Counted from the stretch's first letter, positions 1 to 64,000 are shown. The stretch: 64,000 nt of DNA from an uncultured delta proteobacterium (GCA_963745835.1 CAVUZH010000003.1:512001-576000), one strand, 5' to 3'. A program made the numbers and translations. The notes: generated from the letters alone by a model not told the origin.

Positions 1-1636
1 TCGCAAAGCAGCGCGCTACGTCGCCTGGCGCGCGCAGGTTGCTGGTGCGCAAGGGGATCGGTTCGGGAAAGTGCCAGTTAACCAGGTGAGCAAGAATTCG
101 CTGGTTGGGCACAGCGTAAATTTCGCCGCCGCTTTGGCTACCGTTGTTGCCACCGGGATTCGTCGGTTGCATTCCGACCTGCAGCGATGCGAGCAGCGGC
201 GTCGACCCCGACGCCGTCCATGGCTGGCCGTAATCGGTGAAATCCCAGGCGACAAGCCGGCCTTCGCCGTCAATCGCTGCTTTGGCTTCGTCGAGTTGTG
301 CTGGACCCTTGGGCTCCCAACCATGTTCATCATGCCTTGACCACTGCACGCGCACAGGCGCGCCGACGGCGCGTGACAACAACGCCGCATCTTCGGCGCC
401 GTCATCGGTGCTCATGCGGCCGTACGATCCCGACGCTTCGTGGTAGATGATGCGCACGTTCTGCTCCGGGATACCGAGGAGTTTCGCCACGGTGCTGCGC
501 GTTCTGAACGGCCCCTGCGGGCCGGACCAGATGGTCGCCTTATCGCCTTTGACATCAGCTATGGCGCAGGAAGGGCCGATCATCCCATGCATTTGAAACG
601 GCCAGCGGAAGCTTCCCTGGTAGGTCTTTTGCGCCTTTGCCAGCGCATCGGTTGCATTACCTTTATCGATGGCTTTGGTCGTGCGCACCGGCTTGGTGTT
701 TTTCAAATAGGCAAAAACTTCGTCCGGGGTTGCCGGCACTTTACTCGTCGGCTTGGACCAGGTGACTTTTAGAGTTTGCGACGCTTTGATCGCGGCCCAT
801 TCGGTTTTGGCAACCACGCCGACGAATTTCCCCTCCCGCGCGATCATGACCACGCCTGGAATTCCCTTGATGGAATCATTATCGATGCTCACGGGCTCGG
901 TGTTGATCACGGGAGGGCGCACGACTCTGCCGTGCAGCATGTTCGGAATGCGCACGTCATGAATGTAGTCATGCTCACCGGTGACCTTCGCCGGCAACTC
1001 GACACGTTTGACCGACTGGCCGACCACTTTGTATTGCTTGGGGTCCTTGGCCTTCACCTCCGGCGCGACTTTCATGTCCCAGCCGGTGCCCGTCGCGGTG
1101 ATTTTGGTATTGAATTTTTTGCCGCCGATCAGCTGGCCGTAGGAAACTTTCTTTCCGGGCGCGCCGGCAACACTCACCACGCCTTCGGTGACCGTCAACC
1201 TTTCCACCGGCGTGTTAAGGCGCACCCCTGCAAGCTTGAGTAATTCCTGGCGCGCGGCGGCGGCCGCCTGGCGGACCTGCGGCCCGGCGCGCTCGATAGT
1301 CCGGCTGCCGACGGTGGATCCCTGCTCAATCGATGTAGACGTGTCGCCCTGCACCATTTGTATTTTGGCAAAAGGGACGTCGAGCTCTTCGGCCACGATC
1401 TGCGCGAGAGCGGTGATCGTGCCGGTGCCGAGTTCCACTTTGCTGGTGTAGAAAGTAACCAACCCGTCCGGAGTGATGGCGAGCCAGGAATCGAGAGAAG
1501 TCGGATCGATGTCGCCGGATGGAAGGGTGGCGAACTGGGCCAGGGCTTTGCGCGCTGGGCTGAATAAATTGAAGCTGACGACGAGAGCGCCGGTGGTTTT
1601 GAGAAATTGCCTGCGAGTGATCTCCATGGTTTTCAT
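1..1636 (-). CDS. Molybdopterin-binding oxidoreductase large subunit (xanthine dehydrogenase family, IorB/NicB-like); runs off the left window edge
   Basis: Not in the ORF track. Read on the minus strand from ATG at 1636 (AGGAG upstream): MKTMEITRRQFLKTTGALVVSF (twin-arginine signal), then SKVELGTG, QGDTSTSIEQGSTVGSRTI and MLHGRVVRPP, typical of this family; directly downstream of a 2Fe-2S subunit gene. Confidence 0.85.
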   Translation of the reverse strand, partial: MKTMEITRRQFLKTTGALVVSFNLFSPARKALAQFATLPSGDIDPTSLDSWLAITPDGLVTFYTSKVELGTGTITALAQIVAEELDVPFAKIQMVQGDTSTSIEQGSTVGSRTIERAGPQVRQAAAAARQELLKLAGVRLNTPVERLTVTEGVVSVAGAPGKKVSYGQLIGGKKFNTKITATGTGWDMKVAPEVKAKDPKQYKVVGQSVKRVELPAKVTGEHDYIHDVRIPNMLHGRVVRPPVINTEPVSIDNDSIKGIPGVVMIAREGKFVGVVAKTEWAAIKASQTLKVTWSKPTSKVPATPDEVFAYLKNTKPVRTTKAIDKGNATDALAKAQKTYQGSFRWPFQMHGMIGPSCAIADVKGDKATIWSGPQGPFRTRSTVAKLLGIPEQNVRIIYHEASGSYGRMSTDDGAEDAALLSRAVGAPVRVQWSRHDEHGWEPKGPAQLDEAKAAIDGEGRLVAWDFTDYGQPWTASGSTPLLASLQVGMQPTNPGGNNGSQSGGEIYAVPNQRILAHLVNWHFPEPIPLRTSNLRAPGDVARCFA

Positions 1637-1652
1637 GTTCGTGGCTCCTGTA

Positions 1653-2117
1653 TTAAACTTTTTGGCCGGACGCCCGCTTTACCGCTCGTAGGATGCGGAT
1701 ATGGGTGCCGCACCGGCAAAGATTGCCGGCCAGCGCTTGCTTGATCTGCACGTCAGTGGGTTTAGGATTCGTATCGAGTAACGCCTTGGTCGTCATGATC
1801 ATACCGTTGATGCAGTAGCCGCATTGCGCGGCCTGCTCATCGACAAAGGCTTGCTGAATCTTGTGCAGTTTTTTGGTCGTGCCCAAACCTTCCAACGTGG
1901 TGACCGGCTTATTTTGGACTGCGCTGACCGGCGTGACACAGGAGCGAATGGCGTTGCCGTCCATAATCACCGTGCAAGCGCCGCACTGCGCCATGCCGCA
2001 GCCGAACTTCGGGCCGTTGAGTTCCAAGTCGTTGCGCAGGACGTAGAGCAGGGGAACATCGGGTTCCGTATCTACCACTCGTGCTTGTCCGTTTACTCTA
2101 AGTGAGATCTTGGGCAT
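1653..2117 (-). CDS. (2Fe-2S)-binding small subunit of Mo-hydroxylase (CoxS/IorA-like)
   Basis: GPKFGCGMAQCGACTV, AQCGYC and NLCRCG iron-sulfur motifs. Confidence 0.95.
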   Translation of the reverse strand: MPKISLRVNGQARVVDTEPDVPLLYVLRNDLELNGPKFGCGMAQCGACTVIMDGNAIRSCVTPVSAVQNKPVTTLEGLGTTKKLHKIQQAFVDEQAAQCGYCINGMIMTTKALLDTNPKPTDVQIKQALAGNLCRCGTHIRILRAVKRASGQKV

Positions 2118-2442
2118 GGCTGGCTCCTTTGAGTCGAAGGGCGTGTATGACTTTTTTTACGATAAGGGGCCGCAAAGTCAATATTTCACAAAGTCGATGG
2201 TGACGATTCAGATCAGGACGAGAGCGCTCAATCCGACGACTGCGAGTCGCGATTGCCCGCTGCGGTTTCGCGTTACGGAAAAATCACAACGGCTAGGAAC
2301 ACGAGGATGTTGGAGTTGAGTCATGAATTCGCGAATGCGATGAAGCTCCAAGAACTTCACCGCATACCATCAAATTTGCGGGGTGGCGATGACAGGCTCC
2401 CTCGCAGTGGCGGGGTGTCAGCGGTCGATAAGAAAACTATTT

Positions 2443-3711
2443 TCAGATTAGCTTGCGAATGTTGGCATCTTCTTTGACGAACGTCAGAAGCGCCATGCCG
2501 ACGATATAGGTCCCGGCCGCGATATAAAATGCCGGAGCAAAACCGTAATGCTGCATGACGTAGCCGATGATCAGCGTCCAGATCGGCCCGGAGATAAAGC
2601 CGACGAAATAGTAAATCGAAAATGCCGCGTCGGTGAGCTCCGGGGTGGCGAAGTCGGCGATCATGGTTTGCGTCAGCGCGCCCCGTGCTTGGACGAAGGC
2701 GCCGTAAAGAATCAGGTTGAGATAGAACAAAATGGTCAACGATTGGTGTTGGACCAGCCAAACCGTCATGACGGCGGATAATAGCAGGGTGAGTTGGGTG
2801 ATACCGCGCCGTTTACCGCTGCGATCGGAAAACCAGGCGATTGCCAGGGGTCCGACCAATCCCGCGCCTTGCATGAGCGTCAAGAGCAGCCCGCCACCCG
2901 ACGCGCTGACTCCGTATTGGGCCATGAAGAAAGGTACCAGGTAAGTCATGTTGACGCCGGTGCCGCGTCCCGCCGCGCCGGCCATGAGCACCAGTGATGT
3001 GAACACGATATTGCGATTCCTAAGGCACTGAATGTAGGCGTCGAAACCTGCTTTGGTTTTTGTTTTGCCGCCGGCGCTGTCCCTTGTGTTGCTATGATCG
3101 CTGACCCAGAAAAGCGTCAGTCCCATGAGCAAGCTCAGCGATCCGAAGATCACGAAAGCGCTGCGCCAGCCGATGTAAAGAAGCGCCAGTGACGCCGCCG
3201 CCGGTCCGATGAACGATCCGAGACTGCCCGCCGAGTGATGAAACGTGAGCGCCCAGCCGCGAGCTTTGGGATAATAGCGCGAGAGAATGCTCGAGCCGAG
3301 CGGATGCTGCGGACTCGAGCCGGCATCGATGGCGACGCGCGCCGCAACCAACTGCGGGTAGCTGCCGATGAAGTATTGCAACATTGCCGTTAGTCCGACC
3401 GCGATGTTACCGATCGCCAGCATGGTGGTGCGTTTGAAAAAAGCCGCGAGAAAACCATAGATGACTTGCAGCCCCTGGCCGACAAAGCTCGATAGAGCTG
3501 AAATGAAGCCCAGTCCGACCAGACCGAAGCCGAGCTCGGTCATCATCACCGGGAAGATCACCGAAGTGATGCTGTACTGGAGGTGATTCAAAACATGGCA
3601 ACCGCTGATCAGGCCGAGCGCCATGCGCTTTTGGCGCAGTGTAGTTTCGAGAGTCGGGGTTTCTGCCGAGGCGACGCTTGCGGTAACGACAGAGGTGGTT
3701 TGATCATTCAT
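2443..3711 (-). CDS. MFS transporter
   Basis: 422 aa, about 12 hydrophobic segments, motif-A-like WFSDRSGKRR, QHPLGSSILSRYYPKARG. Confidence 0.9.
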   Translation of the reverse strand: MNDQTTSVVTASVASAETPTLETTLRQKRMALGLISGCHVLNHLQYSITSVIFPVMMTELGFGLVGLGFISALSSFVGQGLQVIYGFLAAFFKRTTMLAIGNIAVGLTAMLQYFIGSYPQLVAARVAIDAGSSPQHPLGSSILSRYYPKARGWALTFHHSAGSLGSFIGPAAASLALLYIGWRSAFVIFGSLSLLMGLTLFWVSDHSNTRDSAGGKTKTKAGFDAYIQCLRNRNIVFTSLVLMAGAAGRGTGVNMTYLVPFFMAQYGVSASGGGLLLTLMQGAGLVGPLAIAWFSDRSGKRRGITQLTLLLSAVMTVWLVQHQSLTILFYLNLILYGAFVQARGALTQTMIADFATPELTDAAFSIYYFVGFISGPIWTLIIGYVMQHYGFAPAFYIAAGTYIVGMALLTFVKEDANIRKLI

Positions 3712-4110
3712 CCCGAATTCCGCACTTCAGGGGGACACAGCGATCAAGGGACGAACCCTCCGGAACGAAGGCAATAGGTCTGTGGCTGATAGTGGCTTGC
3801 AAGCTCCTGAGCTTTAGCGGACGCTTGAAAAAATTGCCAGCCCAGGGCCAAGCACCATAGACGGCTTTGAGATTGTTCGCTTCTGTGCCTTCGCTCCTCC
3901 GCGCTCGCCCCTCGATCACTCTGCAGGTATCCGTCTCTACTGCGAAATCCGGGTTCATGCCAGTAAGTGTCGAATATTGGGAGCATGGAGTATTGACAAT
4001 CAGGTGTATAAGTTGATGAGCGCCGCGTCAAACGCGGTGTTCGGACAGAGGAAATTGCCGAGACGATCCGCTGTGGTTGCCGGCGGGATTTCGCACAATC
4101 GAATTGGATT

Positions 4111-5703
4111 TTATCCCGCTTTCTGAGGCCGTTGAGCCGGCTCAGCGGGCCTAGCGCCCGGCATGAGCAGACTGGGGATCACGCCGATCGCCATGAGCAC
4201 AAATCCGGTGAGAAAGGCGTACCAAAGGGCATTGCTGAGAATTGCGACAAGTCTCGGCAGCAGTTCCGGCGCGATCTGCATGCGCGTTGCCGGTTCCAAA
4301 AGATTTTGCGGATGAGCGAGCTTATCGAGCAATGCGCTCGAAAGTCCGCTACTGGAAAGCTTAGTTAAGCCACGCTGCATCTGGTGTAGCAGCACTGTTC
4401 CCATCAAGCTCACGGAGAATGCGCCGCCAAAAGTTCTGAACAGCATCAAGGTCGAAGTGGCCACGCCGATGCGCTGAGGTGAAACGGAATTCTGCACTGC
4501 CACTAGAGTTGTCAGATTGGCCATGCCCATGCCGGTGCCGATCAACGTAGCGCTTACAATCACCCAGGGGACCGTCAGTGCCGCTCCGAAAAGAACAAAG
4601 AAACTGTAGCCGACGGCCATTAGCAACATGCCGCTGGCGGCCACGGCCCGATAGCCGAAGCGATTGCTCGCTTGCCCGGCGACCAAGCTGCCCAACGTCC
4701 ACGCCATGCTCAGAAACAACAACACCATTCCGGCGCGGGAAGCGGTGAGACCGGTCACGCCTTGAAGGTAGAGCGGCAGATAACTGATGGCGCCGAACAC
4801 CCCCATCGCTGCAAGGGTCGCCACAGCGGTCGAGGTTTTATAAGAGCTCGAATGAAACAAGTCCAGCGGGATCACTGGTTCCGCGGCTCGGCGTTCGATG
4901 AAGTAGAATATTAGGAGAAAGATCAGCGCCAGAACAATAAGGCCGGCAAGGATCACATCGAGAGGCTGGTGCGAATGAGCGCTGTGGGATAGCGCGTAAA
5001 ACAGCAGCAACAACGCCGCCAGCAAGGCGAGCATGCCAGCGATATCGAGTTTATGCTCGCGCCGTTTGTGGACCGCCTCTTTGAGGCCAACGACAATCAA
5101 GCCGATGGCGATCGCGGTAATCGGTAAATTGACGAAAAATGCCCAACGCCAATGCCAATGCTCGACGATGATGCCGCCCGCGAGGGGGCCCAGGACCGAT
5201 GCGACACCCCAGATGCCGCTGATGATGCCCTGCATTCGAGCGCGCTCCTCGGGCTGGAACAAAATGCCGACGACGATGAATGACAGCGCGTAGATCGCGC
5301 CGCCGCCGAGACCCTGCACGGCGCGGAACAACACGAGCTGCTCCATGCTTTGCGCCGCGCCGCACAATACTGAGCCAACGACGAATAAGCCGATACCAAT
5401 AAGCATGAGCCTGCGCCGGCTGTAGAGATCGGAGAGCTTGCCGAAGAGCGGCGTTGTGAGCGCAGAGCTGAGCATGTAAATCGAGAATACCCAGCTATAG
5501 AATTCCAGGCCGCCGAGTTGGGCGACGATCGTCGGCATTGAAGTGGCGACGATGGTGGCATCGATGGCAAACAAAAAAATCACGAGCATGACGCCGGTCA
5601 CCGCCAGATTGCGCTTCGATCCGGCGCCTGCAAAAAATCCTTGAGGGTTGTTCACGTGGGTTGGTTCGGGTGGGTGTAAATCAAGTTCCTGCTTCATTGT
5701 CAT
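4111..5703 (-). CDS. DHA2-type (14-TMS, EmrB/QacA-like) MFS efflux transporter
   Basis: AIDATIVATSMPTIV, FGKLSDLYSRRR, RAVQGLGGG, GPLAGG..WHWRWAFFVNLP; start codon uncertain (5697-5718). Confidence 0.9.
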   Translation of the reverse strand: MTMKQELDLHPPEPTHVNNPQGFFAGAGSKRNLAVTGVMLVIFLFAIDATIVATSMPTIVAQLGGLEFYSWVFSIYMLSSALTTPLFGKLSDLYSRRRLMLIGIGLFVVGSVLCGAAQSMEQLVLFRAVQGLGGGAIYALSFIVVGILFQPEERARMQGIISGIWGVASVLGPLAGGIIVEHWHWRWAFFVNLPITAIAIGLIVVGLKEAVHKRREHKLDIAGMLALLAALLLLFYALSHSAHSHQPLDVILAGLIVLALIFLLIFYFIERRAAEPVIPLDLFHSSSYKTSTAVATLAAMGVFGAISYLPLYLQGVTGLTASRAGMVLLFLSMAWTLGSLVAGQASNRFGYRAVAASGMLLMAVGYSFFVLFGAALTVPWVIVSATLIGTGMGMANLTTLVAVQNSVSPQRIGVATSTLMLFRTFGGAFSVSLMGTVLLHQMQRGLTKLSSSGLSSALLDKLAHPQNLLEPATRMQIAPELLPRLVAILSNALWYAFLTGFVLMAIGVIPSLLMPGARPAEPAQRPQKAG

Positions 5704-5880
5704 CGTTGAACCAGTCAATGAGAATAGTCAAGCAACCGTTGTTGCCGTGATGATGCCGCGGAGATCGTCAGCCGGAGCGTTCAGCGAAGCGCGAGCCCGG
5801 AGCCACTCTCGACTCCGCTGCGAACGAGCCGTCATGCAGCGACTTGCAGCGATTTCTGCGCGTCTTCGACCCTCCTGCGG

Positions 5881-6036
5881 CTAGCAGGTTGCTGAAAAAC
5901 TCTGGTCGCAGGCTGCTCAAAAAGATCCAAAGGCAAGGCGCGCGAAAAATCGAGAGCTAAGGCGTACTTACAGTACGTTGCAGCGAGGTGATTCGAGCGC
6001 AACGCTGCATATGGGTCTTTTTCAGTAGCCTGCTAG
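5881..6036. mobile_element. MITE-like element, copy 1 (156 bp)
   Basis: Terminal inverted repeats CTAGCAGGTTGCTGAAAAA ... TTTTTCAGTAGCCTGCTAG (17/19 match); second homologous copy at 61471-61577. Confidence 0.8.
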
Positions 6037-6442
6037 AGGGTATCCCAACGGTTTCGCAATCCGCAAGAAATATCTAACAGCTTCTCGAGCCGAGAAGCGC
6101 GCTGGACGTTTGACAAATGATTGGCGCCCAAGTGGAAAGTGATATCCACCGATATCCGCTATGCGCGGATAGACTAACAGCTGAAGGATGCAGTCCGAGA
6201 AACAACGCGCGTACGGAGCTCTAGAAGTAACGCTCCTCCAAATTCTGTTCAACGTTCAAGTTTGTTCAATGGCCAGCTCCATACATGACATCTGCGAGAG
6301 GGAAGGCGTGAACTGTTTAGAGTTTTCGGATGCAAGATCCTCAAGGTATTCTGGGGCCAACTTACCGTAAGAATATGGCGCTAGGCCGAAAGACACGGTT
6401 TTTTTCGAACCACGTCTCTCAGCCGTAGCGCAGCAGTCGATA

Positions 6443-7093
6443 TCAGGTCTTGCTTGCCGCGGTAGATGCCGCTTCGTATTCGGGCGTTCCCTTGGCCGGA
6501 ATTGTCCAGTAATAAACTGTGCTCCCGCCAGCGTTCAATGTCTGCTGCGGTTTCCAAGTGCCCATGTCGAAAGCGTGCGAGACAATACGGGTCCCTGGCT
6601 TTAGTTCAGATAACAGTTTTGGCAGCAATTTTAGATTGAGGCTAGGCAGTAAGTAGAGCGTAACGACGGTTGCCTCGCTGATATCCGCTTGAAACAAGTC
6701 CTCGTTGAGGAAACGCACGCGGTCGCCGACGCCGGCGGCCTTGTGATTAGCCTGAGCTTCCTTGATACGGTCGGGATTGATGTCGATGCCGACGGCGCGC
6801 GCCGCATTGTACTTCTGCACCGCCATGATCGGGATGCGCCCGTCGCCCGAACCTAAATCATAGACTACGTCCTCCTTGCCGACCTTGGCAACTTTGAGCA
6901 TCGCGTCCACGGTTTCAGCGGGTGTTGGAACGTACACGACATCGGGCGAGCGAAGCTGCTTCTCCGCGGTCGTGCCTTTCGGCGCGGACCCCGGCTGCTG
7001 GTCCTGGGCGCTTGCGTAAGAGCCATCAATTGAAAGTGCCAATGCGAGCACGTACGACAATTTAAGAATTTTCACCGATTCCTCCTTGTTCAT
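6443..7093 (-). CDS. Class I SAM-dependent methyltransferase with probable signal peptide
   Basis: PDVVYVPTP, VYDLGSGDGRI, GIDIN and ATVVTLYLLP motifs; N-terminal hydrophobic stretch ending ASA-QD. Confidence 0.88.
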   Translation of the reverse strand: MNKEESVKILKLSYVLALALSIDGSYASAQDQQPGSAPKGTTAEKQLRSPDVVYVPTPAETVDAMLKVAKVGKEDVVYDLGSGDGRIPIMAVQKYNAARAVGIDINPDRIKEAQANHKAAGVGDRVRFLNEDLFQADISEATVVTLYLLPSLNLKLLPKLLSELKPGTRIVSHAFDMGTWKPQQTLNAGGSTVYYWTIPAKGTPEYEAASTAASKT

Positions 7094-7251
7094 GTATGAC
7101 GTTGTTGAGCATTGAATCTAGACTGTGCCTCGGAGCTCATGAGAATATAACCTTAAAAGAAGAGTACCGATAGATTGTGCAGCTCTTTTTCACTTGCTGG
7201 GAAAATCTTGGAGAGATGGGTCTGCTGGTCCGAGGAGAATGCCGATCAACC

Positions 7252-7689
7252 CTATGAACTCTGCGGGTTCAGAGTGAGTCCCTGTCCTGTCACTACAATA
7301 TGTTGTCCCTGGGCGTAGAAGTCTCCGGTGAACTCCCAAGCATTTTCTTTGAGACTTAAGTCGATGGCATTTTTCCCATGCCTGTCGGTTACGACTATGC
7401 GCTCAGGAGGATTGTGGTTGGGCGGAAGCGATTGCACCGAGTAAAAATTATCCTTGTTGAATTCGATTGCGTTGCTGCGAATTCTGGCGACTAAACCTCC
7501 ATCGGCATCTGACAGGTCAGCATTCAAGAATGCGCCACCTGCTTTGAATTCAACCCACACTGACTGAGTCGGGGGCGGCAATGTGGCGCCAATCACGACA
7601 CCTCCTGCATCATTGAGGCCGATGATCGTGAAATCACCTTCACATAGAAACCGGTTGCTGCCAAACTTTATGCTGGTCGATTGCGCCAA
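7252..7689 (-). CDS. Hypothetical protein (beta-rich)
   Basis: Open frame with GGAGG upstream of TTG at 7689; no family motif recognised. Confidence 0.55.
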   Translation of the reverse strand: MAQSTSIKFGSNRFLCEGDFTIIGLNDAGGVVIGATLPPPTQSVWVEFKAGGAFLNADLSDADGGLVARIRSNAIEFNKDNFYSVQSLPPNHNPPERIVVTDRHGKNAIDLSLKENAWEFTGDFYAQGQHIVVTGQGLTLNPQSS

Positions 7690-8051
7690 GTAATCATCCT
7701 CCGAGCGATCTATAAGAAAGATCCACAAGCCGGTTGGGAATTTTCAATCCTAGGGGTCCACGCCATTTCAAAGTTTAAATCCGGCTTAGCTAAACTGATC
7801 AAGCAATCTGCATGGGCGAATTTCAGCGCCTTAATTCATTTTGCCTGAAATAGTTGCGGATTTCGTTATTGCGCGATCCCTATGGGTAAACTTTCGCGAA
7901 TGTGTCTGAAAATCAAGCCTCTCTTAGCAAGAACTTAGGTTGGGCCCGGACTACGGGGCGTGAGCGGCTGAGAGGTGCTTGCCTCCTGGGCCGATCGCGC
8001 TAGAGATAGCGTATAGATAGGTCTCCAAGAAATTTTCTGGGAGGATGCTTT

Positions 8052-8513
8052 ATGGCTGATGGCATGCGCGCGAATTCTTCGGCACAACTACTGTTTGGTT
8101 TTGTCGCCGGCTTTCTTGCCACTCTCATCTTTCACCAGCTGGCGCTAGCTTTACTATGGTTTATAGGCATGGCGCCATCGGGTCCTTTTCCAATGGCGGC
8201 GACTCGACCGTTTGGCGTGCCGGCGGTTTTTTCGTTGGCATTCTGGGGCGGTGTCTGGGGTATCTTATTTGCGTTGGTTCAACGTCGCTTTCCTCCGAGC
8301 GGCGCCTACTGGGTTGCGGCATTTCTTTTTGGCGCCATTCTGCCTTCCGTGGTTGCTCTTATGGTGGTTTTACCGCTTAAGGGAAGACCCATGGGCGGCG
8401 GTTGGCATCCGCCTCTGCTGCTGACGGCATTTTTAATCAACGGCGTGTGGGGTATCGGCACCGGGCTCATCCTCAAGCTTTTAACCAGTTGGTCCAGCGG
8501 TCGCGCACGCTAA
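8052..8513 (+). CDS. Hypothetical membrane protein (about 4 TM)
   Basis: GGAGG RBS; hydrophobic segments; PFGVPAVFSLAFWGGVWG. Confidence 0.8.
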   Translation: MADGMRANSSAQLLFGFVAGFLATLIFHQLALALLWFIGMAPSGPFPMAATRPFGVPAVFSLAFWGGVWGILFALVQRRFPPSGAYWVAAFLFGAILPSVVALMVVLPLKGRPMGGGWHPPLLLTAFLINGVWGIGTGLILKLLTSWSSGRAR

Positions 8514-8587
8514 CGCCCGTTCTGCAAGATAACTTTCGGGCCTCTGCTTTCCGTCTGGGCATTGCCCTAGTGATGAGTGCTGCTCCT

Positions 8588-9832
8588 TTATAGAAAGTCC
8601 TCCGGGACGCCTTCAATGCGGCAGCGGGCGATTCGCCCTTCCTGCATTACGAACTCCACCTGGCGCAGCGCGGAGATCTGTTTGAGTGGGTTGCCCGGAA
8701 CAGCAATAATGTCGGCCAACTTTCCCGTCTCTATTGTTCCGACTTTCTGCTCGATACCTAAGATCGCCGCATTGGTCGCGGTGGCCGCGACAATCACATC
8801 GCGCTCCGCCATGCCTCCGTCGACCATCAGGTCGAATTCAGCGCCGTTCTCTCCGTGCGGGAAAAGCGCCGAGCCTTCAAAGTCGGTCCCCATGCCGATG
8901 GTAATTCCCATGCGCATCGCTAGGGCAAATGATTTCATATGGGCTTCGACCACCTCTTTGGCTTTACGCACAGCATAGGCCGGCGATCCCAGATCTTCAC
9001 CCAAGGTGGCGATGCGATAAAAATAGGCGAGGGTAGGGACGAGCATAGTATTTCGCTCGCGCATCCATTGACAGGCTTCTTCGTCCAAATAGATTCCGTG
9101 CTCGATGGAATCGACTCCGCCCAGGATTCCGTTCTTGATGCCCTGGGTTGCCTGAGCGTGAGCCGCCACCCGCCGGCCCATCCGGTGAGCCTCCTTGACG
9201 ATCGCCTGGATCTCCTCCGATGTGTACGCGGTTTGCCCTGGATCGCTTTGCGGGGCATAGACTCGGCCAGTGATCGATACCTTGATCAAGTCGGCGCCCA
9301 GACCGATCTGCTCTCTGACAACCCGCACGCAATCGTCGACTCCATCGACCTCCTGGCGCAGCGGCGTGATATCCAGAGCCCAAGTGACCTTCTTCACGCG
9401 TCCCGTCTGTGACAGTCCCCGGTATGCGGTGAGAATCCTCGGCCCGGGGATTTCTTTGGCGGCGATTGCATCGCGCAAGTGGGGCCCCAGGCAACCACCG
9501 CAATCGCGCACGGTGGTAAATCCCGCATGGAGCAACTTCCGACAGTCGGCCGCGGCGCGCAATGCCGCCAATGGATGCGGCGTTATGAGCACGTCGTCGG
9601 GATTGGAACTGCGCCAGCCTTTGAGGTGAACATGCGCATCAATGAGGCCGGGAAGGAGGGTGCGCGCTCCCAAATAAATCCGGCGGGCGCCCTCCGGCGC
9701 TTTGATCCGGTCGGCGGGCCCTGCGGCGATGATCCGTTCTCCTTGAATGACAACTCGCGCGGGCTCCACCGGAGGACCACCGCGACCATCGATCATGCGC
9801 TCTGCGTCTATAGAGATTATCTCGTTCACCAT
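8588..9832 (-). CDS. Metal-dependent amidohydrolase (Xaa-Pro dipeptidase/imidazolonepropionase-like)
   Basis: LLPGLIDAHVHL, GFTTVRDCGG, GADLIKV, AAHA, SIEHG, GTD, GTIETGKLADII. Confidence 0.92.
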   Translation of the reverse strand: MVNEIISIDAERMIDGRGGPPVEPARVVIQGERIIAAGPADRIKAPEGARRIYLGARTLLPGLIDAHVHLKGWRSSNPDDVLITPHPLAALRAAADCRKLLHAGFTTVRDCGGCLGPHLRDAIAAKEIPGPRILTAYRGLSQTGRVKKVTWALDITPLRQEVDGVDDCVRVVREQIGLGADLIKVSITGRVYAPQSDPGQTAYTSEEIQAIVKEAHRMGRRVAAHAQATQGIKNGILGGVDSIEHGIYLDEEACQWMRERNTMLVPTLAYFYRIATLGEDLGSPAYAVRKAKEVVEAHMKSFALAMRMGITIGMGTDFEGSALFPHGENGAEFDLMVDGGMAERDVIVAATATNAAILGIEQKVGTIETGKLADIIAVPGNPLKQISALRQVEFVMQEGRIARCRIEGVPEDFL

Positions 9833-9890
9833 CAAACTCCTTATGCGATTAATTTATTCGGTATAGGTTGCGGAAAGGGAACTCATCAGT

Positions 9891-10901
9891 TCACGGACTT
9901 TTTTTGCCACGCGCCGCATCGAGCGCCTGCACGAATCGCAGGTCGACGAAATCCTGGGGCCGCGCTTCCCGGGCTTTCGGAGTGCGCGGCGCCAGCTCGT
10001 CGAGAATAAGTTGTACCCCCTCGAGCGTCGGCTGAGGTATATCTGCGAAGTAGTCGCGGTAGAAGCCGTACGTCTCTTCCAAGATCTGCCGGTCATTGCT
10101 CCGCATAGCGCGGCCCAGCACTCCCAGCGTGAACTCCGGTTCCTGTTTGAAGACGCGGACTGCCTCCGTATAGGCTTCCATGAACGCGGTGAGGACGGCC
10201 GGCTTTGACTGGGCGAACCGCCGCAGCGTGACCAAAGCATTGGACTGATATTTTGTCGTCCGGCTCAGATCGATCAACTCGCGAAAACCCAGCCGTCTGA
10301 TGGCGATCGTATGGAACGGTGGACTCAACATCGCCGCCTGAATTCCGCCTGCCTGTAGCGCCGCTACGCTTTCCGGGTACCCGCCGGTCTGAAGAATGGC
10401 GACGTCCCGGTCCGGCGTGATCCCAGCCCGCGTCAAGTAAGACCGAGCCATGAAATCGGAAAGAGAACCGAAACGGGTGACGCCTACCCGCTTGCCGCGC
10501 AGAGCTTCGACAGCTGTGATATCAGGAGTGGCAACAAGCGACATGAGGACGCTGTTGGAGATGCCGCCGATGATGACGCTATCCGCTCCTGACAAATTCG
10601 CCTGGATGGCGGTCGTTCCCGAGACCGAACCGATTTCGACTTCTTGAGCGAGCAGCGCTTGCATCGAGCGCACACCGGCGACGTAGATCAAGCTGACATC
10701 GAGACCGTGGCGCGGAAAAATGCCGCGGTCACGCGCTACCCAGAGCACGGAATTGGTTGCGGTGAGAGTCGAGTGGGCGACCCGGAGGCGTTCGGCCGCT
10801 GCGGCGAGTTGTGTCAGCCCTTGCAGCATCACAATCAAAGCCACCAGCGCTGTTATTTGCGCCCATCTTGCGCGCGTGGATCTTCGTCGCGTCTTGTTCA
10901 T
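9891..10901 (-). CDS. ABC-type substrate-binding protein, NMT1/SsuA-like
   Basis: Signal peptide; LWVARDRGIFPRHGLDV, LRGKRVGVTRFGSLSDF. Confidence 0.88.
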   Translation of the reverse strand: MNKTRRRSTRARWAQITALVALIVMLQGLTQLAAAAERLRVAHSTLTATNSVLWVARDRGIFPRHGLDVSLIYVAGVRSMQALLAQEVEIGSVSGTTAIQANLSGADSVIIGGISNSVLMSLVATPDITAVEALRGKRVGVTRFGSLSDFMARSYLTRAGITPDRDVAILQTGGYPESVAALQAGGIQAAMLSPPFHTIAIRRLGFRELIDLSRTTKYQSNALVTLRRFAQSKPAVLTAFMEAYTEAVRVFKQEPEFTLGVLGRAMRSNDRQILEETYGFYRDYFADIPQPTLEGVQLILDELAPRTPKAREARPQDFVDLRFVQALDAARGKKSP

Positions 10902-11235
10902 ATCCGGCCCTCCGTGTTCGGAGCTATACAGGATCGCAACGAAGCGGGTCAAGTCAGGATTGGACGCTATCGTGGGCTATTTAACTGCTAGATCTCAGCG
11001 ACTCTTTCGTTTCGACGAGTATCCAATGAACCGAAACTGCATTTCATTGCATCTAAGATATCAGCGAGTTCAGCTCACCGTTTATAGCTGATGAGTTCGC
11101 ATGGAGCCAAAAAGTATGGTGCAAAGCTGATCGTCTTGATCGTGCGGTTCTAAACCGCACACTCTAAGGTTGCCATAATTTCGGATCTGAATGGATTTGG
11201 TTCGTTGGAATCGACAAAGCAGCGGTGTCGCGTCT

Positions 11236-12183
11236 CTAAGGATGGCGACCATCTTTTTGACGGAGGAAGTTTCTTAGCGCCGTAAAAATCAGCAGCGCTA
11301 GCGCAATGAATAAAACGACGAGAATCACCATGAGATATAGATCGATCCGCGCCGGTGTCTCTTGCCGCTTTTCTAGCCGCGCGAATGGCTCTTCCCACCT
11401 CGGAACAGCCGCTATATCGGTCTGGAACTTTCCTCTATCGAAGTCGTAAACATACACATTTTGCCAGCCAAAGCAGGTGAGTGGGGTCGCAAAGTTTATG
11501 TCCTCTCGTCGCGTTTCTTCCGGGACCTCACTTGCCTTGTAGATGCAGGTGTTGAATTCCAGCGCGACATTTTTCATGCCGATTCCGGAAACAAAGGCCC
11601 CGCTGGGATGATCGGCCATATAAACGACCGGTCTTCTTGGTTTCTGAGTCCCGTAGAATTTCTGGGTGCGCTCATCATAGGATCCCGGCCTATTCCATCT
11701 CAGTAAAGAGAATCTCCCGCCTTTCGGATCGCTGTTGTAAGCCGGATCGGTGTCCTGTGAATCGATGACCCATTCCGGAAAGCAAAAAGGAACGTTCTCG
11801 CCAAAGCTCGCCACGGTGTCATTTATTTTCCTGGTGATCTTCCCGCCATTAGTTTTTGAACTGTAAAATACGCAACCTTTTTTGAATTGAACGATCGCAT
11901 ACTTCTCGAGCGCAGCCACTGAGTCGGTCTGATACTCCATTACTACGCTGTTGCCATAACTGGGATAGATCGGATCGTCGCTAAACCAGACTTCGTAAAC
12001 CGACGTTGTCAACGTGAATCTTTTCAGATCGCAGGAGGCGGTCGGGCGGCAATTGGAGTTTAAAAAATCCTGCTTTGTTTCCGAAACCGTGTGGACATGG
12101 CCTTTGGCGGTGAAGTGCCCGAAAGAATTTTCCGAAAGAAAGGCCAGAAGCCAGATGAATGAAAAGCAGAAAATTTTTCGCAT
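11236..12183 (-). CDS. Hypothetical exported protein with C-terminal membrane anchor
   Basis: N-terminal signal-like MRKIFCFSFIWLLAFLS; Cys-containing soluble domain; C-terminal hydrophobic helix followed by basic tail RNFLRQKDGRHP. Confidence 0.7.
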   Translation of the reverse strand: MRKIFCFSFIWLLAFLSENSFGHFTAKGHVHTVSETKQDFLNSNCRPTASCDLKRFTLTTSVYEVWFSDDPIYPSYGNSVVMEYQTDSVAALEKYAIVQFKKGCVFYSSKTNGGKITRKINDTVASFGENVPFCFPEWVIDSQDTDPAYNSDPKGGRFSLLRWNRPGSYDERTQKFYGTQKPRRPVVYMADHPSGAFVSGIGMKNVALEFNTCIYKASEVPEETRREDINFATPLTCFGWQNVYVYDFDRGKFQTDIAAVPRWEEPFARLEKRQETPARIDLYLMVILVVLFIALALLIFTALRNFLRQKDGRHP

Positions 12184-12268
12184 TGTCGTGAGCAACGCCA
12201 ATCTAGCGGATTCAAAAATCAGGTGTCAACGGTAGTATGATATTTAAGCGCATTCCAAAGGTTTCAAT

Positions 12269-12294
12269 CGTTCGACCGCCTCCTCTCCGTTCAA
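12269..12294 (+). repeat. Short direct repeat upstream of phosphatase gene
   Basis: CGTTCGACCGCCTCCTCTCCGTTCAA, similar to CGTTCAACCGCCGCGCTCCGCTCAA at 12978-13002. Confidence 0.45.
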
Positions 12295-12407
12295 GCCGTC
12301 TCCTTTGCTAACGTTCAATCTTTACATAATCATCTCGGCGTGCGATGACGATTAGCAAAGATTTTTGAACAGCAACATGGATTGGCTGCACACAAGGGAG
12401 ATTTGAG

Positions 12408-12902
12408 TTGTTTCGTCGCGTGGATCTTCCCCCTCGGGTTTCTGGAACACTGCTGCTGCACAGCATGCCGGGCCGCTTTGAAACGATCGAGAAGGTTTGG
12501 CAGCAACTGAAGAGTGACGCGGTGGCCGCAATTATTTGTCTCACCGAAGAGTACGAAATCCGCCTGAAATCTTCTAAGTATGCGGACGCTTTGGAAACCG
12601 GGGCAGTTCCCTGTTCCGTCGTGCCTTTTGAAATCCGTGAAGGCGGCGTGCCCGCAGATCGGGACGCCTTCTGGGCGCTTGCCAACGATCTAGCGAATCG
12701 ATTGCGTTGCGGGGAAGCGCTGCTGATTCATTGCGCCGGAGGTGTCGGCCGCACCGCCATGCTTGCGGTCTCGGTGCTGCTTGCGTTGGGCGAATCGTTT
12801 AATGAAGCGGAAAACGCGGTGTCGCGGGCGGGGTCCATCGTCGAAACCATGGCGCAGATCGAGATGCTTTCCTGGTGCGCAGCGCGGGTGAGTAATAAAT
12901 AA
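12408..12902 (+). CDS. Dual-specificity/tyrosine protein phosphatase family
   Basis: HCAGGVGRT = HCX5R catalytic loop; GGGAG RBS before TTG start. Confidence 0.88.
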   Translation: MFRRVDLPPRVSGTLLLHSMPGRFETIEKVWQQLKSDAVAAIICLTEEYEIRLKSSKYADALETGAVPCSVVPFEIREGGVPADRDAFWALANDLANRLRCGEALLIHCAGGVGRTAMLAVSVLLALGESFNEAENAVSRAGSIVETMAQIEMLSWCAARVSNK

Positions 12903-12977
12903 CTAGCCGTTCAACCGAGAGCGCAGGTTCCATCGTTCGGGCTCGGAACCGAGCGTTCTAGTTCTAATAGTTGAAAA

Positions 12978-13002
12978 CGTTCAACCGCCGCGCTCCGCTC
13001 AA
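12978..13002 (+). repeat. Short direct repeat downstream of phosphatase gene
   Basis: Partner of 12269-12294. Confidence 0.45.
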
Positions 13003-13188
13003 AACGCCAGCCAGAGAGAAGCTTGGTACGACCGACTCTTGGGGCCGTTGTATTCGTGAGCTCAGCGGACTGATATCAGTCTTCGAACATCGGGGGTTCA
13101 TCCGAATTAGCTGGTAAGAAGGACATCGCCAAGAGCAAATGCGGCTGAGAAGTGCGGCGCGACTTTTGCCACGCCGGACCGGGAAATC

Positions 13189-14268
13189 CTATCGGGCCTG
13201 ATGCAATCCGAACACCTGATGGTAGAGCTCTGTCACTTCCTTTAAGTTCACGGCTCTCGAGCTGGGCGTGACGAAGACAAAATCCTTCTGCAGTAATTCC
13301 TGGAGCCAGGGCTGGTGCTTGACTCCTTTTCTGACTGAGATACGGCCGGTCTGGTCGGACATCTTGGTCTGACCGTCCTGCGAGATCAACCAGTCGTAGA
13401 AGAGAATCGCTGCGTGGGGGTTAGGCGCCCGCTGCAGCAATGCTAGCAAATCGGGTTCGCCGGCATATGGATCGAAAATTCGAAAATCGATGGGCGCACC
13501 TTTGGATTTGAGCTCGGCGACTCGACGGCCACGGGCCGCTATGGCGATCGACGATTCGCCGGCGAGCAACAACTGGACTCTCATAACGCTACTCGAGCCC
13601 GGCATGTGCAAATTCTGCTTCGCCAGGTTCTTCATGTAGTCGAGTCCCTTGTCTTTGCCCATGTGGTCCAACATGACCGAGAACCAATCGTAATCTTCGG
13701 TGCCGAGGCTCATTTTGCCGCGCCACTTGGGATTCAAAAGATCCTGATAATTCTTAGGCACCTCCTGGGCGCTTACTAGTTTGGTATTGTAAGCGAGCAC
13801 GATCGGGGTGATATCGAATGCAGTCCAGTAGCTGTCGGCATCAAATGATCCTTTGAATAAACTGTCTCGTTCGGGAGAAGCATAGGGAGTTGAGAGTTGC
13901 CGCTCCTTTAACTGCCAAACTTCTATCGGTGCCGAGCCGACCAGATCCACGGCGAATCGGCCGGTCTTGGCCTCGGTATCGACCCTGCGGAATACACCCG
14001 AGGGCGTCGAACGGAACGCGTGAGTTTTGATATACGGATGCGCTTGTTCAAAAGCCGCCAGGATCTTGGGATAATCCGATAAGCTCACCGACGTGTAAAT
14101 AACCACCTGACCTTCTTTTTTCGCGCCTTCCTCCAACGCAGTTTTTCTCTGCGCTGGTTGAAGAGGCTGTATTTTCTTCAAGACCTCGGCAACGGTAGCG
14201 GCGTCGCTGATCGACTGAATCGAAATCGCGGCGAGTGTCAGCAATAGATTGAGCAAGAACTTCGTCAT
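13189..14268 (-). CDS. Extracellular solute-binding protein (AfuA/Fe(III)-spermidine SBP-like)
   Basis: Signal peptide from MTKFLLNLLL; GAKKEGQVVIYTS, AYNTKLV..PKNYQDLLNPKWRGK, APNPHAAILFYDWLISQDGQ. Confidence 0.88.
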   Translation of the reverse strand: MTKFLLNLLLTLAAISIQSISDAATVAEVLKKIQPLQPAQRKTALEEGAKKEGQVVIYTSVSLSDYPKILAAFEQAHPYIKTHAFRSTPSGVFRRVDTEAKTGRFAVDLVGSAPIEVWQLKERQLSTPYASPERDSLFKGSFDADSYWTAFDITPIVLAYNTKLVSAQEVPKNYQDLLNPKWRGKMSLGTEDYDWFSVMLDHMGKDKGLDYMKNLAKQNLHMPGSSSVMRVQLLLAGESSIAIAARGRRVAELKSKGAPIDFRIFDPYAGEPDLLALLQRAPNPHAAILFYDWLISQDGQTKMSDQTGRISVRKGVKHQPWLQELLQKDFVFVTPSSRAVNLKEVTELYHQVFGLHQAR

Positions 14269-14288
14269 CTGATGTTTAACTCCCTTGG

Positions 14289-14699
14289 TTACTGTTGTTC
14301 GGGTCCGCCTTTGTCTTTCGGCAGCGGCTTTCCGCTCCATCCCCAGGTCGAGATGTCGAAAATATTGCCGTCGGGATCCGCCCCTCGTGTTTCGGCGTAG
14401 CTGGTGCCGCTGGGCCGCTTCTTCGGCGCTCCTTGCGGATAGATCTCCTGAATTCTCTTGGCCACGGTCTCCTGGTCGTCGACATGAAAGCCGAAGTGGT
14501 ACATGCCCATATGTTTCAGATCGTCCGGATCCTTGGGATCATTGGCGTTCAAAATCGCCAGATTCACTTCGCCATCGGACAGGTGCACCGAGCCATTCTT
14601 GGTGCGGAAAACTTCCTCGAGCTCGAAGACTTTTTTATAAAACTCGGCGAGCTTCTCCGGTTGATGGGTCAACAATGCCAGATGTCTTAGTTTTGCCAT
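14289..14699 (-). CDS. VOC (glyoxalase/extradiol dioxygenase) family protein
   Basis: KLRHLAL, FYKKVF, SDGEVNLAIL, HFGFHVDD, DPDGNIFDIS; GGAGG RBS. Confidence 0.88.
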   Translation of the reverse strand: MAKLRHLALLTHQPEKLAEFYKKVFELEEVFRTKNGSVHLSDGEVNLAILNANDPKDPDDLKHMGMYHFGFHVDDQETVAKRIQEIYPQGAPKKRPSGTSYAETRGADPDGNIFDISTWGWSGKPLPKDKGGPEQQ

Positions 14700-14822
14700 A
14701 ATCATCCTCCTGAATGCGATGGTTTTCGTCTAGCATCCGGCGCACTTTGAAGCAAATGCTAGCGCGCGAGCGCATCGCGCTCAGCCCTGCTGCTTGTGTG
14801 CCCAACGGTCGTTTGATACGCT

Positions 14823-14845
14823 TGATTGAAACATATGTTTAATCA
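14823..14845. promoter_or_regulatory. Putative TetR operator palindrome overlapping the TetR start codon
   Basis: TGATTGAAACATATGTTTAATCA with perfect 12-bp core AAACATATGTTT; ATG at 14835 lies inside it. Confidence 0.6.
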
Positions 14846-15581
14846 CCAAGAGAAACATTCCACCGAATTGTCTTCAGCCACCGAGAGTCGTTTGCTCGAA
14901 GCGGCGGGGGAGATTTTTGCCGAAGTCGGTTATCGCGCTGCTACGGTACGACAGATATGTGAGAAGGCCGGCGCCAACATCGCCGCGGTGAATTACCACT
15001 TCGGCGACAAAGAAGGACTCTACATGGCGGTGCTGCGCTCGGTGCCGGATGCCCATGCCGAGAAGTTCCCTGCCAACAGGGATCTTCCTCCTGGAGCAAC
15101 CGCGCAACAGAGGCTGGCGGCTTACATCGAATCCTTATTGAATCGGGTTTTCGATGAAGGACGGCCGGGTTGGCATACTAAGATTATGGCCCGGGAAATG
15201 ATTGAGCCCACCCGTGCTTTGGATACTCTGGTCACCGATGTTGCTCTGCCGGTCCATCAGGAGCTGGCTGCCATTGTCCGTGAGCTGCTGGGCTCGAGGG
15301 CGACCGAGGATGCCGTGCGCCTGTGCACGCTGAGTATTTTGAGCCAGTGTGTTTACTACCATCACGCTCGCTCGGTGCTGAGCCGTCTTTATCCGCAACA
15401 GGAATACGGCTCCCGAGACATCGCCCAGCTGGCGGATCATGTTACGCGGTTTTCTCGGGGCGCTTTGCAGCATTTTGTCCAGGGAAATGGCCGCGGATCG
15501 GGCGCCAAGAGCCGCCGCACTCTACAACTTGCGAAGAACAACCGAGCGCGGGTCAAGCGCGTTAGGAAGATCGACCGATGA
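14835..15581 (+). CDS. TetR/AcrR-family regulator with CerR/CecR-type C-terminal domain
   Basis: RLLEAAGEIFAEVGYRAATVRQICEKAGANIAAVNYHFGDKEGLY HTH; first gene of efflux operon. Confidence 0.9.
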   Translation: MFNHQEKHSTELSSATESRLLEAAGEIFAEVGYRAATVRQICEKAGANIAAVNYHFGDKEGLYMAVLRSVPDAHAEKFPANRDLPPGATAQQRLAAYIESLLNRVFDEGRPGWHTKIMAREMIEPTRALDTLVTDVALPVHQELAAIVRELLGSRATEDAVRLCTLSILSQCVYYHHARSVLSRLYPQQEYGSRDIAQLADHVTRFSRGALQHFVQGNGRGSGAKSRRTLQLAKNNRARVKRVRKIDR

Positions 15582-16798
15582 CTTGGCTCGAGTCAACTGG
15601 AAAAGGCTGGGGCCGTTTGCTACCTGTGGCTCTGCTGTTGCTGTTCGCGCTAGCGGCATGTGGCGGCGATCAATCAGCCACTGCCGTGATCGAAAGCTCG
15701 CCGCCGCCGCGCCAGGTAAAAATCGCTACAGCGGTGGAGGCCAAAGTGGCCCGCACGGTGAGCGCCACCGGAACGCTGGCGGCCGAAGATCAAGTTGTCC
15801 TGGGCACCAAAGTCGTCGGCCGGCTCGGTGAGATCTCGGTCGATCTCGGCAGCCGCGTGCGCAAAGGCCAGGCGATTGCGCGCATCGACCCCAGCGATTA
15901 CCGGCTGCGCGTGGATCAAGCCGAGGCTGCTCTTCAGCAAGCCCGAGTTCGTCTCGGGCTCCCGGCCGAAGGGACCAGCGATAAGATCGAACCCGAGCAA
16001 ACAGCGACCGTGCGTCAGGCGGCGGCTACTCTCAAGGAAGCTCGCTTGACCCACGATCGCATGACGAAACTGTGGGAAAATAATTACATCGCGCGCGCTG
16101 AGCTCGACGCTGCGGTGGCGCAATTGGCGATTGCCGAAAGCCAGTACCAGAATGCCCTCGAAGAAGTGAGAATCCGCCAGGGGCTTCTGTTTCAACGTCG
16201 TTCAGAGCTCGAGATCGCGCGCCAGCAACTCGCCGACACGATCATTGCTTCGCCCATGGACGGTGCCGTTAGCGAACGTCAAGCCTCAGTCGGGCAGTAT
16301 CTGGCTGCCGGTGCGTCGGTAGTCACCCTGGTGCGCATGGATCCGTTACGTTTGCGGCTGGCGGTGCCCGAGCGACAGGCCGGAACCGTGCGTGTCGGCC
16401 AGGCGGTAGAGCTTACGGTCGAAGGCGATAGCCGGCGGTATTCCGGGCGGGTTGTCCGCTTATCTCCGGCGATCAGTGAGAACAACCGAACATTACTGAT
16501 CGAGGCTGAAGTGCCCAATAGGGAGGGCCGACTGCGCCCCGGGTCTTTCGCCAAAGGCGATATTATCGTCGAAGCCGGGGAGCAGATCGTTACCGTGCCA
16601 CGCGATGCGATCATCACTTTTGCGGGTATCGATAAGGTTTTGAGCGTGGAAGAGGGGCAAGCTGTGGAAAAGCGGGTGCGTACCGGACGTCGTATAGGTG
16701 ACCAGATCGAAATCGTCGAAGGCGTTGCCGCGGGTTATCAAGTCATCGTCGATCCGGGAAATTTGGTTGCAGGGCAGCCCGTGAAGGTTGTGAACTGA
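15578..16798 (+). CDS. RND efflux periplasmic adaptor (membrane fusion protein), lipoprotein
   Basis: Lipobox LAAC; VDLGSRVRKGQ, IASPMDGAV, LRPGSFA; ATGA overlap with TetR gene. Confidence 0.93.
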   Translation: MTWLESTGKGWGRLLPVALLLLFALAACGGDQSATAVIESSPPPRQVKIATAVEAKVARTVSATGTLAAEDQVVLGTKVVGRLGEISVDLGSRVRKGQAIARIDPSDYRLRVDQAEAALQQARVRLGLPAEGTSDKIEPEQTATVRQAAATLKEARLTHDRMTKLWENNYIARAELDAAVAQLAIAESQYQNALEEVRIRQGLLFQRRSELEIARQQLADTIIASPMDGAVSERQASVGQYLAAGASVVTLVRMDPLRLRLAVPERQAGTVRVGQAVELTVEGDSRRYSGRVVRLSPAISENNRTLLIEAEVPNREGRLRPGSFAKGDIIVEAGEQIVTVPRDAIITFAGIDKVLSVEEGQAVEKRVRTGRRIGDQIEIVEGVAAGYQVIVDPGNLVAGQPVKVVN

Positions 16799-19700
16799 TG
16801 CAGAAGCTCGCGGAAGTATCGATCCGCCGTCCGGTGTTTGCCTCGATGATCGTTTTGGCGCTCGTGGTCGTCGGCGCGGCGAGCTATTTCCGATTAGGTG
16901 TCGATCGCTTCCCGTCCGTAGACTTGCCCAACGTTTCGGTGCGCACTACCTTGCCGGGCGCTTCCCCTGAAGAGGTCGAGACCGTAATCTCACAGCCGAT
17001 CGAAGAGGTCGTCAATACCGTAGAAGGAATTGATGAGCTGCGTTCCGTATCGGGACGGGGAACCTCATTCGTCATGGCCACGTTCAACCTTGACCGTGAC
17101 ATCGATGTCGCTGCTCAGGATGTTCGCGACCGGGTCGCCACGGTACTCAACCGTTTGCCGCGCGAAGTCGATCCTCCTGTCATTTCCAAATTCAATAACG
17201 AAGATTCGCCGATCCTTACCCTAGCTCTCTCAGGCGACCGATCGTTGCGCGAATTGACCGAGATCGCCGATAAAATCGTCAAGGTGCAGATCGAGCGCTC
17301 TGCGGGTGTAGGCGAGGTTCGTATCGTCGGCGGCTTGGAACGTGCCATCAACATTTGGATAGATGCCGACCGTTTAGCCGCCTATCAAATACCCATCACC
17401 ACGGTTAGAGACGCGATCCAGCGGCAGAACGCCGACATACCGGGCGGCAATGTGACCGCCGGCCCGCGCGAACAAGTGCTTCGCACCATGGGGCGGATTG
17501 TTGTTCCGGAAGCTTTCAATGATCTGGTGGTCTCGACAGTGAACGGTGTCCCGATTCGCATCCGCGACATCGGTTCGGCGGAAGACGGCACCAAGGAACA
17601 GCGATCGCTGGCGCGGCTCAACGGCGTGCCGACGGTACAACTCCAGGTAAGACGACAGTCGGGCGCCAACACCATTGCCGTGATCGAGTCGGTGAAAGAA
17701 AATCTGGCCCGCGTCAGCCGGCAACTTCCGGGCGATGTCAGGACTGAAATTATCCGGGACCAGTCCCGTTACATTTATGCCGCTCTGCACGAGATCACTT
17801 TCCATCTGATCTTAGGCAGTCTATTTGCCTCTCTGGTGGTGCTGGCTTTTATGCGCAGTTGGCGTTCGACCATCATTGCCTCCGTTGCGATTCCGAGTTC
17901 GGTCATTTCAGCCTTCGGCATGATGTGGGCGCTCGACTTTACGCTCAACAGCGTCACCATGCTGGCGCTGGTGCTGATGGTCGGCATTGTCATCGACGAT
18001 GCCATCGTCGTGCTGGAAAACATCTTCCGTTTCGTTGAGGAAAAGAAGATGAACCCTTATGAGGCGGCGCGCGCCGCCACCGCTGAAATCGGTTTGGCGG
18101 TCATGGCAACGACCTTCAGCCTGGTGATTATTTTCGTTCCTGTCTCATTCATGTCCAGCATCTCGGGAAGATTCCTCTATCAATTTGGTCTGACCGCCTC
18201 AGTGGCGGTCCTGGTCAGTTTGCTGGTGTCTTTCACGCTTACGCCGATGATGAGCGCGCGTATGATCAGCGATACTCGAGACGCAAACACGGAAGGGGAG
18301 GGCAATCACGCGCGTTCGCGGCGCGGTTTTTACGGCTGGATCGATCGCCACTACGAAAGTATGCTCCAGTGGTCTTTGGTGCACCGCGTTGCGGTGATGC
18401 TATTTGCCGGGTTGGTCGTGCTCTCTTCGATTCCGCTCTATACGATGGTTCGACAGGAGTACATCCCCAGTGACGTGGACGAAGCCGAGTTCGAAGTCAA
18501 CATAACCGCCCCTCAAGGGACCAGTCTTGCGGCAATGGATGAGATCATGCGCGCCGTCGAAACCGAGCTGCGGGCGGTTCCGTTAGTCCGCCTGATGCTT
18601 TGCGATGCCGGCGGCGGTTTCATCAGCGGCGTAGGCTCGGGCGGATGCTACGTGCGCATCGCGCCGCACGAAGAGAGAATTTTCTCGTTTGGCCGGCTCT
18701 GGCGCGAGACGCTCAACGGCAGACCCTGGACGGCGTTCAGCAACGTTTCGCAGCGCGACATCATGCAGCAGGTTCGCGCCCGCTTGAGCAGATTCTCTGA
18801 TCTACGCACCTCCGTGCGCAATCTGCCGTCGTTTAACATCGGCGGCGGTAATTGGGAGATCGATTTCGTGTTGCGCGGCCCGGATCTCAAGGCGCTGGCC
18901 GATTATGCCGAGCGTTTGCGTATCCGCTCCAAGGATTTAGGTATCATCGACGCCGATACCACACTCAAGCTCGACAACCCCGAACTACGGGTGGTGATCG
19001 ACCGTAAACGCGCCGCGGATCTCAACGTCGATACCGAGCATATCGCGTCGGCGCTGCGCTTGATGGTTGGCGGCGACGAGGAAGTATCGCGGTTCATCGA
19101 TCCCGCGGTCAATGAAGAATATGATGTGCAATTGCGCCTATCGCTGCACGATCGCGAAGACATCGGGGTGATTTCCCGCCTCTATGTTCCGCGCGCCGGC
19201 GCCGGGCTGGTGCGGCTCGATAATCTCGTGCAGGTGGAGCCGGCTCAAAGCGCATCGCGTATCGATCGCCTGGACCGCCAGCGACAGGTAAGTCTGCGCG
19301 CCGGGATCGCTCCCGGTTATGCCCTTGCCGATCGCATCGAGGCGCTGAATGGAGCAGTGCGGGAAATGAATCTGCCCGCCGAATACACCACTAGCGTATC
19401 GGGTCGCGGCCGCGAGTTGCAGCGCACCTTTAATCAGTTTTTATGGGCTTTTTTGCTTTCCTTCATTTTCATGTACATGATTCTGGCATCGCAGTATGAA
19501 AGCACGATTCACCCGCTGACAATTCTTTTATCACTGCCACTGTCCGTGCCGTTCGCGTTACTCTCATTGTGGCTGACCGGTAATACCCTTAATCTCTATT
19601 CCGCGCTTGGCATACTGGTGCTCTTCGGCGTGGTCAAGAAGAACGCGATCCTGCAAATCGATCACATGAATCGGCTGCGCGCGGAGGGAACGGAGCGGTT

Positions 19701-20019
19701 GCCCGCCATCTTGCGCGCCAACCGCGACCGGTTGCGGCCGATCCTGATGACCACACTGGCGCTGGTGGCCGGCATGTTGCCGCTCGCCCTAGGGTCGGGC
19801 CCGGGCGCTGAGGAGCGCCGCGCTGTGGCGGTCGTGGTCATCGGCGGACAGTCGCTTTGCCTGCTATTAACCCTACTGTTTACACCGGTGGCTTACTCGA
19901 TGTTTGAAGACGCCGCGGGGTTATTGTTTTCGAAGCGAGCAGGGGCCCGCGGGCGGCTTTTCAAGTTGCGCCGCCGCGTTATCGGCAGCTGGAAATCGGA
20001 GCGGCCGCCGATCCGCTGA
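16798..20019 (+). CDS. RND efflux permease (AcrB/HAE1 family)
   Basis: 1073 aa; SIRRPVFA, GIVIDDAIVVLENI, GVVKKNAIL, RLRPILMTT. Confidence 0.96.
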   Translation: MQKLAEVSIRRPVFASMIVLALVVVGAASYFRLGVDRFPSVDLPNVSVRTTLPGASPEEVETVISQPIEEVVNTVEGIDELRSVSGRGTSFVMATFNLDRDIDVAAQDVRDRVATVLNRLPREVDPPVISKFNNEDSPILTLALSGDRSLRELTEIADKIVKVQIERSAGVGEVRIVGGLERAINIWIDADRLAAYQIPITTVRDAIQRQNADIPGGNVTAGPREQVLRTMGRIVVPEAFNDLVVSTVNGVPIRIRDIGSAEDGTKEQRSLARLNGVPTVQLQVRRQSGANTIAVIESVKENLARVSRQLPGDVRTEIIRDQSRYIYAALHEITFHLILGSLFASLVVLAFMRSWRSTIIASVAIPSSVISAFGMMWALDFTLNSVTMLALVLMVGIVIDDAIVVLENIFRFVEEKKMNPYEAARAATAEIGLAVMATTFSLVIIFVPVSFMSSISGRFLYQFGLTASVAVLVSLLVSFTLTPMMSARMISDTRDANTEGEGNHARSRRGFYGWIDRHYESMLQWSLVHRVAVMLFAGLVVLSSIPLYTMVRQEYIPSDVDEAEFEVNITAPQGTSLAAMDEIMRAVETELRAVPLVRLMLCDAGGGFISGVGSGGCYVRIAPHEERIFSFGRLWRETLNGRPWTAFSNVSQRDIMQQVRARLSRFSDLRTSVRNLPSFNIGGGNWEIDFVLRGPDLKALADYAERLRIRSKDLGIIDADTTLKLDNPELRVVIDRKRAADLNVDTEHIASALRLMVGGDEEVSRFIDPAVNEEYDVQLRLSLHDREDIGVISRLYVPRAGAGLVRLDNLVQVEPAQSASRIDRLDRQRQVSLRAGIAPGYALADRIEALNGAVREMNLPAEYTTSVSGRGRELQRTFNQFLWAFLLSFIFMYMILASQYESTIHPLTILLSLPLSVPFALLSLWLTGNTLNLYSALGILVLFGVVKKNAILQIDHMNRLRAEGTERLPAILRANRDRLRPILMTTLALVAGMLPLALGSGPGAEERRAVAVVVIGGQSLCLLLTLLFTPVAYSMFEDAAGLLFSKRAGARGRLFKLRRRVIGSWKSERPPIR

Positions 20020-20178
20020 CTTCTAATATATCTCGTCTGCCGCACTAGACTGGGCACCCACGCTGACGTAGACCTCTCAGTTTTGCCGTCCGTTGCACAC
20101 AGCGACACGCTTTTTGCGTGTGCGACAAAACCAAACCTAAGACAAAGCCGGAATCCAGCCGTTGCAATGTTTTGTTCC

Positions 20179-20193
20179 TGGCACAGCGTTTGA
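20179..20193 (+). promoter_or_regulatory. Possible sigma-54 (-24/-12) promoter for the SDR gene
   Basis: TGGCAC-N5-TTGA versus consensus TGGCAC-N5-TTGC, about 80 bp before the start. Confidence 0.35.
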
Positions 20194-20271
20194 AGACCTA
20201 GCGACATTCCTATTAGGAGTGGTTGCGCTGTTGTCTCAGAGCGGCGATTGATCAGAAGAAAGGAGTAAAAC

Positions 20272-21288
20272 ATGGCAGTCTCACTTAAAAAATTGAACGA
20301 GCAGATCATGGTGATTACCGGCGTGTCGTCCGGGATTGGTTTGGTGACAGCGCGCATGGCGGCCAAGCACGGCGCGCGCTTGGTTCTGTCGGCACGCAGC
20401 GAAGAAGAGTTACGAGAGTTGACGGAAGAGATCAAGGCAAATGGCGGCCAAGCCATAGCGGTCGGAGCCGATGTCGGCGATGCGGAAGATGTCCGGCGGC
20501 TGGCGCAAGCAGCTCAGGAACAGTTCGGCGGGTTCGACACCTGGGTTAACAACGCTGGCGTTTCGATTTACGGCAAGCTGTCGGAAGTTTCCATCGAAGA
20601 TATGCGACGTGTTTTCGAAACCAATTTCTGGGGGCTGGTCTATGGCTCATTGGAAGCAGCGCGACAGTTGAAAGAGCGCGGCGGAGCGATCATCAACATC
20701 GGCAGCACCTTATCGGACCGAGCGATCCCGATGCAGGGGATTTACAGCGCCTCGAAGCATGCGGTTAAAGGGTTTAACGATGCGTTACGCATGGAGCTTG
20801 AAAGCGAAGGCGCGCCAATCTCCGTAAGCTTGATAAAACCGGGCGCTATCGATACGCCCTATACCGAGCATGCGAAAAACAATATGCCGGTGGAGCCTAA
20901 AAATCCGCCGCCGCTGTATGCCCCTGAGACGGTTGCCCGCGCCATTCTGCACTGCGCCGAGACTCCCGAACGCGACGTGTTCGTAGGCGCCGGCGGTAAA
21001 GTCATCTCTCTGTTGGGCCGTTTCGCTCCGCGCATGGCCGACAAAATTATGGAAAGAACCATGATCAAACAACAGCAAAGCAATCGGCCGGCCGGCGCGA
21101 GGCAAGAGAACGGATTGTACAGCTCCTCGGGCGAGCTTAAGGAGCGGGGCGGCTATGTGGGACACGTGGCTGAGAGTAGTCTTTACACCCGGGCTTCGTT
21201 ACACCCTATATTGACTGGATCAGCGCTGGTGGGAGCGGGATTGGCCGTGGCGGCCTTCTTGCGCGCAAAACGTGCCGGCGCCCGATAG
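20272..21288 (+). CDS. SDR family oxidoreductase
   Basis: ITGVSSGIG, WVNNAG, YSASK catalytic YxxxK; AGGAG RBS. Confidence 0.93.
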   Translation: MAVSLKKLNEQIMVITGVSSGIGLVTARMAAKHGARLVLSARSEEELRELTEEIKANGGQAIAVGADVGDAEDVRRLAQAAQEQFGGFDTWVNNAGVSIYGKLSEVSIEDMRRVFETNFWGLVYGSLEAARQLKERGGAIINIGSTLSDRAIPMQGIYSASKHAVKGFNDALRMELESEGAPISVSLIKPGAIDTPYTEHAKNNMPVEPKNPPPLYAPETVARAILHCAETPERDVFVGAGGKVISLLGRFAPRMADKIMERTMIKQQQSNRPAGARQENGLYSSSGELKERGGYVGHVAESSLYTRASLHPILTGSALVGAGLAVAAFLRAKRAGAR

Positions 21289-21416
21289 TGGAAACGGCCG
21301 CGCTTTCAGCTCGAAAATTGAGCAAGGGATGGGTAGGGGATAAGTCTCAGTTACGCCCCACCCGTGGAGCCCAGGAAGTTTCAACCGATGCGTAATCGCT
21401 AAGCTGCTAGATCCAA

Positions 21417-21734
21417 TCAGGCGTCGAGATCTATCAGCAACTCACATAACGACAAAACACCGAACCAGCCATACACCCCGCCGGTTATTCTGTAGGCCTG
21501 AATCGTGAGGTTCTGGCGCTGGTGCCGAAATCTAAAAATGAACAACAGCAAAACGCACGCGAGCGCCTTCCATAAGAGTAAGCCCCAGAATTCGCCCCAG
21601 TGATAGATGGAGGCGCTCACAAGAGGGTTCGCCTCGGGTATGCCAAGCAACAAAACCCGATAGGTTAGAATTCCGTCAAACGCCTGCAGCAAGAGATTGA
21701 CACTGAGATGTGTCCAAACAGTCGGAATGTTCAT
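21417..21734 (-). CDS. Small membrane protein (DUF5658-like)
   Basis: LQAFDGILTY...EANPLV...LLWK pattern, 3 TM. Confidence 0.65.
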   Translation of the reverse strand: MNIPTVWTHLSVNLLLQAFDGILTYRVLLLGIPEANPLVSASIYHWGEFWGLLLWKALACVLLLFIFRFRHQRQNLTIQAYRITGGVYGWFGVLSLCELLIDLDA

Positions 21735-21940
21735 AACGATGCCTCATCAGAGAAGTTGTTCTGGTACTAAGCCAAACAAGCATCATCGGTATTGTCAAGC
21801 GTCAAGCCGCGTCATAATTATTCCATCAATCGATGCCGGCGCTGAAGCAGGGGCAGAGTAGTTGCATTTAGAAGCCATCCCCCATAGTTTGGGGCGATAT
21901 ACAGATTTAAATTCATTCTAAATTGCGAGGTAAACCCCAC

Positions 21941-22504
21941 ATGAAGGTTCGTATGATCGGCTCACTTTCAGCGCTGTTGTTGATTTTGAGCATTTCGCTA
22001 GCCTGGTCCCAGGACGCGATTCCTTTTGTACCGAGCACCATGCCGGTAGTGGAGCGAATGCTTGAGCTGGCGGAGGTTCGGAAAGACGATTTTCTCTATG
22101 ATCTCGGCAGCGGCGATGGCCGTATTTTGATCCAGGCGGCAAAGAAATACGGCACACGCGGCGTCGGCATCGACCTAGACCCGCAACGGGTGGCCGAGGC
22201 CAGACAAAAGGCCAAGGAAGAAGGAGTGAGCCATCTAGTTGAGTTTCGTGCCGAGGATGGTACTCAGACCGATATTTCGAAAGCCACCGTAGTGACGCTG
22301 TACATGTTCAAATGGTTCAATAATGCGATCAAACCTAAGCTGCAGAAGTTACAACCGGGATCACGCATCGTCGCTCATGATTACGACATCGATGATTGGA
22401 AACCGACAACGGTTTTACAACTGGAACCGACGAAAGACCCCGGGATTGAAAGACATCACACCCTCTACCTGTGGAAAGTCGGCATCGAATCGGCGCAGCG
22501 ATAA
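21941..22504 (+). CDS. Class I SAM-dependent methyltransferase with probable signal peptide (paralog of 6443-7093)
   Basis: IPFVPST, LYDLGSGDGRI, GVGIDLD, ATVVTLYM; signal LLLILSISLAWS-QD. Confidence 0.88.
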   Translation: MKVRMIGSLSALLLILSISLAWSQDAIPFVPSTMPVVERMLELAEVRKDDFLYDLGSGDGRILIQAAKKYGTRGVGIDLDPQRVAEARQKAKEEGVSHLVEFRAEDGTQTDISKATVVTLYMFKWFNNAIKPKLQKLQPGSRIVAHDYDIDDWKPTTVLQLEPTKDPGIERHHTLYLWKVGIESAQR

Positions 22505-22912
22505 CCCAATAATGTTCAACGGTTAAGACTTTAAAGCTCAACATCTGCCCGCATCGGATTTAGGGTTTCGATCGAGCGCGGAATATTCCGCCGTGTTAAA
22601 TCTCCCGGTATGGTCGCCGGATTATTCAAAAGTTCGTAAGGTTGTTTTCGACTTTGGACGAGGCGCTTTTTGGGGCCAGCGGCAGCGCATATGATGCTCT
22701 CGTTCGAGGGCGAGCAATCTTCAGCATCGGTCGTAGAACATTTGAACTTTTGAACGATGAGCTTTAAGGAGTTTTCCGGGTGACTCCCCAACTACAGAAG
22801 AAGACGTCAAGGCCGCGGTAGCAGGAGAGATTTCCCATCCCCACGCAACTGCGTCGCCAGGTATCCCGGCGTAAGTTCTCGGAAGTCCGCGCCATCCAGG
22901 CGCTCGTTTATC

Positions 22913-23070
22913 GGCCGAACAATGTCTGCCTTTCACATGAGCAACGTTGTCATGATTCTAGGAAGCATGCTGATCGGCGCCCTTGCGACCCTGTCAGAAC
23001 CCGCGCGGCCGGAGCTTTGGCCATGCTGGCGATCCATCTAGGATTGCTCCGCACGCGGCATATCCGCTAG
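22913..23070 (+). pseudogene. 3' relic of an MFS transporter gene
   Basis: Reads GRTMSAFHMSNVVMILGSMLIGALAT, then after a frameshift GALAMLAIHLGLLRTRHIR-stop; looks like the last two MFS helices, with no upstream part. Confidence 0.45.
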
Positions 23071-23323
23071 CTCCAGTTTCTATCTTTGTGGCTCTGAGTT
23101 CGGCTCCATGGCGGTCCATGGCGCCATGCTGTCGGAGAAAATTGACGGCAAAAGTGAATTATCCGCAGCCTCGGTTAGCCCTGGCTTGGTGGGGTATTCT
23201 ACTGCTCAGCAAAATTATGTGAGGCAAAGACGATTTTTGAGCTGGTAACTTGATCGGGGTGAGGTGTTTTCCTATCTAACCCGGGATAAAACGCGGTGAT
23301 GCCGGCAGCTTGCAAACCTCTCG

Positions 23324-23716
23324 CTATTTCGCCCCTACCCAACCGACCGTGGAGATGTCGATCACCTGTTCGTCCGGACCGACGCATTTGATTTCATAAT
23401 AGGACTGCCTCTCTGCGGCATCTTTCGGGCTAACTTCGATTTGTTCAGTTAATCTTGTTCCATGCAACGATTCGACCTGGGCTAAAGCGGTATCAAGATC
23501 TTCGACTTGGAAACCGACATGATCGACGCCCAGTCTTAAAGGCTCGCCATCTTTGCCCTGCTGGTATTTAAGGATTGCGATATTAAGATGGCCATCGGTT
23601 AAATAGACGCCATTTTTCCCCATTCCCACCTGAGTAAGACCGAACGCATCCTTGTAGAAAGCGGCGGTTTGATCGACATTGCGAGTCCGTATAGCAATAT
23701 GCTTGATCTGAGCCAT
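23324..23716 (-). CDS. VOC family protein
   Basis: IKHIAIRT, FYKDAFGL, LTDGHLNIAIL, DHVGFQVED; GGAGGAG RBS. Confidence 0.88.
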   Translation of the reverse strand: MAQIKHIAIRTRNVDQTAAFYKDAFGLTQVGMGKNGVYLTDGHLNIAILKYQQGKDGEPLRLGVDHVGFQVEDLDTALAQVESLHGTRLTEQIEVSPKDAAERQSYYEIKCVGPDEQVIDISTVGWVGAK

Positions 23717-23850
23717 CGCTTCACTCCTCCGTCTTCAAACCATGAGGCCTGTTGCCGTTTAGTAACGCAGCAGCACTGTTATCGCGCTCTACCTAAACTT
23801 ACTACAGCGCAAGTCTCAAAGCGTCATGCAGTACTCGAACTGCCTTCAAA

Positions 23851-25185
23851 TCACGAGGGAATAAATATCTTTTGCCCGATGAATAAAAAATTGGGATTTT
23901 TCATCGTCGCCTTATTCGCCTCAAAGATTTTGTTCCACCTGTAGTGATCTCCGTAAAAACGCTGTGCCAGGTGGCTGAGAGTGTCTCCGGGAACCACGGT
24001 GTATTCTTGCGAACCCTCACTGGGAGCATCTACGGCAAGGCTTGGCTTTGCCGGGGCGGCCTTTGCTGGAGGCGGCGCGGCTTTCGGCTGCAGTGCCGCT
24101 TTGGCGCTGGCAGCGGCCGGTGCCGCGGCAGGGGGCTCCTGACGCTTGGCGACCACCGGCTGGGTTTTATACAGCCGGTCTATATAGCCCGAGCTATCGA
24201 GCTCTTTGATGAACGTCAGATCGACAAATTCCTCCGGCCGCGCTGTTTTGGCTTTTGCATCTCTCCCTGCCAGTTCGCGCAGCATAATGTCGATGCCCCG
24301 TAGGGTTGGATAAGGTTTCTGCGGGGTGAGCGTCAGGCCTAAGTCGGTATAAACTTCGTTCAGCAGTTCCGAGTCATTGGTCTTTAAGTATTTTGCTAAA
24401 ATAGCAATCGATTCAGGGCGATTGGTTTTGTAGTAGTGAATTCCTTCCACGTAAGCTTTCATCACATTACGAACGATGTCAGGGCGGGATTTGATCAGAG
24501 CCTGGGTCGTCACCAAGCCGGTATGTTGATATTCCAGACCGAGCATTTGGAGATCGGCGAGAGCATGGAAGCCGAGGGCTTTGGCTCTGACGGTTAAGGG
24601 CACGGCGATCATCGCCGCCTGGATTTTGCCGGATTCGAGCGCGGCGAATCGCGCCGGCTGAGATCCAATTTCCAGGATCGGAACATCTTTTTCCGGCACC
24701 AGGCCGAATTTCTCGAGCGCATAACGGGTGGCGAAATCCGAGGAAGAACCAAACCGGCTTACCGCCATGGTTTTTCCTTTGAGTTGTTCGGGTCTGGTGA
24801 TATTTTTTTCAACCATGAGTTGATAATCCAGAGTGTTCAGAAAACCGGCTATCATGACCACGTCGGATCCTCTGAGGCGACTCTGCAGCACGCCGGCTCC
24901 GGCCATCTGGGCGAATGCCACGTCTTTATTGCTCAAGCTCTGCACTGCGGTGCTGCCACTTTCGATGAAGACGATTTGCACGTCGAGCCCATTTTTGCGA
25001 AAGAAGCCGCGCTCGTGGGTTATCCATAAAGGCGCCATGTTCCCTGAGACAGAGCTGTATGCGATCGTCAGCTTCTCGAGCGATCGCTCCGGCGTGTCGG
25101 CGCTGTATGCGCCCGCAGGTAAGAACAGCGCGACGATAACGACAATCAGCAATCGTAGCGGGCTATATTGTTTCGAGTGATGCAT
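23851..25185 (-). CDS. NMT1/SsuA-like substrate-binding protein fused to a C-terminal LysM domain
   Basis: SBP motifs (LWITHERGFFRKNGLDV, LKGKTMAVSRFGSSSDF), Ala/Pro linker, LysM YTVVPGDTLSHLAQRFYGD...NPNFLFIGQKIFIP. Confidence 0.9.
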   Translation of the reverse strand: MHHSKQYSPLRLLIVVIVALFLPAGAYSADTPERSLEKLTIAYSSVSGNMAPLWITHERGFFRKNGLDVQIVFIESGSTAVQSLSNKDVAFAQMAGAGVLQSRLRGSDVVMIAGFLNTLDYQLMVEKNITRPEQLKGKTMAVSRFGSSSDFATRYALEKFGLVPEKDVPILEIGSQPARFAALESGKIQAAMIAVPLTVRAKALGFHALADLQMLGLEYQHTGLVTTQALIKSRPDIVRNVMKAYVEGIHYYKTNRPESIAILAKYLKTNDSELLNEVYTDLGLTLTPQKPYPTLRGIDIMLRELAGRDAKAKTARPEEFVDLTFIKELDSSGYIDRLYKTQPVVAKRQEPPAAAPAAASAKAALQPKAAPPPAKAAPAKPSLAVDAPSEGSQEYTVVPGDTLSHLAQRFYGDHYRWNKIFEANKATMKNPNFLFIGQKIFIPS

Positions 25186-25214
25186 ATTCATCCTCCCATT
25201 GGAGTTTGAGAAAA

Positions 25215-25961
25215 TCATGTGGTTTCTCGGTTCAAGCGCAGCATCGCGGCTCTCAGGCTCGAGCGCATCCGTTCAAGAGAACGCGCCAATTCACCGATTT
25301 CGTCGCGCGAGACGACACAGTTGCCGATCGACATTTCGAGGTCGCCTTTGGTTACCTTATCGGCCACTTCAGTTAGACCGATGATCGGTCGAACAATCCA
25401 GTTGGCGATAACAAAAGAGAGCGCCGCGCCGACAATCGGAACGAGCGCAATGACGCCGATCATAGGCCAGATAAAGCTTTGTACTTCCTTGTCCACCGCG
25501 TCGCTCCAGAACCCCACATGGGCAGTTCCCGCTTGTCCGTCGAGAACTGGAACGCTTGTCTCATAGACAGTTTTTTCCTGTAGCGACAAAGTCCGGCGCT
25601 GTGCTTCACGTGGACTTCCGGCGCTAGCTCCTTGGCGCAGTTGCTGCGGAAAAGAACCCAGCGTTTGGGCAATGACTTCGCCGCGCGCATCATTGATGTA
25701 AACGTAGGCCACTCCTTCAAAAAGAGTGTATTTCGCAGCCAACGCATGAAGCGCGAGCTGATTCTTACTGACTATATGACCGGCAGCGGCATCGCTGAAA
25801 TTGGTCGCGATGGCGAGAGCGCGCTTGTCGAGTTGCTCTCGCATCGCTGTTCTCGTTAGCTGATAGAGTGCCGCTATCAAAAGGAGTCCCAAGATAAGCA
25901 TGACCGCCGTATAAACTCCGCCGATCTTCCATTTCAAGCTGACGCCTGATTCTGCAGCCAT
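25215..25961 (-). CDS. Two-TM HAMP-domain membrane protein without output domain
   Basis: TM1, ~130-aa extracytoplasmic domain, TM2, HAMP (IVRPIIGLTEVADKVTKGDL...RDEIGELARSLERMR), then stop; no kinase, cyclase or MCP domain. Confidence 0.85.
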   Translation of the reverse strand: MAAESGVSLKWKIGGVYTAVMLILGLLLIAALYQLTRTAMREQLDKRALAIATNFSDAAAGHIVSKNQLALHALAAKYTLFEGVAYVYINDARGEVIAQTLGSFPQQLRQGASAGSPREAQRRTLSLQEKTVYETSVPVLDGQAGTAHVGFWSDAVDKEVQSFIWPMIGVIALVPIVGAALSFVIANWIVRPIIGLTEVADKVTKGDLEMSIGNCVVSRDEIGELARSLERMRSSLRAAMLRLNRETT

Positions 25962-26001
25962 AAATTCATCTTCTCCTTTAGGTAAACCGAATGCCCTCTA
26001 G

Positions 26002-27270
26002 CTAAAAAGCTCGTATCGTTTGAAGCGCGCTGACCGCCTGCTCCATCTTATCCAAAAAACGAGCTCTCATGGTGTCGTTGAAAATCTCACGGCTGACTCG
26101 CTCGATAAGCTCAGCAAGCTTCTTTTGCGGAAAGCTATCGCGAGACTCGCCGAGATCGGCAATCTGATCATCAATGATCAGCTTTGCCATGGGTCCTATA
26201 CCCTCGGTAGCTGCTCGAGCCATGAAGTCGAAAAACTGCGATGCTACGGTGCGTTCATTGATAGCGCTCACCGGTGCCACCACATGGTTCGACCGTCGGT
26301 TGATGAAATTATCCAGTGATTCAGCGGCTTGCTGGGTCGCTTGAGAAGTGTGCGCGCCGAATTCCCACGCCGAAACTCTGGCAACGCCATTATTAGATGC
26401 GCCGTTTGTTCGACCATCGGCTGGCCGGTCCAACATAAGCTTTGCCGCTACCTTGACAATTACGTAAGCGGAAACTCTCTTCCGCCCGGCTCTCGATGCC
26501 ATGGTTAGCGCGTTGTCGCATAGCGTGTTGATTAAACGGGGCGTTCCTGAGGAATAAGACCAAATGGCCTCAAGCGCTTTTTGATTAAAGATTTCCGGAC
26601 CTTCGTAGCCGGCGGCGCGGAGGCGATGGCGAATGTAATGCTCCACTTCACTGGCTAACGATAATGCGCGGGTTTGGTAATGGATTGCAATTCTTTGTTT
26701 GATTCTTTGCAGCGCCGGCTTGCATAATTTGACGATCAGTTCAGGTTGTCCCACCAGGACGATTTGAAGCAGTTTCTCCTGCTCTGTTTCTAAATTCGAA
26801 AGATCGCACAGGCTTTCCAGTGCCCCGTCAGTTACCTTTTGCGCTTCATCGATTAGGAGGGCGACGGTTTTTGCTTCTCTATTCTGCTGCAGCAAATAAT
26901 CCTTGAGCGCCTGCTCTACCTCGAACGGCGTCTTACCTTGAGTCGGGAGACCCAGATCCTCGACGATTAATTCGATCAATCCATCGCTGGTAACATGACT
27001 TGTGGAAACAAAGACAAACCGAGTAGTTGCTTCAAGGTGGCGCATCAGTTTGCGCAAGAGGATGGTCTTCCCGGTTCCGACTTCACCGGTGACGACCAAT
27101 AATCCTTTTTTTGCCTTAATACCGTCTCCGAGAACTTCTAGTGCTTCGGTGTAATGATAGTTTCGGAAGAAGAAGCGCGGGTCTGGAGCGACGCCAAAAG
27201 GCATGTCGTGGAATCCAAAGTGAGTCTCTACCAAAGTTTTATTGTCGCCCGAGCTAAAAGGTTCGACCAT
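26002..27270 (-). CDS. ExeA/GspA-like AAA+ ATPase with extra C-terminal helical domain
   Basis: FGFHDMPFGVAPDPRFFF, Walker A GEVGTGKT, Walker B LLIDEAQ, LQIVLVGQPEL, SGTPRLINTLCD; C-terminal IGPMAKLII domain; no TM segment. Confidence 0.88.
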   Translation of the reverse strand: MVEPFSSGDNKTLVETHFGFHDMPFGVAPDPRFFFRNYHYTEALEVLGDGIKAKKGLLVVTGEVGTGKTILLRKLMRHLEATTRFVFVSTSHVTSDGLIELIVEDLGLPTQGKTPFEVEQALKDYLLQQNREAKTVALLIDEAQKVTDGALESLCDLSNLETEQEKLLQIVLVGQPELIVKLCKPALQRIKQRIAIHYQTRALSLASEVEHYIRHRLRAAGYEGPEIFNQKALEAIWSYSSGTPRLINTLCDNALTMASRAGRKRVSAYVIVKVAAKLMLDRPADGRTNGASNNGVARVSAWEFGAHTSQATQQAAESLDNFINRRSNHVVAPVSAINERTVASQFFDFMARAATEGIGPMAKLIIDDQIADLGESRDSFPQKKLAELIERVSREIFNDTMRARFLDKMEQAVSALQTIRAF

Positions 27271-27458
27271 TCATTTCCCCCGTCTAGTCAACCCTGTTGA
27301 ATCAGATGAAGTTAAACCGGCTGATGCCCGAAAACCGGCACCCGTGATTAACTATGATAGTCGTACGAGCTGAAGTTTGCGAACGGTGACGCGAGCAGCA
27401 ATTCATAGTAGATTTTCATTTTATTTGTCAAGAACGAGTCCTTCAGCTATTCCCTGGT

Positions 27459-28703
27459 TCAGGCAAGCTCTTCAACCAGAGCCGGCGCTTCTGGTTGCGG
27501 TTCTCTTATAGCAAGAACGACAAGGTTCGCTAAGAGGACTGTGCCTGCTAGGAAGTAGAACGCGGTGAGAATGCCCCATCGGTCGGCGATAAATCCGCAG
27601 ATGAGCGGGGAGAGCGAACTTAGCAACGACTGTGAACCGGAAAAAAAACTGACCATGCTCCCTCCCAGCTCCTTGGGGCTGAGATCGAGTACCCAAGCCC
27701 AGATGACAGGCCGGACCGCATATAGGAAGAAACCAAGAGTCGCCAGACCTGTGATGAATAGCCAAGTCATTTGGAAGTAAGCCAAAACAAAGAGCACGAT
27801 GCTGGTTGAAAACAATCCGGCGGTGAGGACCCGTTTTCTTCCACTGCGATCCGAGATACCCCCGGCGATGGGCGTGCCTATCATGCCGGCCGTTTGAGTG
27901 ATGGAGAGATAGAGTCCTGCCATTGCGCTCGACAAGCCGAGGTCGTGCGTTAGATAGATGGGCAAGAAAGTATGCAATCCCTGCTGGGTCATGGAGCGCA
28001 TGCCGGCCACAAGTACCAGCAGCAGGATGCTGGGGTTCTGCGCCATTTTTCTCATGCCGGCCAGATACTCTTTCAACGGCAGAGCTTTCTTGGCCTGCGC
28101 GCGCGTCTGAAGCCGGCCGAAGAGAAATTTCCAAAGAATCAAAGCGATGACGATGCCTGGAATGAGATTTACGAAGAGAACCGAGCGCCAGGATAAAGTC
28201 AGGAGCAGCAGGCCGACGAGTAGCGGCGCGATACTCTCCCCGATGTTAGGGCCAATGGCGTGGATCGCGATGGCAAAGCCCCGTTTGCTGGGATATCTCT
28301 CGGAAATTGTGGAAATCGCCGCCGGATGCCAGAGATAGTTGCCCACGCCGACAAAAGCCATGAAGACCGCTACCCAGAAAAAGCTATGACTTAAGCCAAC
28401 TAAGAAATAAGGGACGCCGGTAGCAAGCAGCGCCAGTCCCATCAGCAAAGCTTTGCGACCGATAATATCGACGAGTATCCCTGCCGGAACATTGACGAGC
28501 AGGTTGGCGACTGCGCGGATGGTGACAAGAAAACCGGCTTGGCTATAGGTCAATCCTAACTCTTGAACCAGATACGGCAGGAGCAGATAAAAGGTCGCCG
28601 GACACCAGTGCGTAAAGGTGTGACCTAGAGCAACCAGCCATAAAAGCGAATCAGTCTGTCTGATCTGATGTATCTGATCGGTTAGTTTAGTCCGTAGCGA
28701 CAT
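27459..28703 (-). CDS. MFS transporter (FSR-like)
   Basis: GHTFTH, LVDIIGRK, WHPAAISTIS, GGISDRSGRKR; about 12 TM. Confidence 0.9.
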   Translation of the reverse strand: MSLRTKLTDQIHQIRQTDSLLWLVALGHTFTHWCPATFYLLLPYLVQELGLTYSQAGFLVTIRAVANLLVNVPAGILVDIIGRKALLMGLALLATGVPYFLVGLSHSFFWVAVFMAFVGVGNYLWHPAAISTISERYPSKRGFAIAIHAIGPNIGESIAPLLVGLLLLTLSWRSVLFVNLIPGIVIALILWKFLFGRLQTRAQAKKALPLKEYLAGMRKMAQNPSILLLVLVAGMRSMTQQGLHTFLPIYLTHDLGLSSAMAGLYLSITQTAGMIGTPIAGGISDRSGRKRVLTAGLFSTSIVLFVLAYFQMTWLFITGLATLGFFLYAVRPVIWAWVLDLSPKELGGSMVSFFSGSQSLLSSLSPLICGFIADRWGILTAFYFLAGTVLLANLVVLAIREPQPEAPALVEELA

Positions 28704-28982
28704 CTTTGTCCGTTAATCGCGGCGCCAGCAACCCTACTCTCTTAGACCGCCATCACGATAAATACAAACAATTTTATAGACCACTAGATGCAGTCTGTGA
28801 AATTCGAAGAATCGCTCGTGCTGTTTGCTAGCCCGCAGGTCTAATAGTGACCCCGAATGTAAGAGATAGAACTAATGTGCTGCTGTTGCTTGTTGATAAA
28901 CGAGGCGGCTGATGCCGAAGCAGGAGAGGCGGGCTCAAGGGCGGAACGCACGACAGCGCGCCGCCCCTTTTATAGAAAGATG

Positions 28983-29369
28983 TCAGGTATTGAAATCGGC
29001 TTGAACCTGCTGGCGAATATCTTTACGTGTCTCGTAGCTGATGATCTGAATTTTTTCGGCCGGTCCCGAGCGATTACCCATCATGATCATCGGCTTGGAG
29101 CCGGCGTTCTCCAGCTGATAGAACGATCCTCCCGTGATCAGCGCCGCCTGCCCTGGCTTCAGAAGCACTTGGCCGCCATCGGGAAAACGCATGGTGCATT
29201 CGCCCTCAATCACGTAAAAAGTTTGATCGGCATTGTGACAATGCATTTCATCTTTCTGTCCCGGCTTATAATAATGCATCCAGGCGTGAAACCGCGGCGT
29301 GTTGAAAATGTTCTTGCGCCGCTTTTGTTGATGGGCCAGATCCACCAGATCGATAACGTCAACGCTCAT
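28983..29369 (-). CDS. Cupin domain protein
   Basis: MHCHNADQTFYVIEGE...LKPGQAALITGG; GAGGAGG RBS before ATG at 29369. Confidence 0.82.
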   Translation of the reverse strand: MSVDVIDLVDLAHQQKRRKNIFNTPRFHAWMHYYKPGQKDEMHCHNADQTFYVIEGECTMRFPDGGQVLLKPGQAALITGGSFYQLENAGSKPMIMMGNRSGPAEKIQIISYETRKDIRQQVQADFNT

Positions 29370-29418
29370 AAAAACCTCCTCGCTTGTTATATTTCGCAAG
29401 AGCGACCGCCTAAAAGAT

Positions 29419-29799
29419 TTATAGCACGGCCACCACCTCGATTTGAAACAACACATTGCCGCGCAACTCGACTTTGAGCGCGTGTCGGGCGGGTCGGTCG
29501 TGTTCATCGGGAAACATCTCGAGCCATGCGTTATTGACGGCGTCACGGAACTTTTCCTCTTTTAAATAAACTTTCATATGCGCGATATTATCGGTCGTGC
29601 CACCGGCCGTCTCCATGAATAATTTGAGATTACGAAACATGGCGTAGGCTTGTTCCACCGGATCATCGGAAAGCACGCCGGTTTTGGCGTCCTTTCCGGA
29701 AATTGCCGATGAGAAAATCAGATTGCCGATCACCACGCCGTTAGGGATCGGCGCGCCGTGCTCCATACCTTCGATGTGAATGCTTTTGCGCTTTGCCAT
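29419..29799 (-). CDS. RidA/YjgF family protein
   Basis: IFSSAISG, QAYAMFRNL, VNNAWLEMFP...RPARHA, FQIEVVA. Confidence 0.88.
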   Translation of the reverse strand: MAKRKSIHIEGMEHGAPIPNGVVIGNLIFSSAISGKDAKTGVLSDDPVEQAYAMFRNLKLFMETAGGTTDNIAHMKVYLKEEKFRDAVNNAWLEMFPDEHDRPARHALKVELRGNVLFQIEVVAVL

Positions 29800-30005
29800 G
29801 AGAGATGCCTCCTTCGCTCGATAGGTAGCTGTCTCATAGCACGCTGTCGGATGACGGTCTATGGGTTCGGCGGGTCAGCACCGTTCGCCGATGTTTCGTG
29901 AAATAAACCTGTGTGAAATGAACCTGTATGGAGTTGTAACGGAATGACCTTATGCCGAGAAACGCCGGCCGTTCAATGACTCCCGCAGTGACATCCTGTC
30001 ACCGA

Positions 30006-30773
30006 TTAGGGCTTGATTAGAAAATCGGTCAGAATCTCAAGAAATTCATCCGTCGCGTCGGCGTGAAGCCAGTGCCCGGCGCGAGCGATTGTCACCAGTT
30101 CAGCCCGCGTGAATATCGCTTTGATGGATGGCAGGTCGATATCTGCAATGTACTCCGATCGCCCGCCGCGCATAAAAAGAGCCGGTTTATCATAGCAAGC
30201 TGCGGCGATGATCGGCTTGGTCAGGTGATCATAGCTTTTGGCGATCGAACCAAGATCGATCCGCCATTGAAAACCGCCGGACGACACTCGGGTAATATTT
30301 TTCATCAAAAACTGCCTGAGCGGGAGTTCGGGAATGGCAGGCGCGAGGGCCGCATCGATTTCGCCGAAACTTTGAAAGTTTTGCAGCTCCAGCTGTTCGA
30401 GCGCCGCCAGTATGGCGCGCTGCGACGGTGGGTAGGCTTTGGGCGCGATATCAACGATTACCAACTTGCTCACCCGGTGCGGGTGACTGGTGGCAAACTG
30501 CATGGCGACCTTGCCGCCCAGCGAGTGACCGACAACGTGGCATTCCGAGATCTTTTCACGCTCCATGAGTTCGCGCAAATCGTCGGCCATGGCCGGGTAC
30601 GTCATTATTTCGCTGTGCGGCGACCGTCCATGATTGCGGAGGTCTAGGGTATAGATTTTATAGTTTGGACTAAGCCGTGTGCTGATCGCGCGCCAGTTAT
30701 CCGACGAGCCGAGGAGACCGTGAAGAATTATGACAGGGAAACCTGATCCTTCGATGCGGCAGTGAAGTTTCAT
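30006..30773 (-). CDS. ybfF: Alpha/beta hydrolase, YbfF-like esterase
   Basis: HGLLGSSDNW, DLRNHGRSPH, GHSLGGK nucleophile elbow, DIAPKAY, AGHWLHAD. Confidence 0.8.
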   Translation of the reverse strand: MKLHCRIEGSGFPVIILHGLLGSSDNWRAISTRLSPNYKIYTLDLRNHGRSPHSEIMTYPAMADDLRELMEREKISECHVVGHSLGGKVAMQFATSHPHRVSKLVIVDIAPKAYPPSQRAILAALEQLELQNFQSFGEIDAALAPAIPELPLRQFLMKNITRVSSGGFQWRIDLGSIAKSYDHLTKPIIAAACYDKPALFMRGGRSEYIADIDLPSIKAIFTRAELVTIARAGHWLHADATDEFLEILTDFLIKP

Positions 30774-31038
30774 GAGCCCAAAGTAAACTCTGACAAGATC
30801 GGCGTTTAAAAGAAAGCCGGAGATGAGCTGATGGTAGGCGGAAGGCCGGTTGCTCGCCTGCGAGGCGGTATCGATGCAACGATTTATGCGGCGATTAAAG
30901 CGCGCGATCTGACATTGTTCTCACGTATGTTGAACGCGCGAAGTTGGCTGCGCGGTTCGAGTTCCAGCGCTTAGCGCAAGAGATCTCCGATCGCCAGGTC
31001 TCATCGAGTATGATGCGACCCGTTTTGGTGATGACGTA

Positions 31039-33000
31039 TTAACGATTGCGCGAGGCGCCGTCCTGCCTGATAAACCCTGGCGGACGGCCGCTCCTAGAGC
31101 GAATCTCGTACCATCCCCGGCTCGCTGCCACTACGTTGACCTGAGTGCCCGGATCCAGACGAGTAATTAACGCCGAGTCCTCACTGGGCTCACTGTAAAC
31201 CGGCGTCGATCTGACGATCGTATGCGCTCCAAAAGTGCTCTGCGATCGAGCGGTCTTGACCGCCGGTTCTTTGGACGTGTTGCGCACAGCAGATTTGTCA
31301 TCGTCCGGTTTTGCTCTGATCCGCTCGTCGGGGCGCAAAGCCTCGACCTTAGGCGCACTGTCGGAAACGATTGCTGATCGGTTCTCATCTATGGATTGCT
31401 GCTTTTTCGGAAGCTCGACGGCTCGAGAACTGGCAGGTGTCGTTGTACCATCGGAGGCCACAGTGATCTCGGCGGATGTATCAAAGAAGAGCTGAACCAA
31501 AAGAATCAGAACCAATCCCAGGCCGATGCCTATACCTAGGGCGATATTCCCTGCCGGGCTCTTAGTACCGTCCGGTGGAACGGTGGTCGAAACGGCTTTG
31601 GCGGCGTTTGTGTCCGTTGTCCCGGAGATCCTATCGATGGCCGTTCGATCATGGCTTTCCTCGTAGCCGGGCTTGTTTTCTGTAGTCCCATTTTCAGAGA
31701 AATACTCGATCTCGTCATCGGCAAAGCGGGTATGATAGACGATGTTTTTCGCCCAACTGCGGTAACGCAGCATTTCATCATCGCGCCCGCGCTTTTGCGC
31801 CTCGTCCGCGCGCGCCAGGAAGATATCCCTAACCACTTCTCGTTCACGTTCGGAAAGATCGGTAAAGTCTTTGAGCGAGTCGATCTGTTCTCGGTAGGTA
31901 TCGCTGCCATTAAGTCGTATCCAGGCGAGCAGGTGGGACAATTGGGCGGTTCGCCTATCGGCTGATTGCCGCCGTTCGAGATCCATGCCGGCGAGCTTGC
32001 TTTGGTCCTGGATGGGCTCAACATAACCGATGGCAGTATGCAAAGTGGTGGTTTGTCCATAACTCTCGAGGCCATCCATACCGGAGAGCCCCGGGGAAGC
32101 TGCGCTTCGAAGAACTATCCCCGATTGCGCAGCTTGGCGGCTGCTGGAACGGTTCTCGAGTAACCTGAGCCCATCAAACTGCATTTGTGCCGGATCATCC
32201 GACATGTCGCTTTGCAAAGGTGAATCATCCATCTGCTCGCGGATAATCCCCCTAGCATGCTGCGAGGCCTCATTATTAGTAAGCCGCTCTTGGTAGCGAA
32301 TGATTTCCTGTTGCAGTTGGCGATTATTGAGCAGCGCCTTGTCGTATTTTTGTTCGAGGTCGAGCAACTGACGGTTGATCGTATCGAATGTCCGCAGCTT
32401 CTCCTGGCAATCGGCCAGCTCTCGCTCAAGTGCTTGGAGATTATTTTCGAACTCGCCGCGGGACTCGGCAAGGGACCGCTCGGCGGCGACAAGAGCTGAG
32501 GGTGCGCTGGCGTTCTCCAGTTCCTCGATTCTCGTCTTGCTTTGTTCGAGCTTTGCCGTGGTCGACTTCAACTCGCTCGCTATCGTGTCAAGCTGCTTAT
32601 CGAAGGCAGCTCTCTCTAAATGAGATTCCTCGTTCGCTTTCAATGTGGAATACAACTGCTCCCGGAGGGCTGCTGCTTCATAGTTGAGATTCTGGTTAGA
32701 GACTTCTAACTGGCGCTTCTCGGAGTCCAGTTGAGTGAACTCGCGCTCAGTCGAATCCAGTCTGCTGGATAGAGCCGAGAGTTGTTCCTGTAATTCTTTA
32801 TTGGCGTTTTCGAGTTTGTCTAATTTGTTTTGATAATCATCGGTAGCTGTGCCCATGTTCGGTCGGGAAAGTTTCGCGGCAAGAGTTGCCACTTCGCGGC
32901 GCTTCTTTCGCAATTCCTTTTCAGAGGCAACCAGAAAGGCGCCCAGTAGAGCTACGGTAGCGCCCGCGAGAACGAGCATCCAGGTAATCGTGCCATCCAT
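31039..33000 (-). CDS. Membrane-anchored coiled-coil protein with C-terminal SH3b-like domain
   Basis: N-terminal TM, ~240-aa heptad-rich region, second TM (IALGIGIGLGLVLILLVQLFF), C-terminal VYSEPSEDSALITRLDPGTQVNVVAASRGWYEIRS...GFI. Confidence 0.8.
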   Translation of the reverse strand: MDGTITWMLVLAGATVALLGAFLVASEKELRKKRREVATLAAKLSRPNMGTATDDYQNKLDKLENANKELQEQLSALSSRLDSTEREFTQLDSEKRQLEVSNQNLNYEAAALREQLYSTLKANEESHLERAAFDKQLDTIASELKSTTAKLEQSKTRIEELENASAPSALVAAERSLAESRGEFENNLQALERELADCQEKLRTFDTINRQLLDLEQKYDKALLNNRQLQQEIIRYQERLTNNEASQHARGIIREQMDDSPLQSDMSDDPAQMQFDGLRLLENRSSSRQAAQSGIVLRSAASPGLSGMDGLESYGQTTTLHTAIGYVEPIQDQSKLAGMDLERRQSADRRTAQLSHLLAWIRLNGSDTYREQIDSLKDFTDLSEREREVVRDIFLARADEAQKRGRDDEMLRYRSWAKNIVYHTRFADDEIEYFSENGTTENKPGYEESHDRTAIDRISGTTDTNAAKAVSTTVPPDGTKSPAGNIALGIGIGLGLVLILLVQLFFDTSAEITVASDGTTTPASSRAVELPKKQQSIDENRSAIVSDSAPKVEALRPDERIRAKPDDDKSAVRNTSKEPAVKTARSQSTFGAHTIVRSTPVYSEPSEDSALITRLDPGTQVNVVAASRGWYEIRSRSGRPPGFIRQDGASRNR

Positions 33001-33606
33001 TGTGGTCTCCCTATTTACATCTGATTTGAACCGGACGAGGCTAATGTTTAGCGCCGTGCAGATGCTTCGATCGTGCAAGCCATGCGCTGTTACCGTTCGA
33101 GGAGAGAAATTGGAGAATCATTCTATGTTTAGAGGTTCAGTTCAGTTTTGCTCGGAACGGCTGAACCAGGTTCGGCTGGCGCCAAAGTTCAGTCGCCCGG
33201 AGCCGATAACGCCAAATATGTGCCAATTCTCGTGATTGCTCCGCCAAGCTCCTAAAAGGGCTGATACTGCGCGTCTAATCGAGGGGGGAAGCCGGTCTTA
33301 TGCCGCTGCGATTGGCTGACCCATAAACAAAATCGTGAATCCTGGCGAAAATTGTAAACGGTGGACAGTCAAGCGCTGGTGGCGTTAAGGGATGCGAGAC
33401 ATATCGGCTCTCCGATAGAAAATATTGTCTGCGCGCGGAAAGCCGAGAGTGATTCTTTGCCACCCGCGCCTCTCGTGACTGGTGAGCGCGAAAATCGTCT
33501 CAGCCAATCAACAGCAAAGGGTGGTAATCGTGGCGGGAGTTTTCAGACTGAAAAGTAAAAGCTGTAAAAATTAGCGGGTATGAATCCTGCGGCGCCGTAG
33601 ACTGGT

Positions 33607-34008
33607 TCATTTGGCCGGCAGCGCCAGGCTGCGGATGTAAGCAACAAGATCTTCAATCTCTTTATCTTTAAAGATTCCTTGCCATGCCGGCATGAAAGAG
33701 GATAGACCCATCGCTTTACCGCCTTTGGCTATGACGTCGCGCAGAAAAGCATCCGTGCGTGAAGTCATTGCCGCGGGGTTGGTATGATCGGCCGGACGCA
33801 CCGGCAGCGATCGCGCGCCAACTCCATCGCCTTTGCCTGCCTCGCCGTGACAGGGAGCGCAGTTCTCACGATAGATCCGTTTACCCTGTTCCATATCAGC
33901 GTAGGCATTTGAGTAGCATAGAAGCAAAACGCCGGCGACGATCAGAATCCGCAGCGCGCCATTTTTTGCCTGGCTGAATCCAAAAAGCGTTGATTCGGTT
34001 GCAAACAT
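33607..34008 (-). CDS. Monohaem c-type cytochrome
   Basis: Signal ending AYA; GKRIYRENCAPCHG, distal MPAW; start uncertain. Confidence 0.9.
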   Translation of the reverse strand: MFATESTLFGFSQAKNGALRILIVAGVLLLCYSNAYADMEQGKRIYRENCAPCHGEAGKGDGVGARSLPVRPADHTNPAAMTSRTDAFLRDVIAKGGKAMGLSSFMPAWQGIFKDKEIEDLVAYIRSLALPAK

Positions 34009-34060
34009 GTTTCACCCAATGCTACATCGCGATGATCAGATTTGTGGAAAGGCCCCGTCG

Positions 34061-34567
34061 ATGAATTGGATATCTACTCTTTTGATGATCCTTGCAACAT
34101 CTTTCCTTATATCGCCGACCTCGCCGGTCCGCGCTGAGACAGAACCGGAAAGGATCGCCCGCGGTCGCTACATCGCCACTGCGATCCAAGGCTGCGGCTG
34201 CCACACACGTGAAAGACCCGATGGCAGTAAGGATGAAAATTGGCACTACGCTGGTTCGCCGAATCCCGCGCCGCCTGCCGGTCCGCCGGCAAACGCCGGG
34301 TGGTCGTCGCCGCGCTGGAAGAAAATCTACGCGAGGAATATCACGCCCGACCGGGAAACCGGTATCGGCAACTGGACTGAAGCGGATTTCATACGATCGA
34401 TGAAGACCGGTCTCACCCCGGATGGCCGAGTGCTAGATGCTCAGATGCCTTGGGATGCCTTTCAAAAAATCACCGACCGCGATCTAAAATCGTTGTGGGC
34501 GTATCTCAGAACGATCAAGCCGATCAAGAATACGCCGCCCGAAAGAATCCCCGCCGAACAGAAATAA
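34061..34567 (+). CDS. c-type cytochrome with contracted CxCH motif
   Basis: RGRYIATAIQGCGCHT (TGC GGC TGC CAC), YARNITPDRETGIGNWT, MPW; signal peptide ending VRA. Confidence 0.8.
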   Translation: MNWISTLLMILATSFLISPTSPVRAETEPERIARGRYIATAIQGCGCHTRERPDGSKDENWHYAGSPNPAPPAGPPANAGWSSPRWKKIYARNITPDRETGIGNWTEADFIRSMKTGLTPDGRVLDAQMPWDAFQKITDRDLKSLWAYLRTIKPIKNTPPERIPAEQK

Positions 34568-34579
34568 CCGGAGTAAACT

Positions 34580-35116
34580 ATGAAATCGCGGCGTCTAACC
34601 TTTCTCGCTTGCGGCGCATTGACCTTCATCGGCGCGGCGTGCGCGCTTAACTCGTCACGGGAAACGATACCTGCCGATTGGGAGCAAGCAAGTTACATCG
34701 ATCGAGGTAACTATCTGGTGAATCATCTCGGGCACTGTGTCGGCTGTCACACGCCGTTGGCGCCCAATGGCGAATCGGACATGAAATTTTATCTTTCCGG
34801 CGTGCCGGCAAAGTATGCCGGCACGACAGTAGGGCGCAGTCAGGTGGCCGGTTTTCCCGGACCGCGGGGCGCGCGTTTCTACGCCAAGAATCTGACTCCG
34901 GACCCCGAGACCGGACTCGGCCGCTGGAGCGAAGAGCAGTTCGTGCAAACATTCAAGAACGGCGTCAGTCCCGACGGCACCAAGTATGCGATCTCGCCGA
35001 TGGAGTGGAACATCTATGCCAATATGAAGGAAGAAGATGTTCGCGCCATCTACCGCTATCTTCGAACCATCAAAGCAATACCCAATAAAGTGCCGGCGAA
35101 CATCCCGCCGAAATAG
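34580..35116 (+). CDS. c-type cytochrome, probable lipoprotein
   Basis: RGNYLVNHLGHCVGCHTP, YAKNLTPDPETGLGRWS, PMEW; IGAAC lipobox-like. Confidence 0.88.
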   Translation: MKSRRLTFLACGALTFIGAACALNSSRETIPADWEQASYIDRGNYLVNHLGHCVGCHTPLAPNGESDMKFYLSGVPAKYAGTTVGRSQVAGFPGPRGARFYAKNLTPDPETGLGRWSEEQFVQTFKNGVSPDGTKYAISPMEWNIYANMKEEDVRAIYRYLRTIKAIPNKVPANIPPK

Positions 35117-35230
35117 CACGCAGCTGGACGAGCATTGATTTTGTCGTTTTGCCGATGAGTGACAGCTTGTTGCGGCGGGGATTGCAACTGCAAATAGTCG
35201 CGGTGATATTATCACGACGGAATCACCCCA

Positions 35231-36277
35231 TCACAATCGAATGCCATTCTTCATCTTTGCGAGAGGCAGACTCGGGATTCTAAACCTGCGTCTGTAAGCG
35301 CCGGCGGTAACGCCTGTGAGACGCTTGAATAGGCGGCGAAAAAACGTCGGGTCTTCGTAGCCGACTTGCCAGCCAATTTCATCGATGGGCGCGGTTGTTC
35401 TTTCCAACCGCCGTTTTGCTTCATCCACACGCAGGCGCTGCACATACTCAATGGGCGTGTGCCCCGTTGCGTTCTTGAAGCGCCGTTTGAAGGTGCGCTC
35501 CGCGATGCCGGACTGGCGCACCGCTTGCTCGATGGGGCTTGGCACCGAGAAATGCTTGTTGAGCCATTTCTGAGTCTCTTGAACTACCGCATCGCCATGA
35601 TCCATCGCCGGTTCAAACATGACATAGGGAGACAAGCCGTCGGCATGCCATTGAAATGCGAAAAACTTGGCGATGGCTTGCGCGGCTGTGGGACCTGCAT
35701 GCTGGGAGATCAAGTAGAGAATTAAATCGTGCCATGCCGTGGACGCGCCGGACATGATGAATTGATTATTTTCGCCGATCGCAATCAAGGCCTTCTCTAC
35801 GCGCAAACGAACACCGGGAAAGTTCTTCTGAAAAGTCGGCGCGTAAATCCAGTGAATGGTTGCTTCTTTGCCCTCCAATAAACCGGTTTCCGCCAACAGT
35901 AGTACGCCGGAACACGTCGAACACAACTGCGCGCCTTTGGCATGCATCCCGTTTAGCCAACGAACGATGCTCGGATATCTGCCTTTAAGCCACTCGCCCC
36001 GCGCAACGATGACCGACGGTACAATGATCACGTCGGTGAAATCGATGTCATCGATGGATCGGCCCGCCGGGATCGGCATACCGCCGGAAGTGTGCGTCAG
36101 GCCGGAACTGGGCGCGACGATTTCCACGGTGAATGGCGGGTCGCTCGGTAAAGCATCATTGTAAGTGGAAAGCAGAGCGAACGAATTCAACACGTCGTGG
36201 AGTCCGATTAGCGTCGAGGCCATGACCTCGGGAATAGCCAAGAGACTGACGTTAATCGATTTTTTTCCACCCTTCAT
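35231..36277 (-). CDS. GlxA-family regulator (DJ-1/PfpI + AraC HTH)
   Basis: CSTCSGVLLLAETGLLEGKEATIHW; ERTFKRRFKNATG...VGYEDPTFFRRLFKR. Confidence 0.92.
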   Translation of the reverse strand: MKGGKKSINVSLLAIPEVMASTLIGLHDVLNSFALLSTYNDALPSDPPFTVEIVAPSSGLTHTSGGMPIPAGRSIDDIDFTDVIIVPSVIVARGEWLKGRYPSIVRWLNGMHAKGAQLCSTCSGVLLLAETGLLEGKEATIHWIYAPTFQKNFPGVRLRVEKALIAIGENNQFIMSGASTAWHDLILYLISQHAGPTAAQAIAKFFAFQWHADGLSPYVMFEPAMDHGDAVVQETQKWLNKHFSVPSPIEQAVRQSGIAERTFKRRFKNATGHTPIEYVQRLRVDEAKRRLERTTAPIDEIGWQVGYEDPTFFRRLFKRLTGVTAGAYRRRFRIPSLPLAKMKNGIRL

Positions 36278-36394
36278 TTTTTATTCCCTCTGGCACGAAC
36301 GAACCTGTTTTGACCGTTTTCGCTCTTCTACAGACAGGCTCGAGAGATTATTTTGACTGGCGTGAAAGCAAATCTACCTTAGGAGGATAGAACG

Positions 36395-37450
36395 ATGAAG
36401 GTCAACGAGCAAAAGCTAAATGAGCTCGTGGAAAAAGCGATCAGTGATCTGGCGGCGGGTTATGGCGGAGTGATGGTGGCTTTGGGAGACAAACTCGGCT
36501 TGTACAGGGCAATGGCGGGACAGGGTCCCTTAAGCTCCACGGAGGTCGCCAAACTAGCTGGTTGCGCTGAGCGGTACGTGCGCGAATGGCTCAACAGCCA
36601 GGCAGCCGCGGGTTATGTCGTTTACCACTCGTCCAGCGAGAGTTACGAGCTCACAGCCGAGCAGGCGATGGTGCTCGCTAACGAGGACAGCCCGCTTTTC
36701 CTGCCGCCCGCCTGGGAAGTGCCGGCGTCCATGTGGTTCGATGAAGAGAAAACAATCGAGGCGTTCCGCACCGGGAGAGGCATCGGCTGGGACGAGCACA
36801 ACCCGCGACTGTACCGAGGTGTCGCCGCTTTTTACCGAAACGCATACCAAGGCCAATTAGTTTCAGATTGGCTACCCGCTCTGGAAAACGGCACGGAGAA
36901 ATTAAATGCCAGGGCTAAGATCGCCGACGTTGGCTGCGGCTACGGACACTCGACGATCATCATGGCCGAAGCGTTTCCCGGATCTCGATTTTGGGGCTTC
37001 GACATTCACCCGGATTCGATCGAGGCTGCCCGAAGGAATGCTAAAACGCGCGGTGTCGGCGATCGTGTTACCTTCGAGGTTGCGGATGCCAAGAACTATC
37101 CCGCGCAAGGGTTCGATTTGATCTGTTTCTTCGATTGTTTGCACGATATGGGAGATCCGGTGGGCGCGGCGCGCCACGCGCGCGAAGCGTTGTCGCCAAA
37201 CGGGTCGATCATGCTCGTCGAACCGTACGCCAACGACCGGGTCGAAGATAATCTAAATCCCATCGGACGCCTTTACTATTCCGCGTCCACGACGCTCTGC
37301 TGCGCGCATTCGTTATCCGAAGAAGGGATAGCGCTCGGAGCCCAAGCAGGCGAGAAGAAGTTAGCAAGGATTTTAAAAGAAGCCGGATTCCGGACTATCC
37401 GGGCGGCCAAGAAAACGCCGTTTAACCTGATTCTCGAAGCTCAACCTTAG
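36395..37450 (+). CDS. Class I SAM-dependent methyltransferase with N-terminal winged helix (Rv2258c-like)
   Basis: GDKLGLY, ERYVREWL, ADVGCGYG, FFDCLHDMGDP; AGGAGG RBS; divergent from the GlxA regulator. Confidence 0.9.
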   Translation: MKVNEQKLNELVEKAISDLAAGYGGVMVALGDKLGLYRAMAGQGPLSSTEVAKLAGCAERYVREWLNSQAAAGYVVYHSSSESYELTAEQAMVLANEDSPLFLPPAWEVPASMWFDEEKTIEAFRTGRGIGWDEHNPRLYRGVAAFYRNAYQGQLVSDWLPALENGTEKLNARAKIADVGCGYGHSTIIMAEAFPGSRFWGFDIHPDSIEAARRNAKTRGVGDRVTFEVADAKNYPAQGFDLICFFDCLHDMGDPVGAARHAREALSPNGSIMLVEPYANDRVEDNLNPIGRLYYSASTTLCCAHSLSEEGIALGAQAGEKKLARILKEAGFRTIRAAKKTPFNLILEAQP

Positions 37451-37527
37451 AGTAGGCGATCCAGAGGATTAGCGATCCTGGAGGTAGCGCGGGCTTGCCG
37501 CGCTACCTCCTCTCGTTACATATAAAC

Positions 37528-37733
37528 CAGGTGCCCGGCTTCCCGGCCCGCGTGGCCCACGGTTCTAATCCCAATCTGACCCGGACGGGAAGACGGGACT
37601 TGGTCCTTGGACGGAAAAGCAATCTCTCAAGACTTTCATGCAGGGCGTCAGTCGGGACGATACCAACTACCCAACTTCCAGTGGAACATCTATGCGGAAT
37701 ATGAAGTAAGAGGTTCTTCGGGCCATGTATCGA
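37528..37733 (+). pseudogene. Decayed fragment homologous to the 3' half of cytochrome gene 34580-35116
   Basis: DNA similarity with 34841-35056, e.g. CAGGTGCCCGGCTTCCCGG, AATCTGAC, GGCGTCAGTC, GTGGAACATCTATGC, AATATGAAG; frameshifts and a stop. Confidence 0.75.
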
Positions 37734-37757
37734 CAGGCATCAAAAATGTATCAGCTT

Positions 37758-37876
37758 AAGCCGTGGCTCATAGGACCGATTTTCGAACCTCTGAAAACAC
37801 TACTTCAAGCAGTTTTTTATTGACGGTCTGACAATCGCGTGGTCTAACGGTGCTGATGTGCGCCTGAAAACTATAC
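37758..37876 (+). pseudogene. DUF2442-type antitoxin relic
   Basis: KPWLIGPIFEPLK / YFKQFFIDGLTIAWSNGADV / PE.LY across frameshifts. Confidence 0.65.
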
Positions 37877-37970
37877 GGCGCAGTTGTGGTCAACACAGAC
37901 TCCGGCCAGAAAACCAGGCGTGTTATCTAAGAAAGCCAAAACTGGCGAACTAACTCTAGCGACCGAAGGC

Positions 37971-38981
37971 ATGAATATGGTTAAAGCCTGTACCATCGGA
38001 ATAGCTCTGGCTCTGCGGTTATTCCTCGTTGACGAGGCCCGGGGGCAAGCGATCGATATCGCCGCGGCAAAGAAGGAGGGCAGGGTGGTCGTCTACGGCA
38101 GTGTGGTGCCGCAGGCGATGGAAGAGCTGCACAAAAATTTTGAATTAAAGCACGGTATCCGAGTCGATTACTGGCGCGGGTCCTCGACCGCGGTAGCCGA
38201 GCGCGCCCAAAGCGAGTGGCGCGCCGGCCGCCCCGCATTTGACGTGGTGGAGTCGAGTTGGGATGTCATGGCTTTGATGAAAAAGGAAGGGATTTTTGCA
38301 CCTTATGTTCCGCCGTCTTCACAAAGCTTTGCCGACCAGTTCAAGGAAAAAGACGCGCTGATCACGCCGTGGCGTATCTTGCCGATCAGTATTCTTTACA
38401 ACACCGAATTGGTCAAAGCCGCGGAGGCTCCCAAGAGTTTAGAAGATCTCCTGAGCTCTAAATGGAAGGGAAAAATCAGCATGCCTGATCCCTCGCGGCA
38501 CACGACGACGGCAAAGTTTTTCTGGAATCTCGAAAAGCTGATGGGGGCAAAATGGCGCGAGTATGTGAAAGGGTTGGCGAAGCAACAGCCGCTTCTGCTG
38601 GAATCCCTGGCGCCGGTAACTCCGGCCATCATAAAAGGAGAAGCGCAGGTGGGAATCGCCTACATAAAATTCGTCAAGCAATACAAAGGTCCGGTTTCTT
38701 ATGTCTCGCTTGATAAATATCTCTCCGACCCCAATCACCTGGCGCTTGGAGCCAAAGCGGCGCGCTCAAACGCCGGCCGATTATACATCGAGTACGCAGT
38801 CTCCGCCGAAGGGCAGAGAATGATCGCACAAGACGGCGAATTCGTTCTAGCGCCCGGTGTCTACCCGCCCATCCAAGGCGCTGAGAAGGTAACTCCGAAC
38901 ATGATACCCATGGACAACCCGACGGAGCAGGAAGCAAAGAATTTAAGTAGCGAGTTTCGCCAGATCTTCTTTGCCCAATGA
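37971..38981 (+). CDS. Extracellular solute-binding protein (AfuA-like)
   Basis: AAKKEGRVVVYGS, LYNTELVKAAEAPKSLEDLLSSKWKGK. Confidence 0.88.
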   Translation: MNMVKACTIGIALALRLFLVDEARGQAIDIAAAKKEGRVVVYGSVVPQAMEELHKNFELKHGIRVDYWRGSSTAVAERAQSEWRAGRPAFDVVESSWDVMALMKKEGIFAPYVPPSSQSFADQFKEKDALITPWRILPISILYNTELVKAAEAPKSLEDLLSSKWKGKISMPDPSRHTTTAKFFWNLEKLMGAKWREYVKGLAKQQPLLLESLAPVTPAIIKGEAQVGIAYIKFVKQYKGPVSYVSLDKYLSDPNHLALGAKAARSNAGRLYIEYAVSAEGQRMIAQDGEFVLAPGVYPPIQGAEKVTPNMIPMDNPTEQEAKNLSSEFRQIFFAQ

Positions 38982-39062
38982 ATCACTGGCGGCGCATCGA
39001 AGTGAACAGCACAATCGTGATTCAGTTGCATCCTCTAGAAACAACGAAAGGAAGATAAAACG

Positions 39063-40022
39063 ATGGAAGAGACGATCGTTTACCTCAACGGGGCATTCGT
39101 ACCGGAAAGCCAGGCAAAAGTTTCCGTGCTGGACAGTGGGTTTAACGCCGGTGACGGAGTGTATGATGTAACACGCACATTCCGCCATAAACCGTTCCGG
39201 CTGCGGGAGCATACCGAGCGGCTGTTTCGCTCGCTTCAATATACCCGGATCGATTGCGGCATGTCGCTGGAAGATATGGAGAAGACGACGTTGGAGGTTT
39301 TGGAGCGCAACAAGAAGCTCTTACGCGATAACGAAGACTGCGCCCTCTGGCAAGTAGTGAGCCGCGGCGTTCGCTCCATGCGAGGCAATCGAGTGAGCGG
39401 CCGCGCCACCGTGACTGTCTATCCTGTGATTGTCAATTTTCCCGAGTTTGCGAGTTTTTATGTCGAAGGCGCGCCGCTGGTCATTCCTGCGACCAGACGC
39501 ATACCGCCACAGTGCCTCGAGTCCAAAGCGAAGATCACCAACAAGATGAATCACAACATGGCGGCGTTCGAGGCCAAGCAGGCCGATCCCAGGGCGATTC
39601 CGTTGATGCTCGACATTGATGGCAACCTTAGCGAGACCAGCGCGCACAATTGTTTCCTAGTCATCGACGGCAAGCTCTGCACGCCCTCGGACAGGAACGT
39701 TCTAGGCGGCATTACCAAAGCGGCGATCTTCGAGCTTGCCAAACAGTTGGGCGTGGAAGTCGTCGAGGGAAACTATACGCCATTCGATCTGTACACCGCC
39801 GAAGAGGCTTTTCTAGCTAGCACCAGCCCGACATTCGTTCCAATCAAGACGGTCAACGGTCTTCAAATCGGCAAGGGTGCACCGGGACCGATAACGCTGC
39901 GCTTAATCGGTGCCTGGAACCAAATGGTCGGAATAGACATCGTCGATCAGGCCTTGAGCCACCTCGACAATGCGGAGCGTGACCGTCTGATGACTCTCTG
40001 GCAAAGCAGGAAGGCCGCCTAG
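39063..40022 (+). CDS. Class IV PLP aminotransferase (branched-chain/D-amino acid type)
   Basis: VYLNGAFV, VSVLDSGF, GDGVYDVTR, catalytic AKITN, LSETSAHN, VLGGIT, EEAFLAST. Confidence 0.9.
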   Translation: MEETIVYLNGAFVPESQAKVSVLDSGFNAGDGVYDVTRTFRHKPFRLREHTERLFRSLQYTRIDCGMSLEDMEKTTLEVLERNKKLLRDNEDCALWQVVSRGVRSMRGNRVSGRATVTVYPVIVNFPEFASFYVEGAPLVIPATRRIPPQCLESKAKITNKMNHNMAAFEAKQADPRAIPLMLDIDGNLSETSAHNCFLVIDGKLCTPSDRNVLGGITKAAIFELAKQLGVEVVEGNYTPFDLYTAEEAFLASTSPTFVPIKTVNGLQIGKGAPGPITLRLIGAWNQMVGIDIVDQALSHLDNAERDRLMTLWQSRKAA

Positions 40023-40098
40023 CTTCGAAGGCCGCCCAGCATGATCATCAGGTAACCTGGTCATCTAAAATTCGTAAGAATTCGGTGAGCGTTTAGAA

Positions 40099-40183
40099 TC
40101 ATGCCGGGAAGCCGGTATCCAAAAGTTTTTAATTCCTGGATTCCGCGTAGCCGCCGCCCTGCACCGGGGTTGCCTGGAATGAC
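40099..40183. repeat. REP-like palindromic element
   Basis: TCATGCCGGGAAGCCGGTATCCA ... TGGATTCC ... GGAATGAC inverted pair in an intergenic region. Confidence 0.4.
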
Positions 40184-40242
40184 GATCAAGCATAAATGAC
40201 CTTTCTTACAGAACAGTAGAATGTCACAAGGTTCCATTTCAG

Positions 40243-41280
40243 ATGAATTCTAAAGACAACAAAAAAATAAAAGTCATTTTTTACGGTGTAGGCGCGATCG
40301 GCAGTGAGGCGGCTAAATTTGGTTTGAGCCGCCCAGGGCTCAAGGTAGTCGGAGCTATCGATTCTGATCCAGGTAAAATTGGACTCGATCTCGGCACGGT
40401 TTTAGGGTTTGAAAAAAACCTCGGCATAAAAGTGAGCGGCGATCCCGCTGCGCTCTTCAGCGAGGTTGAAGCGGATGTCGTCGTGCTCACAACCGGTTCC
40501 TTCCTGCCGGCAATATACGAGCAGCTCGAGACCGCAGTCCGGGCCGGGCTCAATGTAGTCACCTCGGCAGAAGAGCTGGCTTTTCCAACATTGCAAAGCG
40601 CGCAGTTGGCGGAAAAACTCGATCAGCTCGCCAAAGAAAAGGGCGTTACGATCAAGGCCGCCGGTATCAATCCCGGGTTCGTGATGGACAGCCTTATCGT
40701 ATTCCTAGCGACAGCCTCGGCCGACATCGAGCACGTGTGGGCGAAACGGGTGGTCGATTGCTCGCTGCGCCGCAGACAGCTGCAAATGAAGATGGGAGCG
40801 GGTCTGCGTGTCGATCAGTTTAAGGCCAGTCTCGGCAATAAAATTTTCGGCCATCTGGGACTGATGGAGTCGGCGGCACTCGTGGCTGACGCACTCGGTA
40901 TGATTCCCGATCGAATTACCCAATCCGTCGAGCCGGTGATCGCGGAAGGTAACGTCGAGTCGGAACACGTAAGAGTAAAATCTGGTGAAGTTTCCGGCAT
41001 GCGCCAGGTCGCGCGCTGTCTAAGCAACGGCAAGGAATGCGTCAGCCTCGAAGTGCTTTTTTGCGTGGGAGCGACGGAGCCGCAGGATCAGATCGTGGTT
41101 AAGGGAATGACGAACATCGATGTTACGATCAAAGATGGCATTGCCGGCGACCAAGCCACCGTCGCGATTCTGATTAACGCTATTGCTCCGATTTTGGAAG
41201 CCAAACCCGGACTCCTGACGCCAACCGGAAAAAGCATCGCCGAAATCACGTGGCGCTGCCCTGTGGATCTAGGTTACTGA
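40243..41280 (+). CDS. NAD(P)-dependent dehydrogenase, 2,4-diaminopentanoate dehydrogenase/DapB-like family
   Basis: YGVGAIG Rossmann motif, NVVTSAEEL, GINPGFVMD, GHLGLMES, GIAGDQAT. Confidence 0.82.
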   Translation: MNSKDNKKIKVIFYGVGAIGSEAAKFGLSRPGLKVVGAIDSDPGKIGLDLGTVLGFEKNLGIKVSGDPAALFSEVEADVVVLTTGSFLPAIYEQLETAVRAGLNVVTSAEELAFPTLQSAQLAEKLDQLAKEKGVTIKAAGINPGFVMDSLIVFLATASADIEHVWAKRVVDCSLRRRQLQMKMGAGLRVDQFKASLGNKIFGHLGLMESAALVADALGMIPDRITQSVEPVIAEGNVESEHVRVKSGEVSGMRQVARCLSNGKECVSLEVLFCVGATEPQDQIVVKGMTNIDVTIKDGIAGDQATVAILINAIAPILEAKPGLLTPTGKSIAEITWRCPVDLGY

Positions 41281-41340
41281 TTCGCGCATGCCTGACACAA
41301 ACATTTCTCAGATTGATATCACTCATCCCTGAAGCCATGG

Positions 41341-41360
41341 AGATTCAAGACGCGGACCCC
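41341..41360 (+). repeat. Island repeat R1
   Basis: AGATTCAAGACGCGGACCCC (one extra G relative to R2/R4). Confidence 0.8.
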
Positions 41361-41557
41361 TAATCCTGAATCGCGCCTTCCGCGCATCGCTCAAGATCAC
41401 GAGGCGACGCCAATTATGCTGGCGTGAACCATCAAAACAATAGTGAACAACGCTCGCGATAGCAAAGCTGAGCCCCAGATCATTATTCACCCCGAACTAT
41501 TTTCCTCCATCGTACCGAAATCATTGCGGGCATGCCGCTGGCATGCTACCGTTAAAT

Positions 41558-41791
41558 ATGGCCAATATTCAAGTTAAAAATATTCCCGAGAAACTGCACA
41601 ATCAGCTTCGTCGCTATGCCCGGGAGAAGGGCTGCACCCTGGGAGAGATCATTTTAAAAGCCATCGAGCGAGAGGTGTCGCGGCGAGAATGGCAGAAACG
41701 TTTTTTGGGCCGGCCTTCGACGCAGCTTCGTAGCTCGGCGGCTAAGCTGCTCGAGGAAGAACGCCGGCATCGCGACAGTGATCTTCTGTGA
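41558..41791 (+). CDS. RHH (FitA/VapB-like) antitoxin
   Basis: MANIQVKNIPEKLHNQLRRYA ribbon-helix-helix pattern; GTGA overlap with the PIN toxin gene. Confidence 0.85.
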   Translation: MANIQVKNIPEKLHNQLRRYAREKGCTLGEIILKAIEREVSRREWQKRFLGRPSTQLRSSAAKLLEEERRHRDSDLL

Positions 41792-42183
41792 GTCGCTATG
41801 TTATCGACGCCTCCGCGGCCGTGGAGTACCTTCTTCGAACATCATTGGGGCTCAAAGTTGCTAACATCGTTGAAGATGGTCTCTTATTGGCCCCTGAGTT
41901 ATTGGATGTGGAAGTGCTCTCGGTTCTAAGACGCGCTGTATTGCGCCGGGAGGTTGACGAGCAGCGCGCATTGCGCGCCATCGAAGATCTTATGAGTTGG
42001 CCTATCGATCGTATTCCTCATACATCGCTCCTTTGGGCAGCATGGCAACACCGCACTAATGTGAGCGCTTATGATGCGTTTTATGTAGCGGCAGCAAGTC
42101 TATGTGACGCGCCGCTTATTACCGCGGATGGTCCACTTTCGCGTGCGCCTTCGCTTGGAATTGTGGTTGAGAACGTACGATAA
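41788..42183 (+). CDS. vapC: PIN-domain (VapC) toxin
   Basis: YVIDASA, APELLDVEV, SAYDAFYVAAA, PLITAD acidic PIN residues. Confidence 0.92.
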   Translation: MSRYVIDASAAVEYLLRTSLGLKVANIVEDGLLLAPELLDVEVLSVLRRAVLRREVDEQRALRAIEDLMSWPIDRIPHTSLLWAAWQHRTNVSAYDAFYVAAASLCDAPLITADGPLSRAPSLGIVVENVR

Positions 42184-42346
42184 GCCGCGACTGGATCGGT
42201 GAGCCGCCAAATCGAGCCGAGAAAAGGCTTTTATGTCCTTCATCGTGGGGTCCAATTGCGCCCATATTCCGCCGGAAACGCTATCTGAGGCGGCGATAGT
42301 TAAGAAAGGCTCGAACTTGAATTCAGGCGTGCAGGTTAAGTGGACA

Positions 42347-42370
42347 TCAAGATTCAAGACGCGACCCCAA
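42347..42370 (+). repeat. Island repeat R2
   Basis: TCAAGATTCAAGACGCGACCCCAA, identical to R4. Confidence 0.9.
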
Positions 42371-42379
42371 CGCGCCTCA

Positions 42380-43324
42380 ATGATGTTGGCGGTGGGATTC
42401 TTATTATCTTTCGCCGTCGGCGGCTATTCTGCCGAGCTCAGAAAACTCAGCCTGGCGTATTCCACAGTAGGTCCGTCAGGAACCGGATTGTGGATGGCCA
42501 AGGAGATCGGTGCCTTTGAGAAATATGGCATCAACGCTGATCTGATTTTTATTTCTTCCGGCCCGGTGGTCGTTCAGGCGCTGATCGGCGGTGACCTTCA
42601 CGGCGGGTTGGCGGCGACCAATGCGGTGATATCGGCAGTGATGGCGGGTGCTCCACTGGTCTCGGTGATGAGTCTGGTTAACCGTCCCTACTTTCGACTG
42701 TGGGTACAGCCGGAGATTACCCGGATAGAGGATCTGCGCGGCAAGACTTTGGGCGTTTCCCGATTCGGATCCGTGACTGACAATCTGACGCGGATTTTGC
42801 TTCGCAAACAAGGGTTGGAGGGCGCGGTCAACGTGCGGCAAATGGGCGGCACGGCAGAAATGTCGGTCGCGTTTGGGCGCCGGCAAATTGCTGGCGCCGT
42901 CTTAGCGGTGCTGCGTGTGGATGCGCCGATGAGGATGCTCGTGGATCTGGATGAACTGGGGATCCAGTACTCCAACGTTGTGATTGCAGTACCTCAAGAC
43001 TTTTACCGCCGATCTTCACTGGCCGTGGAAGGAATGGTACGGGGGTATCTTGAAGGTGTCGCCGCGGTAAACCAACAGAAGGAAATGGCATTCAAGGTGA
43101 TCGCGAAATATACCCGCCTTAAGGAGCCGAAGTTAATCGAGGAACTTTATAACGACGCAGTTAAATTTTTGGATCGCGCACCACGGGTGGAACAAGAAGC
43201 GATTGCGCCGATTGTGGAATTCATGGGCAAGAAGCCCATTTCAGTCGACGCCATCGCCGATAATAGCATCATAGATAAGCTCGTGCGTGAAGGTTTTATC
43301 GATCGACTTTACAGGAAACGTTAA
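42380..43324 (+). CDS. NMT1/SsuA-like substrate-binding protein; start uncertain because R2 is in frame upstream
   Basis: LWMAKEIGAFEKYGINADL, LRGKTLGVSRFGSVTD. Confidence 0.85.
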   Translation: MMLAVGFLLSFAVGGYSAELRKLSLAYSTVGPSGTGLWMAKEIGAFEKYGINADLIFISSGPVVVQALIGGDLHGGLAATNAVISAVMAGAPLVSVMSLVNRPYFRLWVQPEITRIEDLRGKTLGVSRFGSVTDNLTRILLRKQGLEGAVNVRQMGGTAEMSVAFGRRQIAGAVLAVLRVDAPMRMLVDLDELGIQYSNVVIAVPQDFYRRSSLAVEGMVRGYLEGVAAVNQQKEMAFKVIAKYTRLKEPKLIEELYNDAVKFLDRAPRVEQEAIAPIVEFMGKKPISVDAIADNSIIDKLVREGFIDRLYRKR

Positions 43325-43674
43325 GTGGACTTCTGCATCCACGCTCGTCGGGGTTCGAAAAACTCGACAGACAACCTCGCTTTGCCGACTGAACCCAAAC
43401 GATTTTCAATCGGTGAAGAGTTAGGTGAAAATCGTATAATCTGTCGTCTTGAAACATGTAGGGAAGACGTAGAACAATCAATGCTCGTACTATGCGTTGG
43501 TTGATCGCTAGGCTAAGTTCTAACTTGTTTGATCGTTTTGACCCTCACTTCCACGCTTCCGATCCTAGACTTGGTCAGTGTATAATCCGTCCCATGACTT
43601 GTTCAGGACGATATCTAAAGCGCTGTCACAGTCGACGTCCTTGAGTCTTGATAGATGAAAGGTTGCAGTTCCCT

Positions 43675-43914
43675 GTGAGTCCAACTGTCTTTCGTGTTAA
43701 AGGTTATCGATTCTTTTTTTTCTCTCGCGAGGAGTCCCGGATTCACGTGCACATATATTGCGGTGACGGCGAGGCAAAATTTTGGCTCGAACCTCAAGTT
43801 GAATTAGCGGTAAACTCGCGCCTGTCGCGTCGCCAGATCAAAGAAATCGAAGAAATCATCGAGGATCGTTACGATGAACTTAAGCATGCCTGGAACAAAC
43901 ATTTCTCCGGTTGA
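43675..43914 (+). CDS. DUF4160 protein (DhiT-like toxin)
   Basis: SPTVFRVKGYRFFFFSREESRIHVHI...AKFWLEP...WNKHF. Confidence 0.88.
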   Translation: MSPTVFRVKGYRFFFFSREESRIHVHIYCGDGEAKFWLEPQVELAVNSRLSRRQIKEIEEIIEDRYDELKHAWNKHFSG

Positions 43915-44134
43915 AATTACCCACATCTCAAGCCATGGAGTCTGGCTTTTGGCTAACGGTCACGAGTTGTTTATGTCGTATGATGACTTCCCATGGTTTA
44001 AGGATGTACCAGTAGGCAAGATTCTAAACGTCGAACAACCGACGCCGGGTCATTTTTATTGGCCCGATTTGGACGTGGATTTAAGCGAGGAGATCATTAG
44101 TCATCCCGAACGGTTTCCGCTGAAAGCAAAGTAG
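43886..44134 (+). CDS. DUF2442 protein (DhiA-like antitoxin)
   Basis: SYDDFPWF...HFYWPDLDVDLS...PERFPL; overlaps the DUF4160 gene. Confidence 0.88.
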   Translation: MPGTNISPVEITHISSHGVWLLANGHELFMSYDDFPWFKDVPVGKILNVEQPTPGHFYWPDLDVDLSEEIISHPERFPLKAK

Positions 44135-44185
44135 GTATCGACCCGCATGATCACCGGTACTTCGTCGCCGTGCTAATGTTTATTC

Positions 44186-44419
44186 ATGGCCAATATTCAA
44201 GTTAAAGATATTCCCGAGAGACTGCACAATCAGCTTCGTCGCTATGCCCAGGAGAAAGGCTGCACACTTGGAGAGATCATTGTAGAAGCCATCAAGCGAG
44301 AGGTGTCGCGGCGGGAATGGCACAAGGGTTTGTTGAGCCGTCCGTCAACGCAGCTTCGAAGCTCGGCCGCTCAGTTGCTCGAGGAAGACCGCCGACAGCG
44401 CGACAGTGATGCTACATAA
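44186..44419 (+). CDS. Orphan RHH antitoxin, paralog of 41558-41791
   Basis: 62/77 identical residues by manual alignment; no PIN gene follows. Confidence 0.82.
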   Translation: MANIQVKDIPERLHNQLRRYAQEKGCTLGEIIVEAIKREVSRREWHKGLLSRPSTQLRSSAAQLLEEDRRQRDSDAT

Positions 44420-44511
44420 ACGCACCAGAGTGCTGGGGTGCTATACAATGCAGCGCAGTCGCGGTCAGAAGAAGCAATACTGGAAGGAGGTGGGGGCGTC
44501 AATAGAAGGTT

Positions 44512-44529
44512 AAGATTCAAGACGCGACC
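44512..44529 (+). repeat. Island repeat R3
   Basis: AAGATTCAAGACGCGACC. Confidence 0.85.
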
Positions 44530-44620
44530 GTCAAAGGACAATGAGCCGATGGCGCGGTTCGTGATGAATGATTCCATCTTTGCGAGACGCTCAGTGGCTA
44601 TTCATTAGTGCACATCAAAT

Positions 44621-45094
44621 ATGAACACGCTCACGCCATCAGTTGCTCAATTTGACGGCAGTTTGCTCCGCAGAGGATTTTGGGTTTACGTTGTCGAGAT
44701 AGCTAGCATGTCACGCAAGCACTATTATGTCGGCCGGACTGGCGACACTTCATCTCCATTTGCTTCGTCGCTCTTCGACCGACTTTCCGCACATCTTAAT
44801 CAAAAGCCATCTGCAAAAGGAAATTCGCTTTACAAGAGATTCCTAACGAGCTTGATTGCACCGAATGTATACCGTGTCATTTGTAACGGTCCGCAGTTCG
44901 AGCAGCAAGTAAATATGGCTTCGCACCGACCCTTGCGCGACCAAATGGCTGCTCTTGAGAGTCATGTCGCTGAACTTTTGCGGTCGCGACGCTACTCCGT
45001 CATTGGCGCGCATCCTCGCGCTAGACCAGCTGACGCAGCTCTTCTGGAAAGAGTGCTGCCAATTATCGATAAGCATTTTCCAGGTGCAGGCTAA
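44621..45094 (+). CDS. GIY-YIG-like nuclease domain protein
   Basis: GFWVYVV...YYVGRTG...RLSAHL, with a later ALE Glu, matching the GIY-YIG motif order. Confidence 0.55.
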   Translation: MNTLTPSVAQFDGSLLRRGFWVYVVEIASMSRKHYYVGRTGDTSSPFASSLFDRLSAHLNQKPSAKGNSLYKRFLTSLIAPNVYRVICNGPQFEQQVNMASHRPLRDQMAALESHVAELLRSRRYSVIGAHPRARPADAALLERVLPIIDKHFPGAG

Positions 45095-45155
45095 ACATGC
45101 CTGGCAGGGTCGTGAACCAAGGGTTGTGTTCTCTATTGTTGCGTCTTTTCGTTGG

Positions 45156-45494
45156 GCAATATGTACAATTTGCTGACCATCATAAATTCGTCTGTTCAAC
45201 CTCCTGCATAGCGGGTGACCAGCTTCCTCAAAAAGGCATGAATCTGATTTCTTGGGACAGATCTATCGGTGAAATCTAGGCTAGATTTGAATGCTGACCA
45301 GCACGATAGAAGAAAGCGGACGGAAACGAAAACCTTAAGACATACAGACTGTCGCTCGACCATAAGAAATGGCTAACACGAAACCAGTTTCAGATCGTGA
45401 GGCACCAATAATGGGCCATAAAATTTAGTCCGCCGATCAGCCATATTAGATCATGAAAGAAGAGCATCGACAGCGGATGAAACAGATCGTGAGA
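45156..45494. repeat. Non-coding homology block A (partner at 48688-48982)
   Basis: Collinear shared segments: exact ATCATAAATTCGTCTGTT, GCATAGCGG.TGACCA, TGATTT(G)CTTGGGAC, ATTTG.ATGCT.AC.AGCACG, CAGATCGTGAGA. Confidence 0.7.
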
Positions 45495-45652
45495 GCTAGA
45501 TTGCCGATAGACGATCACGGCGCGGTTTTTCTAGGCAAGCCAAAAGCGATGAGAGGATCGATATAATTTGTACAAATCGGAAGATACGTTGTGGTTAGCG
45601 TGCAAGGAAAATCAGATTTTACGGGATTTTCGAAATCCGCTGATGGCCAACG

Positions 45653-45676
45653 TCAAGATTCAAGACGCGACCCCAA
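45653..45676 (+). repeat. Island repeat R4
   Basis: TCAAGATTCAAGACGCGACCCCAA. Confidence 0.9.
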
Positions 45677-45715
45677 CCCGCAACTTTTGTCCTTCGAGCG
45701 GCGGCCCGCTGTTTT

Positions 45716-46475
45716 TTAGCCAATCTTCTTGACTCCTTCTCGCAACGTAATTTCAATTGTGCCGTCGGGTAGCTTCCTTTCGACATAGGGAGGCTCATAG
45801 GCGAAAAGTTTCCTGTAGAGGGCGGATGAGAATAAGACGCTGATGACTACAACGATAGCAACAACGACAAAGATTCCTGACTAAGAAGTCGGGCTCGGCA
45901 CAACGGATCAAAGTGTGCGCAACGGCTCATACCGGAGGCTCGCGATGGCACGTCCAACAAGGATGTAACGAGGAAAAACCCAACGATCAGCATGGACCAC
46001 CACTCTGCCTCGAATATTCTACCCACAGGGGAGCCTTTGGGGGGCTTCAGCCAAAGCAAGACCGGGGTGATGGCAAATATCCCCGCGGTGAACAGCAACC
46101 CGTAGGCGCACAGCATTGCGAGGACAATCACAGCTACGTATGCGACTGTCTCGACAGATCGATATATCCCCGCTGCCGCAAGCATCAGTATAGTAGCACG
46201 CACGAGAAACAGAGTGATTTTGAAGTCGACTTGAGCGAGGTGCCAGCGGCGCACGTCCCAGACTGCATGACGAAATCGATCGTGCATCGTGTCAGCGCGT
46301 AGATGATGCCGCAAGCTAGGATCAACGGTACTGAGGCATTAGATAGATCTACGGTGCCTGCCGGACCCGCGTCTAGCGATTTGACGTCTAACTGTGCTGC
46401 GGACCAAGCCAGGGCGATACCGCAAAGTACAGACGTGTTCCTCCTCGATCGACGGTAGGCGTCGGATATTTCCAC
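45716..46475 (-). pseudogene. Frameshifted multi-TM membrane protein gene
   Basis: AGGAGG RBS and GTG at 46475; protein-like hydrophobic sequence continues across three frames (MEISDAYRRSRRN.. / ..VRRWHLAQVDF.. / ..GIFVVVAIVVVISVLFSSALYRKLFAYEPPYVERKLPDGTIEI..KKIG-stop). Confidence 0.65.
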
Positions 46476-46782
46476 AATGGACCTCCTAAGGTCATGTAAT
46501 GTGTGTGTTAAGAATAGATACTAAACAAGCCGCACTTCTCAGCTGCCAAATTCGTCACCCAATGTGCATCGTCGCGGGTTAAAGCTCATCGTTTCGTCAT
46601 GAATTCGTCTTGACACTACCATAGCACAGCATACTTTACGCATCTGTTTTAACGCCGGGAAGATGTCGCCGCGACGGCCCGGTGAGTACTGTTCTGCCTT
46701 CGCGATATCGCATGCGACCGTCTGCCATTTCGCCACATCACGTGGCGTGCTGAAGCAACCAAGACTAAACTAGAGGCATCCT

Positions 46783-48569
46783 ATGGCCACACCGAGTCCA
46801 CTGTTAGCGCTGTTCAAAGAACAACTGGAAGCCGAGTGCGAATCGTTGGCAAAAAAGCATGGACTAAAGAACCGTGGCGATTTCTTGGTCTACTGGTATT
46901 TCATTCGTCTGTATGAGTTTACGGATGTAGAGGTTGAGGAAATAGCCTGCGACGGCGGAGGCGACTTGGGAATCGATGCGATATGGATCGATGATGAAGC
47001 ATTAGTTCATTTTTACAATTTCAAGAATCCCGAGGACCCAGCTAAGGGGTTCCCTGCTGGCGAAGTCGATAAGACGATTTCCGGCTTGCAAGTGATCCTT
47101 AGTAAAAAACATGACCAAATCGCCAACTCGGAGTTAAAGGCTCGGCTAGATGAAGTTTACCAGCAGTTGCCGAAGGGCTACCGAGTACACTTTATAACTA
47201 GCGGCGAAGGGATCTCACATGAATCCAAGGTAAAACTCGACGCCTTCGTCGATTCGCTCAAAGGGCCATCTAACAGCCTTGTTTCATGGGATGAACAGCC
47301 CCTAAGCCAGCTTCAAGAGCAGTTTTATCAACAGAGCCTTTGCGGTAAAGATCTTAAGGTTTCGGCTGCCAGCCGCGCCGTACATGTTGCGATCCGGCGT
47401 AGCGGATGCCAATCTTACATCCAGCGGCGAAATGCTTGCCGATCTTTATGGAAAGCATGGGGAAGGGTTGCTGCAACGCAATATCCGAGTTGATCAGCGC
47501 GAAACTGCTACGAACAGATCTATCGAAGCAACTTGTACGGGCGACGACTCGAAGAATTTTCTTCATTTCAACAATGGAGTGACCTTTCTAGGAAAGCGGC
47601 AGCCCAGTGATGACAAAGCCGCGTACTGAAAAAGCTCAGTGGTGAACTTCGGAGAAGGGGTTCACTATCTCGCAAAAAAGGGTCCCAAGAATGTCATCTT
47701 TTTTGGCAAGGGCTATCATTTTCAGCGGTGATAAGACTTTGAGAACAATGTCGCGGTGAATCAAAATAACCAGAATCCGGTAGGCACTGGCTTCTTGCGA
47801 TCGAATGACCAAAGAGTTGTTCAGCTCGACCATGCCCTCGCATCGCGTGGCTGGTATCTGGAGCGGAGAGAAGGGGAACTAAAGAGCGCCACACCTGAGG
47901 AACTTGAAACTATCCAGAGACGGATTGGTCATTCCTGTAAAAGAGAAAGATTCGGTTGAAAGACGGTGCTCAAGCTTATACCGCATCGTTCTATCAAAAG
48001 CGAAATCGAAAAAAAACCGAAGAAGATCTTCTTATCAGTCGAGGACGGGGGCAACTACGAAAGAATCTTTTCCGTTGATATGACAGCGGAGAAGATGATC
48101 ATAGCTCATGAGATTAAGACCGTCGTGGATGATTTTGTCCGAAAGTTCGCGGCCATCCGTCATAAACTCCAAACCTCGAAAAAATTCAAGCTGCAAACGA
48201 GGATGCTCTAGGAATGCAGTTTGGTACGCAGACCTCATCGAAGAGATCCATCAAGTCATGGCGCAGTGCTCGCTATTTCTTTGCGGAACAATCTTCAAGG
48301 ATCTGGTGGATTTACGGCGGAACGCTGCTTCTCTGATACCAGGTATTTTGAAGGATGAAGGAACCGCGCTGATTCAGGAGCATCTGCTCCATATTATCGA
48401 TTATGCCAAGAGCAACAAGGATAAAGCCGATAGAAGCTGGCCGGTCCTTCTTAAAAGCAATACTTTCTTTAATTATATCACAGCATACCTTGCAGGTGTC
48501 CGCGGATCGCCGACAGTATCCGGCTCGCGTCCCAATAAGGGAAAAAAAACGGACAGTAGAAAGAAATGA
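46783..48569 (+). pseudogene. AIPR family (abortive-infection phage resistance-associated) protein, multiply frameshifted
   Basis: N-terminal DGGGDLGIDAIWID; LLQRNIR, FLHFNNGVT and NQNNQNPVGTGFLRSND motifs spread over several short ORFs. Confidence 0.8.
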
Positions 48570-48604
48570 TAGATGTCATTTAGAACGGCAACGAGGCTGC
48601 CAAC

Positions 48605-48625
48605 GGGGTCAGGCTCGCTATTCTT
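48605..48625 (-). repeat. Inverted variant of the island repeat (R5)
   Basis: GGGGTCAGGCTCGCTATTCTT; reverse complement AAGAATAGCGAGCCTGACCCC shares AAGA..GACCCC with R1-R4. Confidence 0.45.
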
Positions 48626-48687
48626 GGTCTCCTCGAAAGCTGTCGGTATAATATTTTGATCCGCGGCGGAGGGCGCACGTGGCTTGC

Positions 48688-48982
48688 GCAATATACACAA
48701 TTTACAAACTGGAGATCATAAATTCGTCTGTTAACAAACCCCGCATAGCGGCTGACCACGTTCCACAAGAATGCACGGTTTCGATGCCGAAAGGCATTGG
48801 TGTAGGAGCAATCACTTGCGCCGTGAGTGAGCGAGATCGGATCTGTCCGCTTGTGATTTGCTTGGGACGGAATCTGTGTATGGATCGGTAAAACCTAGGC
48901 GTGAGAAATTTCTGTTCTCTCGGCAATTTGTATGCTAACGAGCACGTTGGTAGAACCGGATCATGGAAACCAGATCGTGAGA
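48688..48982. repeat. Non-coding homology block B
   Basis: Collinear homolog of 45156-45494, differing by indels. Confidence 0.7.
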
Positions 48983-49056
48983 TGTAGTGTTATTGAGTCA
49001 GAGCATTCAGAAATCGGCTTAACGCTAAACGATGCGACTAACGATCGGAGGCAGAG

Positions 49057-50064
49057 ATGAATAGAGCGTTGCTCATTTCGGCAAGCTTCGTCCTAACGCT
49101 ATCCAGCACAGCCTTTGCTCAAGACGCAAAACTAATAGAGGCCGCCAAAAAAGAGGGAGGTAAAGTAGTGGTTTACGGCTCTCTCGATTCCGACACGGGA
49201 GACGCCATCGGCAATGCCTTTCTCAAGAAAACCGGAATCAAGATGGACTATTGGCGGGCGTCGTCGACCAAGGTCATGGATCGGGCTACGAGCGAATATC
49301 GCGCCGGCAAACCGCTTTTTGACGTGCTCATCAACAATGCCAGTCCAATGCAGATCCTTTTCAAGGAAGGAATTGTAGGCAAGTACGACTCTCCTTCGGC
49401 CAAAGGTTTTTCAAAAGATGTTATTGATCCTGAGTTGGGGCCTAGGTACCGCAATGTCGTCATTGGAATCATCTATAATAAAGACGCCATCAAACCAGCG
49501 GACGCTCCGAAATCTTTGGAAGATCTGGTGAAGCCTCAGTACAAAGGCAAAGTAGTTATGGCCGATCCGAGGCAACACACGACCACAACCCAGTGGCTTG
49601 CCAGCCTTCATAAAGTGATGGAACAAGAAAAGGCTGATAGGTTCATCCGCGATTTGGCAGCAACCAAGCCGGCGCTGGTGGAATCCTATATTCCGGCCGC
49701 GGAGCGGGTGATAACCTCAGAGACGCCTATAGCGATAGCTTTCGTCAGGTATGTTTTTCTTTACGGGCAAAAAGGAGCGCCGCTTGATTACGTGAGATTG
49801 GGGAAGATGTTAGGCGATGGACATCATATTGCGCCCAGCAGTAAGGCATCAAACCCGAACGCGGCAAAGGCCTTTATCGATTTCTTTCTGGGCGACGAGA
49901 GCATGGAGCTCATGACCAAAATCGGAGGCGAGTTCGTAAATCGCAAAGGCATCAAGCCGCCGTTACCCGATGCGGACAAGATCCAATTTGTAGAGATGCT
50001 CGATCTCGATAAAAACGCCTATCAAGAAAAAAGCAGGGAGTACGGAAAACTTTTTGGCAAGTAG
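49057..50064 (+). CDS. Extracellular solute-binding protein (AfuA-like)
   Basis: Signal ending AFA-QD; AAKKEGGKVVVYGS, IYNKDAIKPADAPKSLEDLVKPQYKGK, NPNAAKAFIDF. Confidence 0.9.
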   Translation: MNRALLISASFVLTLSSTAFAQDAKLIEAAKKEGGKVVVYGSLDSDTGDAIGNAFLKKTGIKMDYWRASSTKVMDRATSEYRAGKPLFDVLINNASPMQILFKEGIVGKYDSPSAKGFSKDVIDPELGPRYRNVVIGIIYNKDAIKPADAPKSLEDLVKPQYKGKVVMADPRQHTTTTQWLASLHKVMEQEKADRFIRDLAATKPALVESYIPAAERVITSETPIAIAFVRYVFLYGQKGAPLDYVRLGKMLGDGHHIAPSSKASNPNAAKAFIDFFLGDESMELMTKIGGEFVNRKGIKPPLPDADKIQFVEMLDLDKNAYQEKSREYGKLFGK

Positions 50065-50104
50065 TCGGCAGCTCGGCTCTGTGTTATTCCGCCGTGAGGA
50101 AACG

Positions 50105-50974
50105 ATGGATAAAGCCAAATATGTCACGCTAGACGGCATAAGAACCAGATATTTTGAGGCCGGAACCGGCGATAACCTCGTTCTTATTCACGGGGGAAAG
50201 TTCGGGACATTTTATAGCGCTTATCACTGGAGCTTGAACTTCCACGAGCTGAGCAAGCACTTTCATGTTTACGCATTCGATAAACTAGGAATGGGCGATA
50301 CCGATAATCCTCAAAGCGATGCGGATTATACAATGGCCGCAGTGATCGAGCACACCCGTGCCTTTGTACGAACTCTCGGGATTACAAACGTTACGTTGGC
50401 GGGCCATTCCAGGGGAGCTCTGCCGGCGGCGCGACTCGCGGTCGATCACCCCGAATTGGTTAAAGCCCTGATAATTTTTGACAGCAACACTCTCCCTGCG
50501 GAAGATGCGTCCCTGTCATATGATTTCTATACGAAATTGGAAGTTGGCGCGCCCACCGTTCCGGATCGAGAATTTATTCTCAGAGAGCCCATCGCCAACT
50601 CCTACTCGCATGACCACATCACTGAAGATTTCGTTCAAGAGATGCTGAGAATAGGCCGGCTCCCAAGGACGCGGGAGGCGCGAAAGAAGATGGAGCGTTT
50701 TCTGGATGAGGTGTTTCTTCCGAGTATGCGTGAAAAAAAGTATGAGACCCTGAAGCTGATTCAAGCCGGAGAATTAAAGGCTCCGACGTTGATCATCTGG
50801 GGCATCAACGATCAGTCCTCCCCCATGAAGCTGGGAATCGACTTACTTCACGTAATCAGTTCGGTGGTCGATAGGACCGAATTCCATGCATTTAATCATG
50901 CAGGTCATTATGTGTTCCGAGAACAGGCGAGACACGTCAATCGACTGATAATCGATTTTGTGAAGAGCTTATAA
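50105..50974 (+). CDS. Alpha/beta hydrolase (MhpC/BphD-like)
   Basis: TRYFEAGTG, LIHGG, DKLGMGDTD, GHSRGA, PTLIIWG, AGHYVFRE. Confidence 0.85.
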   Translation: MDKAKYVTLDGIRTRYFEAGTGDNLVLIHGGKFGTFYSAYHWSLNFHELSKHFHVYAFDKLGMGDTDNPQSDADYTMAAVIEHTRAFVRTLGITNVTLAGHSRGALPAARLAVDHPELVKALIIFDSNTLPAEDASLSYDFYTKLEVGAPTVPDREFILREPIANSYSHDHITEDFVQEMLRIGRLPRTREARKKMERFLDEVFLPSMREKKYETLKLIQAGELKAPTLIIWGINDQSSPMKLGIDLLHVISSVVDRTEFHAFNHAGHYVFREQARHVNRLIIDFVKSL

Positions 50975-51003
50975 ATCGATTTAACTCGTTTCCTGCAAAA
51001 CCA

Positions 51004-51990
51004 CTACTCGTACAAACTCTTGATAAACCCGCTGTCGTCGATGAATTTCAGGATACTAGAATCTACGAAGGAGCTTGGATCGGCGGCTTTTGCTTTGGGG
51101 TTATCTTTGGCCAGACTTTCCAACACGGTTTTGATTCCCGTCGGTGACGGGTAGGGGATCCGGTCGAAGTAGAGCTCGGCGTACTGATCGTAAGTCCGCT
51201 CGGCGTATTTTGCTTGATCCGCATCCATGCGCATCTTTTTAAGTATAATGCGCACGCTGTCCTTCTTATTCTTCTTGAAATAAGCGATCCCCTCGACGAA
51301 GGCCCTAAGGACCCGGGTCGCTTGATCGCGGTTAGAGCGCAGATAGCTTCGCGTCGACACCACCATGCTTTGGAGATAGTGGATATTCATCTTGGCGAGA
51401 TCGGCGATTACGCGAAAGCCATTATCCTCGGCGATGAAATAAGACGGATCGGTCAGCACCGCGCCATCCACTAATTTCTTTTGCAGGCTGATCAGCATGG
51501 TCGGCGAAGAGCCAACTTGGAGAATTTGCAGCTCGTCGGGACGAATCTTCCATACATCGAGCACCATCGTCAGCACGGCATGGGACGAAGAGCCGAACGT
51601 AGTAATCGCGATTTTCTTGCCTTTGATCGCTTCCGGGGTGTCGATCTCGGGCCGCACCAGAATTCGATGGACGCCTTTATTGTTCTGCGCCGCGACCATG
51701 ACGACGTCGGCGCCCTTGAGTGCCGACGTGATGACGGCGCCGCCCCCCGCGGTGGCGAACTGAATATCGCCGGCAAGCAATGCATTGACGCCGCGCGCTG
51801 CGCCGCCGCCGATGAAGATCGCTTCGGCTTCGATTCCATGCTTCTTGAAGAAGCCGCGCTCCTCGGCGACCCAGATCGCGCTGTTGGTCGGGCTAAATGC
51901 GCCCATGCCGATCCGAATTTTATCCAGACCCCAGACGTTTGCCGCAAAAGCGATCATGAGAACTGCTATGAACACACCCAGTTGAAACAT
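51004..51990 (-). CDS. NMT1/SsuA-like substrate-binding protein
   Basis: IWVAEERGFFKKHGIEAE, IKGKKIAITTFGSSSH. Confidence 0.88.
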   Translation of the reverse strand: MFQLGVFIAVLMIAFAANVWGLDKIRIGMGAFSPTNSAIWVAEERGFFKKHGIEAEAIFIGGGAARGVNALLAGDIQFATAGGGAVITSALKGADVVMVAAQNNKGVHRILVRPEIDTPEAIKGKKIAITTFGSSSHAVLTMVLDVWKIRPDELQILQVGSSPTMLISLQKKLVDGAVLTDPSYFIAEDNGFRVIADLAKMNIHYLQSMVVSTRSYLRSNRDQATRVLRAFVEGIAYFKKNKKDSVRIILKKMRMDADQAKYAERTYDQYAELYFDRIPYPSPTGIKTVLESLAKDNPKAKAADPSSFVDSSILKFIDDSGFIKSLYE

Positions 51991-52206
51991 TGCTCTGATC
52001 CTTTCACCGGGAATATCCCTTCGGTGATCGACTGATTGGGACTTGCTTTTGAGCTGATGTGTGTCGGAGTATATTCGTCGAAAATGATCCAGGCAACGCA
52101 TACGGGATTGCGTCCTTCATGGCGCCCTGAGCCGTACCAGCCAGCGCGTCCTCTTGCACATAGGATCGTGCTCTAGTAGATCCGATGAAAGCTAAAGAAA
52201 ACGATC

Positions 52207-53598
52207 ATGGCTAATACAGGAGAAGCACCCAAAGAGTCCAAGTCATCCTCCCTCAAGCGGGTCATCGGAAGGAGGATGCTGCTGTTCTTTATCATCGGCG
52301 ATATCCTGGGAGCAGGCATCTACGTCCTGGTCGGCAGGGTGGCAGGCCATGTCGGGGGCATGCTGTGGTTGCCGTTTTTGCTTGCCTTCGTGCTCGCGGT
52401 ACTGACCGCAGCTGCGTACTCCGAGCTGGCGGGAAAATATTCCCAAGCTGCGGGCGCGGCGCTTTACGTCAATAAGGCATTTAAAATTCCTTTTGTGACG
52501 TTCATCGTGGCGTTCGCGGTTATGATGAGCGGTGTGACTTCAGCAGGCGTCTCGGCCCAGGCCTTCGGCGGCAGATATCTCGCGGAGTTCGTAACACTGC
52601 CGGTTATTGTCGGCGCGCTGATCTTTCTCGCACTTGTAACCCTGGTGAACTTTGTCGGAATTTCCGAGTCCGTCAAGGTGAATGTGACGCTCACTGTCAT
52701 CGAAGGTTCCGGCTTGCTCGTGATTGTCGCCATTGGAATTTATGCGTTACTCACCGGCGAAGGCGATCCGGGCCGGGCGTTAGAGTTCAACCCGCGCTCT
52801 GGCGCTTTTCTCAGTGTGCTGCAGGGGACCGCGTTGGCCTTCTTTGCGCTGCTCGGTTTTGAAGATTCGGTTAATCTTGCGGAAGAGACGAAGGATCCGG
52901 CGCGGGATTTTCCTTACGCGCTGTTTGGCGGCATCGTAGTAGCGGCAGTCATCTACATGGCGGTAGCCTTTACCGCCGCTATGCTGGTCGACACTCAGAC
53001 CTTGACGAATTCTTCCGGACCACTACTCGAGGTGGTCAAGGTTGCGGGCCTGCCGTTTCCGCCCAAGCTGTTCGCGTTGATCGCGCTATTTGCCGTCGCC
53101 AATACCGCTCTCATGAACATGATTATGGCTTCGCGTCTGGTCTACGGCATGGCTTGTCAGCGCGTCGTGCCATCTATGTTTGCCAATGTCCACCCCGCGC
53201 GCGGCACCCCTTGGGTCGCGATCCTGTTCACGACCGCAATCGCTGCAGTGCTGGTGGCTACCGGAGATATCGGCGGCCTGGCCGAGACCACTGTGATTTT
53301 GCTGCTGTGCGTATTTGCGCTGGTCAACGTATCCGTGCTGGTGTTGCGCCGAGACCGCGTCGATCACGAGCATTTTCGCGCACCGACGTGGATGCCGGTT
53401 CTCGGCGCGTTGGTCTGCGTGGTCCTGGCACTACCGATCACCGGGCGTGACCCCGCCGTTTATGTGCGAGTGGGCGTCCTGATTGCCATCGGCGTTGTCC
53501 TCTGGTTCATCAATCGCCTGTGCGTTGGCAAGGTGCAAGAGCTTGATGCGACGCCAGATCATGTCGGGCGAGTGACGGTCACGCATGCCGGTAAATGA
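52207..53598 (+). CDS. APC family amino acid permease
   Basis: IIGDILGAGIY, YSELAGKY..AAG, FFALLGFED, EETKDP, SRLVYGMA, HFRAP. Confidence 0.93.
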   Translation: MANTGEAPKESKSSSLKRVIGRRMLLFFIIGDILGAGIYVLVGRVAGHVGGMLWLPFLLAFVLAVLTAAAYSELAGKYSQAAGAALYVNKAFKIPFVTFIVAFAVMMSGVTSAGVSAQAFGGRYLAEFVTLPVIVGALIFLALVTLVNFVGISESVKVNVTLTVIEGSGLLVIVAIGIYALLTGEGDPGRALEFNPRSGAFLSVLQGTALAFFALLGFEDSVNLAEETKDPARDFPYALFGGIVVAAVIYMAVAFTAAMLVDTQTLTNSSGPLLEVVKVAGLPFPPKLFALIALFAVANTALMNMIMASRLVYGMACQRVVPSMFANVHPARGTPWVAILFTTAIAAVLVATGDIGGLAETTVILLLCVFALVNVSVLVLRRDRVDHEHFRAPTWMPVLGALVCVVLALPITGRDPAVYVRVGVLIAIGVVLWFINRLCVGKVQELDATPDHVGRVTVTHAGK

Positions 53599-53668
53599 CA
53601 TCGTTGTCTAAATTTCTTTCTCGTTGTTTGGCCTCGCATCATCAGTTCATTGACAGTTCAGCCGGAAA

Positions 53669-54070
53669 TTAATTCCAGACCGTAACGGTCAAGTTTCCTT
53701 CCGAAGTAAGCGCATCCGCTGTGATCAACGGGCAGCGAAGTTGTCGAGCTGTGGCAACGATTACTCTGTCAGCGGGATCGCGAATGGCGGCAAGTGAAAC
53801 GGATTCTAGCAAGATTTCAATCGTGTAGGATTGCACCTGAAAGTTAGCGGAACGATCTAGCGCCTCCGCTCAGCGGCGGAACGGTACCGATAGCTGAACG
53901 ACTTTCTTTTCAATCAAACGCGCCGTCTCTTCGAGCACGATGATGGGAACCGCAATCGAATGTTTTCCACTCTCTGCTTCTTGAAAAATTCGCCGTGCCC
54001 TCTTGCCGAGCCGATTCTTCCGATCGGAGGCCCAAAAGATCAGGGAGTGCGTGTCCGTAACGTAAATCAC
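53669..54070 (-). pseudogene. vapC: PIN-domain (VapC) toxin interrupted by a single in-frame TGA
   Basis: YVTDTHSLIFW...FRR-TGA(53870-53872)-AEALDRS...IRDPADRVIVATARQLRCPLITAD...VWN-stop, all in one frame (134 codons). Confidence 0.85.
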
Positions 54071-54366
54071 TTAAACCCCGAGATGAGGCGGTCAAGGGAT
54101 TTCTCCCGTTCTTTCCTAATTTTCCTGAAGGCCTGATCGATGTCACCAGTGACCGCCATGCTGCCCGTCAGCTTGAGAGGAGACTGCTTCGCCGCGCGCT
54201 GGTAATACGCCAATTCCTCCTCCACCCTGCTGTGCCACTCAGCATTGACTAGCACCACCTTGATCTTCGATCGCTGGGCAATCGCGAGCGGGCCTTTTCC
54301 ACTGTCGACTTCGGCAACCAACTCGCTGAGTTTAGCTCGCGCCTGGGTCAATGATAACTGCTTCAT
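54067..54366 (-). CDS. Phd/YefM family antitoxin
   Basis: MKQLSLTQARAKLSELVAEV...LAIAQRSKIKVVLV; GTGA overlap with the toxin gene. Confidence 0.85.
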   Translation of the reverse strand: MKQLSLTQARAKLSELVAEVDSGKGPLAIAQRSKIKVVLVNAEWHSRVEEELAYYQRAAKQSPLKLTGSMAVTGDIDQAFRKIRKEREKSLDRLISGFK

Positions 54367-54382
54367 GGAGCAACTCCCTTTC

Positions 54383-54400
54383 TGTACATCCAACTGTACA
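54383..54400. promoter_or_regulatory. YefM-type operator: two TGTACA palindromes 12 bp apart
   Basis: TGTACA at 54383-54388 and 54395-54400, just upstream of the antitoxin gene. Confidence 0.7.
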
Positions 54401-54643
54401 AAAAGAACAAGGTCCCATGAACGGATTACGGCACTACTCGACAGGTCCTTGCGTTCGTTTTAGGCATCACAGCTTTGTTCATTCTAGCCTTTCAGCCTTT
54501 ATAAATTCGATCAAATCACGTTAGCGGCTCATCCTGCCTGACAGAGGGAAAGCGACGATTGCTTTTTGACCTGTAACCGATCCCCTGATACAACCGCAAA
54601 GATCGCTCATAGAAGATCGTTCATGAAGGAGAGTCTTTGCGTT

Positions 54644-55627
54644 ATGAGAAAGCCAGCCTGTTTTGTTGTGCTGCTCGTGCTGTCGATTATCGTTCCTCCT
54701 CACCTTGGCAGAGCCGAGACGGTTCGCGCCGGGTATACGTCTCGAGATCTTAACTACCTGCCGTTTTTCATCGCGCGCAAGCACTTTCATCCTAAAGAAG
54801 GTTTACAAGTCGATCTTGTGAGCATCGGCCGGAGTGATGTTCAGCTTCAGGCGCTGGTTACCGGTGATCTTCATTTTGCTAATATCAACGCCGACGGCAT
54901 TATCATCTGGAACGAGCGCAGCGGCGGTGGCGGCGATCTGAAGGTTGCCGCGGGTTCGAGCAACGCCGCGCCTTATCTTCTCGTCGGAGCAAAACACATC
55001 AAGCGGATCGAGGATCTCAAGGGACAGAGACTCGGGGTTGCGAGCTTGCGCGGCGGCGCTACTTCTATTCTGCTCTCTTATCTCAAGAGTAAAGGGCTTG
55101 TTTATCCGCGGGATTTTTCGATGGTGGTGATCGCGGGCGGCACGCCGGCGCGTCTTAGCGCTCTTGAAAGCGGCGCCATTGCCGGCGCCGTCTTGGGGAT
55201 TCCGTACGGGGACATTGCTGTCGACAAAGGGTTCCCGAGCCTGGGCGACACGATGGAGGTGATCTCGACCTATCAATTCAATTCTATCAATATAAATCCG
55301 GCATGGGCTGAAAAAAATCGCCCCTCGGTGGTCAAATTCATCAAGGGCCACATTCAGGCTTTGCGCTGGATTTATGACCGGCCTGCCGAAGCCGCGGATT
55401 TTTTAACTAAGGAGCTTGGCCTGCAGGCGCCTTACGCGCGTCGTGGGATCGATTATTACATCAAGAAAAAAGTTTACGCCGTAAACGGCGAGGTAACGTT
55501 GCCGGGGCTCAAAGTGAACATCGAGGTGCAGGCGCAAGACGGGGTGCTGAAAGAGCCGTTGCCGGCACCGGAGAAATATATCGATGTGAGTTATCTGCGC
55601 CAGGCGCAGAAAGAGCTAGGATTGTAA
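54644..55627 (+). CDS. NMT1/SsuA-like substrate-binding protein
   Basis: LPFFIARKHFHPKEGLQVDL, IEDLKGQRLGVAS, RLSALESGAI. Confidence 0.88.
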   Translation: MRKPACFVVLLVLSIIVPPHLGRAETVRAGYTSRDLNYLPFFIARKHFHPKEGLQVDLVSIGRSDVQLQALVTGDLHFANINADGIIIWNERSGGGGDLKVAAGSSNAAPYLLVGAKHIKRIEDLKGQRLGVASLRGGATSILLSYLKSKGLVYPRDFSMVVIAGGTPARLSALESGAIAGAVLGIPYGDIAVDKGFPSLGDTMEVISTYQFNSININPAWAEKNRPSVVKFIKGHIQALRWIYDRPAEAADFLTKELGLQAPYARRGIDYYIKKKVYAVNGEVTLPGLKVNIEVQAQDGVLKEPLPAPEKYIDVSYLRQAQKELGL

Positions 55628-55633
55628 GAGTTG

Positions 55634-55773
55634 TCGGAGAAGCGATTATGGAAAAGTTTAAAATCATCGATGCCGATTCCCATATCGAGGAGGTAATGAT
55701 TTTAGGAGATCATCGGAGAGCAAGTTATGGAGAAATTTAAAATCATCGATGCCGATTCCCATATCGAGGAGGT
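55634..55773 (+). repeat. Tandem duplication (79-bp period) of the RBS and first 16 codons of the amidohydrolase gene
   Basis: ATGGAAAAGTTTAAAATCATCGATGCCGATTCCCATATCGAGGAGGT at 55648 versus ATGGAGAAATTTAAAATC...GAGGAGGT at 55727. Confidence 0.9.
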
Positions 55774-56980
55774 GACTGAGATCTGGGATCATCTAGAGCC
55801 GGAGTTCCAATCACGGCGACCGTTTCCCGTCACTGTCGAAAAGAACATCGGCCACACGAATCTCAACGCGTTCTGGTACATAGACGGAGCTGCGGTGCCT
55901 AAACTGGAGGGACCCGGCACGATCCTGATCGCGACGCCGCTGACTTCAACCTACGCGCAAGGCAAGCCGTTCAGTGTCGGCAGCCAGGGCCTTACCGACG
56001 TTAAAGCGCGTTTGAAAGATCTCGACGATTTTGGTCTTGACGTTCAGGTTATTTATCCCACCTTGTTTCTCGCCACGTTAACCGATGACCTAGTTTTCGA
56101 AGCTGCACTGATGCGTGCGTACAATAGCTATCTTGCGCGTGCCTGCGCTCAAGCGCCGGACCGTTTAAAATGGGCCGGTGTCGTGCCGCTGCGCTCGCCG
56201 GCAGAGGCAGCCAAAGAGGTGCGGCGTTGCAAAGAGCTCGGCGCCTCGGCGATCACGACGATGGGAACAGCCGGTGAGAGACTCTTACACGATAAATCTT
56301 TATTCCCGGTTTATGCGGAAATGGAACGGCAGAACCTGCCGTTTTGTGTTCACGTCGGCTGGAGCCATCCCGGGCTCAACCAGAGCTGCGAGAACATTTA
56401 CATGTCGAGGATCTCATTCACCCTGCCGGTACTCGCGGCCTTTTGGTCGATTCTCGGCGGCGGCGTATTGGATGAATTCCCTCGCTTGCGCGTCGCCTTC
56501 CTTGAGGCCGGTTCGGAGTGGCTGCCGTACTGGATCGGCCGGATGGATCACTACTATCACGCGGATACCGGCAATGCGCGGGGCGGGTACATGCCGAAAA
56601 AGCGTCCGCCGCAATACTTAAAAGAAGGGCGGGTGTTCTTCACCTGCGAAGCCGAGGAGGCGTCGTTGCCGCAGGTCCTCGAGCTGCTCGGCGAGGACCA
56701 GATGATGGCTTCCGCGGATATTCCGCACGGCGAAGCGCGTGAGCGCTCCATGGATGTGGTGCGCGCCCGGAGCGATCTTTCCGAAACCGTAAAGAAAAAG
56801 ATCCTCGGCGAAAATGCCGCGAGATTTTACGAGTCTGTAGTTTCAGCCGTCCTTTTTAGGGAAGGGAGTTCGGTTTCCCAAGTATCAGTGCAAAAGGGCG
56901 GAGCTGCTATAGCCGCTGCCTTACAGCGCTGTAGTGTTTGGTGCGAACAACTGGTCAATGGCCAAAGGATGACTGACTAA
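55727..56980 (+). CDS. Amidohydrolase_2 family protein (ACMSD/LigW-like), C-terminally extended
   Basis: IIDADSHI, QVIYPT, RAYN, CVHVG, AFLEAGSEWLP, ADIPH, KKILGENAARFY. Confidence 0.88.
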   Translation: MEKFKIIDADSHIEEVTEIWDHLEPEFQSRRPFPVTVEKNIGHTNLNAFWYIDGAAVPKLEGPGTILIATPLTSTYAQGKPFSVGSQGLTDVKARLKDLDDFGLDVQVIYPTLFLATLTDDLVFEAALMRAYNSYLARACAQAPDRLKWAGVVPLRSPAEAAKEVRRCKELGASAITTMGTAGERLLHDKSLFPVYAEMERQNLPFCVHVGWSHPGLNQSCENIYMSRISFTLPVLAAFWSILGGGVLDEFPRLRVAFLEAGSEWLPYWIGRMDHYYHADTGNARGGYMPKKRPPQYLKEGRVFFTCEAEEASLPQVLELLGEDQMMASADIPHGEARERSMDVVRARSDLSETVKKKILGENAARFYESVVSAVLFREGSSVSQVSVQKGGAAIAAALQRCSVWCEQLVNGQRMTD

Positions 56981-57880
56981 ACCTTGCTCATGTAGGTAAA
57001 TAGCTAAGGTCTCCAGAACTTTTCGGTTCTTTTCCAGGCCGTACGCCCAGGGGTCATTGCCGACGATGGATATCTGCTCGTCGACCGCTTCTCTTGACCA
57101 GATGATGCTCAACTTGTACGCATTGAGATCAAACAGATTCTGATAGGCCAGCTCCTTAGCCCTTTGAAAAGCGTTGAAGAGGCTGACCGCGATCCACGGT
57201 TCTTTTTTCCAAACGTCTTCGCGTATTGCTACGGTATGCATCACTGGAAAAATCCGGGTTTTTTTGTAATAGGCCTGTTCAACTTCTTTATAGTTTTCGA
57301 ATAAGCGTTTCACTTCCGCGGTTCCGGCCAACAGAGAAGGAAACAGCTGCGCCAAAATGACCGCATCCAGTTCACCGGCTTTGAGCATCTGCTCGGGATC
57401 CTGATGATTCGGGATCGCCTGGATGTCGAATCGCTTGGGAGGCTCGATTTCCATGCGTGTCTTCGCCCACGTAAACCAGTGGATTTTCTCCAGTGGCACG
57501 CCGTATTCGTGTTGTAGAATACCCCTCATCCATACGGTTGCCGTCTGCTGAAAGTCAGCGACTCCGACGCGCTTGCCGACAAGATCGGCCGGTGTGTTGA
57601 TGCCACTTTTACGATTCACAAAGATATAAGAGTGCCGGAAAGTACGCGCCGGAAATACCGGTATTGCGATAAGAGGCTTGCCCATGCTCTTAGCGATCAA
57701 GTAGGAGGATAGCGAGAGCTCGGAGGCATCGAAGTCATAATCGTTCAACATCCGACGCCAGATCTCCGAATAGCGGAGGACCATCCAGTTCAGCTCCAGC
57801 CCATCGGGTTTTACCGTGCCGTCGAGTAAAGCCTGGGTGCGGTCATAGCAGCCACCCGCGAACGTAATTCGCTTGCTCAT
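56921..57880 (-). CDS. 4,5-dihydroxyphthalate decarboxylase-like protein (SBP fold)
   Basis: YDRTQALLDG, FDASELSLSSY, IPVFPARTFRHS, VWMRGIL, IFPVMHTVAIR, DPWAYGLEKNR. Confidence 0.82.
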   Translation of the reverse strand: MSKRITFAGGCYDRTQALLDGTVKPDGLELNWMVLRYSEIWRRMLNDYDFDASELSLSSYLIAKSMGKPLIAIPVFPARTFRHSYIFVNRKSGINTPADLVGKRVGVADFQQTATVWMRGILQHEYGVPLEKIHWFTWAKTRMEIEPPKRFDIQAIPNHQDPEQMLKAGELDAVILAQLFPSLLAGTAEVKRLFENYKEVEQAYYKKTRIFPVMHTVAIREDVWKKEPWIAVSLFNAFQRAKELAYQNLFDLNAYKLSIIWSREAVDEQISIVGNDPWAYGLEKNRKVLETLAIYLHEQGLVSHPLAIDQLFAPNTTAL

Positions 57881-58044
57881 GGGATCCTCGCCTTAAGTCG
57901 GAATAATTTGCGGCCGAAGATACTAAAGGAAAAATAAAGGGTCAATCCATGCTGTTTGGTGCATACGTGCGAGACACTGATGTGAGCTGGTCAGCATAGC
58001 GCCTAAGTGCGTTAGTATAAAAGTAGCTCCACGCTACTCGCCAG

Positions 58045-58956
58045 CTAAATCAAAGTTGTTGCAAGCTCCGGTGTCTTGTCGCGTAGGAACTGCAAAAAGG
58101 TTTTGGCGGCTCGAGAGATAACCCGGCCTTCCCGATAGATGATGCCGTGCTCGATGGAAAGCTTGAGGTCCGGGACATCGATGACAGAGATCATATTGAG
58201 CGCCAGCTCGTTGGCTAACCACCGCCGGGCAATGATGGCCAAGCCGAAGCCCTCGGCCACGGCTACCTTGATGGCCTCGTGGCTGGAAAGCTCCATCGCG
58301 ACATTGATGTTCAATCCTTTCCGGGCGAAGTAGGAACGCACCAGTTCTCTTCCCGCGGATTCCGGTTCACGCAGAATAAAAGGATGGAGAGCTAGCTCGC
58401 GAAGGCTAACGCGCCGTTTACGCGTCAGTGGATGTCCGGGCGGCGCGGCGGTGACCATGGCCGAGGTTGCGTAGGCCTCGTATTTCAGCCCGGCGACTCT
58501 AGGTTTTCTGCTAAACATCGCCAACTCCACCGCATCGTTCTGCAGCAGCTGTTCGACTTGAGAAGAGGCGCCATAGTTCATGTTGATTTCCAGATTGGGG
58601 TAGAGATTTTTGAACATACTCAGGGCTTTCGGAAAGAGATAGGTTCCCGGAAGTCCGGCAGCCGCCACCGCTAACTTTCCCCGACCCAAGCCTAACAGCT
58701 CCTGGACATCTTGCCGAGCCATATCCAAATCCGTCAGTACACGCTGCGCATGTTGTCTCAAGAGCTCACCGGCTTGGGTGAGCTCTACTCGTCGACCGCG
58801 CCTCAGAAAGAGATTTGTCCCGCACCAATCTTCGAGCTGTCGAATGTGCAGAGAAATAGACGGCTGGCTGATATGCAGAACCTCGGCGGCGCGTGAGAAG
58901 TTCTTTAGTCGCGCACATTCGAGGAACACTCTAAACCGGTCGGTATCCATACGCAT
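58045..58956 (-). CDS. LysR family regulator (CysL/CmpR-like)
   Basis: NFSRAAEVLHISQPSISLHIRQLE, LTQAG, LREPESAGR, EAIKVAVAEGFG. Confidence 0.93.
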   Translation of the reverse strand: MRMDTDRFRVFLECARLKNFSRAAEVLHISQPSISLHIRQLEDWCGTNLFLRRGRRVELTQAGELLRQHAQRVLTDLDMARQDVQELLGLGRGKLAVAAAGLPGTYLFPKALSMFKNLYPNLEINMNYGASSQVEQLLQNDAVELAMFSRKPRVAGLKYEAYATSAMVTAAPPGHPLTRKRRVSLRELALHPFILREPESAGRELVRSYFARKGLNINVAMELSSHEAIKVAVAEGFGLAIIARRWLANELALNMISVIDVPDLKLSIEHGIIYREGRVISRAAKTFLQFLRDKTPELATTLI

Positions 58957-59266
58957 GGGGTATTCTATTCTCGTGTGCTTTGGGCGGCAACTATTAAAGA
59001 TCCTAATGAGCAAATCAGAAATTTATATTGGACATAGAGAAACTTCATTTATAGAAAGAGCTCTCTCACGCGAGCCTCATGCAAAGCCGCATAGCTGTGT
59101 CAGCGGATGGAGGATGATCCGGATCCCTATAACGAGACTGTGAAATCCGACATCACAGATCCCAATCAGCAGCAAATAAGAAAAGAATATTGAACAATGC
59201 ATTAGAGGGCGAGTAGCGGTAAGCCTCTGAAACACAGTGAGGCGCAAAAAAGGAGGTATCAGTTCA

Positions 59267-60364
59267 ATGATTATCGATTTGGATTCCCACTCTCGCCCCC
59301 GGCGAGAAGACTACGTGATTGATTCGGAGTACGAACACCTGCGACCGCGGGCTTACACGGACTCAAAAGGAAATATCCGCAGAGTCTTTAACAATAAAAT
59401 CGTTAGCGTGTCGACTGCGGGTGAGAGAAAAATCGCCGATAGCGAGGGCAAAGCTGCATGGCGTGCCGCCGAATACGACGGCACGGTAAGATACCAGCAG
59501 GTGAAGGAGGCTGGAATCGACTATCAGTTTGTCTCTGCCGGCACGGTCGGTATGTTCAATTACATCGACGCCAAACCAGGTGCCGCATTCATCCGGGCTT
59601 CCAACAATTTTATTCACAACACCTTTATGAAGCCGTACCCGAAGACTTTCACGGGAGCACCGCAGCTTCCACTGCAAGATATCCCTGAGGCGATGAAGGA
59701 ACTGGAGAGATGTGTAAAAGAGCTAGGCATGCTGACTTTTCTTATGCCGACGAATTGGAACGGCATCGACCTGGCAGATCCGCATTGGTGGAATTTTTAC
59801 GATAAAGTTCGTGATCTTGGAATCAGGGGCATTATTGTCCATATCGGCAGTTTCGCTGGTCCATGGGTCGGTCAGGAGCGCTTATCGGTGCTCGGGCCTG
59901 ACGGTACCGCGGGCAGGCGTATCGTCTCACAACCTTTTGAATATTGCACGAACATGATCAATCTCATGTTCGGCGGACTTATGGATTCCTTTCCGGAATT
60001 CAATTTTGCTTTCCTCGAAGCGGGCGCTGAGTTTGCCGTCAACTTTAAGCATCGAGTCAAGGAAAACGTCGAGCAGATCGCCTACTTGCAGGACAACCTG
60101 ACCTCGCCGATCGATAAATACTTCGATCGTTTTTATTTCGTCGTCGACGATCTGCTTCTGGAAGATGAGGGCAAGAGATTGACCGCCGCCGTCGATGAAC
60201 TCGGAGCAGATCACCTGTTCTACGGATCGGATTATCCCCACGACGACGGCCACTTGGACACAGCGTCCAAGATAAACCGGCTCGCCAGTATTTCGACCGA
60301 GGCGAAGGAGAAAATACTTGGCGGGAATGCGGGTGCATTTATGGGGGGAAAGTTAGGATTCTGA
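59267..60364 (+). CDS. Amidohydrolase_2 family protein
   Basis: IIDLDSH, LPLQD, IVHIG, AFLEAG, YGSDYPHDDG, KILGGNA; AGGAGG RBS. Confidence 0.88.
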   Translation: MIIDLDSHSRPRREDYVIDSEYEHLRPRAYTDSKGNIRRVFNNKIVSVSTAGERKIADSEGKAAWRAAEYDGTVRYQQVKEAGIDYQFVSAGTVGMFNYIDAKPGAAFIRASNNFIHNTFMKPYPKTFTGAPQLPLQDIPEAMKELERCVKELGMLTFLMPTNWNGIDLADPHWWNFYDKVRDLGIRGIIVHIGSFAGPWVGQERLSVLGPDGTAGRRIVSQPFEYCTNMINLMFGGLMDSFPEFNFAFLEAGAEFAVNFKHRVKENVEQIAYLQDNLTSPIDKYFDRFYFVVDDLLLEDEGKRLTAAVDELGADHLFYGSDYPHDDGHLDTASKINRLASISTEAKEKILGGNAGAFMGGKLGF

Positions 60365-60488
60365 CAGCGAAAGTAAAGAGGGAGTCTGGTGGCAATGCGA
60401 TGGTTGTAGTAGAAGGACCGATAAAACAATTGAAGGTGAATCCATAGCTTGATGGCCTTCGGACAATGCTGCACGGCAATAAAGGGAT

Positions 60489-61463
60489 TTGAAAATGGTT
60501 CTCTTTAAGTTTCGTTTCTTAGCAGCGTTATTTTGTATCTTCGGCTCACCCGCCGTTGACCGAGTCACGGCAGCGGACAACGTTAAACTCTCGATCTCCA
60601 GTGTTGAGGGGTCGTTTCTCTTCGGTGCCGTCGCTGCGAAGAAGGGCTTCTTTGCACAAGAACAGTTAAACGCCGAAATCGTTCGAGTTGCAGGCAACGT
60701 GATGGTGCCGGCGCTTGCCAATGGCGATATCGATTATACGTTGATGTTCGGGTCGGTCATCCGTGCGGCCTTAAGCGGCTTTCCGTTCAAAATGATAGCC
60801 AGTTTTGTGGATAGCCCGACTGGAGCGTTAGTCGGCAAAGCGAATCTAAATTCGGCCGCGAGCCTCAAGGGAACCAGGATTGCGGTCAGCTCCTTCGGTG
60901 CCGGCGCCCACGTGACCGCCGTTTTGACGGTACAACATCTGGGGCTTAATCAGAATGATGTCAAATTTGTCGCTTCAGGCGGCGACGCCGGAAGGTTAGC
61001 GGCGCTCGAAAACAACCTTGTCGACGTAGCACTCTTAAATCCTGCCGCTGCAGTCAGGGCGGAAAAGCTCGGATTTCGTGTGATCGCCAGATCGTACGAT
61101 CTCTTTACCTTTCCCTATGCCGGGTTGGGTGTTGCCAATAAGAAACTTGCGGAGAAACCGGGCGAGGTAAGGAGGGTCCTCAAGGCGTTGATCAAGGGAA
61201 GTCGATTCATACGTGAAAATCGCGATGAAACGGTTCAAATCCTCAGTGATTGGGCGCGAATCGATCGGCAAAGCGCATCGGATTATTATGACGCCACTTG
61301 GAAAACTTCCAGCCAAGACGGAAGCATACCGGAAAAGGGTCTCCGCTTGGTGATAGAGGATGCGCGCAAGGCATTGAAGATCGAGCGCGAGGTCGCCAGT
61401 TCTGAAGTCGCTGATTTTACCCTGGTCAAAGAGGCGCAAAAGGAGCTTAGACTGAATCGTTGA
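60489..61463 (+). CDS. NMT1/SsuA-like substrate-binding protein
   Basis: VAAKKGFFAQEQLNAE, LKGTRIAVSSFG, RLAALE. Confidence 0.88.
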   Translation: MKMVLFKFRFLAALFCIFGSPAVDRVTAADNVKLSISSVEGSFLFGAVAAKKGFFAQEQLNAEIVRVAGNVMVPALANGDIDYTLMFGSVIRAALSGFPFKMIASFVDSPTGALVGKANLNSAASLKGTRIAVSSFGAGAHVTAVLTVQHLGLNQNDVKFVASGGDAGRLAALENNLVDVALLNPAAAVRAEKLGFRVIARSYDLFTFPYAGLGVANKKLAEKPGEVRRVLKALIKGSRFIRENRDETVQILSDWARIDRQSASDYYDATWKTSSQDGSIPEKGLRLVIEDARKALKIEREVASSEVADFTLVKEAQKELRLNR

Positions 61464-61470
61464 TGGTCGA

Positions 61471-61577
61471 CTAGCAGGGTGCTGAAAAAAGCCTCTTGCA
61501 GGCTGCTCAAAAAGATCCAGAGGCGAGGCGATTGAGCGGCAACGAAGCATATGGGTATTTTTCAGCAGCCTGCCTAG
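61471..61577. mobile_element. MITE-like element, copy 2 (107 bp, internally shortened)
   Basis: CTAGCAGGGTGCTGAAAAA ... TTTTTCAGCAGCCTGCCTAG; shares GCAGGCTGCTCAAAAAGATCCA and GCAACG..GCATATGGGT with 5881-6036. Confidence 0.8.
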
Positions 61578-61595
61578 TAAAACAAAAGAAAGCGT

Positions 61596-62477
61596 GTGAT
61601 CTTGATCGATTCTTTCTTCCTACATCAGCCGAAAACGCTACACGAGACTTTGAACTTGCTTGCAGAGAATCGTGACCAAGTCAGAATTCTCGCAGGCGGT
61701 ACTGAGCTTATCCTTCTGTTGAAGATGAGCTTGGCTAGAAGTAAGCACATCGTCAACATTAAAAAGCTTCCGGGTCTAGCCCAGCTCGAGTATGACTTCG
61801 AGTCCAACGCCTTACGAATCGGCGCGCTGGTGACACACCGCCAGCTGGAAAAATCCGAGCTTGTTAAACAGCATCATCCGTTGATTGTGCAGATGGAGAA
61901 GAGCCTGGCCAATGTCCGAATTCGTAATATTGGAACGCTCGCGGGAAATCTGTCGTTTGCCGAACCGCATGCCGACCCTGGTACGCTCTTACTCGCTCAC
62001 GACGCAGTGCTGAAAATCAACCGCGCCGGCGGTGAACGGCGTATCGAAGTAGCCGACTTTTTCGTCGATTATTATGAGACAGTGTTGGAAGGCGACGAAC
62101 TGTTAACGGAAATAGAGATTCCCGCAGCGCCACAGAACAGCACGGCAACTTATGTGCGCTTCTGTCCCGGCGAGCGTCCCATGGCCGCAGTGGCAGTCAT
62201 CCTCGGATGGAAAAATGGCGTCTGTTATAGTGCCCGCCTGGCGCTCGGCTGTGTCGGGCCTACGCCAATTCGCGTCCGTGACTCAGAGGAGTGGATGATT
62301 GGCAAGACCCCCGATGACATCATCGCTGCGGCCAAACATCTTGGCGAAACAGCCGCAGGTTATAGTCAACCGTTGGAAGATGTTTGGGGCACCGTGGAAT
62401 ATAAAAATCAGATCGTCAAGACTTTGGTCGCCCGCGCCATATCCGATGTAGCTCAAAGGACCCCGAGTCATGAATGA
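61596..62477 (+). CDS. Xanthine dehydrogenase family FAD-binding subunit (CoxM-like)
   Basis: ILAGGTEL, LRIGALVTH, IRNIGTLAGNL, ADP. Confidence 0.92.
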   Translation: MILIDSFFLHQPKTLHETLNLLAENRDQVRILAGGTELILLLKMSLARSKHIVNIKKLPGLAQLEYDFESNALRIGALVTHRQLEKSELVKQHHPLIVQMEKSLANVRIRNIGTLAGNLSFAEPHADPGTLLLAHDAVLKINRAGGERRIEVADFFVDYYETVLEGDELLTEIEIPAAPQNSTATYVRFCPGERPMAAVAVILGWKNGVCYSARLALGCVGPTPIRVRDSEEWMIGKTPDDIIAAAKHLGETAAGYSQPLEDVWGTVEYKNQIVKTLVARAISDVAQRTPSHE

Positions 62478-62973
62478 AGTTTCAATTCCTGTTCAATTCC
62501 GTCTCAATGGACAGCATTGCAAGGGTAATGTGAGCTCAAGCGAATTGTTGATTGATTTTATCCGCGATCGCCTCGGCCTTTCGGGAACAAAACGTTCTTG
62601 CGATATCGAAATCTGCGGCGCTTGCACGGTGCTGCTCGAAGGCAAAGCCGTTAGCTCGTGTTCCGTCTTTGCTTTTGAGGTCGACGGCAAAGAGCTGATG
62701 ACCATCGAGGGGTTGGCGGGCCCGCAGGGATTACATCCTCTGCAGCAGGCATTTATCGACTGCGGTGGCTTTCAATGCGGCTTTTGCACGCCTGGGATGA
62801 TCATGCTGGCGAAATCCCTGCTGGATGAAAATCCTGATCCTACTGTAGACGAGATTCGCGATTACATGGACGCGAATATATGCCGCTGCACCGGTTACCA
62901 GATGATTATTGAATCGATCCGACACGCGGCCAAACAAATCAGCCTTAGGAGAACGGAACAGTGCCAGAAGTAG
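62470..62973 (+). CDS. (2Fe-2S)-binding subunit (CoxS-like)
   Basis: GTKRSCDIEICGACTV, QCGFCTPG, NICRCTGY. Confidence 0.95.
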   Translation: MNEVSIPVQFRLNGQHCKGNVSSSELLIDFIRDRLGLSGTKRSCDIEICGACTVLLEGKAVSSCSVFAFEVDGKELMTIEGLAGPQGLHPLQQAFIDCGGFQCGFCTPGMIMLAKSLLDENPDPTVDEIRDYMDANICRCTGYQMIIESIRHAAKQISLRRTEQCQK

Positions 62974-64000
62974 TCGGACAGAGTATTCCACGGATCGATG
63001 GCGCGGAAAAGGTTTCAGGGCGGGCGGTATACACGAGCGATCTAAAGCTTGCCGGGATGCTCCATGGTAAAATTCTCCGCAGTCCGGTTTGTCATGCCCG
63101 AATCCGCCGCATCGACTCGAGTAAAGCTGCTTCCATGGAGGGTGTCGTTGCGGTTCTTACCAGGGATAATCTGCAGGTCAGTTCGCCGCATTACGGCGCT
63201 TACATTAAAGATCAACCGATCGTAGCCCTGGAAAAGGTGCGCTACAGAGGTGATATCGTCGCAGCGGTGGCTGCCATTGACGAGAAAATTGCCGAGAAAG
63301 CATTGCGCGAGATCGAAGTAGACTACGAAGAACTGCCGGCTGTCTTCGCAGTCGATGACGCGCTGTCGACTAATGCGCCATTGATTCACGATGAGAATCC
63401 GGCACGCAAGGATCCAAGTTACGGTCATGGGGCGAGCCTCATTAGACATGACAACAGCAATATCTTTTATCATTTTCATTACGAGCGCGGCGATGTGGAG
63501 GAAGGTTTTAGACAGGCGGATCACGTCTTCACCGAGACTTATTTTTTGTCTGGAGCTCAGCATTACCCGCTCGAGTCGCATGTCTGCATCACGGATTATC
63601 AGGAGCACCAACTAACCATTTGGAGCGGTAGTCAGACGCCGTTCCCGTTGCGTCAGGAAATGGCCCGGATGTTCGGTCTTCCCTTGAGCCGTGTGCGGGT
63701 CCTCATTCCGTATGTCGGCGGCGGTTACGGTGCGAAGAGCGGCGTCAAAACTGAAGCACTGGCCGTTGCTCTGTCGCGTCTCGCCAAGAAACCGGTTCGG
63801 CTGAGCCTGAGCGCGGACGAAACGTTCCAGACGCTGTGCGACCCCAGTGCTAAGGTTGTCATGAAAACCGGCGTCACCGATGATGGCAGATTTATTGCGC
63901 GTCAATGCGAGGTCTATTTCAACGGCGGCGCCTACGCCAATTCCGGCCCTACGGTGACGGAAAGAGCCGGATACCGTGGGCATGGGCCATACCGAATTCC
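62961..64000 (+). CDS. Xanthine dehydrogenase family molybdopterin-binding large subunit; runs off the right window edge
   Basis: Not in the ORF track. GTG at 62961 after AGGAG: VGQSIPRIDGAEKVSGRAVY, MLHGKILRSPVCHARI, KVRYRGD, HYPLE, YVGGGYGAK, GGAY, GPYRI. Confidence 0.9.
   Translation, partial: MPEVVGQSIPRIDGAEKVSGRAVYTSDLKLAGMLHGKILRSPVCHARIRRIDSSKAASMEGVVAVLTRDNLQVSSPHYGAYIKDQPIVALEKVRYRGDIVAAVAAIDEKIAEKALREIEVDYEELPAVFAVDDALSTNAPLIHDENPARKDPSYGHGASLIRHDNSNIFYHFHYERGDVEEGFRQADHVFTETYFLSGAQHYPLESHVCITDYQEHQLTIWSGSQTPFPLRQEMARMFGLPLSRVRVLIPYVGGGYGAKSGVKTEALAVALSRLAKKPVRLSLSADETFQTLCDPSAKVVMKTGVTDDGRFIARQCEVYFNGGAYANSGPTVTERAGYRGHGPYRI

Follow-up and report, generated by a model that had tools for sequence, protein, structure and literature searches.

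The window analysed here is a 64,000-nt (64-kb) stretch of contig 3 of the genome of an uncultured delta proteobacterium (G000), and the locus under study is flanked by a DAP-dehydrogenase-like gene on one side and an ABC binding-protein gene on the other; positions are counted from the first nucleotide of the window and all features listed lie on the + strand. A paralogous fragment at 41286..41342, comprising the 3' end of a DUF4160 gene and the 5' end of a DUF2442 gene, is 81% identical to 43884-43940 (repeat family D3) and adjoins the inner edge of the first copy, R1, of a short repeat, the R motif. R1 forms the left edge of a 134-nt patch (41343..41476) that, in the alignment, replaces ~152 nt of the interior of the DUF2442 paralogue, with similarity to the DUF2442 3' end returning past the patch at ~41477. 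There follows a toxin–antitoxin (TA) unit at 41558..42183, consisting of an RHH antitoxin (41558-41791; FitA-like, below the Pfam cut-off) and a PIN/VapC toxin (41788-42183; Pfam match), whose proteins are 87% and 80% identical to those of a pair in the related genome G063. Immediately ahead of R2, 42241..42345 holds the decayed 3' remnant of another DUF2442-type gene, distinct from the first. Its intact counterparts in G063 and G054 are 78-83% identical to it, and that of G054 matches DUF2442 at 51.8 bits.

Beyond R2 lie an NMT1/THI5-like periplasmic binding-protein gene (42380..43324; family match and a signal-peptide-like N-terminus), an intact pair (43648..44134) of DUF4160 (43648-43914) and DUF2442 (43874-44134) genes, both with family matches, and an orphan RHH antitoxin gene (44186..44419) that is followed by no toxin gene and is 89% identical in DNA sequence to 41558-41782 (family D1). 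The 157-aa ORF at 44621..45094 is unassigned to any family, with no match in Pfam or NCBIfam; GIY-YIG is a weak lead that came from a language model only (rank 9, score 0.94). Segment M (45431..45651), the non-coding or decayed left flank of R4, has homologues (74-79%) in G004 and G001 that are located between the DAP-dehydrogenase-like gene and a repeat upstream of the binding-protein gene; its 37-aa ORF has no Pfam match, and a likeness to a methyltransferase tail was seen by eye only. An AIPR-like pseudogene in several frames occupies 46783..48569, where two weak PF10592 fragments (E values 3.8e-5 and 7.8e-4) fall in different frames and below the cut-off. A local direct repeat at 45152..45238 (76% over 93 nt with 48684-48775; family D6) has no further copy in the genome and is unrelated to the R motif. 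The gene content proposed in a preliminary description of this locus therefore stood for the RHH/PIN pair, the NMT1-type protein, the DUF4160/DUF2442 pair and the second RHH gene, was reduced to two fragments for AIPR, and found no family match for the GIY-YIG-like gene or for a 'membrane protein' ORF. Its statement that integrase and transposase genes are absent was borne out, as the window contains no Y1_Tnp match and none of the 13 Phage_integrase (PF00589) matches of the genome, the nearest of which on contig 3 starts at 1,055,933, ~480 kb past the window end.

With ≤3 mismatches allowed, the R 20-mer (AAGATTCAAGACGCGACCCC) matches the window at exactly four places, each on the + strand, and has no match in 100 shuffled sequences, in agreement with the initial observation of four same-orientation copies. 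R2 (42349..42368; matrix score 34.9) and R4 (45655..45674; 34.2) are perfect copies whose identity, first noted over 24 bp, extends over 27 nt (42346-42372 and 45652-45678; 30/32 in repeat family D2). R3 (44512..44531; 21.3), ~90 nt past the orphan RHH gene, has two mismatches at its outer end (it ends CCGT), while R1 (41340..41359; 16.7) is the weakest copy, with three mismatches and one extra G. With a 24-nt weight matrix, scores above 8 occurred in the window at R1-R4 only, with none on the – strand and one for the reversed matrix. Further degenerate copies had been suggested at ~41391 and ~41459, together with an inverted variant at 48605; all three score below zero with the ungapped matrix. 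By eye, ~20/25 positions can be aligned at 41391 with one gap. Scanning of the whole genome (7.28 Mb) detected nine sites scoring above 18, compared with one for the reversed matrix, and the probability that four of ~9 sites fall within 4.3 kb by chance is roughly 1e-7, so that the clustering of the motif was upheld. Three other copies in G000 occur singly among metabolic genes. The motif has no palindrome, hairpin or attC-like symmetry and no stable DNA fold (z –0.99 to +0.88 for 56-nt stretches, taken on the + strand for R1-R4 and on the – strand as well for R2 and R4). It carries neither a GTAG nor a CGTC tag, and it has no match in Rfam.

Judged by sequence, the R motif is identifiable as the conserved terminal inverted repeat (TIR) of a TIRtron and not as a new kind of site. 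TIRtrons are described as small elements that carry the gene for TIRYT, a RAYT-like transposase of the Y1/HUH type with an HTH at its C-terminus, and that are bounded by the end motif GGGGWSAS, with TIR repeats also found singly, in dimers or grouped at moderate abundance in the genome (Di Nocera 2013, PMC3733652); HTH domains are likewise described for TnpA-REP subclass 2.1 (Quentin et al. 2018, PMC6006769). Such an element is ~0.9 kb long, with the transposase gene as its sole gene. At locus L021 of G009, a 285-aa gene lies between inverted motif copies at 599-618 (–) and 1501-1520 (+), and its product combines Y1_Tnp and HTH (HTH_23/38) domains and matches NCBIfam REP_Tyr_transpos at 95.9 bits (cut-off 80); L028 of G023 has the upstream copy only. 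One scan confirmed 576 TIRYT relatives from Nitrospirota, Proteobacteria, Bacteroidota and candidate phyla, and 80 loci were kept for a cross-phyla survey. Upstream of the transposase gene, GGGGTCAGGTCTTG was present in 76/80 loci across many phyla, and the GGGTCNGGTCTT end (≤2 mismatches) likewise in 76/80, mostly 43-70 nt upstream (137 nt for L114); the inverse of this end was found near the stop codon in 65 loci, and both ends in 62. The outer end in most relatives, GGGGTCAG, fits GGGGWSAS, and that of the window, GGGGTCGC, agrees at 7/8 positions, with G for A at position 7. The link of such ends to Y1 transposase genes, as previously suggested, was thus verified in relatives and across the survey. 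As the TIRtron had already been described, the copies belong to a known element, the outcome that the preliminary description had itself set against its proposal of a gene-capture platform.

The copies in the window are orphan ends, because the window contains no transposase or integrase gene and a TIRYT gene of this genome is on another contig. The gene in question, on contig 2, is intact and encodes a 297-aa Y1_Tnp + HTH (HTH_23/38) protein (54% identical). It is flanked by GGGGTCAGGTCTTG inverted repeats of its own, which have only a 14-nt core in common with R and differ from it there at two positions. The translations of the TIRYT genes, including those of L021 and contig 2, show the RAYT motifs HYH and, within CRY(I/V)VLNP, a conserved Y. 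No TIRYT gene flanked by the exact AAGATT...GCG variant was detected in G000, and only one of 12 further GCG-type loci in the family has a transposase remnant. Of 20 motif loci, a full transposase gene was found at two, an N-terminal remnant at three and none within 1.5 kb at 15.

In REP/REPIN-RAYT systems a domesticated-looking Y1 transposase gene is also flanked by an inverted short repeat that is scattered intergenically, and the likeness extends to the above-cut-off REP_Tyr_transpos match and to inverted doublets (one in G047 with starts 244 nt apart, and on contig 15 of G000 a mini pair of 50 nt). Unlike REPs, R is not palindromic and lacks a hairpin and the GTAG/CGTC tag, and it numbers 0-13 copies per genome across 90 genomes (~9 in G000) as opposed to tens to hundreds. 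IS200/IS605 elements share the Y1 HUH chemistry and have ends with subterminal hairpins and no terminal inverted repeats, whereas here there are 20-25-nt inverted repeats and no hairpin; NCBIfam transpos_IS200 scored 18.2 bits, below the cut-off of 55. Likeness to the TIRtron itself encompasses the RAYT-like gene, flanking TIRs that start GGGG(T)(C)A(G), and further TIR copies at other genomic sites, whether solitary, paired as dimers or in groups (PMC3733652, PMC6006769). The window differs in having orphan ends only, and in that its copies lie on one strand and bound gene blocks, an arrangement of which the relevant portions of these two papers make no mention.

When five element copies are compared in pairs, their similarity reaches the final base of the motif and goes no further; 12/14 same-orientation pairs have no similarity past the outer end, with an inner shared part of 26-248 nt; and the G063/G054 and window/G063/G054 alignments end ≤3 nt from the outer end. 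In contrast to this sharp limit, the inner side of R copies is truncated at varying points. Metagenome contigs contain one joint (42366 to 47595) and one loose end (42367). In these contigs the 81-nt end of the VapBC-remnant-R block has at least three different right neighbours, and in one of them an R-ended block abuts the interior of the AIPR pseudogene. As read from these alignments, the stop of similarity at the outer CCCC end in copies, genomes and metagenome contigs is that of a transposon terminus. Location of R1 in a disrupted gene and of an R-ended block at the AIPR interior is the behaviour of a transposon end and not of a cassette site. IS91/ISCR elements are one-ended rolling-circle transposons with a Y2 Rep-like HUH enzyme encoded beside the constant end; they resemble the present case in joining a constant sharp end to variable neighbouring DNA and in using an HUH enzyme, but here the enzyme is of the Y1 type and is not adjacent.

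The second members of families D3 and D1 keep the order of the first, with spacings of 2598 and 2628 nt, and R3 is probably a paralogue of R2 arising from a segmental duplication of ~2.6 kb. The interval flanked by the same pair of conserved genes holds the fragment, R1, VapBC and R2 in G000 and G006, whereas in G004, G001 and G005 it holds segment M and then the repeat; R2 itself is also found in G006 (one mismatch) and G004 (three mismatches). This difference between species in content upstream of a shared repeat could be taken as the product of a true integron-like platform, in which the primary site is fixed, a site-specific recombinase is dedicated to the array and each cassette lacks a promoter and ends in R. 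Integrons do have same-orientation short repeats between small accessory genes, including TA pairs, and single-stranded substrates are conceivable for both. Nevertheless, this platform is largely refuted and we consider it barely credible. The window has no IntI or other tyrosine recombinase and no fixed attI, and attC sites are imperfect inverted repeats of 57-141 nt that fold as single strands, whereas R shares ~24 nt and has no fold or comparable symmetry (z –1.0 to +0.9). Cargo genes lie on either strand relative to R, and R also occurs singly among metabolic genes and, in inverted pairs, on both sides of a transposase gene. Genus-level breakpoints fall into four classes, of which only one is at a repeat. 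At the window locus a repeat marks the variable part on its right edge only, and the left junction lies just past the stop codon of the flanking gene, with a few shared bases by eye and no repeat. Together with the identity of the site as a TIRtron end, the disrupted gene at R1 and the R2/R3 duplication, 6/8 other VapBC homologues examined in the family have no R downstream of VapC (G006 and G063 being the exceptions), and integron-like capture is unproven.

Some positions of the motif would suit an element kept by the host, such as an operator, another protein-binding or RNA element, or a 3'-UTR signal of DUF2442-type genes, to which the transposase link would be secondary. In G054 and G063, R comes immediately after the stop codon of a DUF2442-type gene (with a variant so placed in G073 and a degenerate copy in G002), R2 lies 11 nt ahead of a start codon that is conserved across the genus, that of the gene for the NMT1-type binding protein, and the 27-nt identity of R2 and R4 fits with constraint. 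Yet R is absent downstream of 5/9 DUF2442-type homologues, the orientation of genes relative to R varies, decay in G004 and G001 has proceeded at about the neutral rate, and a one-sided sharp boundary is unexpected for an operator. Combined with the absence of an Rfam match and of a stable fold, these observations make a host-maintained element very improbable.

Across the family, the motif was found in 71/90 genomes at 1-13 copies each (244 matches compared with 11 for the reversed pattern), and same-orientation pairs 1-2.5 kb apart recur in G011, G017, G019, G049, G052 and others. In G052 such a pair encloses ParE with an antitoxin, and in G011 a binding-protein gene and then a HigBA-like pair; 3/5 annotated pairs hold or touch TA-like genes, in a sample picked after the fact and without a matched control; with only 15 PIN matches in G000, this hints at more than co-accumulation. 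A second GACCC occurs within 40 nt after R in 20/61 copies, as compared with 2.3% of random windows. In G063, two R copies enclose a 3.4-kb insert ending in RHH-VapC and the DUF2442 remnant where G054 has a single R, and the same VapBC-remnant-R block occurs in a different context in the window. Precise repeat-to-repeat change, for which strain comparison had been recommended, was thereby found in one case, involving the same VapBC pair in two other genera, while most genus-level breakpoints were off the repeats.

These patterns raise a weaker form of the integron-like idea, in which R-ended blocks are non-autonomous cargo elements, often TA pairs. A TIRYT acting in trans would cut one strand at two same-oriented R copies, and the block would leave as a single-stranded circle and re-insert by another R or GACCCC site, building head-to-tail stacks in hotspots. 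Both ends of IS608 are read on one strand, with insertion after a short target sequence, and same-strand R copies would therefore be natural partners. The placement of all four window copies on one strand, the recurrent pairs with TA cargo, the multiple right neighbours of the 81-nt block end and the second GACCC, which is expected if joining follows GACCCC, agree with such shuffling. However, one duplication explains both R2 and R3, leaving three independent same-strand copies, for which the chance is 1-in-4; left block edges are not at repeats; R follows only two of the eight other VapBC homologues; and the 150-nt G011/G043 indel has R in its middle and not at its edge. No circle junction was seen among the contigs. 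At 75 nt, the duplicated ends in G063 are of sufficient length for homologous recombination, and their few differences put the crossover left of R and not within it, such that a site-directed process and homologous recombination fit the G054/G063 polymorphism equally. On balance, we regard Y1-driven shuffling as unlikely.

The likely explanation is that the four R copies of the window are orphan ends of TIRtrons, located in a small hotspot of gene turnover. Each copy would represent the sharp right edge of a DNA block that has been truncated or replaced on its left side: R1 within the patch that broke a DUF2442 gene, R2 at the end of a block of RHH-VapC and the DUF2442-gene remnant, and R4 at the end of another, decayed block. 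A putative TIRYT acting in trans, either the contig-2 copy or a lost cognate, may have nicked DNA in its single-stranded form, in or close to the outer GACCCC end, and this nicking could have led to insertions, adjacent deletions and repeat-to-repeat rearrangements. The remaining changes may have arisen through ordinary homologous and illegitimate recombination, and TA genes may be present because TA modules and transposon debris both accumulate in such hotspots. Against the orphan-end reading, the 27-nt identity of R2 and R4, with R2 being older than the split of G000 and G006, exceeds what is expected for a neutral relic. The lack in G000 of a TIRYT gene flanked by the exact R variant, the TA-like genes at same-orientation pairs in other genera and the G054/G063 polymorphism also weigh against it.

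TIRYT/TIRtron elements are widespread and little studied, and to our knowledge the function of a TIRYT enzyme has been demonstrated by nobody. This locus and its relatives provide concrete substrates: a ~24-nt end with a one-sided, base-sharp boundary, natural boundary variants and a recurring GACCCC 'tail' duplication. If the ends are debris, they supply an annotation rule, in that such arrays are neither integrons nor CRISPR-like. If instead a Y1 enzyme moves blocks between same-strand ends, this would account for some of the TA and defence gene turnover in soil bacteria, would give the RAYT-type 'domesticated' transposases a testable role and the RAYT/TIRYT clade its first cargo-carrying function, and would represent an integron-like outcome reached by transposase chemistry.

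The 20-nt motif R (AAGATTCAAGACGCGACCCC) was matched four times in the window with up to three mismatches and never in 100 shuffled sequences, and as the preliminary description had stated, all four copies lie in the same orientation, on the + strand: R1 (41340, three mismatches), R2 (42349, none), R3 (44512, two) and R4 (45655, none). The identity claimed between R2 and R4 holds and extends over 27 nt, and the additional 'degenerate' and 'inverted' copies fell away, scoring below zero with a 24-nt weight matrix. At a score above 8 this matrix found R1–R4 alone in the window, with nothing on the - strand and one site when reversed; it was trained on 15 of the 20 copies from our first search of relatives, including R2 itself and two copies from unpublished genomes (G012 and G018), after removal of L012 and L016 as probable chance matches and of L011, L018 and L026 as near-duplicates. 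The window's genome assembly (G000; 7,276,699 bases) contains nine sites scoring above 18 versus one for the control, and outside the window contig 15 has three of these (all inside 25 kb), contig 13 another three and contig 18 a single one. From this genome-wide count and the positions of the sites, we conclude that the clustering of R in the window is real (rough probability 1e-7). The three contig-15 copies adjoin NYN, NMT1, GST, hydrolase and amidohydrolase genes, toxin–antitoxin (TA) genes not being among their neighbours; one of the three is a mini pair of inverted ends, 50 nt in length (C15 25592). A 448-nt segment duplicated between two contigs (C15:25102-25549 and C13:651001-651448, 97%), and present also in the same-genus relatives G004 and G005, stops 15 nt short of this mini pair on contig 15.

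R was detected in 19 of 41 relatives in the first search and in 71 of 90 family genomes (244 matches versus 11 with the pattern reversed; 0–13 copies per genome), many copies lying at contig ends; these counts, and those of homologues of the VapBC/DUF2442 loci, take in the unpublished genomes G012, G018, G051 and G072. One relative (G009, locus L021) has inverted R copies at 599–618 and 1501–1520 enclosing a single gene of 285 aa, and another (G023, L028) has an R end 35 nt upstream of a gene of 286 aa. The L021 protein combines Pfam Y1_Tnp with a C-terminal HTH, passes the NCBIfam model 'REP-associated tyrosine transposase' (95.9 bits, cut-off 80) and fails that for 'IS200/IS605 transposase' (18.2 bits, cut-off 55). 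Pairwise similarity between L020, L021, L022, L024 and L028 stops at the final base of the motif (the L020 inverted doublet is from unpublished G012; its published equivalent is L127 of G047). Among 20 loci, a whole transposase gene was found in two, only its first 33–74 codons in three, which are internally deleted, MITE-like forms, and none within 1.5 kb in 15.

Di Nocera et al. (2013, PMC3733652) describe RAYT-like genes with terminal inverted repeats (TIRs) as 'TIRtrons' and their transposases as 'TIRYT', with GGGGWSAS common to many of the repeats and with further TIR copies elsewhere in genomes as singles, dimers and groups; Quentin et al. (2018, PMC6006769) place most TIRYTs, with their C-terminal HTH domains, in TnpA-REP subclass 2.1. 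A one-genome-per-species scan for TIRYT relatives gave 599 candidate stretches, 576 of them confirmed. In the best 80 of the 576 (L038–L117, from Nitrospirota, Desulfobacterota, Proteobacteria, Binatia, Atribacterota, Bacteroidota, Dehalococcoidia and a candidate-phylum genome), GGGTCNGGTCTT with at most two mismatches was found upstream of the gene in 76, mostly at 43–70 nt (137 nt in L114), the inverse end near the stop codon in 65 and both ends in 62, some misses reflecting absence of flank sequence. R is a TIRtron end. The link between such ends and Y1 transposase genes given in the preliminary description is borne out because R-type ends flank Y1_Tnp genes both in relatives and across phyla. 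Many of the upstream repeats in the 80 loci include, by eye, a TTGACA-like hexamer ~45–52 nt before the transposase start codon, and because this hexamer sits in the inner part of the repeat, the repeat may carry the gene's own -35 box. That R is instead a regulatory element of the host is very improbable; Rfam scans gave no match in the window stretch or nine related loci, and single-strand folding of R gave no structure. A literature search for the exact end motifs, which did not extend to TIR lists in figures and supplements, matched donkey casein primers only, and no paper tying RAYT, toxin–antitoxin and integron together was found, excerpts of Bertels 2017 included.

None of the 12 Y1_Tnp matches in G000 lies in the window, nor was a tyrosine recombinase found there, in agreement with the reported lack of an integrase or transposase gene in the array. 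Of these, the one closest to the protein of L021 (54% across 276 residues) is the product of an intact contig-2 gene (297 aa, Y1_Tnp plus HTH); the gene's own inverted repeats have a 14-nt core in common with R, apart from two positions, and diverge from R further in. When a cognate transposase for the window's variant (GCG-type) was sought at 12 further family copies of that type, a single transposase remnant was found. The window copies are orphans. The integron-like gene-capture platform of the preliminary description, stacking TA and defence cassettes, is scarcely credible. Y1 transposase genes and remnants are dense on contig 13 at ~581–696 kb (four of the 12 Pfam matches plus extra tblastn fragments), with AAAGTAAAGACCTGACCCC-type related ends close by.

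Gene content of the array, called as simple ORFs, agreed in part with the cargo first described: Pfam recovered RHH and PIN (41558–42183), an NMT1 binding protein (42380–43324), DUF4160 and DUF2442 (43648–44134) and a second RHH (44186–44419), AIPR was reduced to weak fragments and GIY-YIG remains a lead. The array arose in part by duplication. Two window repeat families, D3 (57 nt, 81%) and D1 (225 nt, 89%), each have a second copy, 2598 nt away for D3 and 2628 nt away for D1, with their order kept, and by this recurrence in order at similar spacing 41286–42368 and 43884–44531 are paralogous copies of one module (DUF4160/DUF2442, RHH, (VapC), R). The position of R3 matches that of R2 minus ~465 nt; as R3 thus occupies R2's place in the paralogous module, the two probably derive from one event that was duplicated afterwards. 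Module copy 1 has ~152 nt of the DUF2442 interior swapped for a 134-nt patch starting with R1, similarity to DUF2442 returning at ~41477, and at least one R copy disrupts a gene. To the left of R2, 105 nt derive from the now decayed 3' end of another DUF2442-type gene, which is intact in the family genomes G054 and G063 (PF10387, 51.8 bits), where R follows 5 nt after the stop codon. R4 is directly preceded by a decayed stretch, segment M; a by-eye reading of it as a methyltransferase tail was dropped, Pfam giving no match. Just to the right of R4, a GC-rich hairpin leading into a T run (45690–45720, + strand) resembles by eye an intrinsic terminator. A local direct repeat found nowhere else in G000 (45152–45238 and 48684–48775; 93 nt at 76%, including an exact 18-mer core) follows a 157-aa ORF in one copy and the AIPR pseudogene in the other. 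A second PIN-domain gene of the window (53714–54064, - strand) contains an in-frame TGA and is probably a pseudogene.

Comparison within the genus showed that the order fragment–R1–VapBC–R2–binding protein is common to the window and G006 (93%), beyond which G006 has ~1 kb of other DNA versus ~5.5 kb in the window (43432 to ~48900). Segment M (74–79%) follows a DAP-dehydrogenase-like gene in G004, G001 and G005 (in G005 to the contig limit), and in G004 and G001 it leads directly through a decayed repeat to the binding-protein gene. The G004 repeat therefore has the left flank of R4, segment M, and the right flank of R2, the binding-protein gene. One of the four breakpoint classes falls at a repeat, namely where the variable part preceding the binding-protein gene ends on its right side; the remaining three (the left edge just past the flanking gene's stop codon, the two edges of the 5.5-kb insert, and the extra 1 kb of G006) do not. 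An inverted partial motif at 43444–43456, at the 43431 breakpoint, was rejected, since by eye these bases match ancestral sequence of both G004 and G006, and also 48905–48920.

In other genera, the DNA separating a xanthine-dehydrogenase-family gene from tex (L159 of G054, 1900–3800; homologous loci L178–L191) is a family-wide hypervariable hotspot of ~1.1 to 4.5 kb with varied mixes of a 227-aa unknown ORF, a DUF2442 gene, R copies and VapBC. G054 has the order DUF2442 gene–R–tex, and G063 has DUF2442 gene–R, 3.4 kb, a 46-nt DUF2442 remnant and R–tex, the final genes of the insert being an RHH–VapC pair with 87% and 80% protein identity to that of the window. This difference is a repeat-to-repeat gain or loss, which on sequence grounds could be by homologous or site-directed recombination and in either direction. 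It is the one case in favour of the precise exchange envisaged at the outset, and is tempered by duplicated ends of 75 nt, in which a few differences put the crossover left of R, and by the single repeat-associated breakpoint class in the genus. Among the eight other genomes with this VapBC operon that were examined (unpublished G051 left out), R lies downstream in G006 and G063 alone; G083 has an inverted copy upstream, and no R was found within 1.5 kb in G050, G045, G049, G082 and G077.

R is sharply bounded at its outer end (the CCCC/GACCCC side), and this end acts as a natural breakpoint. Across 14 same-orientation pairs (11 in relatives, three in the window), the shared inner part spans 26–248 nt, and 12 pairs have no similarity past the outer end. 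Five pairs 1–2.5 kb apart were annotated: that of G052 encloses ParE and an antitoxin (no syntenic relative of this ParDE locus was found), that of G011 a binding-protein gene with a HigBA-like pair after it, and that of G017 a DUF6290/UPF0175-like ORF, both matches being below Pfam cut-offs; Pfam gave no matches in those of G019 and G049. Metagenome contigs (contigs rather than reads, from four studies at >=88% likeness) join 41280 to 43909 (flanking gene to intact DUF2442), 44137 or 44158 to 42286 (DUF2442 to 81 nt ending in R2), 41786 to 42320 (RHH near R2, without VapC) and 42366 to 47595 (R2 end to the AIPR pseudogene interior), and one contig diverges at 42367; most joints are from a single contig, a few were met in two runs with one contig apiece, and the contigs may be from related strains. 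The 42366–47595 joint and the 42367 divergence both put a breakpoint at R's outer end. Nothing R-like is present in the window at 47595, and the joint there is therefore not homologous recombination between two repeats. The stretch 44433–47160 was almost uncovered, which says nothing on absence.

A second GACCC occurs within 40 nt after R in 20 of 61 distinct copies (score >22) versus 2.3% of random 40-nt windows, a count that leaves aside unpublished loci and the 80 loci from across phyla, and in nine of the 20 the same 4 nt follow both GACCC. The pattern suggests repeated joining just after GACCCC. At many loci, among them L124 (5618–5660), L152/L178 (near 5765), L157, L155 and L018, the terminal GACCCC is followed after 3–20 nt by a second and sometimes a third GACCC that has the same few bases behind it. 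R-ended blocks might alternatively be cargo elements mobilized in trans that stack beside existing ends, which we consider unlikely. No clean insertion with a duplicated target emerged when empty sites were compared. The C15 16343 copy falls within 275 nt in place of which G005 has 47 unrelated nt, and a G011 copy lies mid-way in a 150-nt indel relative to G043. The comparison of the G081 pair was blocked by other multi-copy repeats; two such repeats in L123 (G081:C2, ~1067–1226 and ~6954–7414; ~156 and ~400–460 nt) are spread over genus g17 genomes at 84–97% identity. An element of ~100 nt in L037 (G011:C138, 2934–3037), with dozens of copies in G011 and G043 at 83–96% identity, is a separate high-copy MITE/REP-like family.

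Y1/HUH transposases nick single strands and form a 5'-phosphotyrosine link, and in IS608 one strand carries both ends as read. Because of this established chemistry, it is likely that a TIRYT acting in trans nicked R at its outer end or close to it. Such nicking would have given rise to insertions, adjacent deletions and R-to-R events, with ordinary recombination adding to them.
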